From the NCBI GenBank assembly GCA_029855935.1, contig JAGSHN010000003.1, positions 1-61,690 of the forward strand: a DNA stretch of 61,690 bases, written 5' to 3'. The DNA comes from Candidatus Thorarchaeota archaeon (GTDB lineage: Archaea; Asgardarchaeota; Thorarchaeia; Thorarchaeales; Thorarchaeaceae). The notes under the pieces were generated by a model. It did no database searches and had not been told where the DNA came from. It saw only the letters and a program-made list of their open reading frames with translations. Positions 1-61,690 of the stretch are shown here, piece after piece. How positions within the stretch are numbered: position 1 is the stretch's first letter; each line of letters starts with the position of its first letter. A program made the translations under genes and the position numbers.

Positions 1-119
1 GAACAGACCCAACCCCCAAACGCCCCCGTGTCGGTGTCCGCCACCACCGCCGCACGGGGGCACATCATTGTTGTGTACACCCTCATATGTCGGTCACTAG
101 GCCGTCCATTTGTCGTGCG

Positions 120-674
120 TCAGTGGGATCGGTCCCCCTCTCCCTGACTCTCACTCCCATCCCGTCTTCTCTCGAATCTGTCGTCGGCTGTGATTGGCAC
201 CTCTGCTGCAGACAGACGTCTCGCGAGCCAGCCAGAGGAGGCGTCGGTTCTGTTGTCGAACTCGGGCACGAACGGCTTGATGTCGATCAACGGCGTCCCA
301 TCGAGCATGTCCGCGCCCTCGAACTCAATGACGTTGTGATGGACCCTGAGGACTCTGACGACGGATATGCCGATGGGGTTCGGCCTCGCTGGCGCCCTTG
401 TCGCGAAGACACCGTGCGCTCTCTGGTCCATGTATGGCACCACTGTGAGCTCCGGTTCTCGAGCCCTGTGGAACCAGTAGAGGAGGATGATGTGCGAGAA
501 CTCGTCGAGGGAGAGCAGCCCCTCCGCGTACTCCTCATAGACAACGACCGTCCCCCTCTCCGTGGACATGCTCGACTGCAGAGGTGCGCCTCTGCCGGTG
601 ATGAGGGATGTCCTTATGACCCCAATTGGCCTGACCACAATGCGGTCTTGTCCTGCTGCTGGCTCGTCTGTCAC
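120..674 (-). CDS. trmO: tRNA (N6-threonylcarbamoyladenosine(37)-N6)-methyltransferase TrmO/TsaA
   Basis: Motifs RPIGVI, FSHIILLYWFH, GVFATRAPARPNPIGIS, DMLDGTPLIDIKPF. Start placed at GTG 674; the ORF is open to 755. Confidence 0.9.
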   Translation of the reverse strand: MTDEPAAGQDRIVVRPIGVIRTSLITGRGAPLQSSMSTERGTVVVYEEYAEGLLSLDEFSHIILLYWFHRAREPELTVVPYMDQRAHGVFATRAPARPNPIGISVVRVLRVHHNVIEFEGADMLDGTPLIDIKPFVPEFDNRTDASSGWLARRLSAAEVPITADDRFERRRDGSESQGEGDRSH

Positions 675-886
675 GGTATCACCACCGCCGTCGTCTGCGG
701 CCCTGATGCATGCACATCCCTCTGATATCTGCTGGTATCGGGGCGTCTGTCTCATTCTCCTGTCCGTCGATCGTCACATGGCCGGGTCTGTGCTATAGTG
801 AAGCAGTTGAGATGCCTCACCAGTTACGCTTAATTAGGAATGATGTGGCCCCAGCCCCGACGTTTCAGACAGGCTGGGTGCCAACA

Positions 887-1918
887 GTGAGAATACTCAA
901 AATGGAACCAAAGTACTTTCAGGCCTTCATTGAGAGCCTTGACAAGTTCGGAAGAGTGTACGCCCCTGTCCGTCGGAACGGTGTGTTGACTTGGGACACT
1001 CCCGAGAGGTTTGAGGAGATCGTCCTTGGCGGGGAACACACGATGATCCCCGTCAAGAAGCTCTTTCATCCCATGAGGTTCGACATGTTCCGCTTCGATG
1101 ACAGTGGCTTCACACCAGACTATTCCTCCTCGGAGAAGAGGGTCATCGTGGGAGTGCCGCCGTGTGAGATTCACAGCCTCCTGCGTCTTGACGAGGTCTT
1201 CATGGAGCGACCGGTTGACCCCTACTACGCGCAACAACGCAGAGACTCTGCCATCATAGGCTACTCATGTCTGCCTGGTGAGAACTGCTTCTGCAGGAGC
1301 ACGGGGACGGACATTGTCGAGGAGGGCTTCGACCTGTTCTTTGTCAACCTCGGCGAGTTCTATCTCGTCTGGGTGGGGTCGAGCCTGGGTCACGATATGG
1401 TCCTCGTTCACGAGGACTTCTTTGACGACAGTGTCTCGCATGATGACATCAAGAAGTACATCGCGTGGCGGAAGAAGCGTGATGGTATGTTCAAGAAGTC
1501 GTTCGACTTTCGGAGCATGCCCGACCTGATGGAACTGAGTTATGAGAGTCCAATCTGGGAGGGGTTCGCCGAGAGATGTCTCTCGTGCGGTCAGTGCACT
1601 ATGGTGTGCCCAACCTGTAATTGCTACAATGTTGTCGATGTGCTCGACATATCGAGCGCGACGTCAGGGCGTCGCGAGCGACACTGGGACAGCTGCATGT
1701 TCGTCGACTACAGTCTTGTTGCCGGAGGCCATAACTTCAGGGGTGCCCGAGCCGAACGTCTGAAGCTGTGGTACACGCACAAGCTGCGGGCGTACGCCAG
1801 CGAGTACGGCAAGCCGGCCTGCATCGGCTGCGGTCGCTGCGTCGAGGCGTGTCCTGTTGACATCAACGTACTGACCGTCGCCGAGGCCCTGGTGACGATG
1901 GAGGTGCCTGCACGATGA
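887..1918 (+). CDS. hydB: Group 3b [NiFe] hydrogenase (sulfhydrogenase) beta subunit, 2x[4Fe-4S]
   Basis: CLSCGQCTMVCPTCNC and CIGCGRCVEACP; RERHWDSC...AGGHNFR; first gene of the four-gene operon. Start likely GTG 887. Confidence 0.9.
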   Translation: MRILKMEPKYFQAFIESLDKFGRVYAPVRRNGVLTWDTPERFEEIVLGGEHTMIPVKKLFHPMRFDMFRFDDSGFTPDYSSSEKRVIVGVPPCEIHSLLRLDEVFMERPVDPYYAQQRRDSAIIGYSCLPGENCFCRSTGTDIVEEGFDLFFVNLGEFYLVWVGSSLGHDMVLVHEDFFDDSVSHDDIKKYIAWRKKRDGMFKKSFDFRSMPDLMELSYESPIWEGFAERCLSCGQCTMVCPTCNCYNVVDVLDISSATSGRRERHWDSCMFVDYSLVAGGHNFRGARAERLKLWYTHKLRAYASEYGKPACIGCGRCVEACPVDINVLTVAEALVTMEVPAR

Positions 1919-2763
1919 TTGCGACAGAGAGCGTTGAGAATCCCTTTCAGCCCGAGCCCGCACGGATAGTCAGACAGTACGATCTGATCAAGGACCATCG
2001 GTTCTTTCAGATCCGGCATCTGGACATGTCGCGGGCGATGTCCTTTACGTACAATCCCGGGCAGTTCCTGATGCTGTCCATCCCGGGAGTCGGAGAGGCA
2101 CCGTTCTCGATATCCTCCACGCCGAGTCGTCCTGGAATAATCGAGCTGGGCATCAGGCGCACGGGCAGGCTGACGGACGCGCTATTCAGGAAACGGGACA
2201 ACGACATAGTCTTCATCCGCGGTCCATACGGCAACGGCTTCAAGATTGATCAGATGCGTGGTAAGGACATCCTGATAGTGGCTGGCGGGCTGGGCGTCAT
2301 CCCACTCCGCTCGATACTCTACTATGTGCTTGACAACCGCGATCAGTTCGGCCGCCTCTACTTTATGTACGGCGCGAGGTCGCCGGAGGAGATGCTCTTC
2401 AAGACGGAGTTCTTCCAATTGAGAGAGCGTGAGGACATAGAGTGCCTCTACACGGTCGACAGGGCCTCAGAGGGCTGGACTGGCGAGGTCGGTGTCGTCA
2501 CGAAGCTGTTCAAGTACCTGCCAGACATCGATCCCGAGGGTGTCAACGCCGTTGTCTGTGGCCCGCCTGTGATGTACAAGTTCGTCATCAAGGAGCTTCT
2601 CAAGCTCAAGATTCCGAAGAACCAGATTCAGATGACATTGGAGCGCAGGATGAAGTGCGGTGTTGGAAAGTGTGGCCACTGCGTGCTGGACCACCTCTAC
2701 ACCTGCATCGATGGACCAGTCTTCACATACTGGGACACGCTACACTTCAGGGAGTTGATATGA
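1915..2763 (+). CDS. hydG: Sulfhydrogenase gamma subunit (FAD/NAD(P)-binding, [2Fe-2S])
   Basis: PGQF..GEAPFSISS, RGPYGNGF, AGGLG, CGPPVM, LERRMKCGVGKCGHC; ATGA overlap with hydB. Confidence 0.92.
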   Translation: MIATESVENPFQPEPARIVRQYDLIKDHRFFQIRHLDMSRAMSFTYNPGQFLMLSIPGVGEAPFSISSTPSRPGIIELGIRRTGRLTDALFRKRDNDIVFIRGPYGNGFKIDQMRGKDILIVAGGLGVIPLRSILYYVLDNRDQFGRLYFMYGARSPEEMLFKTEFFQLREREDIECLYTVDRASEGWTGEVGVVTKLFKYLPDIDPEGVNAVVCGPPVMYKFVIKELLKLKIPKNQIQMTLERRMKCGVGKCGHCVLDHLYTCIDGPVFTYWDTLHFRELI

Positions 2764-2764
2764 G

Positions 2765-3574
2765 ATGTCGGGAACAAAGACTACAACGAGTGGTGGGGAG
2801 AGCAAGGGTAGAGAGAGGCCGCGCCTTGGCATCTACGGACTCACCGGATGTGCAGGCGACCAGCTCCTGCTGATCCACACTGAGGACCACCTGCTCGACA
2901 TCTTTGAGGCCTTCGATGTCAGGTCATTCGTGATGGCCTCGAGCAATCCTGTCGAGGAGGAGCTCGATGTGGCCATTGTCGAGGGGAGTGTGAGCACCGA
3001 GGAGCAGAGAGAGCACCTCCTTGAGATTCGCAAACGCGCGAAGATACTGGTGGCTGCGGGCAACTGTGCCACTGCTGGAGGTGTCCAGGCGATGTACGCC
3101 AAGGACGGCTCATTTGCAGAGCGTATGAGAAGGGTCTACGGTGATGATGTCAAGTTTGTCACCGAGCCGATAGAGGGGAGTCCCCTCGACGAGTTCGTCA
3201 CAGTTGACTACTATCTCCCTGGCTGTCCCATCAGTCAATCACAGGTGTTGGCGCTCCTCTCAAGGCTTCTACACGGAGAGCAGCCCGAACCGTATCCTCA
3301 TCCCGTCTGCCACGAGTGCAAGCTGAGGGAGAACCGGTGTCTGCTGCTGGACAAGAAGTTCTGTCTTGGTCCGGTCACTCTCGGTGGCTGCGGTGCCGCC
3401 TGTCCGAGCAATGGGGTGGGCTGTACTGGCTGTTGGGGGCCAAACCCGGATGGCAACTTCGAGGAGCACTTCAAGCTTCTCCAGAGCTTTGGCATGAGCA
3501 AGGATGAGATCATCCGGCGAGTGAGGAACTATGGTGGCCACAAGATACTGCAGTACATCAAGGACTTGGAGTAG
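2765..3574 (+). CDS. hydD: Sulfhydrogenase delta ([NiFe] small) subunit
   Basis: LTGCAGD, VEGSV, GNCATAGG, PGCP, VCHEC...CLGPVT.GGCGAACP...CTGCWG. Confidence 0.92.
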   Translation: MSGTKTTTSGGESKGRERPRLGIYGLTGCAGDQLLLIHTEDHLLDIFEAFDVRSFVMASSNPVEEELDVAIVEGSVSTEEQREHLLEIRKRAKILVAAGNCATAGGVQAMYAKDGSFAERMRRVYGDDVKFVTEPIEGSPLDEFVTVDYYLPGCPISQSQVLALLSRLLHGEQPEPYPHPVCHECKLRENRCLLLDKKFCLGPVTLGGCGAACPSNGVGCTGCWGPNPDGNFEEHFKLLQSFGMSKDEIIRRVRNYGGHKILQYIKDLE

Positions 3575-3593
3575 CCGGAGGAGGAAGTGAACG

Positions 3594-4886
3594 ATGAGTA
3601 AGACGGAGAGAATTGAGATCGAGCCTCTCGCCCGCGTCGAGGGCCACGGAGGTATTCGAGTGGAGATCAAGGACAACAAGGTACAGAATGTGGAGGTGCG
3701 GATTCTTGAGGGTCCCCGGCTCTTCGAGACTCTCGTGTTGGGCAAGACGCCAGAGGAGGACCTGAGCATAGTCCCGCGCATCTGTGCCATCTGCAACCTC
3801 TCGCACAAGTTCGCCGCACTGCGCGGTCTCGAGAAGGCGCTGGGAGTCACGGTCCCTGAGGCCACACAGCTCTACAGAGAGCTGATGCATCACGGCGAGA
3901 TGCTGGAGAGCCACAGCCTGCATCTGTACTTCCTGGCCCTGCCCGACTTTCTGGGCTACGACAATGCCATCGCGATGGCCGAGAAGTACGGCGATGTTGT
4001 GACGAAGGCCCTTGCACTGAAGAAGTTCGCCAACAAGGTGATGCGGATAATGGGTGGCAGGATGATTCACGGTGAGAACCCCATCCTTGGTGGCTTTGGC
4101 CGCCTGCCTGACCACAGGACGCTCCAGCAGCTGAGGGAGGAGGCTGAGGGCTTTCTGCCCTTCGCCATGGAGACAATCGATCTGCTTGCCAGTCTTGAAG
4201 TCCCCGACTATATGGAACGGGAGACACGTTTTCTCTGTCTGAAGCCGCCGCACGATGGGTACGGCTACTACGGTGACATCCTGCTCGCCTCTGATGGCAA
4301 GGAGTATGATGTGGAGGACTACAAGAGCGTCATCTCCGAGCGTGTTGTGGGCCACAGCTTTGCCAAGCGCGGCAGGTACCAGGACCGGCCCTTCACAGTG
4401 GGCGCCATCGCGCGTGTGCTGAACCTTGGCGACAGACTGACTGGCAAGGCCCGTGAGGCGCGCGACAGGCTTGTCAACGAGCGCTGGTATCGCAACCCGC
4501 TCTACAACAACTTCGCACAGGCCGTGGAGATGGTCTTCTCGCTGGAGGACATGGTCCGCGTCATTGACCGCCTCTTGGAGCTGGACCAGCCCGAGATTGC
4601 GAGACCGACGCGCGAGACGGGCGTTGGAACGGGCGGGGTCGAGGCGCCACGTGGCATTCTCCTACATCACTACGAGATCGAGAACGGGCTGACGGTCAGT
4701 GCCGACATAATCACTCCGACGGCGATGTTTCTCGACGATGTCGAGGCCTTCATCCGGCGGGCGAGTGAGAGCCTTCTCTCAAAGAACGAGCTCGACAACT
4801 TTGAACTGCGTCTTGAGATGGTAGCGCGGGCCTTTGACCCGTGCATCAGCTGCAGCACTCACCTTGTGACGGTGGAGTTCGAGTGA
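3594..4886 (+). CDS. hydA: Sulfhydrogenase alpha ([NiFe] large) subunit, group 3b
   Basis: ARVEGHG, L1 RICAIC, EAPRG, L2 DPCISCSTH plus a short C-terminal extension. Confidence 0.95.
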   Translation: MSKTERIEIEPLARVEGHGGIRVEIKDNKVQNVEVRILEGPRLFETLVLGKTPEEDLSIVPRICAICNLSHKFAALRGLEKALGVTVPEATQLYRELMHHGEMLESHSLHLYFLALPDFLGYDNAIAMAEKYGDVVTKALALKKFANKVMRIMGGRMIHGENPILGGFGRLPDHRTLQQLREEAEGFLPFAMETIDLLASLEVPDYMERETRFLCLKPPHDGYGYYGDILLASDGKEYDVEDYKSVISERVVGHSFAKRGRYQDRPFTVGAIARVLNLGDRLTGKAREARDRLVNERWYRNPLYNNFAQAVEMVFSLEDMVRVIDRLLELDQPEIARPTRETGVGTGGVEAPRGILLHHYEIENGLTVSADIITPTAMFLDDVEAFIRRASESLLSKNELDNFELRLEMVARAFDPCISCSTHLVTVEFE

Positions 4887-5022
4887 CTGAGTAGAGCAGA
4901 CCTGATGAGCAACGGCGTCTACGGGATGGATAGGTTGGCCCAACAGCGTCCATCTCGTTGTCGCCGTCTCCTCCTCTATCTCTGCAATCTATGTTCTGCA
5001 GACGTTCGCGTCAGAGTGAGGT

Positions 5023-5853
5023 CTAGGGCCAGTCACGGAGCATCTCGGCGCTCGGCCCGATACGGGTGATCTCCTTCACCTCTATGATCACATCACGGTC
5101 GAGTTCCCTTACCCTCTGCATTATCTCGGTGAGGCGCAGGGTGCCCTCCCCAGGGGCGAGGTGCTGGTCGCTCGTGCCGTCGTTGTCGTGGACATGGACC
5201 TCTGTGGTATAGTCCGACAGGATGTCGAGAAACTCCGCAGGGTCGCGTCCGGTGGTGTTTGCATGACCGACGTCCACAACCGCAGACGCACCGAGGTCGG
5301 AGAGCAGATTGACGATGTCCCTCTGCTCCTCGGGCAGCAGGATGAGCTCTCTGTCCTTGCCGCGCTGCTTGTTCTCGAGTCCCAGTCTGACATTCCTTGC
5401 GTGAGCGTAGATGGCAAGATCGAGTAGGCTGGCATAGAGCCTCTCTCGGGCGAGGTCCAGTCGAGCTATCTGGTCCGCCGGACACTTTCCGCAGTGGACC
5501 ACAAGCGACCCGACCTGAAGCCTGTGCGCCACATCAATCGACATCCTGACGACCTCGACAGACGCCCGTCTGATTGGTTCCTTCAGACTCGCCAGATTGA
5601 TGTCGTGAATTGGTGCGTGGAGGGCGAGGTCCAGTCCTACTGAGGCAAGAGTGTCCCTGACAGCCCGACCCAGGTCCCCGTCATTATCATCGCGTCTCTG
5701 ACCATTGCGATGCAGCATGGCCTCTGGTGTGTAGGGGTCCTCGAGAACGACCTCGACGAGGTCCAGCGCGGCATCGGCGCAGATGCTGACGAAGTCACGG
5801 AGCGGGATGGGGCACCCTGAGTAGTAGGAGGCGCCGATTCTGATCACAATCAC
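5023..5853 (-). CDS. Sugar phosphate isomerase/epimerase (xylose-isomerase-like TIM barrel, AP endonuclease 2 family)
   Basis: HAP..DINLAS, GLEN, DVGHA, HVHDNDG..DQHL..GEG. Confidence 0.85.
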   Translation of the reverse strand: MIVIRIGASYYSGCPIPLRDFVSICADAALDLVEVVLEDPYTPEAMLHRNGQRRDDNDGDLGRAVRDTLASVGLDLALHAPIHDINLASLKEPIRRASVEVVRMSIDVAHRLQVGSLVVHCGKCPADQIARLDLARERLYASLLDLAIYAHARNVRLGLENKQRGKDRELILLPEEQRDIVNLLSDLGASAVVDVGHANTTGRDPAEFLDILSDYTTEVHVHDNDGTSDQHLAPGEGTLRLTEIMQRVRELDRDVIIEVKEITRIGPSAEMLRDWP

Positions 5854-5869
5854 CTCCGTTGATTGATGG

Positions 5870-6601
5870 TCACTGCAACGTCCTTAATCTTGTGGCGACA
5901 GTGAGGTTCCCGCTGATGGCGATGGCGAGCAGCGCGAGGAATGGGCAGCCCAGTACGGAACAGACGAAGATCACGAAGAGACGCACATCCCTCGTCATCC
6001 CGAGGAATCTGCCGTCCCTCCTCTCGAAGACGCCACCCTGTTCCATCTTCGCACGTGAGTAGCTGACCAACAGCGATCCTGCGACCGCGAGAGCATACAC
6101 AATGAGAAGCATCTCGGCCCCCACTGGCACGAGCAGGAGTGACAGTGGCAGCACCGCCACCAGAGGTCTCTCTCCCAACACTGCCAAGTACATACCCGTG
6201 ACTATTGCGAGGTCGGCATACCTGTCGAGGACCGCGTCCAGTATCCCCCCACCGACGGAGGCAGTGCCACGCAGGCGCGCAAGGTCACCGTCGACACCGT
6301 CCACTATGCTGCTCAGCTGTACCAGCATGCCTCCGACAATCAGGGACGGTGGGACCCCGAGGACTGTATAGTCCTGTGGCAGGAACATATTTCCCGCTGC
6401 GTAGAACACGGCAGCCAGACACGCGAGAAACAACGCCGTCCACGACACAAGGTTCGGGGTCACCCACGAGATGGCTTCGAGGGCGTGTGCGAGGGGCACG
6501 GACGCTCTCCTGTTGAGATGTCTGGACACTATCCCATCAATCTTCTGCATCCGGGCTGGTCTGATGTCGGGCACAAGTACTGTTCTCTCATCCTCTCTCA
6601 C
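5870..6601 (-). CDS. CDP-alcohol phosphotransferase, di-myo-inositol-1,3'-phosphate-1'-phosphate synthase (DIPPS)-like
   Basis: DGVDGDLAR..G..S..GGILDAVLDRYAD signature; N-terminal DGIVSRHLNR as in DIPPS; coupled to an NTP transferase gene. Confidence 0.8.
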   Translation of the reverse strand: MREDERTVLVPDIRPARMQKIDGIVSRHLNRRASVPLAHALEAISWVTPNLVSWTALFLACLAAVFYAAGNMFLPQDYTVLGVPPSLIVGGMLVQLSSIVDGVDGDLARLRGTASVGGGILDAVLDRYADLAIVTGMYLAVLGERPLVAVLPLSLLLVPVGAEMLLIVYALAVAGSLLVSYSRAKMEQGGVFERRDGRFLGMTRDVRLFVIFVCSVLGCPFLALLAIAISGNLTVATRLRTLQ

Positions 6602-7443
6602 AGATATCCCTCCGTTCTCAACTGTTCAAGCGGGCTCTCGGTCATCTCTGTCTGCGACAACTCCGGTATCTCCATCCTGGGGCCCAGAGAGTACAGGACG
6701 CCGAGGTCAGAGACTATGATCTGCTCGGCTGCGTGCAGGTCCTCGGGCGTGTCAATGTCCATCCAGAAGCCTCCGTCAGAGTCGGCCGCCACCGTACTGA
6801 GGCCCCTGTCAATCATCCAGTTGACAGCGTCCGTCACAGTGCAGTGTCCGTGATTGCTGCTCATCACCTCCGCCACCGCAGTGCTGAACCTCTCCCCGAC
6901 ACGAAAGACGCCAGTGTCGATGCTATTCCACTGCTGAATGCCCTTTCCTATACGCCTGATCCGTCCCTCCTCATCCACAAGGACCCGTGTCGGGTCGTCG
7001 GGGTCATTGAGATACGTCCCCTCAGAGTCCACAACGAGCACGAGGTCCGCATGCTCTGCTGCCCCCCTCGCCAGCTCGTACAGGGATGGCTCGACGATGT
7101 GGTCTGCCATTGTCATCACAGCACTGTCACAGTCCACTGCCTCGATGCCGCATCTGGCGGAGACGCCGTTTCCCAGCCTGTAGTTCGGGTTGAGAATGAC
7201 GTCCACATCCGCCGACCAGGACCTGCTCTCGACCCACGAGCGCACCTCCTCGGCACGACTACCCGTCACCACTACGATTCGCTCGATGCCGGCGAGTTCG
7301 AGGCCCGTGAGGGTCCACCACAACAGCGGACGCCCGAGAAGCGGGATCAGAGGCTTCGGGGGAACATACCCCCCGACTCTCATCCGGGAGCCGAGGCCTG
7401 CCGCCAGAACCACCGCGCTCCTAGTGATCTCTCTGTGGACCAT
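6598..7443 (-). CDS. Nucleotidyltransferase, CTP:inositol-1-phosphate cytidylyltransferase (IPCT)-like
   Basis: AVVLAAGLGSRM..PKPL, GNGVS, MADH, IDTGVF, WMDIDTPED; overlaps the DIPPS-like gene. Start ATG 7443. Confidence 0.8.
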   Translation of the reverse strand: MVHREITRSAVVLAAGLGSRMRVGGYVPPKPLIPLLGRPLLWWTLTGLELAGIERIVVVTGSRAEEVRSWVESRSWSADVDVILNPNYRLGNGVSARCGIEAVDCDSAVMTMADHIVEPSLYELARGAAEHADLVLVVDSEGTYLNDPDDPTRVLVDEEGRIRRIGKGIQQWNSIDTGVFRVGERFSTAVAEVMSSNHGHCTVTDAVNWMIDRGLSTVAADSDGGFWMDIDTPEDLHAAEQIIVSDLGVLYSLGPRMEIPELSQTEMTESPLEQLRTEGYL

Positions 7444-7905
7444 CTCTGTTCTTCCCTCCTGAGTGACCGTTTCTGTTCCGAGCCCTCGGTAGCCGAGGTC
7501 CGCAGTCGGACTACGCACTGTCTGTCATGGCCGTGCCTCACTGTATCGTGAGGTCACTCGTTCAATCCAATGTCGTCTTGGTCTGTACATCGTGTGAATG
7601 TGTGGTACGGATGCGTCACCACGATGATTCAATTCGTCATTCCGCGACGTGATGACGCCCGTACAGGACGGTCCCTGTACAGACCATCTCTGCATGTCAC
7701 CTACTTACTACTCACCATCATGATACGTACGAACAAATATAGCATTTCGGGCTAGTGCCGTGAGGGTCCTCCGTCAGCATGTCTTGGCTCGAACGAACGG
7801 CTTATATCGCAAGCTGAGATGTGTCGTCGTCAACCACTCTCTACGGCTCCGCTGTCCGGTCTGGTCACACAGTCCGCGGAGGAGGTCGATTGTCCGTGAC
7901 AGGAA

Positions 7906-9117
7906 GTGATGATGATGGTGGGCCCCGGCCGTCTGACGGAAGCGGCACGCTTCCTCGGTCAATCGCTGTTGTCCCTTCTGTTTGACTTTGGGGGTCTCGC
8001 GGCTGGAGCTCTGCTGGCGACCTTCTTTGGGGTCTTCCTGTCGGTCCCGTGGGCCATACTGGTCTTTCCCGGCATTCTGAGCATCCGTGGTGCGGTGGGT
8101 GGCCTCTTCAGTGGCCGGCTCAGTACGGCTCTCCACATCGGCTCTGTTCGTCCCTCGCTTCTGCACAACACACCAGCGTACTACGACCTGATTCGATCCG
8201 TCACCGTACTGACACTGATGAGCGCCCTCAGCCTGAGCGCAATGGCGGCCGTCTTCAGTGTCGTACTGCTCGCTATCCCGGTCGCAGATATTCTCTGGTT
8301 GGTGGTCGTCGTCATCGGCACGATGGGCATCTCGTTGGCTGTGGTCTCACCAGTGACGATTGGGGTCTCTGTTGTGTCGTTCCGGCGTGGGCTCGATCCC
8401 GACGTGGTCACGTATCCCATTGTCTCCACAATCGCAGACATCCTTGTGACCCTCTGCTACATTGCCGTCCTGACAGTCTTCACTGGCCTGCCCCATCTCA
8501 TACCCGTCATCATCGTCCTCGATGCACTCTTTGTGTTTATTGCTCTCGGGCTTCTCCTCACGGCCCGGCACGACAGCAATGTCATCTCAACACTCCGCCA
8601 GTTCGTCGTGACGCTGGCACTGGTCGTTGTCATAGTGAACATCACGGGCTCCTTTCTCGACAGGATAAGTCAGGTGGTCAGGTCGCGTCCAGACGTCTAT
8701 TTCGTCTATCCTGCACTCATCGACACGGTCGGTGATGTGGGATCAATCGTCGGTTCCACTACGACTACCGAGCTGACGCTCGGTACCATTCAGCCATCGG
8801 TCCGTGGTCTCGGTGCCCAGATGCCAAAGCTGCTGATGGCATGGGTGGCGTCGCTCATCATGGTTGGTGGCTATGCGTCGCTCGGGTTCCTCTATCTCCA
8901 ACTCACTCTCGCCTCGCTGTGGAATCTGCTGCTGATTCTCGTCGCCGCGAACTGTATGTCGGTACTGCTGGTGAGCCTGATCTCGTTCACCCTCGCCATC
9001 ACCACTGCGCGACACGGCCTCAATCCTGACAATCTCGTCATCCCAGTGGAGAGCTCGCTTGCCGACACCATCACCACACTGTCGCTGCTGGTCGCGATAC
9101 TCCTCCTCTCGGGCTGA
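7906..9117 (+). CDS. MgtE/SLC41-type divalent cation transporter (duplicated membrane domain)
   Basis: Two repeats with GLDPD..P..STIAD and GLNPDN..P..SSLAD; RLSTALHIG; hydrophobic throughout. Confidence 0.85.
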   Translation: MMMMVGPGRLTEAARFLGQSLLSLLFDFGGLAAGALLATFFGVFLSVPWAILVFPGILSIRGAVGGLFSGRLSTALHIGSVRPSLLHNTPAYYDLIRSVTVLTLMSALSLSAMAAVFSVVLLAIPVADILWLVVVVIGTMGISLAVVSPVTIGVSVVSFRRGLDPDVVTYPIVSTIADILVTLCYIAVLTVFTGLPHLIPVIIVLDALFVFIALGLLLTARHDSNVISTLRQFVVTLALVVVIVNITGSFLDRISQVVRSRPDVYFVYPALIDTVGDVGSIVGSTTTTELTLGTIQPSVRGLGAQMPKLLMAWVASLIMVGGYASLGFLYLQLTLASLWNLLLILVAANCMSVLLVSLISFTLAITTARHGLNPDNLVIPVESSLADTITTLSLLVAILLLSG

Positions 9118-9258
9118 CGATGTACCGGACCGCCACAGTACGGACGCAGGAGGAGGCGGTCATTGCCAATGCGATAGCCTTAATTCTGCGCGTCGCAACG
9201 TAGGACGCAGAGCAGTAGGTCATCGGTGCATCTCTGGCACCGAGGAGCAGTCATCTTA

Positions 9259-10458
9259 ATGCCCTCTCGAAAGAGAATGAAACCCATCAAGTACGAGGCC
9301 GTCCCTGTACGGGAACTGCTGACCCGTATGAAGACGTTGTCTGAACTGATGATAGACCTCGCATACTCGGCGCTCCTCTTCTCCGACCCGCAGCTGGGCG
9401 AGTGGGTACTGGAGCTGGAGGAGCATGTCGACGAGATTGGCTATCAGCTGTTGATGACACTGTCCCTCTCCGTACGCGACAGACACGATGCTGAGCGCGC
9501 TGTCGGTCTGTTCAGCATGGCCAGCTCGGCAAACAAGATCTCAGATGCTGCTGCAGACATAGCATCTCTGGCGCAGACTGGTCGTCACAAGAACCCTCTC
9601 GTCGCCGAGGTCTTCGACCTTGTCGAGGAACATCTCGTGAAGGCCCGTGTGATTGACACCTCCGACCTCGTCGGACGCACTCTGGAGGAGATATGGCGTT
9701 CTGCCGATGTGAACGTCGACGTAATGGCTGTACGCAGGGCCACTGGCTGGACGTTCAATCCGCCTCCCGACTTCGTCATAGAACCGGGTGATGTGGTCTT
9801 TGCTCGTGGGTCGGTCCACGAGACCGAGGTCTTCGCGGAGCTGGCGACGGGCGCACCAGCACGTGAGGCCGAGATGTCACCGGAGGAGTCGCGAGGGCTG
9901 TCTCATCTGATGCTGGAGATGAAGGAGACCTCGGAGTTCATGGTCTCGCTGTCCTACGCGTCTGTCGTCCACAGTGATGCTGAACTCGCGGAGGAGGTCG
10001 GAGAGCTGGAGGACAGGCTCGATGAGATGTGCGAGATGTTCATCCGCCAGGTCCTGATAATGGAGAACGAGGACATCGAGGTGCGATGGGACCTCGTGCG
10101 TCTCGCCACGGCCACAGAGCAGATAGCCGATGCGGCATGGGAGATGGCCCAGATACCACTCAGTGGTCTGGAGACGCATCCAATCATCGGGGACATCGTA
10201 CACGAGGCCGACGAGATTGTGGCAAGGATCAGGGTGACTGAGGGCTCTCCTCTGGACGGCAAGACGCTTGATGAGCTTGCCCTTGGGGACAACTACGGCA
10301 TCTATGTCCAGTCGGTCCGCAGAGCGGGTCGCTGGTTTCACCGACCCAACAAGATGTTTCGTCTGAGGGCAGGCGACTACCTCATTGTCGATGGTTATCG
10401 TCAGGGGATTGAGGAGCTGCGGGAGCAGATGGGGGAGTCCGCCACAGCTGATGAGTGA
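9259..10458 (+). CDS. Tandem PhoU + TrkA-C (RCK_C) domain protein
   Basis: Twice (MK..SE.M..LAYS helical PhoU-like) + (S.L.G.TL..L.....V..VRR TrkA-C); commonly paired with MgtE in archaea. Confidence 0.85.
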   Translation: MPSRKRMKPIKYEAVPVRELLTRMKTLSELMIDLAYSALLFSDPQLGEWVLELEEHVDEIGYQLLMTLSLSVRDRHDAERAVGLFSMASSANKISDAAADIASLAQTGRHKNPLVAEVFDLVEEHLVKARVIDTSDLVGRTLEEIWRSADVNVDVMAVRRATGWTFNPPPDFVIEPGDVVFARGSVHETEVFAELATGAPAREAEMSPEESRGLSHLMLEMKETSEFMVSLSYASVVHSDAELAEEVGELEDRLDEMCEMFIRQVLIMENEDIEVRWDLVRLATATEQIADAAWEMAQIPLSGLETHPIIGDIVHEADEIVARIRVTEGSPLDGKTLDELALGDNYGIYVQSVRRAGRWFHRPNKMFRLRAGDYLIVDGYRQGIEELREQMGESATADE

Positions 10459-10510
10459 GCGGGACTGATGACAGGCGTATATGAGAACAGGTGCCCACAC
10501 ACTTGTTCCA

Positions 10511-11584
10511 TCAGTCTATGCCGACAACCTGCTTGTACAGTCTCAGCGCGAGGTCCGGGTCGGTCACGCCCTTCACGACTGCGGTGCCGCGTCGCATGAC
10601 AGTCACAGTCACCCCATCCTGCATGTCCACAGCGACGAACAGCCTACTCCTCTTCACTCTGTAGGTCTTCTCCTCCATTCTCGAAGCTATCTCCTCAAGG
10701 TCAAGGGAGAGGTCCTCTGGTGGCGTTATGTTGAAGCTGTTCGTACACAGCATAGTCACAGTTATGTCATCGCTCATCTCCGGTTCTACCTCCCCCGGTG
10801 CGGAGCACACCGGACAGTTCTCCGCCCGGCCTATCTCGAAGGACTCTAACGAGAGGGATCTGATGTCCGCGTGCAGCAGGCGTCCTGCGAGGTTCGGTCT
10901 GCGCCCTGTGGCGAGCAGCACCGCCTCTTGGACCTCAATGGCACCGACCATCTCGAGTATGGTTGGCGTCACACCCACCACAGCGCACGTCCTCTCGGGG
11001 TCGTCCCTGGCATCGCCAAGCAGACAGTGCAGGCATCCGGTCTCGCCTGGTATGAATGTCGATGCGTTGCCGTAGTACTCAATCGCACCGGCATAGACAT
11101 AGGGGATGCCCAGCCTCTGCGTGGCAATGTTGACAATTCGTCGGGCGTGGATGGTGTCAAGGCCGTCAAGGACCATATCACTCCCGTGCAGCAGCTCCTC
11201 GGCGTTCCTCGGCGTGATTGAGTCGAGGACAGGATCGAGTCTCACATCGGGATTGACCGCCGCAAGCCTCTCGACAGCAGCCTCGACCTTTGGTCTGCCG
11301 ATGTCCTCGGTTGTGTAGATCGTCTGCCTCTGCAGATTGGACAGGTCGACGATGTCGTGGTCAATCACCCTGATGGTGCCGAAGCCTATGGCCGTCAACA
11401 GTCTCAGGACGGGGCTTCCCAGCCCGCCAGCACCGACAACAGTGACAGCAGTCCTCCTTATCCTCTCTAGGTCGTCTCTCGAGAAGTCGCGGAGCGCGAG
11501 CATGCGTGAGTACCGCTCAAGGGATATGTCCTTGGTCTTCATGGCCTCTGACACTGCCACGTCACCACTACTCTTAACTGACAT
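10511..11584 (-). CDS. moeB: ThiF/MoeB/HesA-family E1-like adenylyltransferase with C-terminal extension
   Basis: RYSR, GAGGLGS, DLSNLQRQ, CLHC and CPVC zinc sites; last gene of the Moco operon. Confidence 0.85.
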   Translation of the reverse strand: MSVKSSGDVAVSEAMKTKDISLERYSRMLALRDFSRDDLERIRRTAVTVVGAGGLGSPVLRLLTAIGFGTIRVIDHDIVDLSNLQRQTIYTTEDIGRPKVEAAVERLAAVNPDVRLDPVLDSITPRNAEELLHGSDMVLDGLDTIHARRIVNIATQRLGIPYVYAGAIEYYGNASTFIPGETGCLHCLLGDARDDPERTCAVVGVTPTILEMVGAIEVQEAVLLATGRRPNLAGRLLHADIRSLSLESFEIGRAENCPVCSAPGEVEPEMSDDITVTMLCTNSFNITPPEDLSLDLEEIASRMEEKTYRVKRSRLFVAVDMQDGVTVTVMRRGTAVVKGVTDPDLALRLYKQVVGID

Positions 11585-11599
11585 GCTGTGGGCGTCGGC

Positions 11600-12823
11600 T
11601 CAGTCAAAGAGTGTGACCTCTATCTCCTCGCCCTCCTCAAGCACGTCGAGATTGACCGGCAGGATGACGTAGCCATCCGCCCTCGACATGCTTGTGATGG
11701 CACCCGAGTGCTTGTACACGACGTGCGCGACCCCGTTCTCAATCCTCACTGTCAGAAACTGTTTCCGACCTGACGAGGAGACGTATCGCTTTGCCATCCT
11801 TGCGGTCACGGTCTGGGGTCTCCTCGGGGGGAGCCTCGCCAGCCTCCTGATGGCCGGGACGAGAAAGATGTACGCATTACTGAGACACGAGGTCGGATAG
11901 CCCGGCATGCCGAGGACAGGAGTGCCGTCCACCACCGCCAGCAGTGTGGGCTTCCCCGGCTTGATCTGTACGCCGTGGAAGAGTATCTCCCCCATCTCCT
12001 CGAGGACATGTACCATCATGTCCTTCTCTCCCACCGATGAGCCACCCGAGAGCACGACCAGGTCGGAGTCCAGCGACTCCACGACGGCCTGACGGAGCGC
12101 GTCGTAGTCGTCCTCGACAATGGGGTGCCTTCTGACGGTCGCGCCATTCTGCCTGAGGATGGCCTCGAGGGTGTACGAGTTGACATCGTAGATCTGTCCC
12201 GGGGCGAGCTCTCCTCCCGGCGCCACGACCTCATGTCCTGTCGGTATGACGCTGACAACGGGTCTCTGGAAGACCTCCACCTCAGTGAGACCGAGTGCGG
12301 CGAGCACCCCCACTCGTGCGGGCGTCAGATACGTCCCTCTCGTCAGCACCACGTCGCCAGTCCTGATGTCCTCCCCCGCCCGTGAGATGTTGGCCCCAGG
12401 ATAGACGGGTCTCACGATGGCGACAACATTGTCATCGCGCCGTTCCGTATACTCCACCATGACGACAGCATCCGCGCCTGTCGGGAGAGGGGCGCCCGTC
12501 GCCACCTGCACACAGGTCCCTCTCGAGACGGTGATATCCGGCTGTGTGCCTGCATGAACCTCACCGACCACACGTAGAGTCACTTCGTTCTCGATGGACG
12601 CGCCAAAGGTGTCCTCCGCGCGCACGGCATAACCGTCCATTGCAGCCCTGTCGAATGGTGGCACGTCCCCTGTGGAGACAACGTCCTGACCGAGGACGCG
12701 TCCCACGGCCTCACCTATCTTGGTGATGCGTTCAGTCCTCTCGACTGGTGTGACACTCGACAACAGCAGTCTCTCGGCCTCCTCGTGTGAGACCAGCAGC
12801 CTGAACGGGCTCATCCCTGTCAT
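11600..12823 (-). CDS. moeA: Molybdopterin molybdo/tungsto-transferase MoeA
   Basis: PPFDRAAMDGYAV, TGAPLP.GADAVVMVE, SGGSSVGEKD, KPGKP, GMPGYP. Confidence 0.95.
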   Translation of the reverse strand: MTGMSPFRLLVSHEEAERLLLSSVTPVERTERITKIGEAVGRVLGQDVVSTGDVPPFDRAAMDGYAVRAEDTFGASIENEVTLRVVGEVHAGTQPDITVSRGTCVQVATGAPLPTGADAVVMVEYTERRDDNVVAIVRPVYPGANISRAGEDIRTGDVVLTRGTYLTPARVGVLAALGLTEVEVFQRPVVSVIPTGHEVVAPGGELAPGQIYDVNSYTLEAILRQNGATVRRHPIVEDDYDALRQAVVESLDSDLVVLSGGSSVGEKDMMVHVLEEMGEILFHGVQIKPGKPTLLAVVDGTPVLGMPGYPTSCLSNAYIFLVPAIRRLARLPPRRPQTVTARMAKRYVSSSGRKQFLTVRIENGVAHVVYKHSGAITSMSRADGYVILPVNLDVLEEGEEIEVTLFD

Positions 12824-13342
12824 CTATCTCCTGTCCACCTCCCAGAGCAGGTGCCCAATCCCGGGCAGTATTATCCTCTCCAGTGCGAGTCGCACGGCGC
12901 CTGTGGACCCCGGAAGACAGTACACCACAGTCTTGCCGGCGAGTCCTGCTGCAGCCCTGCTGTAGACCCCCGGCAGACCGACCTCCTCATAGCTCAGCCT
13001 GCGGAAGAGCTCTCCAAAACCCGGCAGGGCCTTGTCGAACAGCACCTCGACTGTGTCGACTGTCAGGTCTCTTCGTCCCACACCGGTGCCGCCTGTGGTC
13101 ACTATGACACGTACCTCCGGGTTGGCGACGAGTCGCTTCACAGTCGTCAGTATCGTCGCCCCGTGGTTTGGGACTATGTCATGGGCAATCACTCTGTGTC
13201 CTGCGGCCTCTATCATCTCCATAGCCATCTGTCCGGACCTGTCGGTCTCGGGCGTCCGGCTGTCGCTGATCGTCAGGACGGCAAAGCCAGTCCGTATCTG
13301 TTGATCTCTTCTGTGTCCGTCCTCGTGTCCGTGTTCACTCAA
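12824..13342 (-). CDS. moaB: Molybdopterin adenylyltransferase MoaB/MogA
   Basis: LTISDSR...DRSG, TTGGTG...RDLT, LPGFGELFR, LPGS. Start TTG 13342. Confidence 0.9.
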   Translation of the reverse strand: MSEHGHEDGHRRDQQIRTGFAVLTISDSRTPETDRSGQMAMEMIEAAGHRVIAHDIVPNHGATILTTVKRLVANPEVRVIVTTGGTGVGRRDLTVDTVEVLFDKALPGFGELFRRLSYEEVGLPGVYSRAAAGLAGKTVVYCLPGSTGAVRLALERIILPGIGHLLWEVDRR

Positions 13343-13823
13343 CTCTGACCTTCTCCTTCCGGACCACTCTGATGTCCTCAAGCCGAGCGGTCGGGTACTG
13401 CCCGTTCTCGTCCTTCTCAAGATATTTGACCATGTCCCAGATACTGAGCAGAGCAACTGTCACACCCGTGAGTGCCTCCATCTCGACACCAGTTGTGTAT
13501 CTCGCCCGGACGGTACATCTCGCCTCAACGTACTTGTCCCCGAACTCGAACGCAAGCTGGACGGATGTGAGCGGGATCTGATGACAGAGCGGTATCAGCT
13601 CTGCAGTCCTCTTTGCCGCCTGCAGTCCCGCGATCTCGGCGACGGTGAGGACGTCCCCCTTCTTTGTCCGTCCCTCACGCATAGCCGTCACGGTATCGGC
13701 CTGCAGGACGATACGTCCTCTTGCCTCCGCCTCCCTGTATGACTGCACCTTGTCCGTCACATCGACCATTCTGACGGGGTCCTCTCTATTCACCGGAATC
13801 ACCCTCTCCACTGCTGTTGCCAC
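13335..13823 (-). CDS. moaC: Cyclic pyranopterin monophosphate synthase MoaC
   Basis: MVDVTDK, KGDVL..A.IAG..AAKRT.ELIPLCH, TGVEMEAL, IWDMVK. Confidence 0.95.
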   Translation of the reverse strand: MATAVERVIPVNREDPVRMVDVTDKVQSYREAEARGRIVLQADTVTAMREGRTKKGDVLTVAEIAGLQAAKRTAELIPLCHQIPLTSVQLAFEFGDKYVEARCTVRARYTTGVEMEALTGVTVALLSIWDMVKYLEKDENGQYPTARLEDIRVVRKEKVRVE

Positions 13824-14238
13824 TGACCCAGACCTCTCCAGACTCCCTGAACTCCTTCTTCCAGATGAGCGCCCTCCTCTTCAGCTCCTCAATGACGTAT
13901 CTACAGCCTCTGAATGCCTCATCACGGTGCGCCGCGCCCACGACTATCAGCACGATGTCCTCACCGACACTAAGAGCGCCCTGTCGGTGGACGATGGAGA
14001 CATCGGTCACTCCGAACCTCTCGATGGCCTCCTCTCTTATCCTTCTCAGCTCTGCGACGGCGATGTCCTCCTCCACCTCGAACTCGAGGCCACGCACTCT
14101 CTCGCCATCACTGACATCCCGGACAACGCCGAGGAACATGACAGCACAGCCCATCTCTGGACGCAGGGTCTCCCTGATGACTCTCTCAATCTCCAGCCCA
14201 CCGTCTGCTATCTCGATCACGGTACGTTCACTCTCCAC
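13786..14238 (-). CDS. moaE: Molybdopterin synthase catalytic subunit MoaE
   Basis: G...F.GVVR, HRQG.L.VGE, AHRDEAF, K....IWKKE. Confidence 0.92.
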   Translation of the reverse strand: MESERTVIEIADGGLEIERVIRETLRPEMGCAVMFLGVVRDVSDGERVRGLEFEVEEDIAVAELRRIREEAIERFGVTDVSIVHRQGALSVGEDIVLIVVGAAHRDEAFRGCRYVIEELKRRALIWKKEFRESGEVWVSGNSSGEGDSGE

Positions 14239-15229
14239 GGTAGTAGGGCTCCCTCCGACACACCGCCTCCTCTATCGCCCTCAAGACCTCCTCGTCCGAC
14301 ATGCTGTGAAGACTCCCTCCCACATCGACGAGATTGTCAGACCTCAACAGACAGGGCTTGAGTCTCCCGTCAGAGGTGACACGGAGGCGTGTGCAGGCGC
14401 TGCAGAACTCGTTGTTGTGCAGTGGTTTGACGAACTCCACCCTGACCGTGCCACTACCATCCACCAGCAGTTCGTACTGCATCCTCCCGTGGAGCCGGCG
14501 TCTGGTCACTCTCAGCGCCCTTCTGCGGACCTCCTCCTCGATCTCCGAGAGGCCGAACCACAGCCCCCGTATCCACTCAGGGCCGTCCGGCATCGGCTGT
14601 AGCTCGATGAGCTGCAGGATGGCACCAACGGACGCCGCATACCGCAGCATTGCAGGTATGTCCCTCTCGTTGTATCCCCTCAGCACCGTCATATTGATCT
14701 TCACTGGTGACAGCCCGACCTGCACGGCCCTCTCAATCCCCCTCTTGACCTCGTCTATGTCGTCAGTACCGGTGATCCTGAGATGTGTCTCCCTGTCCAG
14801 AGTGTGCAGGCTGACGTTGACGCGGTTCAGGCCTGCATCTGCAAGGTCCTGAGCAAGGACTGCAAGACGAGAGCCGTTCGTCGTCAGTGATAGGTCCTCG
14901 ACGAGAGGAGCGATGCGCCTGACGATCTCCACTATGTCATCTCGTACAAGTGCCTCGCCACCCGTGAGCTTGACTCTTCTGACCCCCTGTCGTGCAGCGA
15001 CGCGCACTATCCTCTCTATCTCACCCGGTGTCATCTCCTCTCCCGGGAAGCGTTCTCCCTCCCTGTGACAGAAGAAGCACTGGTGGTCACAGCGCTGCGT
15101 CACTGATATTCTGAGATAGTCCACGGGCCGCCCGAACCTGTCAATGAGGCCGACCTGCCCGTGTGAGATGCACCGGTCCGCCTCGCTTGTCGGTGGGGTC
15201 ATTGTGTTGTCCAACTCCGGCGCCTCCAA
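14228..15229 (-). CDS. moaA: GTP 3',8-cyclase MoaA (radical SAM)
   Basis: DRFGR....LRISVTQRCDHQCFFCHREG, TGGE, FCSACTRLRVTSDG.LKPCL. Confidence 0.95.
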   Translation of the reverse strand: MEAPELDNTMTPPTSEADRCISHGQVGLIDRFGRPVDYLRISVTQRCDHQCFFCHREGERFPGEEMTPGEIERIVRVAARQGVRRVKLTGGEALVRDDIVEIVRRIAPLVEDLSLTTNGSRLAVLAQDLADAGLNRVNVSLHTLDRETHLRITGTDDIDEVKRGIERAVQVGLSPVKINMTVLRGYNERDIPAMLRYAASVGAILQLIELQPMPDGPEWIRGLWFGLSEIEEEVRRRALRVTRRRLHGRMQYELLVDGSGTVRVEFVKPLHNNEFCSACTRLRVTSDGRLKPCLLRSDNLVDVGGSLHSMSDEEVLRAIEEAVCRREPYYRGE

Positions 15230-15237
15230 GATAACTG

Positions 15238-16368
15238 TTATGATTGGTCGTGCATCTCGGCTCGATGAGCACCCGCGCCACCATAGACCGAGACAGACGA
15301 CACCTTGAACGTCACGAACACATTGTCGCCCGTAGAGACCTGAAGCCTGTCGAGCGACTCTCTTGTGATCAGCGCGACCAGCGGTACGCCCACGTCGACA
15401 GTCAGTCGCACCACAGAGTCATCGGTGTCAATGGCCGCGACACGTCCTCTCAGGCAGTTCCTCGCACTTGACAGCACGGGCGCCGTCGAGACTATCACGT
15501 CCTCTGGAGGTATCCGGATGGTCATCTCACCGGTGAGGTCGGTGGCCACATCCAGAGTGATGCTGTCGTTGTCGAGCAGCCTGACCGTGGTGAGATGCAG
15601 CCCGGCACCACCGCTGACATCCCTCACGGTCACCGCCCTGAACACGTTACACACGCCGTCCCTGAGAGCGATGTCCTCCAGCTGGGAGATGAGCAGGTCT
15701 CTTGAGTGCAATGTGGACTCGACGCGTCCACAGCTCATCACGGTCACCCGGTCAGCCAGTCTGGATATCTGCAGGATGTCGTGTGATGCGATGATCACCG
15801 TGGTGCCGCGCTCGTGCTGCAGCTCGTGCAGTGTGGCCTCGACCACTGCAACCCCGTCCCTGTCCAGATAGGCTGTCGGCTCGTCGAGGACGAGTACCTC
15901 AGGGTCGGTCACGAGCGCCATCGCGATGGAGACGCGCCTCTGCTCGCCACCGGAGAGAGAGCGCGCGTGCCTCTCGGCCAGCCCTGCGAGTCCAAGCATG
16001 TCGAGAGCCTCCCGTACACGATGACGTACCTTCTCCTCGGTCGCCCCTCTCGCCCTCAGCCCGTACGCCACGTTCTTGAACACTGTTGTGCCGAACAGGA
16101 CTGGCCTCTGAAAGACCATTGTCACAGCGTCACGGAGTGTGGCGAGGTCATCGGCACTGATAGGCTCCCCCCGGAGATAGACCTGCCCGCTGGTGGGCGC
16201 CAGCAGTCCGGCCACGACCCTGAGGAGCGTCGTCTTTCCAGCACCGTTGGGGCCGACCAGCGCGTGGCACTCGCCCCCTCTCAGGTCCAGTGTGACACTG
16301 TCGATGGCCCTGATGGGGCCAAAGTTCACAGTGACCTCACTGAGTCGTATCACTCCCAGAGCCACCAC
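15238..16368 (-). CDS. tupC: Tungstate ABC transporter ATP-binding protein with TOBE domains
   Basis: GPNGAGKT, LSGGE, LDEPT; C-terminal SSARN TOBE domain; in the tup operon. Confidence 0.85.
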   Translation of the reverse strand: MVALGVIRLSEVTVNFGPIRAIDSVTLDLRGGECHALVGPNGAGKTTLLRVVAGLLAPTSGQVYLRGEPISADDLATLRDAVTMVFQRPVLFGTTVFKNVAYGLRARGATEEKVRHRVREALDMLGLAGLAERHARSLSGGEQRRVSIAMALVTDPEVLVLDEPTAYLDRDGVAVVEATLHELQHERGTTVIIASHDILQISRLADRVTVMSCGRVESTLHSRDLLISQLEDIALRDGVCNVFRAVTVRDVSGGAGLHLTTVRLLDNDSITLDVATDLTGEMTIRIPPEDVIVSTAPVLSSARNCLRGRVAAIDTDDSVVRLTVDVGVPLVALITRESLDRLQVSTGDNVFVTFKVSSVSVYGGAGAHRAEMHDQS

Positions 16369-17012
16369 CTCACTCGTCGCTCTGCGGCGTTGAGTATCAG
16401 ATTGAATGAGATCATCAGTGTCAGCAGTATGACGGTGAGACTGAGACCGAGTACGATCTCGCCCCGGGTGGTCTCCAGTGCTATTGATGTGGTCAACACC
16501 CTTGTCAGGCCCTGGAGATTACCCCCGACCATCAGTGCGACGCCCAGCTCTGAGATCGCGCGGCTGAAGCTTGCTGAGAAGGCGAGGACGATGCCGCCAA
16601 GCGACTCGCGCATCACGGAGAACACGGCCTCCCGCTCATCCGCCCCCAGTGTCAGTGCCAGGTCGCGGATGGACGGACTCACGTTCTCGACGGTCTCTGT
16701 CGTGATACTCACCATTATCGGCAGCACGAGGAGCGCCTGTCCGATGATCAGTGCCATTGGAGTGTAGAGTAGGCGCAGGAACCCCAGTGGACCGTTTCTT
16801 GAGAATGCAAGGTAGAGCAGGAGTCCGAGAGCCACCGTCGGCAGACTCATCAGTCCCCTGAAGAGGCCCGTCAGGGTGTCCCGTCCGCGGAACCTCCTCA
16901 GGCCCAGCACCACCCCGATGGGGAGGCCGATGGCCATCGCCACAAGGGCTGCAGCGCCTGATATCACCAGCGAGCGCAGTGTGATGGCCAGGATCTCGTC
17001 CTCTACCGTCAT
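16350..17012 (-). CDS. tupB: Tungstate ABC transporter permease
   Basis: LPTVALGL, GPLGFL.LLYTP, RAISELG...MVGGN....TRVLTT.I.LET. Confidence 0.9.
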   Translation of the reverse strand: MTVEDEILAITLRSLVISGAAALVAMAIGLPIGVVLGLRRFRGRDTLTGLFRGLMSLPTVALGLLLYLAFSRNGPLGFLRLLYTPMALIIGQALLVLPIMVSITTETVENVSPSIRDLALTLGADEREAVFSVMRESLGGIVLAFSASFSRAISELGVALMVGGNLQGLTRVLTTSIALETTRGEIVLGLSLTVILLTLMISFNLILNAAERRVRWWLWE

Positions 17013-17039
17013 TCGTCCATCTCTCCAGACCCTCTCGTG

Positions 17040-18038
17040 TCACGAGTACAGTCCATAGTCTCCGACCCTCCACGGGGGTGGACACTCGTACAGTGTGCCC
17101 TGATACTCGAAGAACGCGTACGAGCGGATCCACGAGGCGACCTCGGAATCACCTCCGCTCACGAGGACGCTCACAGCCGGGTTGAACAGTGGTCTGCCGA
17201 GGGTGTCCTGTCCGTACTCCGCAATGATGTTCTGTGCCTCTTCACTGACGAGATAGGTGATGAATCTCATTGCTCCCTCAAAGTTGACGTGCTGTATCCT
17301 CGTCCTGTTCACAGCAATCGCACTGTAGACGTTTATCAGCCTCTCATCGTTCTCCACAAGGTCTGCAAGCTGGATGAGTCCCTCCGCCTCGTACTTCAGG
17401 AACGTCCCGATGTCCGACAGTGTGTACAGCCTCTGCTCACTGGCCACCCTGAGGGTCGCCCCCATCCCGCTGCCCGAGGACACGAACCACGGCTCCTGTC
17501 TCAGCGTATCATAGTCGAGTCCCGTCTCTGCCCACAGGGCCTTCTCCTTCTGGTTCGTCCCGCTCATATCGTCGCGACTTACCCATACGGCCTGTCCTGA
17601 GGCCTGTCCGTATGCGGCTATCCGCTGCAGTGCCTCATCTGGTGTGGTGCCGTTGACCTGCGCCGGGTCCTCCTCGGGTCCGACGATGACGAAGAAGTTG
17701 TAGGCGAAGATCTTGCGGTTGACGCCATATCCCTCTGCCATGAACTGATGCTCGAGGTCAGGTGAGTGCACCAGCAGGGCGTCCACGTCGCCGTTCTTTG
17801 CATGCTCGATGGCGATGCCCGTGCCCGCCGAGATGAACGCGATGGTGACGCCCGGTTCTCGTCCCTCATAGTCCGCTCCGAGACGGTCGAGTAGGCCTGT
17901 GTCGTACAGGCTAGTTGTTGTGCCGATGTAGACGACCTGTCTCCGTGCAGCATACGCGAGATAGTAGTACGCGGCTACTGATCCGATCACCGTCAATGTG
18001 ACAACCACCGCCGCGACGAGTCTTCTCTCTCTTCTCAC
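17040..18038 (-). CDS. tupA: Tungstate ABC transporter substrate-binding protein
   Basis: TTTS motif (GTTTSLYDTGLL), GTG.A, LVH.P, SR.D.SGT..KE; N-terminal membrane anchor. Confidence 0.92.
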   Translation of the reverse strand: MRRERRLVAAVVVTLTVIGSVAAYYYLAYAARRQVVYIGTTTSLYDTGLLDRLGADYEGREPGVTIAFISAGTGIAIEHAKNGDVDALLVHSPDLEHQFMAEGYGVNRKIFAYNFFVIVGPEEDPAQVNGTTPDEALQRIAAYGQASGQAVWVSRDDMSGTNQKEKALWAETGLDYDTLRQEPWFVSSGSGMGATLRVASEQRLYTLSDIGTFLKYEAEGLIQLADLVENDERLINVYSAIAVNRTRIQHVNFEGAMRFITYLVSEEAQNIIAEYGQDTLGRPLFNPAVSVLVSGGDSEVASWIRSYAFFEYQGTLYECPPPWRVGDYGLYS

Positions 18039-18180
18039 GGGTCGTCATCCCCGTCATGTCCGGGGCTGCATGACGGTTTGCGTCCCCCTTTTACTTCTAT
18101 CGGCCAGGTCAAGGGCCCCCTCTGTCCGTCCGGCCAGTTGAGGCAGACTTATAGCCATCCTAAACAATAGTTAACAGACA

Positions 18181-19911
18181 GTGGCCAGCAAGATGACAGC
18201 GGACAGAGCGAGAGAGCGTGATGAGATCGACCTGAGGATACTCGGGATGACGTGTGATGGCTGCGCGACTCACGTGCGTGCGGCACTGACATCCGTGCCT
18301 GGGGTGCTCGATGTGGACATACCCAGCTGGCGGGCCGGACGCGGTCGGGTCGTGGTGCAACGCAGAGTGAGAGATGACGACCTTGTGCGTGCGGTCAGAG
18401 ACGCCGGATACGATGCCTCTGTGGAGTCGCGCCGACCACTACGGCAGGCGGAGCGGACGCGGGTCGAGCCCTCTCCCGGTGACACTGGCGGAACGGCATT
18501 CGATCTCATAGTCATAGGAACGGGTGGTGCGGGAATGGCCACAGCAATCCGCGCTGTGGAGATTGGAGCGCGCGTGGCAATAGTCGAGAGTGGTGTCATC
18601 GGTGGCACGTGCGTCAACATTGGCTGCATTCCCTCGAAGGTGCTGATGAGGGCTGCACAGGCCCTCACCATGGCGCGCAAGCCCCGCTTCAGGGGTGTCC
18701 ACGTTGGAGCGGTGACTGTGGACTGGCGCGAGATTGTGGCGCAGAAGGACGAGACTGTCCATATGCTCCGTCGTAAGAAGTACGTCGACGTGCTGGCCTC
18801 CTATGGTGACTCCATTCGCCTCTTCCGTGGTCGCGCGAGGATTGTGGGGGATGGCAGGGTCAGAGTCGGTGAGAACGGTCCCGTCCTGACGGCTCGTGGC
18901 ATTGTTGTCGCCACTGGCGCCCGTCCACGCATACTGGACATCCCGGGCATTGAGGGGGTGGACGTGTTGACCAGTACCTCCGTGATGGCAATGGACCGTC
19001 TCCCGGAGTCGATTGTCATCATTGGTGGACGCTCTGTCGCCCTTGAGATCGGTCACGTACTGACGAGGTTCGGGACGCGAACCATGATTCTACAGCGCAG
19101 CGGGCGCATCCTCCCCGACCACGAGCCTGAGATCTCCGACTCGCTGGCACAGTTCCTCCGCTCGGAGGGGATGGACATCGTGACTGGTGTCAGGCCCGTG
19201 TCAGTGAGGCAGGATGGCGAAGAAGTTGTGGTCACGGCAGAGGTGGGCGATGAGACGAGAGAGTTCCGTGCTGAACGGCTGATGATGGCCGTTGGACGTG
19301 TACCCAACACCTCGGGACTGGGTCTTGAGGAGGTCGGCGTGAGGCTGGACGACCGGGGGGATATCATCGTCGACGACAGGATGCGTACGTCGAACCCGCA
19401 CATCTTTGCCGCGGGCGATGTCGCGACTCTCCCCAAGTTCGTCTATGTTGCAGCCGCGTCGGGAAAGGTGGCTGCTGAGAACGCGCTCAGCGACTCTGAG
19501 ACAAGGCTCGACCTGTCGGTGATGCCGAGCGTGACCTTCACCGACCCTCAGGTGGCGATGGTGGGTCTGACGCAGCGACAGGCAGAGGCGCAGGGTCTCG
19601 GTGTGACGACAACACTCCTTGATTTGGAGCACGTCCCACGCGCTGTGACCTCACAGGACACACGCGGCCTGATCAAGATGGTCGTCGACAGTGCGACACG
19701 ACGCCTTCTCGGGGCGCACATTCTGGCCGCAGAGGCTGGTGAGATCGTACAGACTGCCTCTATTGCCATTGCGATGGGCCATAGATATGGCCTGACTGTG
19801 GATGCACTCACCGGGATGCTGTTCCCGTATCTGACGATGATGGAGGGCATCAAGCTGGCAGCACTGTCGCTGGACAAGGACGTCTCCCAGCTCTCCTGCT
19901 GTGCCGGGTAG
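18181..19911 (+). CDS. merA: Mercuric reductase MerA with N-terminal HMA (NmerA) domain
   Basis: GMTCDGC; redox-active GGTCVNIGCIPSK; FVYVAA; FPYLT; C-terminal SCCAG. Confidence 0.93.
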   Translation: MASKMTADRARERDEIDLRILGMTCDGCATHVRAALTSVPGVLDVDIPSWRAGRGRVVVQRRVRDDDLVRAVRDAGYDASVESRRPLRQAERTRVEPSPGDTGGTAFDLIVIGTGGAGMATAIRAVEIGARVAIVESGVIGGTCVNIGCIPSKVLMRAAQALTMARKPRFRGVHVGAVTVDWREIVAQKDETVHMLRRKKYVDVLASYGDSIRLFRGRARIVGDGRVRVGENGPVLTARGIVVATGARPRILDIPGIEGVDVLTSTSVMAMDRLPESIVIIGGRSVALEIGHVLTRFGTRTMILQRSGRILPDHEPEISDSLAQFLRSEGMDIVTGVRPVSVRQDGEEVVVTAEVGDETREFRAERLMMAVGRVPNTSGLGLEEVGVRLDDRGDIIVDDRMRTSNPHIFAAGDVATLPKFVYVAAASGKVAAENALSDSETRLDLSVMPSVTFTDPQVAMVGLTQRQAEAQGLGVTTTLLDLEHVPRAVTSQDTRGLIKMVVDSATRRLLGAHILAAEAGEIVQTASIAIAMGHRYGLTVDALTGMLFPYLTMMEGIKLAALSLDKDVSQLSCCAG

Positions 19912-19982
19912 GCCCATCATCTCTCACGATGCGGGGATGGCGCCTCAACAGATGCGTCAGGGCTCCTCTGTCGGGCGTGGAG

Positions 19983-20020
19983 TTCGACAATTGTCGAAGG
20001 CCCGAAAACCTAATAATTGC
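19983..20020 (+). promoter_or_regulatory. Perfect 16-bp palindrome (TTCGACAATTGTCGAA) followed by a BRE/TATA-like element
   Basis: The palindrome at 19983-19998 is directly visible; GAAAACCTAATAATT follows at about 20005-20018, upstream of the opine dehydrogenase operon. Confidence 0.55.
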
Positions 20021-20181
20021 ATCCGAGAATCAAAGATTGGGACTTGCTGCATTGCGCGACCCGTCCAGGGGACGGGGACTTGGACCCCCGCATAGAGGCT
20101 GACTCCACTCAGGATGTGTGACGTACATCAGAGCAGCTGGCGTGGGCCCAAGGTGAGGCGCACACCACGGAGGTATAGGTC

Positions 20182-21366
20182 ATGCCGTGGACAGTACGGG
20201 ACAGTATGACACAGGGTGGCCCGTATGTGACGGTTGTCGGTGCAGGTCATGGCGGACGTGGCCTGGCGGCCTACCTATCTCTCAGTGGATACGAGGTGAC
20301 GCTCTACAACCGCACGATTGAGAACGTGCTGGAGATTCAGCGACTGGGCGGGATACACATCACGGGTATAGTGGAGGGCTTCGCCCCGCTGCGTCTTGTC
20401 ACTGATGACATGGGTGCCGCCATAAGGGACAGCGATATGATCATCATCACGGTGCCTGCGAACGCGCACGCATGGATTGCAGAGAGGATGGCCCCTCATC
20501 TCAGGTCGGGGCAGCTGGTGCTGCTGATGCCCGGTCGCACCGGTGGCGCGCTGGAGTTCTCGCAGGTCCTGTCCGCCAACTCCTGTACGAGCGAGATCCT
20601 CCTCGGCGAGGCAGAGACGTACGTGTTCGTCTCGAGGATGACGGGCCCCTCCTCGGTCCACGTCTCGAAGGTGAAGAACTACGTCCGGGTGAGCGCCTTT
20701 CCTGCAATCTCGAACCGCAGGTTCATCCGTCGTCTGAGGCGACTGCCGCTGTCCTTCAAGCTGGCAGACAATGTCATGGAGACCGGTCTCGACAATATGG
20801 GCGCGATGCTCCACCCGGCACCGACAATTCTCTCTGCTGGGCTCCTGGAGTCTCGAGGTGGGGGCTACAACCACTATCACGAGGCGATCTCTCCGACCGT
20901 GGCGCGGCTCATCGAGCGGATGGACGCCGAGCGTGTCAGTGTGGCAAGGGCGTTGTCGCTGAGCCCAATGACGCTCTTAGAGTGGTTCGAGGAGTCCTAT
21001 GATGCCACAGGTGCGAACCTGTACGATGCGATACGCAAGGTCGACGCCTATCGGGGTGTGGGCTCGCCGTCCAGTCTGCATCATCGCTATGTGCTTGAGG
21101 ATGTCCCGACAGGACTGGTGCCTATCTCCCATCTCGGTCGTCTGGTCGGTGTCGACACTCCTGCTATTGATGCTGTGGTCAATATGGCCTGCCAGCTCTA
21201 TGAGCGCTCCTTCTGGCACGAGGGACGCAATCTCTCCAGACTGGGCCTCAGTGGTCTCACGCCAGCTGATGTGATCGAATACGTCAACACGGGAATGCGT
21301 GCCGTCGAGGTGTCACTGCTGGAGGAGCTGTGGAGCATCTACGGGATGGAGGTGGACGAGGTATGA
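20182..21366 (+). CDS. NAD/NADP octopine/nopaline (opine) dehydrogenase family protein
   Basis: GAGHGG Rossmann motif, PGRTGGALEF, N.GAMLHP, MDAERV, RYVLEDVPTGLVP. Confidence 0.88.
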   Translation: MPWTVRDSMTQGGPYVTVVGAGHGGRGLAAYLSLSGYEVTLYNRTIENVLEIQRLGGIHITGIVEGFAPLRLVTDDMGAAIRDSDMIIITVPANAHAWIAERMAPHLRSGQLVLLMPGRTGGALEFSQVLSANSCTSEILLGEAETYVFVSRMTGPSSVHVSKVKNYVRVSAFPAISNRRFIRRLRRLPLSFKLADNVMETGLDNMGAMLHPAPTILSAGLLESRGGGYNHYHEAISPTVARLIERMDAERVSVARALSLSPMTLLEWFEESYDATGANLYDAIRKVDAYRGVGSPSSLHHRYVLEDVPTGLVPISHLGRLVGVDTPAIDAVVNMACQLYERSFWHEGRNLSRLGLSGLTPADVIEYVNTGMRAVEVSLLEELWSIYGMEVDEV

Positions 21367-23015
21367 AGATTCTGGCTGCTGCGATTGGAAATGATGTCCA
21401 TGTTGCTGGTGTCCTGTCCTTTCTGTCGCAGGCCGAGGCCGAGGGACACGAGACCATATTCCTTGGTCCGGCGACATCAATTGAGACGCTCATCGAACAG
21501 GTCAGGGTGCACGACCCGGACCTGATTGGCGTGAGCTACCGGCTCACTGCTGAGAGTGCCGAGGGCCTGTTCAGAGAGCTGAAGAGGGCGATTGAGAGTG
21601 AGGGCCTGCAGGACAAGCGATGGGTACTGGGCTGCACCGCACCGGTGAAACCCGTGGCCGAGAGGTTCGGCATCTTTGAGGAGATCTTCACGGGCTTCTC
21701 AACGGCTGACGACACGTTGTCCTTCCTGCGTGGCCGCACCCAGATGAGTCCTACAGAGCAGTATCCTCAGGACCTGATGTCGAGGATATCGGCGAAGGCG
21801 CCCGTGCCGATCCTCAGACACCACTTTGGCCTGCCATCACTTGAGGAGACCATCGAGGGCGTGGCGAAGATCGCAGAGGCAAAGGTTCTCGATGTTATCT
21901 CTCTCGGTCCCGACCAGAACGCTCAGGAGTCGTTCTTCCGTCCTGAGGAGATGCGTGAGTACCTTGTCGGTGATGGTGGCGTCCCACTGCGTGACCCGTC
22001 CGACCTGCGCAGGATATACGAGGCCTCGCGTCGTGGAAACTATCCGCTCCTGCGCTGTTACAGTGGCACGCGTGACCTCCTGAAGTGGGCCGAGATGCTC
22101 CACGAGACCATCAACAACGCTTGGTGTGCCACGCCACTGATGTGGTACAGCGAGCTCGATGGGAGGAGCACGCGTCCGCTGGAGGAGGCGATCAGAGAGA
22201 ACATGGCCAATCACAGGTGGCATGCGGAGCACGGTATCCCAGTGGAGTTCAACGAGCCTCATCATTGGAGCCTGCGCAGTGCCCACGACACGATCGCAGC
22301 GGCAATGGCGTATCTCTCAGCATACAATGCCAAGGCGGCGGGAGTGAGTGTCTACGTGGCGCAGTATATGCTGAACACCCCGCTCGGGACGTCCCCGAGG
22401 AACGACCTTGCCAAGACGCTGGCCAAGATCGAGCTTGTGGAGTCGCTCCACGACGAGCACTTCACCTCCGTCAGACAGGTGCGTCCGGGTCTGTTCTCGT
22501 ATCCCCCAGACCTCGATATGGGCAGGGGACAGCTGGCAGCATCTGTCTACACGGGGATGATGCTGCGCCCACACATTGTCCACGTTGTCGGCTATTGTGA
22601 GGCCGACCATGCTGCGACCGCCGATGAGGTGATAGAGAGCTGCAAGATTGCGCGGCGCGTGATACATGACTGTCTGTACGGACTCCCCGACCCGTTGCAG
22701 GACAGGGAGATACTGCGTCGCAAGGAGGAGCTTGTGCAGGAGGCGCGTCTTCTCGTGCGTGCAATCGCCTCCGTGGGCGAGCCTGATGCGCCAGACCCGC
22801 TCACCGACCCCAGGACCTACGTCCGGGCGGTCGAGATGGGCATACTGGATGCGCCCCATCTGCGAGGCAACTCGATTGCTCGCGGCGAGCTGAAGACACG
22901 GATGGTGGGCGGCGCGTGCGTCGCTGTCGATCCCGACACTGGGGAGCCGATTGACGAGGCCACTCGCCTAGAGATGCTGGGACTTGACGTCAAGAGCCTC
23001 ATCAGTGCCAGATGA
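21363..23015 (+). CDS. Cobalamin-binding domain fused to a glutamate-mutase-E-like TIM barrel (putative AdoCbl-dependent mutase)
   Basis: N-terminal DVHVAG (DxHxxG) ... GVSYRL; the barrel resembles GlmE by eye (GIPVEFNE, AYNAKAAGV, HVVGYCEA); ATGA overlap with the opine dehydrogenase. Confidence 0.7.
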   Translation: MKILAAAIGNDVHVAGVLSFLSQAEAEGHETIFLGPATSIETLIEQVRVHDPDLIGVSYRLTAESAEGLFRELKRAIESEGLQDKRWVLGCTAPVKPVAERFGIFEEIFTGFSTADDTLSFLRGRTQMSPTEQYPQDLMSRISAKAPVPILRHHFGLPSLEETIEGVAKIAEAKVLDVISLGPDQNAQESFFRPEEMREYLVGDGGVPLRDPSDLRRIYEASRRGNYPLLRCYSGTRDLLKWAEMLHETINNAWCATPLMWYSELDGRSTRPLEEAIRENMANHRWHAEHGIPVEFNEPHHWSLRSAHDTIAAAMAYLSAYNAKAAGVSVYVAQYMLNTPLGTSPRNDLAKTLAKIELVESLHDEHFTSVRQVRPGLFSYPPDLDMGRGQLAASVYTGMMLRPHIVHVVGYCEADHAATADEVIESCKIARRVIHDCLYGLPDPLQDREILRRKEELVQEARLLVRAIASVGEPDAPDPLTDPRTYVRAVEMGILDAPHLRGNSIARGELKTRMVGGACVAVDPDTGEPIDEATRLEMLGLDVKSLISAR

Positions 23016-23197
23016 GGGCGAGCGTCCTCCGACATGCTCGGTCTGTCCATCGGCGCACTGAGAACATGGTGCGGCGACTCGTCTCCTCCTGGCGCAGTGC
23101 AGGACAATGGTCGACGACGGGGATGGGCCCTCAGGCCCTCCGCCCCATACGAGCGCCCGCTCTCTCTCCTCATCACCCTCTGCCCACATGGTCTGGG

Positions 23198-25216
23198 CTA
23201 CGCATTGAGTAGCCTGTGGGCCCTCTCGACGATGTTGTCGACAGTGAATCCGAACTTCTCAAAGAGCACCCTGTAAGGCGCGCTCTTGCCGAACTCCTCA
23301 ATCGAGATGACGTCCCCTGCAGGACCGACCCACCGTTCCCAACCCATTCCCACTCCCGCCTCGACAGCAAGGCGGCGTGTGACAGATGGCGGGAGAACGC
23401 TGTCACGGTACTCTGCTGGCTGCGCCTCAAACAGATCCCAGCTCGGAAACGAGACGACTCTTGTTCTTGTGCCCTCTGCAGCGAGTCGCTCTCCGGCCTC
23501 GAGAACGAGATGCACCTCGGATCCACTTGCCATCAGTATGACATCCGGGGGCTCTCCGTCAGTGCCCTCTGGCAGGTCGGCAAGAACATAGGCACCTCTT
23601 GAGAGGCCTGAGGCATCTCCGTATCTCTGACGGTCTATGACTGGCACCCTCTGTCGGGTGAAGATGAGCGCTGTGGGTCCGTTGTCTCTGCCGAGCGCGA
23701 CACGCCATGCCTCTGCCACCTCGTTCGCATCGGCTGGTCGGATCAGGCACAGGCCGGGCATCGCCCGCAGAGAGGCGAGATGCTCTATCGGCTGATGCGT
23801 GGGTCCGTCCTCACCAAGGCCGATACTGTCGTGGGTGAACCACCAGATGCTCGGATATCGTGACATTGCTGAGAGGCGTATCGCGGGACGCATGTAGTCG
23901 GAGAAGATAAAGAAGGTCCCGGCGAAGGGTCTCAGCCCTCCGTGGACGGCCAGTCCATTCGTGATGGCGGCCATTGCGTGTTCTCTCACTCCATAGTGGA
24001 TGTTGCGCCCCCCTGGTTGGTCGGCCTGAAACGACGTGCTCCCCTCTATCCAAGTCTTGTTCGAGGGTGTCAGGTCTGCAGAGCCACCGAAGAGTTCGGG
24101 AAGTAGGTCAGCGAGCGCGTTCAGCACTCTTCCTGACGCCACACGGGTTGCCATCCCCCTCTCGTCTGCCGGGAAGGAAGGTATTCTCTCCTCCCAGCCG
24201 TCCTGCAGGCGTCGCTGCATCCGCCTCTCGAACTCTTGCGCACGGTCGGGATGGTCTCTCCTATAGGCCTCAAAGACGGCCCTCCACTCCTCTTCGTACT
24301 GGCGGCCCCTGTCCACGGCCTGCCGGAAGTGCTCAAGCGCGTCGTCCGGGATGTAGAACATGGGCTCTACCGGCCAACCAAGGCGCTCCTTGGCGCCACG
24401 CAGCTCCTCCTCTCCCGGTGGGGCACCGTGTGAGGCCTCAGAGTCCTGTATTGTGGGGAAACCGTACCCTATGTGCGTCCTGCAGAGTATGATCGATGGT
24501 CTCGGGTCTTTCTTCGCCTCCGTGATGGCCCTGTCAATGGCATCCACGTCGTTGCCATCACTCACTCTCTGAGTGTGCCAGCCCTGCGCCTCGAACCTCG
24601 CCATCACGTCCTCCGTGAATGTGAGTCCTGTTGAGCCATCTATGGATATCCTGTTGTCGTCATACAGCACGATGAGCTTGCTCAGGCCAAGATGGCCGGC
24701 CAGTGAGGAGGCCTCATAGGATATCCCCTCCATCAGGTCGCCGTCGCTGGCGAGCACAAATGTGTAGTGGTCGACGATGATGTGATCCTCTGTGTTGAAG
24801 GTCGCGGCGAGATGTCTCTCGGCAATGGCGAGACCCACCGCATTGGCGAATCCCTGCCCTAGAGGCCCTGTCGTGACCTCCACACCTGGCGTGACCCCAT
24901 ACTCCGGATGGCCGGGAGTGCCACTCTCCCACTGTCTGAACCTCTTGATCTGCTCAAGTGACAGGTCGTAGCCGGTGAGATGGAGTATGGAGTAGAGCAG
25001 CATCGAGCCGTGACCGCCGGACAGGACGAACCTGTCCCTGTCGGGCCACTGGGGATTTCGGGGGTTGAATCGCATATGTCGCATCCAGACCGTGTAGATC
25101 ATGGGTGCAGCTCCCATGCACATTCCCGGATGCCCGGAGTTTGCAGTCTGTATCGCATCGGCGGAGAGGAACCTGATTGTATTGATGGCCCTGTTCTGAA
25201 TCTCTCGGTCGGTCAT
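23198..25216 (-). CDS. tkt: Transketolase (single-chain, bacterial type)
   Basis: [33 protein letters not shown]..., [18 protein letters not shown]. Start ATG 25216. Confidence 0.95.
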
Positions 25217-25349
25217 TTTCGTTCGATGACTCTCCCTTGTCTTCGGGGGGCTTGCTGCGGGTCCAAGACTATGGTCCCAATAAGTGCTATGCTTCCCTCT
25301 CCTCATGTCAGATGCACCAAAGCGCTCTGTCGGGGACGAGCACGACGGG

Positions 25350-26579
25350 CTACAGCCCCTTCTCAAGGGTCATCCGTACGGCATCATCGATTGCCTTCTG
25401 GAGTCGCGGTGGCAGGTCAGGCGCCTTGAGATGCATGAACCCTCTCACAATGAGCGATGTTGCCTCGTCCTCCGTGAGGCCCCTCGACATAAGGTAGTTC
25501 AACTGGTCTGCTCCGACCTTGCCGACGGTTGCCTCGTGACTCAGTTCGACCCCCTCTGCCGAGGCATCCAGAATGGGGACTGCCCTTATCCCCGCCGAGT
25601 CGCTGAGCAGAAGGCCATTGCACTCCAGCCTCGCTCTGACACCGTTCACCCGGCCCTGCAGCTCGCCACGCGCTATGATCTGCGACTGGTCGGTGGCAAT
25701 CGTCCGTGATATCACCTTCCCGCGTGTCCCTCTGGCCTCCAGACTGAGCAGGCCTCCCACGTCGTACTTGGACGTCCCCGTACCATAGACCACTGTGTAC
25801 AGGTCCGCACGGGCATTGCGTCCCACTAGATGCACCTTAGGATAGGTCTGAAGTGACTTGACGGGACTCAGTATTGCATACGATGAGACATACACGCCAT
25901 TCGTGTCTACCATGACGCCAGTGCGTGGCCGCACGTCGACAGCCTCATTCCACTTATGGACCATCGTGAACGTCAGTCGTGCGTCCCTCTTCACGTAGAA
26001 CTCTGAGATACCGAGGTGCAGCGCCCGCTCGACGTGCGAGGGTGTGGCGCACCCCGTCACGATGTGCAGCTCGGCCCCCTGCTCGGCAATCACGATGTTA
26101 TGAACATTCTGAATTGACCGTCCCTTCTTTATCACAAGACAGGTCTGAACAGGCATCTCAATCTTGGCGCCCTCCTCCGCGCGGATGAAGTAACCATCGT
26201 AACCGTGGAGTTCGCTCAGTGCCGTGTATTTGTCCGCGTCGACGGGGACGGCTCTCCAGAGGTAGTCTTCCAGCCAGTCGTACTTCTCTAGTGCTCTCCG
26301 TGTGGGTAGTACCTCGAGCCCCTCTTGCTTGATCATGACATCCGCGAGTACGCTCTCGTTGTCGAACTGCATGAACGAGCCGGCAACACTCCTCTGGCCG
26401 ACATCGAAGCCGACCTCCTCAAGGAGCATCCGGTCCTCGTCTGTCAGCTCCTTGACATCGAGCCTGCGCTCCTCTGTCTCCTCCACTCTGTACTCGCTGA
26501 GATCCAGGTCGTCTCCGAAGACTGATGGCCGGTCCAGTGCCCTCCTTGCTCTCTCCTTGATGTCATCGCTGTCTGCCAA
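25350..26579 (-). CDS. sufB: SufB/SufD-family Fe-S scaffold (archaeal SufBD/SmsB)
   Basis: [44 protein letters not shown]...IV.GF. Confidence 0.9.
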
Positions 26580-26600
26580 CAGGACTCACCCTCTATCTGT

Positions 26601-27383
26601 CTATGTCGTGGCTGCAGTCTCGGCCAGAAACCGCTCGTAGCCCTTCTCCTCCAGTTCTGGGATGACGCTCATGTCCCCTGTGTAGACGACTCTGCCGTTC
26701 TGAAGAATGTATACCTTGTCGACCTCGAGGAACTCAAGGATGTATCTGTGATGACTTATGACGACCATCGTGGTCGACTTCTCCTCCCTTATCGCTCGCA
26801 GTTCGCGTCCGACTATCTTCAGGGAGTCATAGTCGAGGCCACTGTCCGGCTCGTCTAGGAACATTATCTTTGGTCTCATCGACAGTACCTGAAAGAGCTC
26901 GCTGCGCTTCATCTCGCCACCGGAGAAACCATCGTTGAGGTCGCGCCCTGCGAGATTGCCGATTCCCAGCCTGTCAAAGTCGTCATACAGCTCCTTTCGG
27001 CACGTACACTGCTCTGCCATGAGGTAGTCCTCTGACGTGCGACAGAGATACTCCGGACAGATCCTGCAGATGAACTCCTCAAGAGTGACACCCGGGATCG
27101 TGGGCGGAGTCTGAAACGCGTAGGCTATCCCCATCCTTGCACGCTCGGTGATGCTCTTGTCGAGAATGGAGTCGCCCTCGAAGAGGATGTCACCACCCTT
27201 GACCTCGTACTCCGGGAGTCCCATCACAGTCTTCGCGAGTGTCGACTTCCCCGATGCGTTGGGGCCGAGGACGGCGTACACCTTGCCTCGCTCAAACTCC
27301 ATGTCCACGCCGCGGAGTATCGGGACGCCTCTCACCTCCACGCGGAGGCCCATGATCTGCATCAATGGCTCTGGTGTCGACAT
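26601..27383 (-). CDS. sufC: Fe-S assembly ATPase SufC/SmsC
   Basis: GPNASGKS, ERARMGI..AFQ.P, NDGFSGGEMKRSE, DEPDSGLD; adjacent to sufBD. Confidence 0.9.
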   Translation of the reverse strand: MSTPEPLMQIMGLRVEVRGVPILRGVDMEFERGKVYAVLGPNASGKSTLAKTVMGLPEYEVKGGDILFEGDSILDKSITERARMGIAYAFQTPPTIPGVTLEEFICRICPEYLCRTSEDYLMAEQCTCRKELYDDFDRLGIGNLAGRDLNDGFSGGEMKRSELFQVLSMRPKIMFLDEPDSGLDYDSLKIVGRELRAIREEKSTTMVVISHHRYILEFLEVDKVYILQNGRVVYTGDMSVIPELEEKGYERFLAETAATT

Positions 27384-27444
27384 CGGACTACCTCGATTCA
27401 TCATAGTTAACTCAGTGGTTTTAACGGTATTGAAAGGGGCGAAC

Positions 27445-27876
27445 CTACCTCTTCGAATAGGTGCCCATCAACTGTGCCGAGTCGATCTTGTGACGCTCGC
27501 ACTCCTCTCGGAAATTGCGCTTCGTCACATCGCCAAGGCTGGGGACATCGAGGGCGTAGAGCGTAAAGAAGTATCGGTGTGTTCCCGAGGGGGGTGCTGG
27601 TCCGCCCCACTCGACGATGCCGAAGTCATTCTTGACCTGTCTACCAGGCACTGGTCCACCCGCCGGTATCTCTCTGACATCGGCCGGTATCTCGTGGACG
27701 AGCCAGTGGATCCAGTCCCCCACGGGGGCATCAGGGTCGTTGCAGACGAGCGCAAAGCTCTTCGTCCCCTCTGGCACGTCGTCCCAGGCGAGGTGAGGGC
27801 TCCTGTTGCCCCGGCGATACGCACAGGCATCCGGTATCGGCTCTCCATTCTTGAAGTCATCACTCCACAGTCGCAT
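27445..27876 (-). CDS. YbhB/YbcL (PEBP/Raf kinase inhibitor-like) protein
   Basis: SPHLAW..VPEGTKSFALVCNDPDAP...WIHW, GP.PPSGTHRYFF.LYALD. Confidence 0.92.
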   Translation of the reverse strand: MRLWSDDFKNGEPIPDACAYRRGNRSPHLAWDDVPEGTKSFALVCNDPDAPVGDWIHWLVHEIPADVREIPAGGPVPGRQVKNDFGIVEWGGPAPPSGTHRYFFTLYALDVPSLGDVTKRNFREECERHKIDSAQLMGTYSKR

Positions 27877-28078
27877 CTGTCTTCTCACCGACTGTTCATG
27901 ATGCAATAACTCGCTCTTCTGCGTTGTGATTCTGCTGGCCCCTGACGTGATGACGTGCCCATCAGCAGTACCCCCGCCATCAATACTGACTGGATAGGTA
28001 CTCACATTGTTTCCCGACGGTGATATACCTATCATCACGCTTTTAGCGCCAGCAGACAGTCCCGACACGGGATTCAAC

Positions 28079-28549
28079 ATGACAGAGATTCAGAAGTCCT
28101 TTGAGCGCCTCATCAATCTCGCCATCCAGCGGGAGGTGGAGGCATACGAGTTCTACATGAAGGCCGCCGAACAGGCCGAGCTGACCTCCTCTGCTGAGCT
28201 GCTGCGCGAGCTGGCAAGACAGGAGGAGGGCCACAAGCGAAAGCTTGAGAGGGCTCTCTCAGAGGGCGTTGTGACGACGTTCGGGGATGTCTCCAATGCC
28301 GAGGAGGCGATCACAGTTCTGGACCGCTACCTTGTGGACGTCCCACTGCGACCCGACTCGTCACCACAGGACATTCTCGTTGTTGCCATCAAGCGCGAGC
28401 AGAATGCGCAGGCGTTCTATCAGCGTCTTGCAGAGATGGTATCTCATCCTGGGCACAAGGCAGTCTTCGAGACACTGGCGCACGAGGAGCAGACGCACAA
28501 GGAACGGCTTGAGCGCATCTATGATGACATCTTCCAGCCTGACCTGTGA
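28079..28549 (+). CDS. Rubrerythrin/ferritin-like diiron protein
   Basis: Two AI..E..A..FY / LA.EE..H motifs. Confidence 0.88.
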   Translation: MTEIQKSFERLINLAIQREVEAYEFYMKAAEQAELTSSAELLRELARQEEGHKRKLERALSEGVVTTFGDVSNAEEAITVLDRYLVDVPLRPDSSPQDILVVAIKREQNAQAFYQRLAEMVSHPGHKAVFETLAHEEQTHKERLERIYDDIFQPDL

Positions 28550-28779
28550 GGAGCAGTGAGCATTCCACCATCGGGTGGCCTGCCGACCCTCGGTTCGGCA
28601 GCGACTCTCCTCTACGTCCGCACAGCAGTCTGCGTATCGGCACCATGCCTGTCTGTGACAGAGGGCGATGCACGGCTGATTCGTGGTGCCGGTGTGCAGG
28701 ATAGAGAGAGGGAGGGGGAGCGTGGAGCCAGCAGGGCCCGCGCCATCCCAGATGACCTATGCCGCTCCCATACCTGTTC

Positions 28780-30060
28780 TCACTGTCGATGCAGCAGCGG
28801 GGCTGCGATGAAGGTGAGGCCTCTCTTTGTGAGCTCTCTGGCAGTCCTGTTCAGTGCATCGTGCTTGTCGAGGTAGTTGCGCGTCAGGTACGGCATCAGG
28901 CCCTTCTCGATGATCTCCTCCTTCGGGAGGAAGTACTCAAGGATGTCACTTGGATGCTCGCGTTTTGCATCGACCTCCGGGACTCCACCCTCGTGCTTCG
29001 CACTGATGTTCTTCACGTGGTCTGCGACCTCCAGCAGTTCCTCCAGTCTGTCATACGGCTGGCGGACAATGTGCTTGAAGGTCTCAGTGATGTGATGCTC
29101 TATCCTTACAACGTCCTCGAAGCCGAAGTTCTCACGGATGTACGCCGCCATCTCTATAGTTTCATTGTTGACACTGTTGCTCAGGTTGAAGCCGATCAGC
29201 GGGCTCGTGCCGTCCGGCCGGCTGAACAGCTTTGCCGTCATCAGTGTCCACAGGCACGCGTACGGATTGTCATTGCCCATAAAGACGCTGATCTTGAACT
29301 CCATATCGACACCTAGCTTGTGGAGCATATAGCCGAGCAGCACAGTTCCCGGGTTGATGTTGAGCACCTGCTTGATCCCGTACTTGGTGTAGTAGTAGAG
29401 ATACTCGTCCAGCCAGCGCAGAGCGAACCTGTTCGGCTGGCCCACGCCGCCAAAGTATCCGGTGATGGTGTCGGGACCACCAAGATGAACATTGACGGGC
29501 AGTCCGTCAGGACCCGGGTATGTCCCCTTGCTGTCAAGGGTCTCCACGTAGGATGAACCAGTGATCTGCATTGCCGCAGCAAAGGCGGGCAGGTCACCGT
29601 CCTCCTCCTGCTCCTTCATCTTGCGGACTCGGATGAACCGTCCCGGCATCAGCTCCTCTCGTTCGAGTGCGACCTTTGCCTCCTCTATCACCCACGGAAA
29701 GTACTGACATGCGCTTATCTCAAGGGTGACGGCAAACGAATCATCGAAGGTCATTGAGTCGGCCCTGTCACCAAGCACCTTTCTCCTGTAGTCCTGAACC
29801 GTTATGAATGCACCCTCATCACGGCGCTCCTGTAGCCAGTGGAGGTCCTTGATATACGACGGACTCTTCTTCTCCACCAGCGCCATCAGGTTGTCCAGCC
29901 TGCGCGCCTCGGCGGCCTGTCGGTTGATCTCCTCCACACCGCCATACTTGTCCACTATCTCGAGCAGATCGTTCACCAGAGGATTGTCCTCCCGAAGGAG
30001 GAACTCGTTTATCTCCTCCAGTCGCTGAGGGTCTATCCTGAGCTTCTCTCGGTCTACCAT
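28780..30060 (-). CDS. Uncharacterised soluble protein (probable TIM-barrel enzyme)
   Basis: 426-aa ORF with host-like codon use and enzyme-like Gly/His-rich motifs (NVHLGG, EHHITE, AKHEGG); family not recognised. Confidence 0.75.
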   Translation of the reverse strand: MVDREKLRIDPQRLEEINEFLLREDNPLVNDLLEIVDKYGGVEEINRQAAEARRLDNLMALVEKKSPSYIKDLHWLQERRDEGAFITVQDYRRKVLGDRADSMTFDDSFAVTLEISACQYFPWVIEEAKVALEREELMPGRFIRVRKMKEQEEDGDLPAFAAAMQITGSSYVETLDSKGTYPGPDGLPVNVHLGGPDTITGYFGGVGQPNRFALRWLDEYLYYYTKYGIKQVLNINPGTVLLGYMLHKLGVDMEFKISVFMGNDNPYACLWTLMTAKLFSRPDGTSPLIGFNLSNSVNNETIEMAAYIRENFGFEDVVRIEHHITETFKHIVRQPYDRLEELLEVADHVKNISAKHEGGVPEVDAKREHPSDILEYFLPKEEIIEKGLMPYLTRNYLDKHDALNRTARELTKRGLTFIAAPLLHRQ

Positions 30061-30257
30061 TGTCCAGCCTTCCTTGAACGAGTGCTTGAATATCTCAGTG
30101 CGTGCCCTCTCATACTGATAAAGGGTATGGCGTCCTGCCATTCGATATCTCGTCGGGTCTCTGGCTCACCACTCGGCTGACACATCTCCTGTTGACATGC
30201 CAGACTGCTGCACGGTCTACAACACCGTGCAGAGGCACGTGGCCGTCATACGGGCCG

Positions 30258-30824
30258 CTACCGCACCTCTATGTCCCCGCCAATCACTGGCAGGATAAGC
30301 CCGCGCAGCCGTGGTCCTATCAGTGCCGTGACGACTCCCCCGACAGTCACCTGTATCACGTTGATTGAGATGAGCTCTGCCAGTGCCGCCTCCGGTGTTA
30401 TCAGGAGGACTAGGGTCTCTCCGAGATAGTAGCCCAACAGCATCGCGATGGCGCCGAGGATGATTCCCACCACGTCCAATGCAGTGAGTTGGTCTACCCT
30501 CCTTGACCGCCACGAGAACAGGCCGACCATAAGACCCTCCGTCCCCTTGACCACCAGCGTGATGGGAGCGAAGAAGACGTAGCCTAGCCCCACATCGGCC
30601 ATCATCGAGCCCACGCCGCCCGCCACGAGTCCACCGACGGGGCCGAGGATCATCCCGCTTGTCATCACCAATATGTCCCCCACGTTCAGGTATCCGGTCG
30701 TGGTCGGGAATGGTATCACCAAGACCATAGTCGCTGCTGCAGTCAGTGCCGTCATCATGGCCACAGTGGCAAGGTACACAGGGTTCGTCGTCGTCCTTGT
30801 GGGTCGGTTCATCTCGATGTTCAT
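30258..30824 (-). CDS. ECF transporter S component (PdxU2/HmpT-like group)
   Basis: A.MTAL...AT, IP.P.T.GYLNVGD, GP..G..AGGVGS..AD, APITLVVKG.EG; about 6 TM segments. Confidence 0.85.
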   Translation of the reverse strand: MNIEMNRPTRTTTNPVYLATVAMMTALTAAATMVLVIPFPTTTGYLNVGDILVMTSGMILGPVGGLVAGGVGSMMADVGLGYVFFAPITLVVKGTEGLMVGLFSWRSRRVDQLTALDVVGIILGAIAMLLGYYLGETLVLLITPEAALAELISINVIQVTVGGVVTALIGPRLRGLILPVIGGDIEVR

Positions 30825-30855
30825 CCTGCTGTCACCGCCGCCTGTCGCATCAACA

Positions 30856-30885
30856 TAATATATAAGCCTAAGCCTATATATAGGC
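30856..30885. promoter_or_regulatory. Divergent TATA boxes overlapped by the perfect 14-bp palindrome GCCTATATATAGGC
   Basis: 66-bp intergenic region with TAATATATAAG (30856-30866) and the palindrome at 30872-30885, ending 5 bp before the ATG at 30891. Confidence 0.7.
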
Positions 30886-30890
30886 GGGCG

Positions 30891-32378
30891 ATGACGACCG
30901 ATGTGAGGGGCCTACTCTGCACGCAGTGTGGCAGACATGTCCCTGTGGAGTCTCGTGCCACTGGATGCCCGCGATGTGAGGGTGTTCTTCAGGTCGAGTA
31001 CGACATCGAGCGGCTCAGGGAGCGGGTCACACGTCACTCACTTGGCCGTGAAGAGCGTGGTGTCTGGCGGTTCCGGGACGTGCTACCTCTGGGGGCGCGT
31101 GCGCAACGCATCTCTCTAGGTGAGGGCGGTACGTACCTGCACCGATGTGACCGTCTGGCCACCAAGACAGGCGTGGGCAATCTCTTCCTGAAGGACGAGA
31201 CAATCAACCCCACGGGCTCCTTCATCGACCGTGGGATGGCGGTTGAGATCTCCGCAGTGAGGGACTGGGGCGTCCGTGAGGTACACTGCTGGTCTCTGGG
31301 GAACCTCGCTGTGTCCATGTCGGCGTATGCAGCACGTGCTGGTCTTCCTGCTGTGGTGACGATGTCTGAGAACGTCGCCTCTGACGTGGGGAAGTTCTAT
31401 CAGGTGCTGGCGTACGGTGCTCGTGTCACAAGGTCGGGGGAGTCATCAGATGCAGTGCTGGCGTACGGTGGTGGTGACGATCGTCACCATGTCGTGATGT
31501 CGACGAATCCCTTCTTTCTTGAGGGTGTGAAGACGACCGCCTATGAGGTGATGATGCAGCTGCAGTGGACTCCTCCCGACTGGGTCGTCGTGCCGATGGG
31601 CAGCGGAGGTCATATCACACAGGTCTGGAGGGCCGTGCTAGAGATGGAGCAGCTTGGGCTGCTCGACGACGGGCGCCCCCGTCTGATTGGCGTGCAGAAT
31701 ACCAGATGTGCCCCGATAGTAGAGGCCCTCCGCAATGGTCACGATGAGAGAATTGAGCCCTGCAGGGACCACTCATTCATCACACGCGACATCGGTGTCC
31801 GCAGTCCCCGCTGTGGTGTCTCAGCGCTCAGAGCGATACGCGAGTCCAATGGTACTGCCATAGCCGTGACAGACTCTCAGACGATCGACTCTGTCCGCAG
31901 TCTGGCACGTCTGGAGGGGGTCTTTGCAGAACCGTCGTCTGCAACGGTGATTGCTGCCGTTGGGCTGTTGGTTGATGATGGTGTGGTTGACCGTCAGGAC
32001 ATGGTTGTCTGTATGGTCACCGGGATGGGGCTGAAGGCACCGGAGATAACCCGCGACTTGGTGCGGGACGACACCAGACTGAGGACCCTTCTTCGCCGTG
32101 TTGAGGACTCCATCTCTCCGGCTGCGCTGGGTATGACGAAGCGGAGGATCCTAATACTTCTGGGGCAGGAACCATTGTACGGCTATGCCATCCGCAAGAG
32201 GCTTGAGTCGGAGTTCGGTGTCCGCATCTCTATCCCCAGTGTCTATCAACACCTCTCCGAGCTCGTGAGCCTTGGGCTGGTTGAGCGTGCAGGTATGACA
32301 CAGACCTACCAGGGCCGGGTGCGGAACTACTACATACTGACTGGACGGGGGCATGACCTACTGCTTGGCCTATCGTGA
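30891..32378 (+). CDS. Threonine-synthase-like (PLP fold II) domain lacking the catalytic Lys, fused to a C-terminal PadR-type wHTH
   Basis: N-terminal CxxC..CxxC, SLGEGGT, NPTGSF-I-DRG (K->I), PMGSGG, TGMGLK; C-terminal IL.LL...PLYGY.I...L......S.PSVYQHL.EL...GLV......R.YY.LT..G. Confidence 0.85.
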   Translation: MTTDVRGLLCTQCGRHVPVESRATGCPRCEGVLQVEYDIERLRERVTRHSLGREERGVWRFRDVLPLGARAQRISLGEGGTYLHRCDRLATKTGVGNLFLKDETINPTGSFIDRGMAVEISAVRDWGVREVHCWSLGNLAVSMSAYAARAGLPAVVTMSENVASDVGKFYQVLAYGARVTRSGESSDAVLAYGGGDDRHHVVMSTNPFFLEGVKTTAYEVMMQLQWTPPDWVVVPMGSGGHITQVWRAVLEMEQLGLLDDGRPRLIGVQNTRCAPIVEALRNGHDERIEPCRDHSFITRDIGVRSPRCGVSALRAIRESNGTAIAVTDSQTIDSVRSLARLEGVFAEPSSATVIAAVGLLVDDGVVDRQDMVVCMVTGMGLKAPEITRDLVRDDTRLRTLLRRVEDSISPAALGMTKRRILILLGQEPLYGYAIRKRLESEFGVRISIPSVYQHLSELVSLGLVERAGMTQTYQGRVRNYYILTGRGHDLLLGLS

Positions 32379-32480
32379 GTTCCTCCCAGCCTCCACCCCC
32401 TGCCCATTGAGCTAACCTTTTATTCCCGAGAGCGGGATAGTGACTACTGGCTCCCTAGGAGCCTGACTTGAGCTGAGAGG

Positions 32481-32882
32481 TTGGAGAAATTGGCGGACAA
32501 GAAATGGCTACAGACTGCTGACTGGAAATCCGAGAAGCATGTCCCTGTGATTGATGCGCCCGAGAAGGTCAAGGCTGGCGAGCTCATCAAGGTCGAGGTC
32601 TCCGTCGGCAAGGAGATACCGCATCCCAACAAGACAGAGCATCACATCAAGTGGATTGACCTGTTCTTCTGGCCTGATGGTGCGAAGTTCCCGATGGAGG
32701 TCGGTTACATCAGCTTTGACACGCACGGAGAGTCGACCGAGGGGCCTAACACCGGGCCACTACACTCGGAGCCGATGACGACCTTCGCGTTCCGCACGAC
32801 GGTCTCGGGGACGCTGATGGCCACGTCCTACTGCAACATTCACGGGCTCTGGAAGAGCGAGAAGTATCTCAAGGTAGAGTGA
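32481..32882 (+). CDS. sor: Superoxide reductase (neelaredoxin, class II)
   Basis: EKHVP, IPHPN..EHHIKWI, SYCNIHGLW. Confidence 0.93.
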   Translation: MEKLADKKWLQTADWKSEKHVPVIDAPEKVKAGELIKVEVSVGKEIPHPNKTEHHIKWIDLFFWPDGAKFPMEVGYISFDTHGESTEGPNTGPLHSEPMTTFAFRTTVSGTLMATSYCNIHGLWKSEKYLKVE

Positions 32883-32958
32883 GCAGACAGTCTACCTTCG
32901 ATGCCCCTGTCACACAGATGCAGGGGCACACCTCGCTCTGTCCACTGTTGACCCTGGC

Positions 32959-33573
32959 TCAGGGACGGAGTATCCATCTCACCAACTCGGCCGTACCGGG
33001 ATTCTCCTCAAGGAATCTGTCCCTGAACTCCTGGTTCTCTATGTCCACAATGATATGCGTGAATGTCGGGTCGTGCCCGATGACCCGAAAGGCTGCCTCA
33101 ACGCCACGAGGCCGCAACGCATAGTTCGCCAGAGCGAGTGTCACCAAGAAGAGTCCAACTGACACAAGGGCCCATGTCGGTATGGACATCCCGGATGCGA
33201 TACTGCCACCTATCTTGAGGTAGCCCGTGAGGGCCACCGAGCCCACTATGACCATTCCGACGATGCAGATGAGTCGTAGTCTGCAATAGTCCTCTGACGT
33301 GAACTGATGGTCACTGCAGACGGGAAGATGCACCGACTTTGATGGCCGGCTGATCAGGTCGCGGGGGCGCATGTACAGGCGATCCACCCACCCTGCGTTG
33401 TATCTCCTGTTCTCAACCAGCGTGAGACGCACATAGTCGATGGCAGGTCTGCCGCACACCACACATACCTTTGGAAACCGTGACCTGTCCACCTCGAATC
33501 TCACGACAGGCTCCTTGAAGTACTCCTTATGAGGCATCTGACTTGGCTCTCCACGAATGCTGTGTTTCTCCAC
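32959..33573 (-). CDS. Hypothetical membrane protein with putative Zn-binding residues
   Basis: FP.VCVVCG ... LPVC..H followed by two TM helices; start uncertain. Confidence 0.6.
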   Translation of the reverse strand: MEKHSIRGEPSQMPHKEYFKEPVVRFEVDRSRFPKVCVVCGRPAIDYVRLTLVENRRYNAGWVDRLYMRPRDLISRPSKSVHLPVCSDHQFTSEDYCRLRLICIVGMVIVGSVALTGYLKIGGSIASGMSIPTWALVSVGLFLVTLALANYALRPRGVEAAFRVIGHDPTFTHIIVDIENQEFRDRFLEENPGTAELVRWILRP

Positions 33574-33624
33574 TTGCCGTCGTTGTTCCGCACGTGCTTC
33601 CGTGCCGAACGCTTGTTGCGAGGC

Positions 33625-34923
33625 TCACTCCGCGCTGACGGGTGCTATCTCTGTCATATCAGATGGCAGATATTTGTGCAGCGCTCTCGGTATCCTCACG
33701 CTGCCATCCTCCTGTTGATAGTTCTCCAAGATCGCCACAATGGCCCGCGGATTGGCCATCATTGTGCTGTTGAGAGTGTGGACGTAGGCCTTCTCCGTAC
33801 CGCCCTTCTTGATACGATACTTGATGCCCAGTCTCGTGGCCTGATAGGCAGTGCAGTTGCTGCACGACACTGCCTCCCGATACTTCTGCTGTGCGGGCAT
33901 CCACACCTCGAGGTCGTACTTCTTTGCGGCGACTGTTCCTATGTCTCCAGTGCATACGTTCACGATCCTGTACGGTATCTTTATGGCCTGGAAGAACGCC
34001 TCGGCATTGGCGATCAGCTCCTCGTGAATGTCCCACGACTCGTCCGGATGGCTGAAGACAAACTGCTCGACCTTGTTGAATTGGTGTACTCTGAAGATGC
34101 CCTTTGTGTCCTTGCCATGCGTCCCTGCCTCCTTTCTGAAACACGTACTGAACCCAGCAAGCCGGATCGGCAGGTCCGTCGGCTCGAAGATCTCACCCAT
34201 ATGCATCGCCGCCATTGGATGCTCCGATGTAGCAATCAGATAGAGGTCCTCGCCCTCAATCTTGTACATCACATTCTCAAAGTCCTCAAGGTCGGTGACA
34301 CCCTCGTACGGCTCTCTGCGCATCATGAATGGCGGGAATATGGGGGTGAAGCCTCTCCTGATGAGCATCTCAAGGGCCATCATCTGCATTGCCAGGTCCA
34401 GCATCACGAGTTCGTTCTTCAGGAAGTAGAATCTCGCCCCTGCAATTCGTGCTGCACGGGGGATGTCTGCGAGGTCGAGTCTCTCAAGGAGATCGACGTG
34501 GCTGACGGGCTCGAAGTCAAATGTGGGAGTTCCTCCCCAAGTCCGGACCACCACGTTGTCCTCCTCGCCCTCACCGTAGGGAACGGTGTCGTGCAACAGG
34601 TTCGGGATTCGCATCTGAATCCGCCGCAGCTCCACCTCAAGGCGTCCCGTCTTCTCCTCGACAGCCTTTATCTCCTGTTTGACCCTGCTGACCTGCGAGA
34701 CGAGGTGAGAGACGTCCTCTCCGGCCCTCTTCCGCGACCCTATCTCCCGAGAGAGCCTGTTCCGCTCTGTCCTCAGCTCCTGTATCCGCCTCTTGCGCTC
34801 TCGGATCATCCTGTCTAGCTCAAGGAGGCGTGATAGGTCGTCGAGTATTCTATCGTCTCTCCGTCGCTGGAGATTCTCTCGTACCAGCTCCACATTCTCT
34901 CGGATGAATCTGAGATCTATCAT
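33625..34923 (-). CDS. serS: Seryl-tRNA synthetase
   Basis: N-terminal coiled coil, LIATSE, CFRKEAG...GIFRVHQF.KVEQF, SCSNCT.YQ, HTLNST. Confidence 0.97.
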   Translation of the reverse strand: MIDLRFIRENVELVRENLQRRRDDRILDDLSRLLELDRMIRERKRRIQELRTERNRLSREIGSRKRAGEDVSHLVSQVSRVKQEIKAVEEKTGRLEVELRRIQMRIPNLLHDTVPYGEGEEDNVVVRTWGGTPTFDFEPVSHVDLLERLDLADIPRAARIAGARFYFLKNELVMLDLAMQMMALEMLIRRGFTPIFPPFMMRREPYEGVTDLEDFENVMYKIEGEDLYLIATSEHPMAAMHMGEIFEPTDLPIRLAGFSTCFRKEAGTHGKDTKGIFRVHQFNKVEQFVFSHPDESWDIHEELIANAEAFFQAIKIPYRIVNVCTGDIGTVAAKKYDLEVWMPAQQKYREAVSCSNCTAYQATRLGIKYRIKKGGTEKAYVHTLNSTMMANPRAIVAILENYQQEDGSVRIPRALHKYLPSDMTEIAPVSAE

Positions 34924-34995
34924 GGTACATCATCTTCTCTCGGGAGTCTGTCTATCGGTGGGTATGTCTGTAGAGTCCAGCAGAACAAGCCCTTT

Positions 34996-36129
34996 TCAGT
35001 TTCGCGCCTCGGACACGACGGTGTTGTAGACCCTCTCCAGCTGACCTATCTGGTGTGCCCAGGAGTACTCGCGCTCGATCTTCTGGCGGCACCGCAGTCC
35101 CATCCTCCTGCGCATCTGCTCGTCCTCTGCTAGTACTCTCATTGCATCGACAACAGCGTCAACACTGTGTGGCTCGACGAGCACCCCCTCATCCTCTCCG
35201 AGAAGCCTCTTTGTCTCGCCAATGGCAGTCGTTATCACTGGCAGTCCACATGACATCGCCTCGAGTACACTGAGTCCCAGTCCACCGATGTTCTGCGGGA
35301 TGACGAATACATCGGCTCTCTGCAGCAGCTGTGGGACGCGATAATGGGGGACTGTGCCCACCCATCTGATTGCTCCGTCATCATTGTCATCATCGATTGT
35401 ATGCTTGAGTATTCCATCTCCTATGAGCGTGAGACGGGTGTGTCTGTTCTCGCTGTGATATCTCCGGAACGCGTCCAGCAGGATGTCAACACCCTTGTCA
35501 TAGCTCAGTCGTCCGACAAAGACGAAGTCGACAATGCCATCATCAGGGCGGTTCCGCGGTGGGGTGAAGAGATCAGTGTCCACACCGTTGCGAATCACCG
35601 TGAGCTTCTCCTCGGGGACCCCGAAGTGCATAAAGTATGCCTTCTGGACGGGGTCAACCAGCACCACATGGTCATACTGTCTTGCAGCGTGAAGCGACAG
35701 CCTCCATGCGACACCGAAGACGGTCTTGTACAGCGTCGACCCCTCTGCATAGGCCAGATGAAATGTCACAACGGTGGGGGGCAGCGAGTTCCTGAAGTAT
35801 GGAAGGAGGAACTCGGTGCTACCGGAGTTCATCTGCACGTGGATTATCTCGATGTCGTTCTCTCTGCTCTTCTCTACAATCATCTTCGGTGCGCTGGGTA
35901 CGTCCAATGAGACGTGCGGGTTAAGCTGGATGCCGCCGTATCTGTGGACGTGATCACTGGGGAGGCATCCCACATCATCAGAGTGAGTGAATGCGTGGAC
36001 AGTGTGCCCATTGCGTCTGAGGCCATCGACAACGTAGGTCGCTCTCACACAGAGCCCGTCCGCTGCGTGAAACTTGCTGACCATCCCTATGCGCATAGCG
36101 CAGTCCGCTCCAACAAGATGCCGCTCCAT
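34996..36129 (-). CDS. Glycosyltransferase family 4 (GT-B)
   Basis: NGVD..LF, FVGRL...KG...L, LEAMSCGLPVITT. Confidence 0.9.
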   Translation of the reverse strand: MERHLVGADCAMRIGMVSKFHAADGLCVRATYVVDGLRRNGHTVHAFTHSDDVGCLPSDHVHRYGGIQLNPHVSLDVPSAPKMIVEKSRENDIEIIHVQMNSGSTEFLLPYFRNSLPPTVVTFHLAYAEGSTLYKTVFGVAWRLSLHAARQYDHVVLVDPVQKAYFMHFGVPEEKLTVIRNGVDTDLFTPPRNRPDDGIVDFVFVGRLSYDKGVDILLDAFRRYHSENRHTRLTLIGDGILKHTIDDDNDDGAIRWVGTVPHYRVPQLLQRADVFVIPQNIGGLGLSVLEAMSCGLPVITTAIGETKRLLGEDEGVLVEPHSVDAVVDAMRVLAEDEQMRRRMGLRCRQKIEREYSWAHQIGQLERVYNTVVSEARN

Positions 36130-36151
36130 TGACTCTTTTTATGTCCTTGCA

Positions 36152-36790
36152 CTAGACCTTGCCTGCCGAGGGACAGAGGTGTCTAATCACGCAGTCATCA
36201 CATCTCGGCTTCCTCGCTGTGCATACCTGCCTCCCGTGGGCGCCCAGTAGTCTGGCATACTCCCGCCATCTCTTCCGCGGGAGGATCTCTATCAGGTCTC
36301 TCTCTATATCCGCAGGTTTCTCACTCTCGCTGAGGCCAAGCCTCCTCGTCACTCTCGCCACGTGCGTGTCAACAACAATGCCCTCATCTATGCCCAGTGC
36401 TGATGACAGGACGACGTTGGCGGTCTTGCGCGAGACACCCTTCAGTCGTGCGAGTCTCTCGATACTGTCCGGCACCTCTCCTCCGAACTCCTCGACAATC
36501 TGCCGTGCGGTCTCCTTTATGTACACGGCCTTCCTGTTGAACGTGCCGACCGGTCTGATTATCTCCTTTATCTCGTCAAGAGGGGCGTCTGCCAGAGCCT
36601 TGGGGGTGGAAAATCTCTCAAAGAGTATTGGTGTGACGGAGTTGACGCTCTTGTCAGTCGTGTGAGCCGACAGAATGGTCGCGATCAGCAGCTGAAAGGG
36701 GTTCTCGAACCTGAGATAGGTCTGCGGGGCGTCCGGATACGCCTCTCCCAGTGCATCAAGAATCCTGATGGCTCTCTCTTCCTGCGACAT
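36152..36790 (-). CDS. nth: Endonuclease III
   Basis: PFQLLIATILSA, HhH L.GVSRKTANVV, VDTHV.R, C.ARKP.C..C.....C. Confidence 0.93.
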   Translation of the reverse strand: MSQEERAIRILDALGEAYPDAPQTYLRFENPFQLLIATILSAHTTDKSVNSVTPILFERFSTPKALADAPLDEIKEIIRPVGTFNRKAVYIKETARQIVEEFGGEVPDSIERLARLKGVSRKTANVVLSSALGIDEGIVVDTHVARVTRRLGLSESEKPADIERDLIEILPRKRWREYARLLGAHGRQVCTARKPRCDDCVIRHLCPSAGKV

Positions 36791-36867
36791 CTCTGTTCGC
36801 CTGTATAGATGATGTCGACCGTCCTCTTCAAGTCTAGTAAGATGTTCCCTCTGCCGAGGTCACCTGC

Positions 36868-38196
36868 CTATGCCCCCTCCTCCAACTCTGTCGTCTCAGC
36901 ATCCCCAATGGTATCATCGGCGTAGAAGCCGTTGGTGCCTATGGATACGAGGATGAATATGTTGAGCAGGAATATCAGCGCGAACAGTGCTGGCTGCGAG
37001 ATATAGGTGAATATCAGTCCCGCGACGAAGGGGCCAATGGAGGAGAAGACGTAGACTATGAACCAGAACACTGCGAGAAACTTTGACGTGTCCGTCTGAG
37101 GCAGGCTCCTCCTGATCATTGCCGTTATTATCAGCCACCAGAGCGCGTCGTTGACGCGTTTGAGAACTATCGCAATGAATGCTGTGGTGAAGAGTGCGCC
37201 CAGCCCCTGGGCGAGAGCATCGGCCGCTGCGATCATTGCTGGTGTCCCCCATATCGGCACCACCGGGGCAAAAAACAACAGCCCCGTGCATACTGGCATG
37301 ATGCTGTATATCATCAGTCCTGCGCGCCTCACGCCGAGCCGATCAGCCACCCGACCCGTCTTCAGGAGGAGCGGTACGGACACCAGTAGAGTCACAGCGA
37401 GCATGACGCCGATGCCATTGATTGACACTCCAAGGTACTCGTTGGCATAGAGCAGGGCGCCGAAGTTGAACAGGGCATCACTGAATCCGTCTATGATGAC
37501 AATGAGGAGTGCGCCTGGGATGACTCTCACCAGGAGTCGTGCTGCACGTATGTTCTCTGAGAGAAAGTCCCTGAGCAGTGTCCTCTCCCTCGACCTCTCG
37601 GCCATCCTGCTCGGCTCAAGGAGGATCAGCCGTACCATCGAGCACACAACGAGCGCGACTCCCGCGGCGATTGCCACCACACGGAAGCTCATCGGGAACC
37701 CGTAGACTGGTACCATCAGGTTGAACGCGACCAAGACGGCGACTCCAAAGACCTGTCCGGCTCTGAACAGCGAGAGGGCGAATCCGCTGTGTTCTCGCGG
37801 TATGTTATCAAGAATATAGGCTGACGAGCCTCCCTTTCCGAGGTCTATCAGCGCCCATGTCATCAGTGCAGCGACGACCATCGGAAGGTCCGTGAAGAGG
37901 CCGATGAGAATGAAGTATCCCGAGGCGAACGCCATCGCGATCACGGCGAGGCTCTTGCGATTCACCACATCCCCCACGTATCCCCCGATGAGCCTGCAGG
38001 CCGCAGCCACCGTGGCCGTGATTGCTGCTACTGCGCCAATCAGCGTGTAGCTCCATCCAATCGCCCTCAGATAGAGGTTGAAGAATGAGTTGATGGTCGT
38101 GAACGCGGCAAAGACCCATGCGGTGATCAGATACACCGAGTAGTTCTTCCAAGAGAAGATCTCTGATAGTGCTGTGACAACATTGCTGTGTTCCAA
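36868..38196 (-). CDS. MFS transporter
   Basis: About 12 TM segments; GGYVGD..NRK and GRVADRLGVRR motif A; start uncertain (ORF open to 38271). Confidence 0.85.
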   Translation of the reverse strand: MEHSNVVTALSEIFSWKNYSVYLITAWVFAAFTTINSFFNLYLRAIGWSYTLIGAVAAITATVAAACRLIGGYVGDVVNRKSLAVIAMAFASGYFILIGLFTDLPMVVAALMTWALIDLGKGGSSAYILDNIPREHSGFALSLFRAGQVFGVAVLVAFNLMVPVYGFPMSFRVVAIAAGVALVVCSMVRLILLEPSRMAERSRERTLLRDFLSENIRAARLLVRVIPGALLIVIIDGFSDALFNFGALLYANEYLGVSINGIGVMLAVTLLVSVPLLLKTGRVADRLGVRRAGLMIYSIMPVCTGLLFFAPVVPIWGTPAMIAAADALAQGLGALFTTAFIAIVLKRVNDALWWLIITAMIRRSLPQTDTSKFLAVFWFIVYVFSSIGPFVAGLIFTYISQPALFALIFLLNIFILVSIGTNGFYADDTIGDAETTELEEGA

Positions 38197-38487
38197 GCCG
38201 GAACTCCCCTCAGTCGTTGTGCCCGTGCAGGACCCCAGATGCTTCCCTCTCCTTCCGATGACATCTCTCACTTTTCCATCTTTTGGTCACAGGTCTCTCA
38301 TGATATCTCCTGTCTCTTGACTGCTGACGACGGACGATTCATGTCGCTACAATCATAGTCATCAGGACAGCACGGACCGTCAAGGGGGTTCTCGCAACCT
38401 CCTCATACTGTCCGCCTGGTTGACTGAAGATGGCCGTCCGGAGGGGACGGCCACCTCTTCACCTATCTCCCGATATCAGGAGATGGT

Positions 38488-38760
38488 CTATTCAGCCAAG
38501 ACACGGACTTGGACCCCTCCATCCGTGCTGGGTGTCGCAACGAGCCGGCACATCGCAAGGTCTGCGGTGAGCACCAGGCTGTCGGGTGCACACCCCGCAC
38601 TGAGCAGGTTGCGCATCGCCATCTCAAGATTGAGGGCGGTCAACCTGATGACCTCTGGGTCGGTGTATGGGTCCACCAGTCGTCCCTGTCCTGACAGGGT
38701 CATTTCTTCTGTTGTGTTGATACATTCGCTTCGAATCACATATTGGTCCTCCATTGTCAC
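38488..38760 (-). CDS. Small hypothetical protein
   Basis: 90-aa ORF with natural composition; no motif recognised. Confidence 0.55.
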   Translation of the reverse strand: MTMEDQYVIRSECINTTEEMTLSGQGRLVDPYTDPEVIRLTALNLEMAMRNLLSAGCAPDSLVLTADLAMCRLVATPSTDGGVQVRVLAE

Positions 38761-39318
38761 ACTATCTCTGTCCGTAGGAGTCTGTTTCGTCTAGAACGGT
38801 GCTGGGTCTGGACTGATCGGGTCCATCTCTCTTGTCACCTCCGTACTTACCTTGGCATCAGTTTCATCTACAGCCTCTACTGTACGACCCGCAGGCCGTG
38901 ACAGCTGAGTACTGTTCAGTGTCTATTCCTGTGAGTCGTTGCGACTCAGTGTCTGACGATGGCCATTCTCATGGCCCGAGGCAATTCTCCACTCGCTGCA
39001 GTGCCGGTCAGCAGATCATCGCCGTTGCTATGAGTTTCTCACCAGTGCTGGTGGGTTGTTGGCACTGCCCCGTTGCTGTATTGTCTGGTTGGTCAACCGT
39101 GTGACCCTTCTCTGTCAGGCCAGCCTGTCACCAGGCCGCCCCGGTAGTCTCTGCCAACTAACTATCTGACAACCGCCTTACTTAAAAGGGAGGGACGCAT
39201 CAATCTCGCCCCACAGCCACGGATTTTCGGCTCTACGGGCTGGTCTGAGCAGGGCTGTATATAGTTCCTCGACAGAGGTGCACAAAATTCCGATTTATCC
39301 GCACAATCTTCTTAACAA

Positions 39319-40452
39319 TTGGCCAGACCCTCTCTGACGATGAGATGCCGCGACTACCTGATGACTGAGAGCCAACTCAGGCTCATTCGAAGGATGGCCC
39401 TGAGCCCACACCTGCGTCCCAGTGACCTTGCGCGATTCCTCGGCGTCACCAGGTCTTCTGTCATCCAGATGATACACGGGCTGAGGTCAGCATTCGACCT
39501 CACGATACGCGGAGAGGTCCGGCACAGTGCTGTCGGTCTGACACGGGTGTTGGGTTATGTGACCTCTCCCGAGATGTCGAAACGCGTGCAGCGTCTCCTG
39601 AGGTTCCTGCGGAGAAGACCTGGCGTCTACAGGATTGAGGAGGTCTCGATGACCTCGACGGGTGACACGGCGGTCTACTTTGAGGCGTTCGTGGCGGCAG
39701 GAGACTCAACATCCCGTTTCCTGTCCCAACTAGAGAGATTTCGTCGAGCACCGTACGCGCTGGATCTACGCTATGACTCAACATCGCCACCTGTTCACGG
39801 CCTGAACCTTGCACTGTTTGATGGAACCGAGTGGGCAATGCATGACGATTTCCGGCTGACGGCAGTGTTTGATGTAGCACGACGGTACAGCGATTTCTTC
39901 ACCGGAATGTCAGAGTCTGCGATATCCGCAGGTCGGCCGGCCATCACACTCTCGCCCCGGGAGGCGATATGTCTGGGTGCACTGGCACACAACTACTTCA
40001 TCTCCGCCCCCTTGGTGGCAGAGGCCTTCAGGCGCAGAGGCCTCGATCCCCCCTCAGGGAGGACGCTGCGCAGAGCGCTGTCAGCTCTCCGTAGGACCGC
40101 CGTGAGACCATACCTCCATATTGACAATGTGGGTCTGCCACATCAGGTCCTTGTGCTTCTTGAGGACCAGTCGCCAGAAAAGAGAGTCATCCGGACGATG
40201 ATCGCTCAGGCCCCACTCTTCCCGCGCTCGAGACTGCTGGTCGGTCATGACCTGTTGAGCGTCGACGTGTGGTTGCCACACTCCGTCAATCTGGGTCGTT
40301 TTGCAGCCTCTCTCAGCCCGCTTGGCGTCTCTGGGGCCAGTGTTCGCACTCTTGTCCTCGAAAATGCCGGGAGGGGAAAAGAATTAGAGGAAGTGTTCCT
40401 ACACTTGGCCGAAGAGCTGGGGACTTCTGTTCTTCGCCCCCCGTCCACATAG
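39319..40452 (+). CDS. Tandem (wHTH + Lrp/AsnC-like) x2 protein
   Basis: HTH PSDLARFLGVTRSSV and a second HTH-like SGRTLRRAL; 'GL' linkers as in Lrp/AsnC proteins. Confidence 0.6.
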   Translation: MARPSLTMRCRDYLMTESQLRLIRRMALSPHLRPSDLARFLGVTRSSVIQMIHGLRSAFDLTIRGEVRHSAVGLTRVLGYVTSPEMSKRVQRLLRFLRRRPGVYRIEEVSMTSTGDTAVYFEAFVAAGDSTSRFLSQLERFRRAPYALDLRYDSTSPPVHGLNLALFDGTEWAMHDDFRLTAVFDVARRYSDFFTGMSESAISAGRPAITLSPREAICLGALAHNYFISAPLVAEAFRRRGLDPPSGRTLRRALSALRRTAVRPYLHIDNVGLPHQVLVLLEDQSPEKRVIRTMIAQAPLFPRSRLLVGHDLLSVDVWLPHSVNLGRFAASLSPLGVSGASVRTLVLENAGRGKELEEVFLHLAEELGTSVLRPPST

Positions 40453-40484
40453 GACTGAACTGAATCAACGGCGAGGCCGATCAC

Positions 40485-41909
40485 TTGGAGTCGGATGATT
40501 CTGGACGCATCGTTCTCAGGACGCCCTATGACGAGCTGATTCCACAGGTGTCAGACCCCGCAGCCGCCTTCTATCTCGATGTGATTCGTGTGTATCTCGC
40601 CCTGTGCGAGGGGCTTATCTCCCTCGAGGAGGCGCAGCGCCTGTCGGCAATCCTCCGAGAGGATCCGGAGTACGCGAAGCACCCCATTGATCCCAGCCTT
40701 CTTCCAGTGTCCTCGGCTCTGAAGAACAGGCTGATAGAGAATCTCCAGACTCTGAAGAGATACAATCTATACAGCGTTGATGCAATCAGGTCCGCCTATG
40801 GCTTCTCCTTCATGCTCACGGACGCGCCGATGACACAACAGGACTTCAGCCTACTCCGACTCCTCGCCGACGACCCACTGATTCACGTGACGAAGGCAGC
40901 ACGTCAGCTAGGGGTGACGAATCACATAGTCTCGCAGTCCATGCGCCGCCTCCGCGAACGCAACGGCCTACGCTTCTCCGCGCTCGTTGATACCACTGCC
41001 TTTGGCATCAACTCATTCATGCTTTTCTTCAAGACCCAGCCCGATGTGGACTGGTCCGCTGTGGAGACCGGTCTGGCGGAGTTCCCCTTCACAAAGAGTA
41101 TTCTCAAGACCACTATGTCGAACACTGGCTACGCGTCGTTTCTCTTCCCAGGCGGCGAGGAACGGGTCAGGCAGTTCCGTCGTGGCATCGCACGTCTTGT
41201 CGGAGAGGTCTTCGAATTCGCGACTCTTCACAGTCAGACGGGAATGATGCGTGGACTGAACCTCTCCCTCTATGACCTGCGCTCTTGGCAACTGCCCGAG
41301 GAGTTTGAGGGTCTGCTCGACCTCTCCGTACCTCCACCGTCAGACGGATTGCCCAAGGTGCTGTGGTGCAGAGGGCCACGCTATACCACTCTTCAGGCGA
41401 TAGACTTCATGATTGTCTCTCAGCTACGCGTCAACAGCCGAATGACAACGACGCAGATACGCGAGCGCCTCCGACTGATGGGCGTGGACATAGGTCCTCG
41501 CCCCCTGATGGCCTCACTGCGCCGTGTGCGGAGTCCGCGTCTGATGCGACCGTTCATCGCGTTTGGTGGGGTTGGTCTGTCGACGAACTTCTGCTTTGAG
41601 ATAGTGTGCAACTCGCAGTGGCAGAAGCGTGTACTGTCCTTTGTCCCCCTGTTGCCGGCCTCTCTGGTGTATGTGTCGGACAAGGGTCTTGTGATCTGGA
41701 TGGACGTGCCATCTGAACATCAGACGTGGTACTATCGTGTGATTCGGTCGCTTCAGGAACAAGACGGTGTGGACCTCGTGCAGCCCATAATGATGGTCAG
41801 TCAGTACGGCTCGCGCTCTATGGACGACCTGACACGTCACTGGCGGGCCACTCGCGACGGTTGGTATGTCGACCCAGACATGCTCGACCTGTCTCGGTAC
41901 GTGTTCTGA
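40485..41909 (+). CDS. Tandem (wHTH + Lrp/AsnC-like) x2 protein with N-terminal extension; paralogue of the upstream gene
   Basis: HTH TKAARQLGVTNHIVSQSMRRL; shares LNL.L(F/Y)D...W and P(Y/F)....VGL with the upstream gene. Confidence 0.6.
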   Translation: MESDDSGRIVLRTPYDELIPQVSDPAAAFYLDVIRVYLALCEGLISLEEAQRLSAILREDPEYAKHPIDPSLLPVSSALKNRLIENLQTLKRYNLYSVDAIRSAYGFSFMLTDAPMTQQDFSLLRLLADDPLIHVTKAARQLGVTNHIVSQSMRRLRERNGLRFSALVDTTAFGINSFMLFFKTQPDVDWSAVETGLAEFPFTKSILKTTMSNTGYASFLFPGGEERVRQFRRGIARLVGEVFEFATLHSQTGMMRGLNLSLYDLRSWQLPEEFEGLLDLSVPPPSDGLPKVLWCRGPRYTTLQAIDFMIVSQLRVNSRMTTTQIRERLRLMGVDIGPRPLMASLRRVRSPRLMRPFIAFGGVGLSTNFCFEIVCNSQWQKRVLSFVPLLPASLVYVSDKGLVIWMDVPSEHQTWYYRVIRSLQEQDGVDLVQPIMMVSQYGSRSMDDLTRHWRATRDGWYVDPDMLDLSRYVF

Positions 41910-42001
41910 TGTTGAAGCGATTGTGCGCCCTCTATCACTGGCCTATACATAGAGGTCACACGACGGAGAGCGGTCAGCGTAGTTGGATTGATGGTGGGCC
42001 A

Positions 42002-42664
42002 CTAGTTGTCCTGCGATATCTCAAGACGGGGACGTAGATGAAACCTGCGTGCGATCTTCCCGCCGGGAGGTGGTGGAGCGGCCTCCTCGACGGACTCGAC
42101 CAGCACCTCTCTCTTTCCGACGGTCTTGAACCCGTAGCTCGTGATCAGCATCCGAGACGGCCAGTTCTCCTCATAGACCTCACAGTAGACCTCCTCGACT
42201 CCGGCATCGAGAAAGTACTCGACGGCGCGCTGGATGAGCGCAGTGGCGACACCCCTTCGTCGTCGTGAGGGAAGCACACCGAGTCCGGTGATCTCGCCAT
42301 AGACGGAGCCGTCCTCTCTGTCGCGCTCCACAAAGCAGGCGATGAATCCCACAGGCTGACCAAACATCTCTGCGATAAAGATTCCCTCGGTGTCGAGCTT
42401 CTGTGCATCCTCCACCGTCAGAGGTGCGAACGGGTCGGGCGAGGCGATGAAACAGCGATTGTACAGATCGACGAACATCTCGATCTCATCGGGACGGAGA
42501 GGGCGCACCTTGACGTACTTCGGCACGGGCTTGTGTTCCCACCACTCTCGCGCGAGTTCCAGTGCCTCCTCGGCCTCTGCTCTCATCACGAGGTAGGCGC
42601 GTCGGGTGACACGCCGCCGTGATGCGCCATCAGAATCATCTGCATCCATGATTATGACCGTCAT
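42002..42664 (-). CDS. GNAT family N-acetyltransferase
   Basis: LGVLPSRRRRGVATAL, EVYEEN.PS......GF. Confidence 0.88.
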   Translation of the reverse strand: MTVIIMDADDSDGASRRRVTRRAYLVMRAEAEEALELAREWWEHKPVPKYVKVRPLRPDEIEMFVDLYNRCFIASPDPFAPLTVEDAQKLDTEGIFIAEMFGQPVGFIACFVERDREDGSVYGEITGLGVLPSRRRRGVATALIQRAVEYFLDAGVEEVYCEVYEENWPSRMLITSYGFKTVGKREVLVESVEEAAPPPPGGKIARRFHLRPRLEISQDN

Positions 42665-42728
42665 AGAATAGTGTCATCGGAGTTAATTCTTCCCCTGTCG
42701 TTCTCTCAGGGGACCATGGGAGAGACTC

Positions 42729-43514
42729 TCACAGTCCGTTCATCTGTTCGCGCCTGCCGACCAGCCTCTCAATGGCGACAGCAGTGGCATCGATGGACTT
42801 CTCGACCGCCTCGATGAGTAGTGGGTGCTGCTCTCCAGTCTTCTCGGTTTCGTCGCTCTGCTCGCCCTTCTGCTCTCCGTGCAGGTTGCCGTCCACTGCA
42901 AGGATGGATGCTGCCTCGAGACCACGCGTGCTGGCAAAGACATAGAGCAGAGAACTCTCCATCTCCACGCACTTCACGCCGAGCCGTGTCCAGAGATCGA
43001 GTGGGTTCGACTCCGGCGATACGTAGTAGACATCGCTGGTCCAGCAGATGCCCTTGTGGACCCTCTCAGCGGGTAGCATCTCGCTGATGGCTCGGTACAA
43101 CTCCTGCTGCCAAGAGGGCGTGGCCACCGCCGGATACTCGATGGGGGCGTAGTTCAGGCTGGTGCGCTCGTCACGGATGCAGCCCGTCGGGACGACCACA
43201 TCACCAGTCCTGACGGAGAGGTCGATACCGCCACAGGATCCCAACCTGATGATCGTCCTCGCCCCGAGACGTGCAAGCTCCTCGATACAGATGTGCGTCG
43301 AGGGTGTGCCTATGCCTGTCCCGGAGATTGTGACCGCCACTCCTCCTGGAGTGTATGCGCGGTATGTGACGAACCCGCGATACTGAGCGACCCTCTCAGG
43401 GTCTCTCAGATGCTGCGCAATGACTGGCACCCGGTCGGGATTTCCAGTGATGATGGCAATCTCCTCGACATCGCCCTCTCCTACGCGGAGGTGGGGCTGT
43501 ATTCTGCGCCTCAT
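42729..43514 (-). CDS. Nucleoside (uridine-type) phosphorylase, PNP/UDP family
   Basis: QPHL, GNPDRV, GIG.PS..I..EEL, IR.GSCG, VEMES. Confidence 0.9.
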   Translation of the reverse strand: MRRRIQPHLRVGEGDVEEIAIITGNPDRVPVIAQHLRDPERVAQYRGFVTYRAYTPGGVAVTISGTGIGTPSTHICIEELARLGARTIIRLGSCGGIDLSVRTGDVVVPTGCIRDERTSLNYAPIEYPAVATPSWQQELYRAISEMLPAERVHKGICWTSDVYYVSPESNPLDLWTRLGVKCVEMESSLLYVFASTRGLEAASILAVDGNLHGEQKGEQSDETEKTGEQHPLLIEAVEKSIDATAVAIERLVGRREQMNGL

Positions 43515-43592
43515 CTCTCTACGACCTCACTCTCGGTGAACGGCCCGCCCTAAGACGGACATCTCACACGGACCACTCGATGCACTCGTTGC

Positions 43593-44309
43593 TCACTTTT
43601 GACCCTTGCGCTCCGTGGCGGAGAGCGACAGGCGAGAGACACACATCTCCGCTAGTGGACATCTGTGACATCGTGGTCGACGGCGGAGACACACCTCTGC
43701 GACAAGGTCGATGATGCCCCAGTATAGACGCGGGTCGTGGTCTGGTGCCCCGAGGATGGCCATGAAGTGCCAAGCACGTTCGTCATCAGGTCCGGCAAGG
43801 TCGACACCGAAGACGCGTCTGAGGAGGTGGACTACGTTACCATCGACAAGTGGCACGCCCTCCTGAAACGCAAAATTGAGGACTGCCGCCGCGCCGTAGC
43901 GCCCAAGGCCGGGCAGTGACTCCAACTCCGAACGCGTCCTCGGGACACGACCCCCGTGCTGTTCGACGATCAGCCGGGCGGTCTCCTGCAGATGGCGGGC
44001 ACGAAGGTTCTGCAGGCCCAGTGACGCGACCAGCGATCTCACCTCAGCGGGCCGGGCGCGCATCAATGACTGCGCGTCGGGAAAGCGCTCCAGAAGGGTA
44101 TGGTAGACCCGTGAGACAGCTCTCGCAGTCGTCCGACGGAGCAGCATCTCGGCAATCAGCACTTGATAGGGGTCCGTTGTCGTGCGCCAGGGGAGCCGCC
44201 GGCCCCTCTTGTCATACCAGCCGATTATGGCCTCGCGGACTCGGGAGAGGGTCTCCCTGTCGAGGGCAGATATGATGGTGTCTCCCTCTTGGTCATCATC
44301 ATCGCTCAT
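43593..44309 (-). CDS. HhH-GPD mismatch glycosylase, MIG (T/U:G) subtype rather than MutY
   Basis: LPWR, EMLLRRT (MIG-type; MutY has LLQQT), LPGLGRY, VDGNV, C..RRP.C..CP....C; no MutT-like C-terminal domain. Confidence 0.75.
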   Translation of the reverse strand: MSDDDDQEGDTIISALDRETLSRVREAIIGWYDKRGRRLPWRTTTDPYQVLIAEMLLRRTTARAVSRVYHTLLERFPDAQSLMRARPAEVRSLVASLGLQNLRARHLQETARLIVEQHGGRVPRTRSELESLPGLGRYGAAAVLNFAFQEGVPLVDGNVVHLLRRVFGVDLAGPDDERAWHFMAILGAPDHDPRLYWGIIDLVAEVCLRRRPRCHRCPLAEMCVSRLSLSATERKGQK

Positions 44310-44853
44310 TGTACATCTCTCTCAGGCGACTGACGAGTTCCTCTACACTGCCGACGACAGTCACCCCCTCCATCATCCTGAGGCGCTCCACATTCTCAAG
44401 GTCCACCTGCCGAGTGCGGATTGTGAACCGTGTTCCGTCCGGAGCCTCTGTCTCAACGGTGCCTGGACGCTGGTCCACTGGCAGGAGCAGCACTGGTGTC
44501 GTCCCCTTCAGCGTCTGTGCCACTGCATTCGTCAGCAGCGTGTCCTCGATTCCGTGGGCAATCTTTGCCGCAGAGTTCGCCGTCAGCGGTGCCACAACAA
44601 GGACATCATACTTTCCGACCTGCAGCGGTCCAGCAATGAAGGGGACATTGGCGTCCACCTCGACCTTCACACGGTCGAACTTGGCGTGCAGGTCGTCCCA
44701 CAGGCGATACCAGTGGAGTACTTGCCGACCAGCCCGCGAGACGAAGACATCGATACGAGCGCCGGTCTCCGAGTGGAAACGATGCATCGCCTCGATTGTC
44801 TCGCGGAGCAGGTCACCAGCACCAGTTATTCCCCAGGCAACTCTCAATACCAC
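44299..44853 (-). CDS. afpA: Archaeoflavoprotein AfpA (HFCD flavoprotein)
   Basis: VAWGITGAG, LQVGKYD.LVVAP.TANS.AKIA.GI.DTL.TN, LPVDQ. Confidence 0.85.
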   Translation of the reverse strand: MVLRVAWGITGAGDLLRETIEAMHRFHSETGARIDVFVSRAGRQVLHWYRLWDDLHAKFDRVKVEVDANVPFIAGPLQVGKYDVLVVAPLTANSAAKIAHGIEDTLLTNAVAQTLKGTTPVLLLPVDQRPGTVETEAPDGTRFTIRTRQVDLENVERLRMMEGVTVVGSVEELVSRLREMYNER

Positions 44854-45039
44854 TCACCGTCTCTGCACGATGACACATCCCAGTCGCAAGATAATAGTCT
44901 GGTGGAACAGAAGACTATTGTGCCTCCGTCACCCAGACTTGATTGGGCAGCCCAATCATCAGCAGACTATAGGCCTTGTTCGGCGCGTCGCATCAGAAGA
45001 GGGCCGGATGTCGGGCCGCCCCCTGGGAGGACGCCAGAG

Positions 45040-46032
45040 ATGACTGGCTACCGCGTTAGTATCGGACTGACAACGGGGATGAGCAACAGGACGGTCACAT
45101 GGCTGATCAACAATGCAGAGTCTATGGGCGCAGATGGCATCTGGATCGGAGAGGACATCGGCCGGGGCCACGACATCTTTGTCCTCACGGCCCTCATACT
45201 GGCATCGACACATGCCTGCAGAGTGGGAACTGCCATCGTGCCGGTGGCCACTCACCCGGTCTTGGAGCTCGGCAGGGCAGCATACTCCCTTCAGGCCATT
45301 GCTCCAGACCGCTTTGTCCTCGGTCTCGGACTGGGCGGTGTAGAGGACCTACAGAGGAGAGGTATCCGTATTCGTAGGCCAGTCACGCTTCTCCGAGAGG
45401 TCGTCACCACCCTCCGACAACTCTGGGCGGACGAACAGGTGAGCATCGATCTTGAGAGTGAGGGGCATGTGGAAGGCCGCCTCGGCGTCAGACCGCTGAA
45501 CCGGACATGTCCTGTGTTTCTGGGTGTCAGGGGTCCACAGATGCTCAGGCTGGCGGGGGCTCTTGCAGACGGTGTCATCCTCTCCGGTCCCGTCGGGTAT
45601 CTTGCAGAGGCAGTCAGGACCGTCAGAGGTGCAGCAAGGACGGCAGGCAGAGCAGAGGCGGATGTGGAGACGGTGGCGTGGCTTCCCACCATAATGGGGC
45701 GTCAGGACAGGAGGTCAAGACTGGCACGGATTGTCGTGGCCACCATAATTGCCGATACACCACCCAGTGTACTGAGCGACACCGACCTTGACCCCGAGGC
45801 GCTCGCGCGTGTTCAGCAGGCCGTTCGCAACAGCGGTCCCGAGGCTGGTGCGGAGCACGTCACGGAGGAGATGGTGAGCACCTTTGCCATCGCGGGGTCT
45901 GTTGACGACTTTCTTGATGCATTCGAGACTCTGCATAGCATCGGTATCACGGAGATCGTTGTCGGGCCACCCTTCTCAAAGGACTGGAGAATGGCAATGA
46001 CTGATGTCCTCCACGCCGCAAGAGGACGGTAG
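45040..46032 (+). CDS. Luciferase-like (LLM) F420/flavin-dependent oxidoreductase, Mer-like
   Basis: GIWIGED, VGTAIV...HP, RFVLGLG.G, G.RGPQML.LAG..ADGVIL. Start ATG 45040. Confidence 0.82.
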   Translation: MTGYRVSIGLTTGMSNRTVTWLINNAESMGADGIWIGEDIGRGHDIFVLTALILASTHACRVGTAIVPVATHPVLELGRAAYSLQAIAPDRFVLGLGLGGVEDLQRRGIRIRRPVTLLREVVTTLRQLWADEQVSIDLESEGHVEGRLGVRPLNRTCPVFLGVRGPQMLRLAGALADGVILSGPVGYLAEAVRTVRGAARTAGRAEADVETVAWLPTIMGRQDRRSRLARIVVATIIADTPPSVLSDTDLDPEALARVQQAVRNSGPEAGAEHVTEEMVSTFAIAGSVDDFLDAFETLHSIGITEIVVGPPFSKDWRMAMTDVLHAARGR

Positions 46033-46216
46033 GACTCATCCGCCTCAACGTATTGTCCCACCCCCTATGTTCGTGTAGCTCTCCCCCGCTCTCTGGCGTC
46101 ACACCCTCTGTCTCGTTCACTAACCTAAAAAGGGGAGGTGTCCCCGTGAGGGCTGTTGGCCGTGGGAGTGGTGCCCCAGCGGCGTCCCTCTTCACCGGGG
46201 CGAGGAGAAAAGGTGG

Positions 46217-47461
46217 ATGAGAACTGCTATGCGCGCCTGGGATGTTGTTGTTGTCGGTGCTGGCCCTGCTGGTTCAATTGCCGCCCATGAACTGGCGAAG
46301 CGGGGTGTTCACACACTTCTTCTTGAGAAGTTTCGGTTACCCCGCGACAAGCCCTGCGGTGGCGCCGTGATGTATCGTGGGCTGCGAATAGTCCACAGGG
46401 TCCCCAGACGACTCGTTCAGCGCCCTGTTCACGGTCTCCGTTTTGTGATGCCCGACGGCTCCTCCGCACAATTCAGGTCTGAGCAACTGATTGGGATCAC
46501 CACAAACCGTGCCGAATTTGATGAGTATCTGGCGTATCGGGCCGTCGATGGTGGTGCTGAGCTCCTTGAGGATGCCCGAGTGATCTCTGTCGAGGTGCGA
46601 CCCGACCGTGTCGTCACGCGACTGAGCGATGGTCGCGAGTTCAGCTCGTCATTCGTCATCGGCGCTGACGGCGTCAACACGGTGGTCGGACCGTCGGTTG
46701 GTCTCCGACCCTCTCGCAAGAATCTATACCGTGTTGGTCTGGGCATGGAATCGGACTTTCATGTAGGTGAGGAGAGAGTACTGGAGGCCTCCGGAGGGGA
46801 CCCGACCATCCTTGAGATCCGCCCGGTCGAGAACAGGGTGAGCTACGGCTGGGTCTTCCCAAAGAGAGAGCATCTGGCGATTGGCATTGCGGGTGCTGCA
46901 GTCCATATGCAGCCACTGCGGAGCCTGTTTGACGGCTTTGTCGCTCATCTTGAGAGAGAGTTCGGATTTCCACTGGTGATTGAACGGAGACGCACCCACT
47001 TTCTCGGTGCGGACGGAGTGCGCAACAAGAATGTCACGGGCCGCGTGATTCTCGTTGGTGATGCAGCTGGTTTTGTCGACCCGATGATGGGCGAGGGGAT
47101 TGCCTATGCCATGCAGTCCGGCCTGTTTGCTGCCCGTGTGATGACCGAGGCTCTCGAGCGTGGTCGCTACGACGAGGCGTTTCTGTCGCGCTACGACAGA
47201 CTGTGCCGTGATAGGTTCGGTGCCAACTTCTCGATGGCTGAGTGGGCTGGCACACGTGGCACGTCGTTCGCTGGCTCCGTGCTCCGCGTGGCTGCGGGCC
47301 TGAGGATGTCATCTGACATTCTGGCGATGCTGGCTCGTGGTGACATAGGCTATTCGGACATTCCTCCCGTGGTCCTCAGTCGTCTGCCACGTGAACTCCC
47401 TCATCTGATTGGAGACTATGTCCGGAACCGGCTCCTGCGTCACCGAAAGGATAATGCCTGA
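46217..47461 (+). CDS. Geranylgeranyl reductase family FAD-dependent oxidoreductase
   Basis: VVGAGPAGS, PRDKPCGG, IGADG, YGWVFPK, LVGDAAGFVDP..GEGI.YA. Confidence 0.9.
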   Translation: MRTAMRAWDVVVVGAGPAGSIAAHELAKRGVHTLLLEKFRLPRDKPCGGAVMYRGLRIVHRVPRRLVQRPVHGLRFVMPDGSSAQFRSEQLIGITTNRAEFDEYLAYRAVDGGAELLEDARVISVEVRPDRVVTRLSDGREFSSSFVIGADGVNTVVGPSVGLRPSRKNLYRVGLGMESDFHVGEERVLEASGGDPTILEIRPVENRVSYGWVFPKREHLAIGIAGAAVHMQPLRSLFDGFVAHLEREFGFPLVIERRRTHFLGADGVRNKNVTGRVILVGDAAGFVDPMMGEGIAYAMQSGLFAARVMTEALERGRYDEAFLSRYDRLCRDRFGANFSMAEWAGTRGTSFAGSVLRVAAGLRMSSDILAMLARGDIGYSDIPPVVLSRLPRELPHLIGDYVRNRLLRHRKDNA

Positions 47462-47488
47462 CGCGTGCCCTGACCACCTGACCAAGAG

Positions 47489-48598
47489 ATGCCTCCTCTA
47501 TCCGACCCTGCACCACAACGCATTGTCCCAGAGTCCCTCCACCAGCGACGACCTATCATACTGTCACTGTTGTCGCTCCTACTCCTCCTGACGATGATGA
47601 TCCAGCCCATCACTGGTCCGGCAGGACGCGTCTCCCCTGCTGTTGCAGCAGCCATTCACACTCCTCTCTTCGATGGCGACAGGGCCTACGAACACCTTGT
47701 CCAGCAGTGCGACTTCGGTCCGCGTCCTCCCGGATCGGAGAACCTCTCCCTGTGCCGGCAGTATATTGTCGACAGACTGAGAGATCAGGGCTGGACGGTC
47801 GAGCTACAGAACTTCACCTATCACGAGGTCGCCTGCTCGAATGTCATAGCATATTGGGGGACACGAAACGCCACGTTGATTGTCGGCGCCCACTATGATA
47901 CGCGTCCGGTGGCCGACCACGATCCCGCGCCTGAGAACCGCAGTCGTCCCATCCTTGGGGCCAATGACGGTGCGAGCGGCACAGCGGTGATTCTCGAGCT
48001 GGCACGCATCCTACCAGAGGACATCCGCTCTGATGTTGAGTTCGTCCTCTTCGATGCGGAGGACAGTGGTTACTATCAGGACTGGTCGTGGATTGTCGGC
48101 TCCACACACTACGTGGACGTCATGCCCTCCAATCGGCGCGCTACAGTCCGCGCGATGGTGCTTCTAGATATGGTCGGCGATGCCGAGCTGCGTCTGCCCC
48201 GCGAGGGCTGCTCGACCCGATCCCTACAGGACCAGATCTGGTCCATTGCATCCTCACTCGGCCACGATGATGTCTTCTTGGACACACTCGGTGCCACAAT
48301 TCTTGACGACCACAGACCATTCCTAGACATAGGCATACCCGCTGTCGACATCATACAGCACAACCCCTTCCCGTGGTACTGGCACACCTTGGAGGACACT
48401 CCTGACAAGTGCAGTGCGGATAGTCTGTCTGCGGTCGGCGGCGTAGTCGAGACGTTTCTCGTAGAGACCGCTCACAGCGAGACAACATATCCGCCCAACA
48501 GCCCTCTGTCAGACCTGCCCTATCTCGGCATCCTTGCGGCACCCGTGTTCATCCTCCTCGTCGTCATCGTCGTACGGAGGCGTCGCACATCGCTCTAG
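47489..48598 (+). CDS. Membrane-anchored M28 metallopeptidase / glutaminyl-cyclase-like protein
   Basis: GAHYDTRP, GANDGASG, FDAED, LLDMVG, DDHRPF, WHT.ED; N-terminal signal and C-terminal TM followed by RRRR. Confidence 0.85.
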   Translation: MPPLSDPAPQRIVPESLHQRRPIILSLLSLLLLLTMMIQPITGPAGRVSPAVAAAIHTPLFDGDRAYEHLVQQCDFGPRPPGSENLSLCRQYIVDRLRDQGWTVELQNFTYHEVACSNVIAYWGTRNATLIVGAHYDTRPVADHDPAPENRSRPILGANDGASGTAVILELARILPEDIRSDVEFVLFDAEDSGYYQDWSWIVGSTHYVDVMPSNRRATVRAMVLLDMVGDAELRLPREGCSTRSLQDQIWSIASSLGHDDVFLDTLGATILDDHRPFLDIGIPAVDIIQHNPFPWYWHTLEDTPDKCSADSLSAVGGVVETFLVETAHSETTYPPNSPLSDLPYLGILAAPVFILLVVIVVRRRRTSL

Positions 48599-48653
48599 GC
48601 CGCAAGTGAAATAAGCCGCCGGACAAGATGGGCGCACGCCCTTCCTGCAGCTG

Positions 48654-49562
48654 GTGCCCACAGTGGTGAGTCCGAGCACTCTGTATCGTCCAGCCAGCCT
48701 CAATCCTCCTGCGCTCCTCTGTGTGAGCGTCAGTCCATCGGGCAGACGCGTTGCCTGCGGGTCGGCTGCAGGACGAGTGCTTGTACTCGACCCACGCTCT
48801 CGTAGGCCTAGGCGCGCCCTTGTGGGTCACGATGACATAGTCGTCAGAGTTGCCTTTCTGAAGTCCGATAGGTCGCTGCTCTCTGCGGGCTGGGACGGCA
48901 GTGTGAGGAAGTGGTCGTCCGCACGTGGAACGGAGGGCGCGGTCGCATCACTGACTCACGACTCCCCGGTCAAGTCCCTATACGTCGACCTGGAGGTGCT
49001 ACGGGGGGCTGCTGGCTTTCAGAATGGTCTTGTCAAGGTCTTCACGCTGGACTCGATGAGATGCATCCGAAACGTACAGGCGCACGAACGCGATGTCTCG
49101 GGAGTGGCCCTGCTGAACACGGGTCGTACCCTTCTCACCGCCTCTTGGGACGGTACCTGTCGTGTGTTCGAGCTGGGACGTGAGACCACGCTTGTCCGGG
49201 AGATTCCCGTGGAGTCCCGTGTCCGTGATCTCACGGTCCTTCCTGACGGCACTGGCTGTCTTCTCGGACTGCATAGCGGCCGTGTACTGCGCATTGACCT
49301 CTCCTCTGGTGAGGCGTCGGAGCTCGGCCGACACGCTGATGCAGTGGTCGCACTGACCATCTCTCCCGATGGTGACCTGTTGGCCACGGGTGGCTGGGAC
49401 CGAATGGTGCGTATATGGTCGCTCTCCTCGGGAGAGTGCGTGGCCCGTACACGATGCGTATCCGGTGTCACAGGCCTCGCGTGGTCAGGCGATGGTCGCT
49501 CGCTCTATATCACGAGTCTTGCCGGAATCCTCAGCCGCTGGGACGACCCTGTGTCAGAATAG
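48654..49562 (+). CDS. WD40 repeat beta-propeller protein
   Basis: About 7 blades: GH...V......LLSAGWDGSVRKW, AH...V...LLTASWDGT, H...V....DG.LLATGGWDR.VRIW. Confidence 0.88.
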   Translation: MPTVVSPSTLYRPASLNPPALLCVSVSPSGRRVACGSAAGRVLVLDPRSRRPRRALVGHDDIVVRVAFLKSDRSLLSAGWDGSVRKWSSARGTEGAVASLTHDSPVKSLYVDLEVLRGAAGFQNGLVKVFTLDSMRCIRNVQAHERDVSGVALLNTGRTLLTASWDGTCRVFELGRETTLVREIPVESRVRDLTVLPDGTGCLLGLHSGRVLRIDLSSGEASELGRHADAVVALTISPDGDLLATGGWDRMVRIWSLSSGECVARTRCVSGVTGLAWSGDGRSLYITSLAGILSRWDDPVSE

Positions 49563-49613
49563 GTGTTCTCTTCCTCAGCTGCGCGAGGCGCCGAGCCGAC
49601 TCCCATGCCTCTT

Positions 49614-50165
49614 CTATTGGGTCTGATTGCTCTCGGGGACACGAATGTCGATCTCGACAAATCCCTCGCTACGCCACGTGATGCGTACTCTGTCATGCTG
49701 GCGCCTCCCCGCAGCGAGGTCGGATAGAATGTCTAGGTTCTTGTTGCGGCTTCTCTTGTCAAAGGGTATGGGCATATAGTCACCATTCTCGAGAGCGACG
49801 AGCAGCGCCCTCTCCGTGACTCTCACCAGCGGTGGTGACAGTATCAGCCGGCCCTCTTTGAATCTTGGTCTCTTCTTCCGGGCGCTGATCAACACCCGTG
49901 CCATCTTGCGATGCTCTCCAATTGTGACCCGTGCTGTCTTGACGACATCAGCAAGGTACTCGGGCCGCCTGTCGAACTTCTTCTCAAACTCCTCTCGCAC
50001 GGCCTCGATAGTCTTCGCCGCACTGGTGATGTGTCTCTGCAGGATTGCGCGGATTACAAAGTCCGTCGCCTCAGCGTATCTCTGCAGCTCTCTCCTCAGC
50101 GCCTGCTGCTTCTCCCGTGAGAGAACCACACTGTCAAGCCTAATTATCTGGACCTGAGCGGACAT
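49614..50165 (-). CDS. TnpB/Cas12f-like N-terminal (WED-REC) protein lacking RuvC
   Basis: Residue pattern matches by eye the N-terminal half of IS1341-type TnpB and ends at the 'VPE' boundary before RuvC-I; no IS ends or tnpA seen. Confidence 0.55.
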   Translation of the reverse strand: MSAQVQIIRLDSVVLSREKQQALRRELQRYAEATDFVIRAILQRHITSAAKTIEAVREEFEKKFDRRPEYLADVVKTARVTIGEHRKMARVLISARKKRPRFKEGRLILSPPLVRVTERALLVALENGDYMPIPFDKRSRNKNLDILSDLAAGRRQHDRVRITWRSEGFVEIDIRVPESNQTQ

Positions 50166-50304
50166 TCTCTACCTACACCACTTGTTCCTGCGGCCGTCGT
50201 TCGCGACCACAGACAGGCAGACACACCTAATCAATGTAGTCCTGCAGGTCACTAGGTGAACAACGGGCGCGATGGCGGCGTGGTCACGAGATCCCGCTCA
50301 CGTC

Positions 50305-51330
50305 TCAGAGTCGCTGTGCTATGAACTGTGCTTCCGCAATGCTCCTTGTCACGCCCTTTGGTTGAAAGTCGTAGGCGCCATACTCCTCGAATATCTGGCT
50401 GTAGAACTCGCTCTCGTGTTCTCGCAGGTCGTCGACGAGGTCCTTGAGTTCGTGCACCATTATTCCATCACTGACGAGAAGTGCTCTGGCCAGAGCGAGT
50501 ATAGCCCTCCGGAGCTCCAGGACGGCCAGCTCGTAGTCGCCCTCGATGTTCAGCTCCAGCACACTGTGATAGCCTCTCTGTGCAACCGACAGATACTCAA
50601 ATGCCTCGAACGGAACGTTCTCTCTGGTGTTCAGACGCTCCTCAGCCACCTCAATCCAGTGTCGAAGGTCCTCAAGGACATCGTTGATCTCTTCCTCCTC
50701 CATGCCGCGTAGCTTGAAGGTCCTCAGAAAGAGCTGGTATGCTATGGGGTCAAGCATCCTGACCTCGGTGAGAACCTCTGCTGGCCGAATTATGCAGAAC
50801 AGGTTGTTCCGCATCAGAATCACCCTGCCGAGGTCGAACAATGCATTGCGCACCAGTTCCATGGCAGTGATGACGTCCTCCCTGTCAGTCGCCCGCGTGG
50901 CGTCATTCAGTCGCTGAATTGCCCTCTTCTTGACAGACTCGATTACGTTCTCCGGCCAGACGAACTTGGCAGCCTTCTCCAGCCACTTCTTCAGCGAGCC
51001 GTCCCTGTCAAAGACGACCTGTGCCTCTCTCAGCCTCCCGACCACATCCGCAATCTTGAAGGCGTCCTCCGTCGTCTCGTTGAGGACCGCGTCAATCTCG
51101 GTCGCCGGAACGAACACCATGCTCACCCGCACCTCCTGTCGCTCGGCCACGAGCGGTGACGGCGGCTCGTCCTCCTCCCAGACAATACACAGGTCAAGAA
51201 CGGAGTTCAGTGTCAGCGTCCCTCTTACGTAGGCGCCATATACATAGACTCCGCGGGCGTTCTCGTTATCGCGCCACTCCTTGGCTATCTCGTCAAGTGC
51301 CGTGCTGAATTTCTTCTTGACGTCAATCAT
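50305..51330 (-). CDS. Degenerate minimal nucleotidyltransferase + two HEPN-like helical bundles
   Basis: YGAYVRG....NSVLDL (canonical GS..RG....SDxD), QVVFDRDG, and two helical repeats (NALFDLGRVIL / RAILALARALL). Confidence 0.6.
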   Translation of the reverse strand: MIDVKKKFSTALDEIAKEWRDNENARGVYVYGAYVRGTLTLNSVLDLCIVWEEDEPPSPLVAERQEVRVSMVFVPATEIDAVLNETTEDAFKIADVVGRLREAQVVFDRDGSLKKWLEKAAKFVWPENVIESVKKRAIQRLNDATRATDREDVITAMELVRNALFDLGRVILMRNNLFCIIRPAEVLTEVRMLDPIAYQLFLRTFKLRGMEEEEINDVLEDLRHWIEVAEERLNTRENVPFEAFEYLSVAQRGYHSVLELNIEGDYELAVLELRRAILALARALLVSDGIMVHELKDLVDDLREHESEFYSQIFEEYGAYDFQPKGVTRSIAEAQFIAQRL

Positions 51331-51715
51331 CTCGTGAGGACCTCACACAGGTTCGCTTCGCTCTATCCTGTCCGAAGTGGATCCGGCCCGGCCTTCCCTA
51401 CTCCTCAGCCGGTCGGTCAACCCGTCCCGAATTGGCACCCGTTTGCCATAAGGTTATCTATGACTTATCAGCCTGCTGCCTCCTCCTCTGCCACTCGGAG
51501 AGTCTTCCCTCCGCGGCAAGTCCGCGCTCTACTCCTCCTGCAGCGCGGTACACTGTATATCCACATCACAGAGCCTCGTCCAGCGCAACAACAGATCTGT
51601 CCTCCGGGGCCTGTCCATACGGCGAAGTCAGGGCACGACACATTGGTCACGAGATGAGTTAAATGTCCGATTGCCCACTCCGCCTGTCACTCATCTGAGC
51701 GAGGTTGTCCCAGAG

Positions 51716-52420
51716 TTGCCACGCATCGATGGTCGATCCAACGACGAGCTCCGACCTGTTGAGGTCACCCGCGGCTTTCTCAAGCACCCTGCCGGCTCGG
51801 TCCTGATCAAGACAGGTGACACACAGGTCATCTGCACGGCCACAATCGAGGAGGCCGTGCCCGGCTGGCTCAATGGTGAGTCACAGGGCTGGGTCACCGC
51901 CGAGTACGGAATGCTGCCCGCCGCGGGAACCGAACGCAACAGCAGGCATCGTATCAGCGGACGCACCTACGAGATACAGAGGCTCATCGGCCGCTCCCTG
52001 CGCGCCGCAGTCGACCTCGCGATGCTCGATGGCTTTACAATCAGGATTGACTGTGATGTCATACAGGCAGACGGCGGCACCCGGACGGCCTCAATCACTG
52101 GCGGCTTCATCGCTCTCTATGACGCCCTCCAGACAATGGTCGAACAGGACATGCTCCACAGGGTGCCCATCAGGGGAATGGTCGCGGCGGTCTCCGTGGG
52201 TGTCGTCGACGGCCAGGTTCTCCTCGACCTGTGCTACGAGGAGGACAACCGAGCGGAGGTTGATATGAACATCGCGATGCTCGATGAGACCTTCGTCGAG
52301 GTACAGGGGACTGGCGAGGGCTCCACCTTCAGACGCGACCAGCTCAACGAGATGCTCGACCTGGCCGAACGTGGTATCTCACAGTTGATGGAGATTCAGA
52401 GACAGGTCCTCAGTGAGTGA
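51716..52420 (+). CDS. rph: Ribonuclease PH (bacterial type)
   Basis: [64 protein letters not shown]. Confidence 0.93.
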
Positions 52421-52643
52421 GTCGTCCGAGATCCTCCCCTGTTGACTGGAGTCCGCACTGGAACTGGTATTCTATTCTCGCGTCTGCTGGCGTTGAGACT
52501 ACTAGTCTTCGTCCCTCCTCGTCGCTGTGTTGGAGGATAGAAGGGGACCACCCGACCACCGCGTTGTTCTGTTAGAAACGCATATCAGAGTGCAATCTTC
52601 TGATGACTACGGTGACGCCTCAGACTTGATCATAAGGTCTGGA

Positions 52644-53825
52644 ATGCGTCACACAGGGGTGGCGATTGTGTCATTTGCGAGAAAAAGAAGTAGAGTTCTG
52701 CCGATATGTGCCGTCATAGCACTTGCACTGACGATGGCGGTGCCACCAGCATATGCCGTGGCCCCATATCCATCTACACTCATCCTGAACGTTGATATGC
52801 CCTCGGTGGTCAATGTTGGCGATACTGTCACGATAGTGGCAACGACCAACCGGCACGCTGAGATCAGTATCTATGTTGATGGGTCGTTGAAGGCGCACGC
52901 CTATTATGCCAAGTCTCTGACGTATTCGTTCACAGCATCAAAGGTCGCGCTACACAACGTACGGGTCATCGCTACTGTCGGAGTTGTGCCCGGGCCGCTC
53001 TTGGTGCGTGGCCACGGTCCAGCAGCAGCCTCCAAGTCGGGCTATATACGTGTTCGATGGGACCCGCCCTTCACAGGCATCCGTTACTGGTCTGCCGATG
53101 CAGCAAGACACCCGGACTCTCTGTCACTCTTTGAACTGACGCTTGAGGCACTCGACTACGGGGCGAGAAAGCTGGGACTCACCAACGTCCGAACCTCAAA
53201 GACATCTGCCATCAAGGCCCTTGCACGATTCTCCAAGGACATCCTGCGTCCACTGTGGCAGAGCGACAATGATGCCCTTGCTGACATAGAGGTGGTCCCG
53301 TCGTTCAGCCACTTCTACAGTTACATGGACTCCTATTACCCCGGGAACTACAGCCTGCGCAACCGCTTCGACTGTCGAGATCTCGCCGCACTTGTCTCGG
53401 GCATGGCCCGGAGCATTGGACTATGTTCTCAGATGATATCGCTTGACGCCAGCCCAGACACATCATCCTCATCGGCCCATCCAGGGCCTGACTATGATGT
53501 TGATTGGCGTGAGCAGCACGTGATTGTTGTCGTGTATGGTATCTATAGGTACTACACGTTCAATGACGAAACGAGGAGTAACAACGGCTGGTTCCTGATT
53601 GATCCTGCATACGGTCTTGATGGCTATGACACTGTAAAGCATATCAGAGAGGTATACATTCACGGTGATGATGGTCACGCGGATGTCTTCAAGTTCATCT
53701 GGAACTTCACGTCCGATGGCTGGGGTTCGGGAGTCACAGAGGACCATCAGCAGACCGCTTGGGTCGGCTATCCAAGTCCGCCCGGTACCGCGGACTATCA
53801 ATCAGATCCCTATTGGATAGACTAG
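52644..53825 (+). CDS. Secreted transglutaminase-like protein with N-terminal Ig-like domain
   Basis: Signal peptide, beta-rich N-terminal domain, putative Cys-His-Asp triad FDCRDLA / HVIV / LIDP; start uncertain. Confidence 0.6.
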   Translation: MRHTGVAIVSFARKRSRVLPICAVIALALTMAVPPAYAVAPYPSTLILNVDMPSVVNVGDTVTIVATTNRHAEISIYVDGSLKAHAYYAKSLTYSFTASKVALHNVRVIATVGVVPGPLLVRGHGPAAASKSGYIRVRWDPPFTGIRYWSADAARHPDSLSLFELTLEALDYGARKLGLTNVRTSKTSAIKALARFSKDILRPLWQSDNDALADIEVVPSFSHFYSYMDSYYPGNYSLRNRFDCRDLAALVSGMARSIGLCSQMISLDASPDTSSSSAHPGPDYDVDWREQHVIVVVYGIYRYYTFNDETRSNNGWFLIDPAYGLDGYDTVKHIREVYIHGDDGHADVFKFIWNFTSDGWGSGVTEDHQQTAWVGYPSPPGTADYQSDPYWID

Positions 53826-54104
53826 ATGCGCGGGCCGTCGATTGATTCATCAGTAGCCTGGGCCGGGCGTAGCAATGCGCCTGGCCCCCTCTTCTTGACT
53901 GTTCCCCCGCGTCGTCTGAGATAGTGCCACACTGTGGGTCCAATCTTGTGAACAGCCCCTCAGTCATTCCCTCTACGGTTCCTTGCGCAAGCTTTATCTT
54001 GAGACGACGCGCAGTCTATAGTGCATTCGTCGAGTAGAGGCGGTATTGTACGGCGGCTGCAGGAGGTCGCCTGTGAGAACCGTTCTGGCAAATCTCGGCG
54101 GATA

Positions 54105-54120
54105 GCAATGTTTAAAACCG
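54105..54120 (+). promoter_or_regulatory. Putative TATA box of the 23S rRNA transcription unit
   Basis: TTTAAAA at 54111-54117 in GC-rich context, upstream of the structured leader. Confidence 0.5.
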
Positions 54121-57100
54121 CTGCCAGTCAGGCAGCCGAGGCGCGCACTCAGTGACCTCACAGAGGTCGTTGTGTGCAGTCGCGATCAAAAGAGAACAAC
54201 ACTGGAACGTCCGAAGTCCTCCGAAGAGGAGGCCTCTCACGCTCGCCACGTGAGGGCTCATCGGGACCAGACAGGGCCTCAAGCCTGCAGGGGACTGGCG
54301 CCTGCAACGGCCTGTGGTCCGGCAGGACGGAGTCATTCCCGATGGGGGACGGTCCTACGACATCCGACCCGAGGCGGTGCCGTGCACCAAGGGTCTGGGC
54401 GTCGGGACTGCAGAGGATGAAGGTTGACCATTCCATTCAACACACATACACTGTTCACTCCGTCTGACCGACCCGCCACACAATGTGAGCGGATGGCCAG
54501 ATGGAATGACGAATGGATACACATACTACAGACAGACCATTCGATCTCCGGGTCGAACGGTCCAGTCCCTGGTGGTGACGTGCACAGCAAACAACCAAGA
54601 TGCACCCGTCAGGACACTGTGGCCCAGTGCCACCCGACGGGTATTGCTGCGCCGGTCACATGATTAGACTCGCGTTTCGCTGCTACGGCCGCTGGTGGAT
54701 GACTTGGTTGGCTAGCCGATGAAGGGCGTGACGAGCTGCGAAATGCCGCGGGTAGACGCATGAAGTCTATGATCCGCGGATTCCCGAATGGGACTTCCTC
54801 GTGAGGGCTAATACCCCTCACGGGTCCGGGGTCAAACCCGGATCGGGAACGGGCCGAACTGAAGCATCTTAGTAGGCCCAGGAAGAGAAAACAACAGTGA
54901 TTCCCTGAGTAACAGCGAGCGAAAGGGGAACAGGCCAAACCGAATCCCCTCGCGAAGAGTGAGGGGAGATGTGGTGTTTCGGGCCCGGACTCAAGTGCCG
55001 ACGTGCCCAAGCCGAAGTCGTCTGGAACGACGCGGCGTAGAGGGTGACACCCCCGTAGGCGTAAAGCACGGGCATGTCCGGTGTCCCAGAGTAGCGCGGG
55101 TTGGTCTTCTCGCGTGAAGATCGCAGTCGCAACCTGCGAAGCCTAAATACTCAGCCAATCCGATAGCGTACTATGTAGTGCGAACGAAAGTTGAAAAGCG
55201 CCGCGGAAGCGGGGTGAAAAGCACCTGAAACCAGCGGTCTAGTCAAAGGATGCCGACTACAAGAATAGAAGCTCGACGAACGAACAGGGAGCGATCCCCC
55301 AGTAGGAGTCGAGCCGATCGAGCCGGCATCATCCGTCTTGAAACACGGGCCAGGGAGTTCACGGGCGTGGCGAGAATAAGGCGTATAGCCGTAAGCGGAG
55401 GGAAACCAACAGGCCCGCAGCCGGCTCGTCCGGTCAGGGGCGGCGTGTGAATAGCGCGCGTAGTCACTCCCGTGACACGAGAAACCAGTCGATCTAGGCC
55501 TGGCCAGGGTGAAGCCGGGCGAAAGCTCGGTGGAGGCCCGAGAGGGTTCTGACGTGCAACTCGTTCCGTTGAGCTGGGCCTAGGGGTAAAAGGCTTATCT
55601 AGACTGGTGATTGCTCGTTCTCCGCGAAGTTGGTCGCAGCCAAGCCCTGCCTGAGGTATCACGTGGTGTAGAGCACTTTCGGATCGGAGCGGGGGGCGTA
55701 GAGCCCTTCACCATCCTGAAAACTCCGAAGCTGCGTGAACCGTAGACGGCAGGAGACGGGTGCCCGGGGTAAGCCCGGCTGGCCGAGATGGGGAGAACCG
55801 AGAGTACGGTTAAGGTCCCTAAGTACCGGATAAGTGCGGTGAAGAAGGGCGTCGAGAGCCCAAGACAGTCTGGGGGTGAGCTTAGAAGCAGCTATCCCCG
55901 AACGAAAGCGTAACAGCTCACAGACCGAGGCTCTCGGCCTTGAAAATGGACGGGGCTAAATCCGGTCACCGAGACCGTACGGCACGCCTGCACAAGGGCG
56001 TGGTCCGGTAGCGGAGCGACCCGGTTGGACAGAAGCAGGGCCGTGAGGTCCTGTGGACCGGCCGGGTTTGATGATCCTGGCAGTAGTAACAGCGAAGCGT
56101 GGTGAGAATCCACGTCGCCGAAAGGGAAAGGGTTCTTCGGCAATGCGTCGTCAGCCGAAGGTCAGTCGGTCCTAAGTGGCGCCGTAACTCGAGCGTCACG
56201 AAAGGGAATCAGGTCAATATTCCTGAACCTCGGAAGTACACTACGCGGTGACGCTAAGCCGGACTTGCGACCCATCAGGATAGACCGGGCACCGCCCTCG
56301 CGGTGTCTAACACTATAAGGCTGCTGAGTACCGTAATGGTGAGACGTAGTCGAAAGGTGGAATGGCGGGTGGTCGGACACCCGTCCGGTCAATTCCCGGT
56401 GGCCATGAAAAACAAGTCCGGAAGGATCTTCCGAGCCCGTACCCAGATCTGACACAGGTTCCCTGGCTGAGAAGGCCAAGGCGTATCCGGGTCAATCCTG
56501 CCTGAGGGAAATCGGCCAATTAGCGGCGTAACTTCGGGATATGCCGTGCCTGGGTCGGTGCCTCGCGGTGCCCTCCCAGGTCTCAGTGACAAGGGGGTCC
56601 CAACTGTTTAATACAAACATAGCTGACTGCGAGCGCGTAAGCGTTTGTACAGTCAGTGAATCCTGCTCTGTGCCTGTCTGTTAAAGCTCCGAAAGGGGCC
56701 GAAGCACAGGTCAACGGCGGGACTAACTATGAGTCTCTTAAGGTAGCCAAATGCCTTGTCGGTTAAATGCCGACGTGCATGAAGGGAGCAATGAGGTCCC
56801 CACTGTCCCCAGGAGGAACCGGGTGAACCTACACCATACCGAACAGTGTATGTACCCCCAGCGGGAAGAGAAGTCCCTGCGGAGGTTCACTACGCAGTCT
56901 GTCGTTGCCATCACTGTTGTCGTACAGAGCGTAGTCAGGAGCGACGAAACCGGCTCCCCGGGGCCGGCGGATGCGACCATGGAACACTGACTACGGCAAT
57001 GGCGGTGGCTAACCTAGACCAAGCGCGTCTAGGGACACCGGCAGATAGGCAGTTGGGCTGGGGCGGCACACGGCTGACAAGAGATCAGCCGTGACCAATG

Positions 57101-57254
57101 CTGAGCTCAGAGGCGACAGAAACGTCTCGTCGAGATCAAGGGCATAAGCTCGGCTGACTGGTCCCCGCACAGCAACGGGACCAGGGGCGAAAGCCTGGCC
57201 TAGCGAACCCTCAGTCGCTTGTTGTAGGGCGCTGCGGGATGACAGAAAACTTAC

Positions 57255-57287
57255 ACCTCGTCCAGATGCGTTCTGGCGAGGGAGGAT
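57255..57287 (+). other. 23S rRNA intron 1 (33-nt hairpin intron, BHB/BHL type; after E. coli-equivalent position 2440)
   Basis: Hairpin CCTCG-T-CCAGA-TGCGT-TCTGG-CGAGG; 3-nt bulges AC^A and AT^C; removal restores AAAACTTAC-CCCAGG, which pairs with the H74 5' strand. Confidence 0.8.
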
Positions 57288-57297
57288 CCCAGGGGTA

Positions 57298-57582
57298 TGT
57301 GGCCCCGGTATCTGTCATCTCGTACCGCCCAGAGGCCGGACTTCCTTCCGCGAGGTAAAGTCTGACAGCAATTGACGTGCGATTCTCTCCGGGCTGACCG
57401 GATTGGGTCGTGCGTACAATGCAAGAGAGAAAATGCAGGACGTGAGACACACAGAGAGGTGACACATGCCTGCAGCCTCAGGGCGATACGAGAAGACGGG
57501 TGCTGGCAGGATGAGGTGGTGGTAAGTTTGCGCACTTTGACAACTGCCGCTTCATTCTGAGATGCGTTCTAGCCACACCCAC
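57298..57582 (+). other. 23S rRNA intron 2 (285-nt structured intron, BHB/BHL type; between E. coli-equivalent A2450 and A2451)
   Basis: Closing stem GTGGC/GCCAC, central GGG/CCC helix, bulges TA^T and AC^A; removal restores GGGGTA-ACAGAG; no homing endonuclease ORF. Confidence 0.82.
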
Positions 57583-57701
57583 ACAGAGTTGTCGCGTGCA
57601 AGAGTCCATATCGACCACGCGGCTTGCTTCCTCGATGTCGGCTCTTGGCATCCTCGGGTTGCATAAGGCCCGAAGGGTGCGGGTGCTCACCGATTAAAGC
57701 C

Positions 57702-57737
<36 letters not shown>

Positions 57738-57863
57738 TGGTTTCTATCTGCTGGGGGTGTTGGGTGACTGCGGGCAAGATGAAACCGGTACGAGAGGAAC
57801 GTTTCGTCGCGGCCAATGGTGTACCGATTGTCCGAGAGGGCACTGTCGGGTAGCTAAGCCGTA

Positions 57864-57898
<35 letters not shown>

Positions 57899-58905
57899 GG
57901 ACCCGAAAATAGTCACCCACTTTGCGGGCGTCCCCTGAGAGGGGGCGGCGGGGCTGGTGACAGCAACGCTGAGCTCGTGAACGAGGGATCTGGTAGAAGA
58001 CCAGGTAGATAGGGCGGGAGTGTAAGCACCGAGCCTCGGCGAGGTGTTCAGCTCACCGCTACTAATTCCCGAGGCGTGCGAGTCGAAAGTGTGGCTCGTG
58101 TGGCACCTGGAGTCGGTGCAGTCCGGCTGGTGGGTGCGGAGTGCGGGTCGCAGTGGAAGGGACTGGAGACTGTCAGTGAGTGTGTGTGTTGACAGTGGTC
58201 TGAGGCATAAGTGCCAACCTTCATCCTCTGCAGACCATCTTGATTCTCTCTGATTTGCAGTTCCACTCTTTTGTTTTGGAGCCAGTCGCGTCTTGTATGA
58301 CCGCAGACAGCATCTTTTGGTATTGGGGCACTCTTACATTTGCCGATGTAGTTCTCGGCCGATATCTGTTCTGTCGGGTAAGAGAATGCCTCTTTCATCC
58401 GCGCAAGAAATATTGGCCATTGACAGCCGTGATATCCTGAGAAACAGCGCTGCCTATCCAGAAACAGGTCGGACGTGAGATTTAGTAATGACTGCTGCAA
58501 GAGGGGGCATGCAGTGAGAGTCGGGTCCGGACGGGCGACACAACATGGAGAGACAGGGGGCGCCGATAATATGAGGCGTATCACAACAGGTCTGACGCCC
58601 ACTGTGGCGGGGCACTGTGCGCAGGAGGACGGACATTCACCTGCTCACTGCAACACTCGGAGGGCATCACGAGAATGACCTCGCCGAGAGAGGACAATGG
58701 AAGAGAATGAACAGGAGGCGAAAGAGTAGAAGCATGAGGACGGCGTGGGGAGACGTGAGCCCTCCGAACCCTGTCCTCTGTGACTACGGACTGTCATGTG
58801 TCACCAGTGGCCGATCGCGTCCTCTGCCTATTGTATGAGCTTAAAAGGGGATGTTGGGGAATGACGTGTGTATGGAGTCCTGTCAATCATTGAGGGGGCC
58901 ACCTA

Positions 58906-60387
58906 ATGAGTGATGGTGAGCAGGGTGGAGACGGGCTGGAACTGCAGGAGGAGTACGACGAGGCCGCTGACGAGGCGGCGTACGAGGACTGGCTGGACGA
59001 GGTGGTGTACACTCACTGCTGTCCGTACGCGTCAATCCCCTACACCACTGATGAGGGCAAGAAGGACGAGTTCGAGGTGCACTGGTCGACGACGGAACTG
59101 GAACTTATCCTGCTTGACGACTATCTGGTGGATGTTGACCTGAGTGAGGTACCGCAGTGTCGCTGGCTCAAAGAGATAACCATTTCGCATCATAGGCTGA
59201 GACGGATTGATCTGAGTCCGCTGGCAGAGTGTCGTCGTCTGACCGAACTGGACCTCAGAGACAATCAACTTGAGGAGGTGGACCTGAGTCCGCTTGCCGG
59301 GCTTCCGCGTTTCCGCATTCTTAATCTCACAGCGAACAGGTTGCAGGTGATTGATCTGAGTCCGTTGGCACAGTGTCCCCGTCTGGAGTCTCTCATCCTG
59401 ACCAGAAACCAGTTGCGGGAGGTGGACCTGAGTCCACTTGCCAGTTGTTCGAACCTTGCTGAACTCTCATTGCGCGGGAACCAGTTAGAGCGTGTGGATC
59501 TGAGTCCGCTTGCTCGTTGTCCAAGCCTTGCCAAGCTCTTATTGGATGGGAATCAGTTACGAGAGGTGGATTTGAGTCCACTTGCCAGTTGTCGGAACCT
59601 TGCTGAACTCTCATTGCGCGGGAACCAGTTAGAGCGTGTGGATCTGAGTCCGCTTGCTCGTTGTCCGAATCTTAGACATCTTTCTTTGACTGGGAACCAG
59701 CTAGAGCGTGTGGATCTGAGTCCGCTTGCTCGTTGTCCAAGCCTTGCGAAACTCTCACTACACGGAAACCAATTGCGGGAGGTGGACCTGGAACCGCTTG
59801 CCCGTTGCTCGAATCTTACTGAACTGTACTTAGGTGCGAACTGGCTAGAGCGTGTGGATCTGAGTCCACTTGCCAGTTGTCGGAACCTTGCTGAACTCTC
59901 ATTACGCGGGAACCGGTTGAGCGAGGTGGACCTGGAACCGCTTGCCCGTTGCTCGAATCTTACTGGGCTCTCATTGGATGTGAACCGGTTAGAGCGTGTG
60001 GACCTGAGTCCGCTTGCTCGTTGTCCGAACCTTAGACATCTTTCTTTGACTGGGAACCGGTTAGAGCGTGTGGACCTGAGTCCGCTTGCTCGTTGTCAGA
60101 ATCTTGCTGAACTGTACTTGGAAGAAAATCAGTTGCGAGACATTAATTTGGAACCACTGGCCAGTTGCACACGTCTCTCTACTATCTATCTAGAGGGAAA
60201 CCCGCTAGGGGAGGTGGACATCACGCCACTCATCCTCTGTAGAAACCTCACCATATTTCAAGTTGATGACGATGTCCGTCTTATTGGCAATAGGGTTCGA
60301 CTCTCCACTATGGACAAGGAGCTTGTGAGTTTTGTTCTCAAACATCGATTTCTCCACGACATCTACGACCGGATAGAGTGGTACTGA
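58906..60387 (+). CDS. Leucine-rich repeat protein (about 15 x 24-aa repeats) with acidic N-terminus
   Basis: Consensus L.EL.L.GN.L..VDLSPLA.C.N, with near-identical 72-bp units in the DNA. Confidence 0.95.
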   Translation: MSDGEQGGDGLELQEEYDEAADEAAYEDWLDEVVYTHCCPYASIPYTTDEGKKDEFEVHWSTTELELILLDDYLVDVDLSEVPQCRWLKEITISHHRLRRIDLSPLAECRRLTELDLRDNQLEEVDLSPLAGLPRFRILNLTANRLQVIDLSPLAQCPRLESLILTRNQLREVDLSPLASCSNLAELSLRGNQLERVDLSPLARCPSLAKLLLDGNQLREVDLSPLASCRNLAELSLRGNQLERVDLSPLARCPNLRHLSLTGNQLERVDLSPLARCPSLAKLSLHGNQLREVDLEPLARCSNLTELYLGANWLERVDLSPLASCRNLAELSLRGNRLSEVDLEPLARCSNLTGLSLDVNRLERVDLSPLARCPNLRHLSLTGNRLERVDLSPLARCQNLAELYLEENQLRDINLEPLASCTRLSTIYLEGNPLGEVDITPLILCRNLTIFQVDDDVRLIGNRVRLSTMDKELVSFVLKHRFLHDIYDRIEWY

Positions 60388-60774
60388 ACACGCCTCACCC
60401 CATCTCCGCCTGTCTAAGGTAGATTGGTCTCCCTGATTGACTGGAGTATGCAGTTTCTTCCTACATTCATTGTTTCTCGACCTGGCTGTCCAGTCAGCCA
60501 GCAGTCAGTTCCTGACGGTAGGCCTCTCACAGCGTAGAGAGACTGGGCGAACAGTCTGATGGTCGCAGAGTATCTCTCCTCCCTCCAAGAGCAAGAGATA
60601 TAAGTCACTGTTCTGCACATCGAAACTTGCTACTACTTTTTTGCCTCTGGAGAGGTAGTACCGCTTGCTGTCCGGTTGTGGGGTTGACTACGGGGACAAG
60701 AACAGAGATCTGGACAGTGAGGGGTATGCCGCTCTCCTCTAAGAGATTAAGAGGGATGATGGGAGGAGTTCCAG

Positions 60775-61530
60775 GTGCGGTACAACTCGCGACTCTTTGT
60801 TCGAGTCACACTCTTAGTACTCGGTCTGTTGTTGTGTTCTGTGGTGACCACGGTCCAGGTATTGGCACAGGAGCCTACCCGAACTAGTGTCACACTCCCC
60901 GAGTACGTGCTGAGCTGCTACGATTCTGTCAACAAGGGGTTTGGGTCTCGACCCGGGGAGAACGCAACGTTGGAATCGACGCTGGAGGCTGTTCGGCTCC
61001 TTGTGGGAGAGACAGACACTGCTGCCTGGTCGGTGGAGTTACGACAGGCTGTGGACGAGATTGTTGAGCACTATGTGTCGCTACAGGTTGACGGTCGTGG
61101 TGGGTTTGCGTTCTCAGAGGGGGAGGCCCCTGACGTGCAGGCGACGGCGCTGATACTCGAGACGCTGCGTGTCCTGAATCGCCTCGATGCAATTGACATC
61201 GACGGAGTAGTTCGGTATCTCCGCATATCCTCGTATGGTCATGGACGAACAGGATTTACTCTGGACCGGTGGTTGACAGAGGGCGACTTTGAGTACAAGT
61301 ACTGGATGCTCCGTGCAGCAGCAGCGATTGATGGTGTTCCGGACAGTAGTGGAGTCCCGATTGCGGGGCCTGAGACCATTGGCCTGACGCGGATCAGTCT
61401 GCATCGGCACGTCTTGGCGCCAGAGGCGAATCGTGCGGACTTTCCCGAGAACGAGCCGTATCTGGTCTGGGGTCAGACTTTATTCTCGCAGGGGAGAGGT
61501 CTGGACGCCGACTATGCAAGTCCGGAATGA
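60775..61530 (+). CDS. Secreted protein with prenyltransferase/squalene-oxidase-like repeats, possibly truncated
   Basis: Signal peptide; YV.S......GF...PG....L.ST..A and YVSLQ....GGF......PD..AT...L..L..L repeats. Confidence 0.6.
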   Translation: MRYNSRLFVRVTLLVLGLLLCSVVTTVQVLAQEPTRTSVTLPEYVLSCYDSVNKGFGSRPGENATLESTLEAVRLLVGETDTAAWSVELRQAVDEIVEHYVSLQVDGRGGFAFSEGEAPDVQATALILETLRVLNRLDAIDIDGVVRYLRISSYGHGRTGFTLDRWLTEGDFEYKYWMLRAAAAIDGVPDSSGVPIAGPETIGLTRISLHRHVLAPEANRADFPENEPYLVWGQTLFSQGRGLDADYASPE

Positions 61531-61690
61531 GCAACGAGTCACAGTGCCTTTGAATGAAGTTAGGATAGAGAGTAAGAGGATGTATGCATTGTGTGACTGC
61601 GTGGAGGGATAGAAGAAGGAAGGTAGGAGTCGTGGTCAACAGCGAGGCGGGGCGCTGCGAGTTCACCTGTCCGTCGACCGGGCTCCGCAC

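Follow-up and report, generated by a model that had tools for sequence, protein, structure and literature searches.

A threonine synthase-like protein without its Schiff-base lysine, fused to a PadR-type DNA-binding domain, is a candidate vitamin B6 sensor in Asgard archaea

Classical PadR proteins have their winged helix-turn-helix (wHTH) at the N-terminus, dimerise through a helix or domain behind it and bind ligands at the dimer interface, and in the bacterial regulator PdxR the aminotransferase-like domain retains the PLP lysine. Among archaeal vitamin regulators, ThiR joins a ThiN-like domain to a wHTH and works through palindromic operators. RbkR, an archaeal one-component regulator, combines riboflavin kinase with a wHTH, and the palindromes that it binds as operators stand at genes for vitamin synthesis and for ECF transporters (PMC5397151). 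In Bacteria, PdxR, a member of the MocR subfamily of GntR regulators, couples an enzyme-derived PLP-binding domain to a wHTH and acts locally on pdxST and on genes for B6 transporters, in many cases from a divergent promoter, and regulates its own gene as well (PMC5320631, PMC9997740). On the transport side, PdxU and PdxU2/HmpT belong to PF07155/COG4720 (PMC9997740), pyridoxamine is the substrate of HmpT (PMC4860826) and the riboflavin S-component RibU belongs to COG3601 (PMC5397151). In the literature that we searched, we found no description of the regulator family presented here, nor of a B6 regulator in Archaea.

The window analysed here is a stretch of 61,690 nucleotides from a Candidatus Thorarchaeota archaeon (contig JAGSHN010000003.1), in which a regulator gene (30891..32378, plus strand) diverges from a gene for an ECF S-component (30258..30824, minus strand). 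The regulator ORF encodes 495 amino acids and comprises a zinc ribbon, a threonine synthase (ThrC)-like PALP domain without lysine, a helical linker and a PadR wHTH. The N-terminal CxxC...CxxC ribbon (30912..30986, plus strand; about residues 8-32) has C10, C13 and C29 invariant and C26 nearly invariant in 55 diverse family members, and it is also found in the Lys-bearing ThrC paralogues of the same genome. It is followed by the putative sensor domain of PLP fold-type II (31110..32024, plus strand; residues 74-378; PF00291, E 1.9e-60), for which the closest solved structures are the threonine synthases 2D1F, 2ZSJ and 1UIM. The first-pass annotation had proposed a PadR-like wHTH at the C-terminus, and this was borne out by a PF03551 match at residues 420-490 (32148..32360, plus strand), which covers profile positions 1-72 of 75 with 48.6 bits against a gathering cut-off of 27 (E 8e-13). 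An AF2 model of the protein (mean pLDDT 91, pTM 0.81) folds residues 415-494 into three helices, a wing formed by a beta-hairpin and one last helix, and the PALP plus PadR architecture is common to all 120 closest homologues.

Comparison with the described systems places this protein apart from each of them. In PdxR, a GntR wHTH at the N-terminus precedes an aminotransferase-like domain of fold-type I, whereas the regulator has a C-terminal PadR-type wHTH and a fold-type II sensor with Ile or Leu in place of the lysine; its Pfam domains are PALP and PadR only, and the MocR/PdxR architecture is not met. The best reading is that the regulator is a functional analogue of bacterial PdxR and not a member of its family, the whole proteins not being homologous and the regulation being inferred from context and operator. 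With RbkR and ThiR it shares the plan of an archaeal one-component regulator made of a pathway-related enzyme domain and a wHTH, but it differs from them in enzyme fold, wHTH family and vitamin; moreover, RbkR keeps its kinase activity and is inferred to be an activator, whereas the regulator is without the catalytic residue and the position of its operator suggests repression. The match to PF03551 is what it has in common with PadR and LmrR, and binding as a dimer to an inverted repeat would be expected from this kinship. Unlike in classical PadR proteins, however, the wHTH is C-terminal (residues 420-490 of 495) and, according to both Pfam and the AF2 model, no dimerisation helix or domain comes after it, so that dimerisation would have to come from the enzyme-like domain; this domain, of 400 amino acids, is the presumed sensor and dimer interface.

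The loss of the catalytic lysine, on which the earlier proposal of a dead enzyme rested, was confirmed. The Schiff-base motif reads NPTGSFIDRG, with ATC at 31224..31226 (plus strand) encoding Ile112, which aligns to the K of NPTGSFKDRG in the ThrC of M. tuberculosis and Aquifex. Its conservation among homologues, proposed as a check, could be followed at two depths: the 120 closest homologues carry Ile (106) or Leu (14) and never Lys, and at 50% clustering none of 57 subfamily representatives has Lys, the site being occupied by L, I, V, M and others. The lysine is kept in all 75 ThrC-like proteins without a wHTH. A broader statement, that every ThrC-wHTH fusion is without the lysine, had to be rejected, since a second subfamily of such fusions carries Arg or Lys at the site; it is without such an operator and shows looser gene contexts. 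In a pattern search of genome contigs with the Lys site left free, most matches were canonical ThrC, with fusions at 6 of 80 loci. As had also been claimed, the PLP-phosphate loop PMGSGG (235-240) and TGMGLK (377-382) are present in the regulator, and the near-invariant PLP-contact positions of the subfamily are D113, R114, N138, the G237-x-G239 loop, E347-P348 and T377-G-x-G-L-K382. Leu139, Tyr170 and Phe209 are specific to the subfamily.

The predicted target gene encodes a protein of 188 amino acids, a size that together with the PF07155 match (112.5 bits, E 2.7e-32) fits the six-helix S-component family, and by sequence it matches a single PDB chain, that of HmpT/PdxU2 (4HZU chain S; E 1.7e-15). 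The first-pass annotation had linked it to the B6 transporters through a GYxNxGD motif, and this argument fails: the S-component has GYLNVGD, but HmpT/PdxU2 has GIVTLCE at the same place. What ties it to PdxU and PdxU2, as judged from sequence, is common membership of PF07155/COG4720. As for PdxU/PdxU2 (HmpT), the genome holds a shared EcfAA'T module, encoded at a contig C8 locus with ABC_tran, ABC_tran and CbiQ. The protein is only distantly related to HmpT. Of six conserved HmpT pocket residues (PMC4860826), the three Y120, N140 and Q143 are identical in the S-component (Y132, N155 and Q158), and the three E41, H84 and Q87 are replaced by D50, K93 and E96. B6 specificity is not proven by such an alignment, and the substrate is inferred.

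Between the two genes lies a 66-bp intergenic region (30825-30890), and it holds, as first described, the perfect 14-bp palindrome GCCTATATATAGGC at 30872..30885, our candidate operator, for which there are no binding data. A scan of the 2.97-Mb genome (55.7% GC) found GCCTATATATAGGC only once, even with one mismatch allowed, and TATATATA at just 8 places; the palindrome is therefore beyond chance. Its conservation was also upheld: the core CCTATATATAGG, with at most one mismatch and at most 100 nt upstream, is present at 44 of 53 orthologous regulators from two archaeal phyla, against just 2 matches of this kind in the remaining sequence of the compared loci, roughly 505 kb. The modal distance from operator to regulator start codon is 17 nt. 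A second TATA-like box, ATATATAA, at 30858..30865, has its centre at a fixed spacing of 17 bp to the left of the palindrome centre and reaches a conservation of at least 80% in a consensus built from 43 unique upstream regions; we infer that it is the TATA box of the regulator gene. The operator is AT-rich and shares positions with TATA elements, so that promoter function, and not regulator binding, may account for some of the conservation. No second site was found in the genome-wide operator search, and a one-mismatch 12-mer at C6:92783 was discarded as a candidate, as it stands in front of the TBP gene and resembles a strong TATA box of the ordinary kind.

To see the gene context beyond this genome, we compared 53 distinct members of the subfamily from Asgard classes, Bathyarchaeia and Nitrososphaeria, with the reservation that the loci come from related genomes and are not statistically independent. 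Synteny with ECF or pdxST genes had been named as a test, and both kinds were found: the regulator is divergent from a homologous PF07155 S-component in 48 of the loci and adjoins pdxS-pdxT in 2, as an operon in one (L048) and divergently in the other (L049), with a related operator in both lineages. The pdxST adjacency thus rests on two genomes only. Three subfamily loci (Odin L011, L143, L145) have neither neighbour nor operator. A subfamily-type regulator (full-length match, E of 1e-88 or better) is encoded in 55 Asgard genomes, and PdxS is present in just two of them, G007 and G041, which are the two with the regulator beside pdxST; across genomes, the presence of PdxS is complementary to the S-component arrangement. 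Our search detected PdxS in 46 of 301 Asgard genomes and in none of 76 from the family Thorarchaeaceae. In the genome under study, which is 97% complete, we found no de novo route to PLP, with no PdxS, PdxT or PdxJ, and no PdxK-type kinase above cut-off, and the lack of the latter leaves the salvage route after import unexplained.

Every source that names these proteins calls them threonine synthase, apart from two exceptions named hypothetical protein, and the NCBIfam model PRK05638 aligns over the full length of the regulator, both of which would suit a protein that is, as annotated, still a working enzyme (threonine synthase or a related PLP enzyme) with a DNA-binding tail. We regard this as very improbable. 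The Schiff-base lysine is missing throughout the subfamily, and the regulator scores under all NCBIfam ThrC equivalog cut-offs (NF006050, 291.5 vs 303; NF004170, 274.6 vs 421; TIGR00260, 165.7 vs 167.1). In addition, the same genome has two intact, Lys-bearing ThrC paralogues without a wHTH, 34-38% identical to the regulator, so that ThrC activity is not required of the regulator gene. The likeness to ThrC (TIGR00260, PRK05638, PRK08197) lies in the fold and in a zinc ribbon like that of the archaeal-type ThrC paralogues, while the missing lysine, the altered substrate site, the added wHTH and the scores under the family cut-offs set the regulator apart. A dead ThrC domain could also be no more than a dimerisation scaffold for the PadR wHTH, in a transcription factor that senses no small molecule; the wHTH is bare, with none of the C-terminal helix or domain through which PadR proteins usually dimerise, and this speaks for such a ligand-independent role. 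We consider it improbable nonetheless, given that the glycine-rich phosphate loop, TGxGLK, N138 and D113/R114 are near-invariant across clusters only 30-50% identical, and such preservation of PLP-contact motifs would be unexpected for a mere scaffold.

Two further explanations accept a ligand-responsive regulator and differ as to the signal. Mutants of PLP enzymes without the lysine are able to trap external aldimines, and bacterial GabR acts through an external-aldimine adduct; PLP could likewise be a fixed cofactor here, the signal being an amino compound (e.g. O-phosphohomoserine, threonine or another amine) whose external aldimine alters DNA binding. The substrate loop bears on this in two ways. 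The first-pass annotation had noted WSLGN in place of ASTGN, and this loop is indeed present at 134-138, but it is peculiar to the regulator's own clade, and the consensus of the family, C-G/A-S/T-T-G-N, is near the canonical ASTGN in most members. E211, K214 and T215 are also conserved in the subfamily, which fits an amino compound as well. Against it, S135/T136 are degenerate in the subfamily, the regulator's own loop has diverged, and position 209, which we take from T. thermophilus structures to be the canonical substrate-phosphate Arg site, is hydrophobic (Phe in the regulator, F/L/Y/I in the subfamily; Arg in 28 of 75 canonical relatives); moreover, the predicted targets are a PdxU-type importer or pdxST and not amino-acid genes. 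We judge an amino-compound signal unlikely, without dismissing it. The regulator could, alternatively, act locally on the S-component while the compound transported and sensed is not B6 but another cofactor or precursor, the importer being an uncharacterised PF07155 member. Within large families, the specificity of an S-component is difficult to foretell (PMC9997740), the pocket is only half identical to that of HmpT, and NCBIfam matches are sub-threshold only. This nevertheless seems rather unlikely to us in view of the regulator standing beside pdxS-pdxT with a related operator in two lineages, the descent of the sensor domain from a PLP enzyme with its PLP-contact motifs retained, and the complementary distribution of PdxS.

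The interpretation offered in the first-pass annotation is supported by all the computational checks that it proposed, and we consider it probable that the regulator is a one-component transcription factor and not an enzyme, acting as a local repressor that responds to a non-covalently bound B6 vitamer, with both ligand binding and DNA binding inferred. The sensor would be a threonine-synthase-derived PLP-fold domain that has lost the Schiff-base lysine and kept the residues predicted to hold the PLP phosphate and ring, and its most likely ligand would be a B6 vitamer, probably PLP, bound in a reversible and non-covalent way; the identity of this ligand and its mode of binding are inferences. 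By analogy with threonine synthases, the ThrC-like domain should form a dimer, which would set two C-terminal PadR wHTH on GCCTATATATAGGC, although neither the dimer nor its contact with the palindrome is more than inferred. The palindrome lies between the ATATATAA box and the regulator start codon; it would thus be inside two overlapping divergent promoters and cover the TATA element facing the S-component gene, the transcription start sites being likewise inferred. From this position, when B6 is sufficient, the liganded dimer would block TBP/TFB or RNA polymerase and so repress the regulator's own gene together with that of the PdxU-type ECF importer, and under B6 scarcity it would let go of the DNA; the direction of the response, with the vitamer as co-repressor or as inducer, is an inference too. 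A few relatives make PLP, and there the regulator sits at pdxS-pdxT instead.

Downstream of the S-component lies a gene for a highly conserved hypothetical protein of about 426 amino acids (28780..30060, minus strand), a possible but unproven operon member. It is 62-85% identical in Thor and Loki loci where it stands beside the S-component, and copies of it are also found in PdxS-positive genomes and apart from the regulator. Sequence comparison with Pfam, NCBIfam and PDB gave no match, and the protein atlas no usable one; its AF2 model is poor (pLDDT 58.6), and the structure matches of this model (Foldseek, atlas) are weak and of a generic TIM-barrel type (MTHFR, E 5e-4; TM 0.3-0.45). We did not assign it to the B6 regulon, because its phyletic pattern tracks neither PdxS nor the regulator. 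As no PdxK was found, one may speculate that this protein beside the importer supplies the missing salvage step, a suggestion for which there is evidence neither for nor against and to which we give little credence.

We lean towards a wider claim, namely that this pan-archaeal family (Asgard, Bathyarchaeia, Nitrososphaeria) is the missing vitamin B6 regulator of Archaea and the first case of a fold-type II PLP pseudoenzyme serving as the basis of a transcription factor, with PLP sensed in the absence of a Schiff base and with an operator almost unchanged across phyla, and that, as its distribution implies, most Asgard archaea are unable to make PLP and depend on the ECF importer under its control. 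With an operator of 12-14 bp and a soluble protein, the hypothesis lends itself to direct tests in vitro. If it is true, a systematic misannotation as threonine synthase would be corrected, one NCBIfam threonine-synthase model even spanning the DNA-binding domain, and the family would offer a clean natural case of an enzyme turned into a sensor through the loss of one catalytic residue. It would also fill the B6-regulator gap in Archaea, as ThiR and RbkR do for B1 and B2, and the PdxS counts suggest a widespread B6 auxotrophy in Asgard archaea, which bears on their syntrophy and cultivation.

The proposed regulator, a 495-residue protein encoded at 30891-32378 (+ strand), opens with a CxxC...CxxC zinc ribbon at its N-terminus, followed by a PLP fold-type II domain (Pfam PF00291, residues 74-378, E 1.9e-60); a helical linker then leads to a PadR-type winged helix (residues 420-490, PF03551, 48.6 bits versus a cut-off of 27). 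The AlphaFold model, obtained with 55 diverse relatives as input, was confident (mean pLDDT 91, pTM 0.81) and built the winged helix from three helices followed by a beta-hairpin wing and a terminal helix. Where threonine synthases carry the Schiff-base lysine, the motif reads NPTGSFIDRG (ATC at 31224-31226), and HMMER alignment set Ile112 exactly under the lysine of the M. tuberculosis and Aquifex enzymes. The 120 nearest homologues in the databases (42-100% identity; source labels Thor-, Loki-, Hod-, Odin-, Sif- and Bathyarchaeia) all combine PALP and PadR domains, and their lysine column holds Ile in 106, Leu in 14 and Lys in none. The first-pass annotation, which had read a lysine loss at this motif, is thereby borne out, and its coordinates were all right.

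We then extended the comparison to 50%-identity cluster representatives from an exhaustive search. A non-basic residue (L, I, V, M, T, N or others) occupies the lysine site in 57 representatives with the winged helix, and the lysine is kept in 75 of 75 relatives without it; judged from these alignments, the loss is real and old. Near-invariant in the winged-helix group are D113, R114, N138, the G237-x-G239 phosphate loop, E347-P348 and T377-G-x-G-L-K382, while F, L, Y or I stands where many canonical enzymes carry the substrate-phosphate arginine and the substrate loop is degenerate at its S/T positions. This pattern argues, at the sequence level, that selection acts on the cofactor site but not on the machinery for catalysis and substrate binding. 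The group also has several residues of its own, such as Tyr170 (52/57). The WSLGN loop singled out earlier does exist in this protein, but it is atypical, the family consensus being C-G/A-S/T-T-G-N.

Nearly all of the 120 homologues that bear a name are called "threonine synthase", and two "hypothetical protein". The regulator reaches none of the NCBIfam equivalog cut-offs for ThrC, and the same genome (2.97 Mb, 97% complete) encodes two ThrC paralogues that have NPTGSFKDR and lack the winged helix, both Lys-bearing zinc-ribbon proteins (contig C21, 26695-27858, - strand; contig C27, 56097-57212, + strand), one of which is presumably the true threonine synthase. The curated equivalog model NF004170 (PRK05638, "threonine synthase") seems to have been built on fusion proteins. 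It aligned to regulator residues 10-491, the whole length including the winged helix, which helps explain the universal misannotation, and the model may propagate it.

In a second subfamily of ThrC-PadR fusions the Schiff-base position is occupied by Arg or Lys (NPTNSF[RK]DR, NPTGSYRDR; loci L130, L132, L134-L138, L147, L148 and L058). The CCTATATATAGG operator is absent from these loci and their contexts are looser and varied, including a NiFe hydrogenase, an S-component 0.2-3 kb downstream and, at L058, a divergent Lys-bearing ThrC. This subfamily is a separate matter from the Lys-less regulators.

Divergent from the regulator lies the gene for a 188-aa ECF S-component (30258-30824, - strand; PF07155, 112.5 bits). 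Loci for comparison came from contigs of database homologues, 300 other Asgard genomes, all prokaryotes at one genome per species, and targeted regions; removal of identical proteins left 53 Lys-less members to be scored. The expected synteny with an ECF S-component or pdxST held: 48 of the 53 are divergently transcribed from a homologue of this S-component, Bathyarchaeia, Nitrososphaerota and Nitrosopumilales loci among them, and two adjoin PLP synthase genes without an S-component alongside. In these two Asgard genomes the order is regulator-pdxS-pdxT on one strand (G007) or a regulator divergent from pdxS-pdxT (G041), with Pfam matches of E 1e-97 to 1e-101 for SOR_SNZ and 1e-50 to 1e-58 for SNO. 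Neither an S-component nor pdxST adjoins the remaining three (one Odin, two others).

Behind the S-component gene lies a hypothetical protein of about 426 aa (28780-30060, - strand), whose likely start is an internal Met of a 453-aa ORF. It is single-copy in 172 of 301 Asgard genomes (64-85% identity), occupying this position in Thor and Loki loci and lying elsewhere in other genomes. Searches of Pfam, NCBIfam and PDB sequences gave no match, and its model has a weak TIM-barrel-like fold (pLDDT 58.6). Rubrerythrin-like (28007-28549, + strand) and desulfoferrodoxin (32481-32882, + strand) genes flank the locus, as they also do in contigs of Thor and Loki (L005, L006, L010), which makes this a conserved oxidative-stress neighbourhood.

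The candidate operator, the palindrome GCCTATATATAGGC (30872-30885), sits in the 66-bp spacer between the divergent ORFs; there are no binding data. Of the 53 regulators, 44 have its core CCTATATATAGG, with no more than one mismatch, in the 100 nt upstream (29 of them exactly), and the remaining ~505 kb of the same loci contain only two such matches, so that the palindrome is indeed conserved across homologues. In the consensus derived from 43 unique upstream regions, ATATATAA is followed after five or six bases by AGCCTATATATAGGc; the two boxes keep a fixed spacing, with the palindrome centre a modal 17 nt from the start codon. A Bathyarchaeia locus has the identical two-box arrangement, Nitrososphaeria loci have one-mismatch versions, and the pdxST-linked regulators have CCTATATATAGA plus CCTCTAAATATAGG (G041) or CCTAAATATATTGG (G007). 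A scan of the regulator's own genome found no second 14-mer even at one mismatch and TATATATA only eight times, so it is not a generic promoter element of the organism; elsewhere in the genome a 12-mer with one mismatch occurs just once, ahead of the TBP gene. The predicted regulon is thus local, limited to the two divergent genes and, possibly, the one that follows the S-component gene.

The half-site arrangement differs among lineages. At Hodarchaeales-type loci (L008, L009, L038, L150) two TATA-like boxes merge into the larger perfect palindrome CTATATAAGTAATTACTTATATAG, which suggests that the putative operator spans both boxes in some lineages. At L139 and L144 the operator is a 10-nt inverted repeat, AATATATAGG and CCTATATATT separated by 6 nt, not a single palindrome.

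Several archaeal repressors bind between TATA and start site, blocking polymerase recruitment. If ATATATAA, centred 29-34 nt before the start codon, is the TATA element of the regulator gene, transcription would begin just a few bases upstream of the ATG, with the palindrome spanning the TATA-to-start-site stretch. On the opposite strand the palindrome is itself the TATA-like element facing the S-component gene, which has a Shine-Dalgarno-like GGTGA before its ATG. Because of this double overlap, one bound dimer, itself inferred, could shut both promoters. By the logic of vitamin homeostasis, the B6-bound form would be the repressor, although regulation of the opposite sign remains possible; in classical PadR proteins, ligand binding causes release.

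In its predicted function the regulator matches bacterial PdxR, but its different winged-helix family, different PLP fold type and missing lysine exclude it from that family. Its design is like that of archaeal RbkR and ThiR. It does not pass the tests that define ThrC, and as a PadR it is atypical, with a C-terminal winged helix and no PadR dimerisation element. The full-text literature searched, including a B6 pathway survey, an archaeal fusion survey and the RbkR paper, yielded no description of the family.

The B6 S-components PdxU (predicted) and PdxU2/HmpT (experimentally supported) both belong to PF07155/COG4720 (PMC9997740), HmpT having been found by mass spectrometry with bound pyridoxamine (PMC4860826); the riboflavin component RibU is COG3601 (PMC5397151). 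HmpT (4HZU chain S, E 1.7e-15) was the only solved protein matching our S-component by sequence. Tyr, Asn and Gln are identical among six HmpT pocket residues and the other three are changed, so the predicted pocket fits B6 without proving it. An EcfA-EcfA'-EcfT module is present on another contig. A full-length regulator of this subfamily (E 1e-88 or better) was counted in 55 Asgard genomes, and PdxS occurs in only G007 and G041 among them, the very two in which the regulator adjoins pdxST; this is a pattern, not a statistic, since the genomes are related and partly incomplete. We found no PdxS, PdxT or PdxJ in the regulator's own genome (97% complete) and no PdxK-type kinase above cut-off, only a PfkB-family kinase and an NAD(P)HX dehydratase, and the search of 301 Asgard genomes found PdxS in 46 overall and in 0 of the 76 that belong to this genome's family. 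These results suggest that, with the salvage step unexplained, B6 auxotrophy is widespread in Asgard archaea.

Follow-up and report, generated by a model that had tools for sequence, protein, structure and literature searches.

The window analyzed here, the whole 61,690-nt stretch of a Candidatus Thorarchaeota genome (G000; contig JAGSHN010000003.1), carries a 23S rRNA gene close to its downstream end (Table 1). This gene gave the single 23S match in its own genome, an assembly of 32 contigs that is 97% complete. No 16S, 5S, or tRNA gene was found within the 54 kb upstream of it (window positions 1 to 54670), and the 16S rRNA gene lies on another contig (C23:17-1261), where it is cut at the contig start and has no large insert in the assembled part; the rRNA genes are thus unlinked. 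Alignment to the Rfam LSU_rRNA_archaea model, which the initial annotation had proposed as a check, recovered a full-length gene but failed at the 3′ strand of H74, where 342 nt were put in a hairpin loop and the remainder was forced.

There, the conserved peptidyl-transferase center (PTC) segment is interrupted twice. As read from the sequence, CTTAC at 57250-57254 stands directly 5′ of a 33-nt insert (57255-57287), and a micro-exon of 10 nt separates this insert from a second, larger one; we refer to the two inserts as intron 1 and intron 2. In Escherichia coli numbering, which we take from the established landmarks A2451, Cm2498, ho5C2501, m2A2503, and U2504, exon 1 ends at C2440, the micro-exon corresponds to positions 2441 to 2450, and A57583 corresponds to A2451, placing the insertion sites at 2440/2441 (intron 1) and 2450/2451 (intron 2). 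As had been proposed, the rebuilt strand pairs with the 5′ strand of H74 at 56875-56887, in which CCCUG is complementary to CAGGG at 57290-57294 and AGGUU is complementary to AACUU at 57248-57252.

Table 1. Window coordinates of the 23S rRNA gene, its two introns, and the flanking exon segments
Feature	Position	Strand	Remarks
23S rRNA gene	54671-58083	+	Rfam RF02540 LSU_rRNA_archaea, 2404 bits, model positions 1-2987
H74 5′ strand, CCCUGCGGAGGUU (CCCTGCGGAGGTT)	56875-56887	+	Paired in the Rfam consensus structure line
Exon 1 end	57249-57254	+	Central-helix strand ACUU (57249-57252), then bulge bases AC
Intron 1, 33 nt, no ORF	57255-57287	+	Missing from intronless relatives; HBh′ geometry
Intron 1 parts		+	Bulge base A; stem 57256-57262 × 57275-57281; apical hairpin AGAUGCGUUCU (57264-57274); GAGG (57282-57285); then AU
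Micro-exon, 10 nt, CCCAGGGGUA (CCCAGGGGTA)	57288-57297	+	Same in all carriers and in intronless relatives
Intron 2, 285 nt, no conserved ORF	57298-57582	+	HBh′ geometry; missing from intronless relatives
Intron 2 parts, 5′ half		+	Bulge base U; stem 57299-57303 × 57572-57576; long variable hairpin 57305-57506
Intron 2 parts, 3′ half		+	Conserved hairpin 57507-57559; apical-type hairpin AGAUGCGUUCU (57560-57570); ACCC (57577-57580); then AC
Exon 3 start, ACAGAGUUGUCGCG	57583-57596	+	Begins ACAGAG; A57583 is E. coli A2451

The same gene has U at E. coli position 2062 (window 56874) and G at 2448 (57295), both of which are normally A. The string GAAGTCCCTGCGGAGG is also found in the relatives G014 and G349, and other Asgard families read GAAGACCCCGTGGAGC. 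Matching compensatory changes occur within H74, where U2066 stands with A2444.

Intron boundaries from intronless relatives

Forty-one relatives were searched, and the site sequence was then extracted. An uninterrupted AAAACTTACCCCAGGGGTAACAGAGTTGTCGCG was found at the site in the same-genus genomes G001 and G004 and in many family members, and G003, also of the same genus, gave one unbroken match across the site. In same-genus and family relatives, AAAACTTACCCCAGGGGTAACAGAG is present in one piece, and removal of the two inserts from the window restores it exactly. The bases flanking each junction differ, so that there is no sliding ambiguity; since the intronless relatives are also uninterrupted, all four boundaries are fixed to the base. 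The comparison bears out the initial annotation, which had described the PTC segment as split and restored by removing 57255-57287 and 57298-57582, with a micro-exon at 57288-57297 between them. No other insert was found in 55094-58080 in comparison with the relative L003.

Splice motifs and folding

In the published motif geometry, exon positions -6 to -3 pair with intron positions -6 to -3, 3-nt bulges are cut after their second base, and a flanking helix is present (bioRxiv 10.64898/2026.10.13.758758). Intron 1 has ACUU opposite GAGG, bulges AC|A and AU|C, and an h′ stem of 7 bp; intron 2 has GGGG opposite ACCC, bulges UA|U and AC|A, and an h′ stem of 5 bp. The first C of the micro-exon is the third base of the intron 1 3′ bulge, and intron 2 uses GGGG at 57292-57295 as its strand of the central helix. 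Each central helix in the window forms three of its four pairs and has one mismatch (A·G and G·A), in keeping with the relaxed helices initially described, and the predicted cuts after the second base of each 3-nt bulge, next to the closing stems, match the boundaries fixed by comparison. The outer exon-exon helix (h) is absent, with zero contiguous pairs in 15 of 15 introns at both sites, and a strict hBHBh′ motif is not formed. Because there is no such outer helix, both introns are of the relaxed HBh′ (bulge-helix-loop, BHL) class. The central mismatches and the missing outer helix count against the assignment; in the window, each intron has its own helix flanking the motif, and its boundaries were fixed independently.

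For a motif test, we asked for at least three of four pairs in the central helix (H) and at least 5 bp in h′, and used as a control boundaries displaced to either side by as much as 15 nt. Slid boundaries passed in 3 of 960 and 3 of 882 cases for the two introns (about 0.3%). Across both sites, HBh′ was found at the exact boundaries in 13 of 15 introns, and the slid controls passed 0 to 4 times in about 900. The test is not circular, because the boundaries had been set beforehand by comparison.

The region folds at -171.5 kcal/mol, with a z score of -8.06 against shuffled sequences. The unconstrained minimum free energy (MFE) structure favors slightly shifted registers, and enforcing both splice motifs in one fold gives -166.4 kcal/mol, at a cost of about 5 kcal/mol. 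An exon-exon helix in the MFE structure (GGGAU × AUCCC) was dismissed, as it is not conserved in G015.

Anatomy and probable kinship of the two introns

Intron 2 is a multibranched structure in which a hairpin of 3 bp with a 5-nt loop (AGAUGCGUUCU) stands immediately before the closing stem. The same 11-mer, AGATGCGTTCT, is identical in both introns and occupies the same structural place (57264-57274 and 57560-57570). Intron 1 has the plan of intron 2 minus its two middle branches, with the closing stem capped by this 11-mer. In two other genomes that carry both introns, the hairpins of intron 1 and intron 2 agree with each other at 10 of 11 positions (G349) and at 8 of 11 (G015). The 11-mer hairpin was absent from the tRNA introns of this genome as well as from further structured sites, and neither this hairpin nor the conserved 3′ domain was found again in this genome or in the other rRNA introns of its relatives; hairpin look-alikes on contigs C6 and C24 were rejected as TPR-repeat coding sequence. 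Judged by this 11-nt hairpin and the common plan, intron 1 is most likely a miniature relative of intron 2.

Other identities were considered for these elements. Covariance-model searches gave no Rfam match to a group I core, and a group I intron was rejected on several grounds: the base before each 5′ splice site is not U (AC|A and UA|U), the last bases of the introns are U and C instead of G, and the introns have a BHB core. Intron 2 matched no Rfam family at E values up to 1, and its ORFs are mechanical only. A box C/D RNA was likewise rejected for intron 2, whose C-like box is not conserved in relatives and has no Rfam match.

Two further observations concern the hairpins. Loop position 2 is G in both apical hairpins (AGAUGCG) in this genome only and is U or C in all relatives; the shared G could be due to gene conversion between the introns or to a common partner. 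Within the conserved hairpin of intron 2 (57516-57544), GGUAAGUU and (U/G)ACAACU are invariant in all five genomes compared (the window, G015, G349, G014, and G376). These strings, which lie in and around the hairpin loop, resemble the eukaryotic 5′ splice-site and branch-point consensus sequences, a likeness that we take as coincidence.

Distribution and evolution

A pattern search found intron 1 in 3 of 400 genomes of the phylum, namely, this genome (genus g1), G349 (g9), and G015 (g12), all within one family. Among the matches listed in wider pattern scans of genomes and metagenome contigs, filtering left the G015 record only. All three carriers also have the same micro-exon and a homologous intron 2. 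The intron 1 stems read CCUCGUC/GGCGAGG, GGUCUUCAG/CUGAAGGCC, and GAACUG/CAGUUC in the three genera, with GAGG and the bulges constant, and across the two introns RNAalifold identified 18 base pairs in which both partners vary. Three of four central pairs form in intron 1 of all three carriers; the central helix of intron 2 has all four pairs in G349, G014, G376, and G015. Overall, the introns diverge more than the exons do.

About 38 of the 86 genomes in the family have this part of the gene, of which about 28 are intronless here, 7 have an intron at 2450/2451 only, and 3 have both. Site 2450/2451 has been occupied by at least three unrelated intron families. Family A, which includes intron 2 of the window, is noncoding, is 144 to 285 nt long, and was found in five genomes, this one among them. 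Family B (739 to 793 nt) occurs in five genomes (G005, G010, G345, G350, and G375) and carries a LAGLIDADG gene for a protein of 220 to 256 amino acids (Pfam PF14528, E value of 6e-11), such as that at L005:2208-2936 in G010; its sequence is unrelated to intron 2 of the window. A genome of another family, G035, has a 148-nt, ORF-less derivative of family B with the same ends. The third intron at this site, of 344 nt, was found in G028. Neither a tblastn search with family B proteins nor a blastn comparison of family B introns with family A gave a significant sign of a homing-endonuclease remnant in intron 2.

A tree built from the upstream exon places the genomes with intron 1 in three separate clades, and each of them has intronless relatives next to it: G000 is nested with G003 and G001, both of which are intronless, and G349 and the intronless G012 are sisters that differ by about 2%. 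Every intron 1 is accompanied by a family A intron 2, whereas family A occurs alone in G014 and G376. An old presence followed by repeated joint loss and a joint transfer both fit this pattern. Judging from these sequence comparisons, the pair behaves as one unit, whichever history applies.

We tentatively suggest, at somewhat less than even confidence, that intron 1 may be a miniaturized copy of intron 2 that kept the closing stem and the AGAnnCGnUCU hairpin and was retargeted 10 nt upstream by a change of its exon-binding strand from CCCC to GAGG, and that the pair may spread and disappear as one co-converted unit, for which the LAGLIDADG enzyme encoded by the unrelated introns at the same site could perhaps provide mobility in trans. 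If true, a BHB intron would have been duplicated or transposed inside a single rRNA helix in an Asgard archaeon.

Other inserts were observed nearby in the 23S genes of relatives. G012 has a 30-nt hairpin insert (L011:2186-2220; CTTTTTCCCTGC...GCAGGGGGAGAA) in the loop that caps helix 89, around E. coli positions 2475 to 2478, which is absent from G001 and G349 and may be another mini-intron or a small helix extension. Further inserts within the same domain of 23S rRNA occur in relatives (L006 of G007, G398, L009 of G006, and G361) at places equivalent to window positions 57704-57732, which is roughly E. coli 2572 to 2600. The insert in G007 is about 430 nt long and lies at the equivalent of 57712/57713, and those in G006 lie near 57704 and 57731. 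The peptidyl-transferase region of this family is an intron hotspot.

Proposed splicing mechanism and alternatives

This genome encodes a splicing endonuclease, EndA (alpha, on C5), with an N-terminal and a catalytic domain (PF01974/PF02778) and a Tyr/His/Lys triad, together with a second paralogue (beta, on C14; PF01974/PF02778) without the catalytic His. It also encodes RtcB (595 bits). Two-paralogue EndA is present in most Asgard genomes (bioRxiv 10.64898/2026.10.13.758758) and has been linked to a broad substrate range (PMC5829648). From the observed boundaries, motif geometry, covariation, distribution, and enzyme complement, we consider it very likely that the sole 23S gene contains two archaeal protein-spliced (BHB-type) introns, at 2440/2441 and 2450/2451. 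As the cell has no other 23S gene, it must excise the inserts, and both EndA-type introns, 10 nt apart, would have to go before the 3′ strand of H74 could be rebuilt and A2451 placed, as the initial annotation had argued.

We infer cleavage, ligation, and circle formation from the motif, the enzymes, and this necessity. In the precursor, exon strands ACUU and GGGG would pair with GAGG and ACCC near the 3′ ends of the introns. The 5′ cut would fall in the 3-nt bulge, next to the 7-bp or 5-bp intron stem, and the 3′ cut would fall within unpaired sequence, two bases past the central helix. All four cuts would be the work of the two-subunit EndA; RtcB would ligate the 10-nt exon to exon 1 on one side and to exon 3 on the other, and the introns would probably be released as circles. 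Ligation would rebuild the H74 3′ strand and position A2451. The close spacing suggests that two enzymes act in succession and that the 10-mer stays paired during ligation. The pair itself would be a selfish, dispensable element whose two members, being 10 nt apart, would be gained or lost together.

The initial annotation went further and suggested that the double splice serves as a ribosome-maturation checkpoint with an obligatory splicing order. Both introns do break the H74 3′ strand beside A2451, so that no active center could form before both are excised, and the gap from the intron 1 3′ bulge to the intron 2 central helix is only 4 nt, a distance at which simultaneous binding of two enzymes is probably impossible. 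However, the geometry lends a fixed order no support, since the two motifs share no nucleotide, can both be enforced in one fold, and are each left unchanged when the other intron is removed. A checkpoint also sits poorly with the distribution, in which most family genomes with the region are intronless, including the nearest relatives of each carrier, and in which other family members have an unrelated homing-endonuclease intron at the same site, as is typical of selfish elements. Because the nearest relatives lack both introns, a dispensable selfish element fits better than a regulatory device, and we regard the checkpoint with an obligatory order as very unlikely.

Alternatively, the introns might be excised and the exons left unjoined, in the manner of bacterial intervening sequences, so that the 23S rRNA would be in fragments, one of them a free 10-mer. 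Fragmented rRNAs occur in other lineages, and DNA reveals cleavage motifs alone, ligation being invisible there. In this case, however, only about 5 bp would attach the 10-mer to H74 in the catalytic center, RtcB is encoded, and archaeal BHB introns as a rule have their exons ligated (PMC4496867, PMC7714728); we regard fragmentation as very unlikely. An artefact or a dead gene, whether through a misassembled or chimeric contig or a pseudogene beside an unassembled intronless copy, is very unlikely as well. The source is a metagenome-assembled genome in 32 contigs, and X1, the DNA run that matched best (78% of sampled words), probably gave rise to the assembly itself and is hence not independent. 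Yet the same two-intron layout recurs in two assemblies from other genera with diverged intron sequences and is therefore not an accident of assembly, and what remains of the gene scores as a full-length 23S rRNA, with no second copy found in the 97% complete genome. The reading that we prefer is thus a pair of protein-spliced introns that behaves as a dispensable element.

Comparison with known introns and implications

A eukaryotic group I intron site, L2449, lies at a neighboring LSU position. For an Asgard ribosome, the preferred reading would imply that the catalytic center can depend on the tRNA-splicing machinery, with a 10-base RNA held and ligated on both sides. The pair extends the list of intron sites in archaeal rRNA by 23S positions 2440/2441 and 2450/2451 and offers a natural substrate for probing how far two-subunit Asgard EndA tolerates relaxed motifs. 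Such inserts also disrupt covariance-model alignments and primer sites and can thereby distort rRNA surveys of Thorarchaeota. Mechanistic understanding is left unchanged by the pair.

The initial annotation knew of no description of such an arrangement in Asgard rRNA. Our literature search for a micro-exon in archaeal or Asgard rRNA likewise found no description of this pair; the same architecture, on the other hand, has been published for the 16S rRNA of Pyrobaculum. Hairpin introns of <50 nt occur at seven 16S loci (Jay and Inskeep 2015, PMC4496867), and a pair 7 nt apart is described at loci 901 and 908 (PMC4496867). In Pyrobaculum oguniense, the 16S introns Pog.S1205 (a hairpin without an ORF) and Pog.S1213 (encoding I-PogI) are 8 nt apart and are reported as co-converted (Nakayama et al. 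2003, FEBS Lett 544:165, as cited in PMC4496867). In both of these cases and in the window, an ORF-less hairpin intron of <50 nt stands just upstream of a larger intron, with a micro-exon of 7 to 8 nt there and 10 nt here. As with Pog.S1205/S1213, the pair described here behaves as one inherited unit at a highly conserved rRNA site; in our case, co-conversion is suggested by the distribution only. The host gene differs, being 23S rRNA (H74/PTC) in Thorarchaeota here and 16S rRNA in Thermoproteales there. Unlike Pog.S1213, the larger intron here (family A intron 2) has no homing-endonuclease gene or remnant, and unlike Pog.S1205, the mini-intron here shares an apical hairpin with its neighbor.

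The BHB introns in the 23S rRNA of Crenarchaeota (Desulfurococcus, Pyrobaculum, and Aeropyrum; PMC4496867, PMC7714728) similarly have a BHB core formed by exon and intron, are processed by the tRNA endonuclease (here judged by motif), are strongly structured, and occupy conserved functional sites; LAGLIDADG genes are common among them and are found at the present site in family B. They differ from the introns in the window, which have a relaxed HBh′ motif without an outer helix, lie 10 nt apart, and reside in an Asgard host. In Thermoproteales and Asgard archaea, multi-intron tRNA genes (PMC4090602; bioRxiv 10.64898/2026.10.13.758758) also combine relaxed BHB motifs, short exons, two-paralogue EndA, and repeated gain and loss, but the substrate here is rRNA and the apical hairpin is absent from the tRNA introns of this genome. 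Archaeal group I introns at neighboring LSU sites use the same hot region of the PTC (PMC6125680). Overall, the arrangement is real and is of a published archaeal kind, with new sites (23S H74/PTC), a new lineage, and no new mechanism; what is new in this pair is that both introns are ORF-less and are apparently related to each other.
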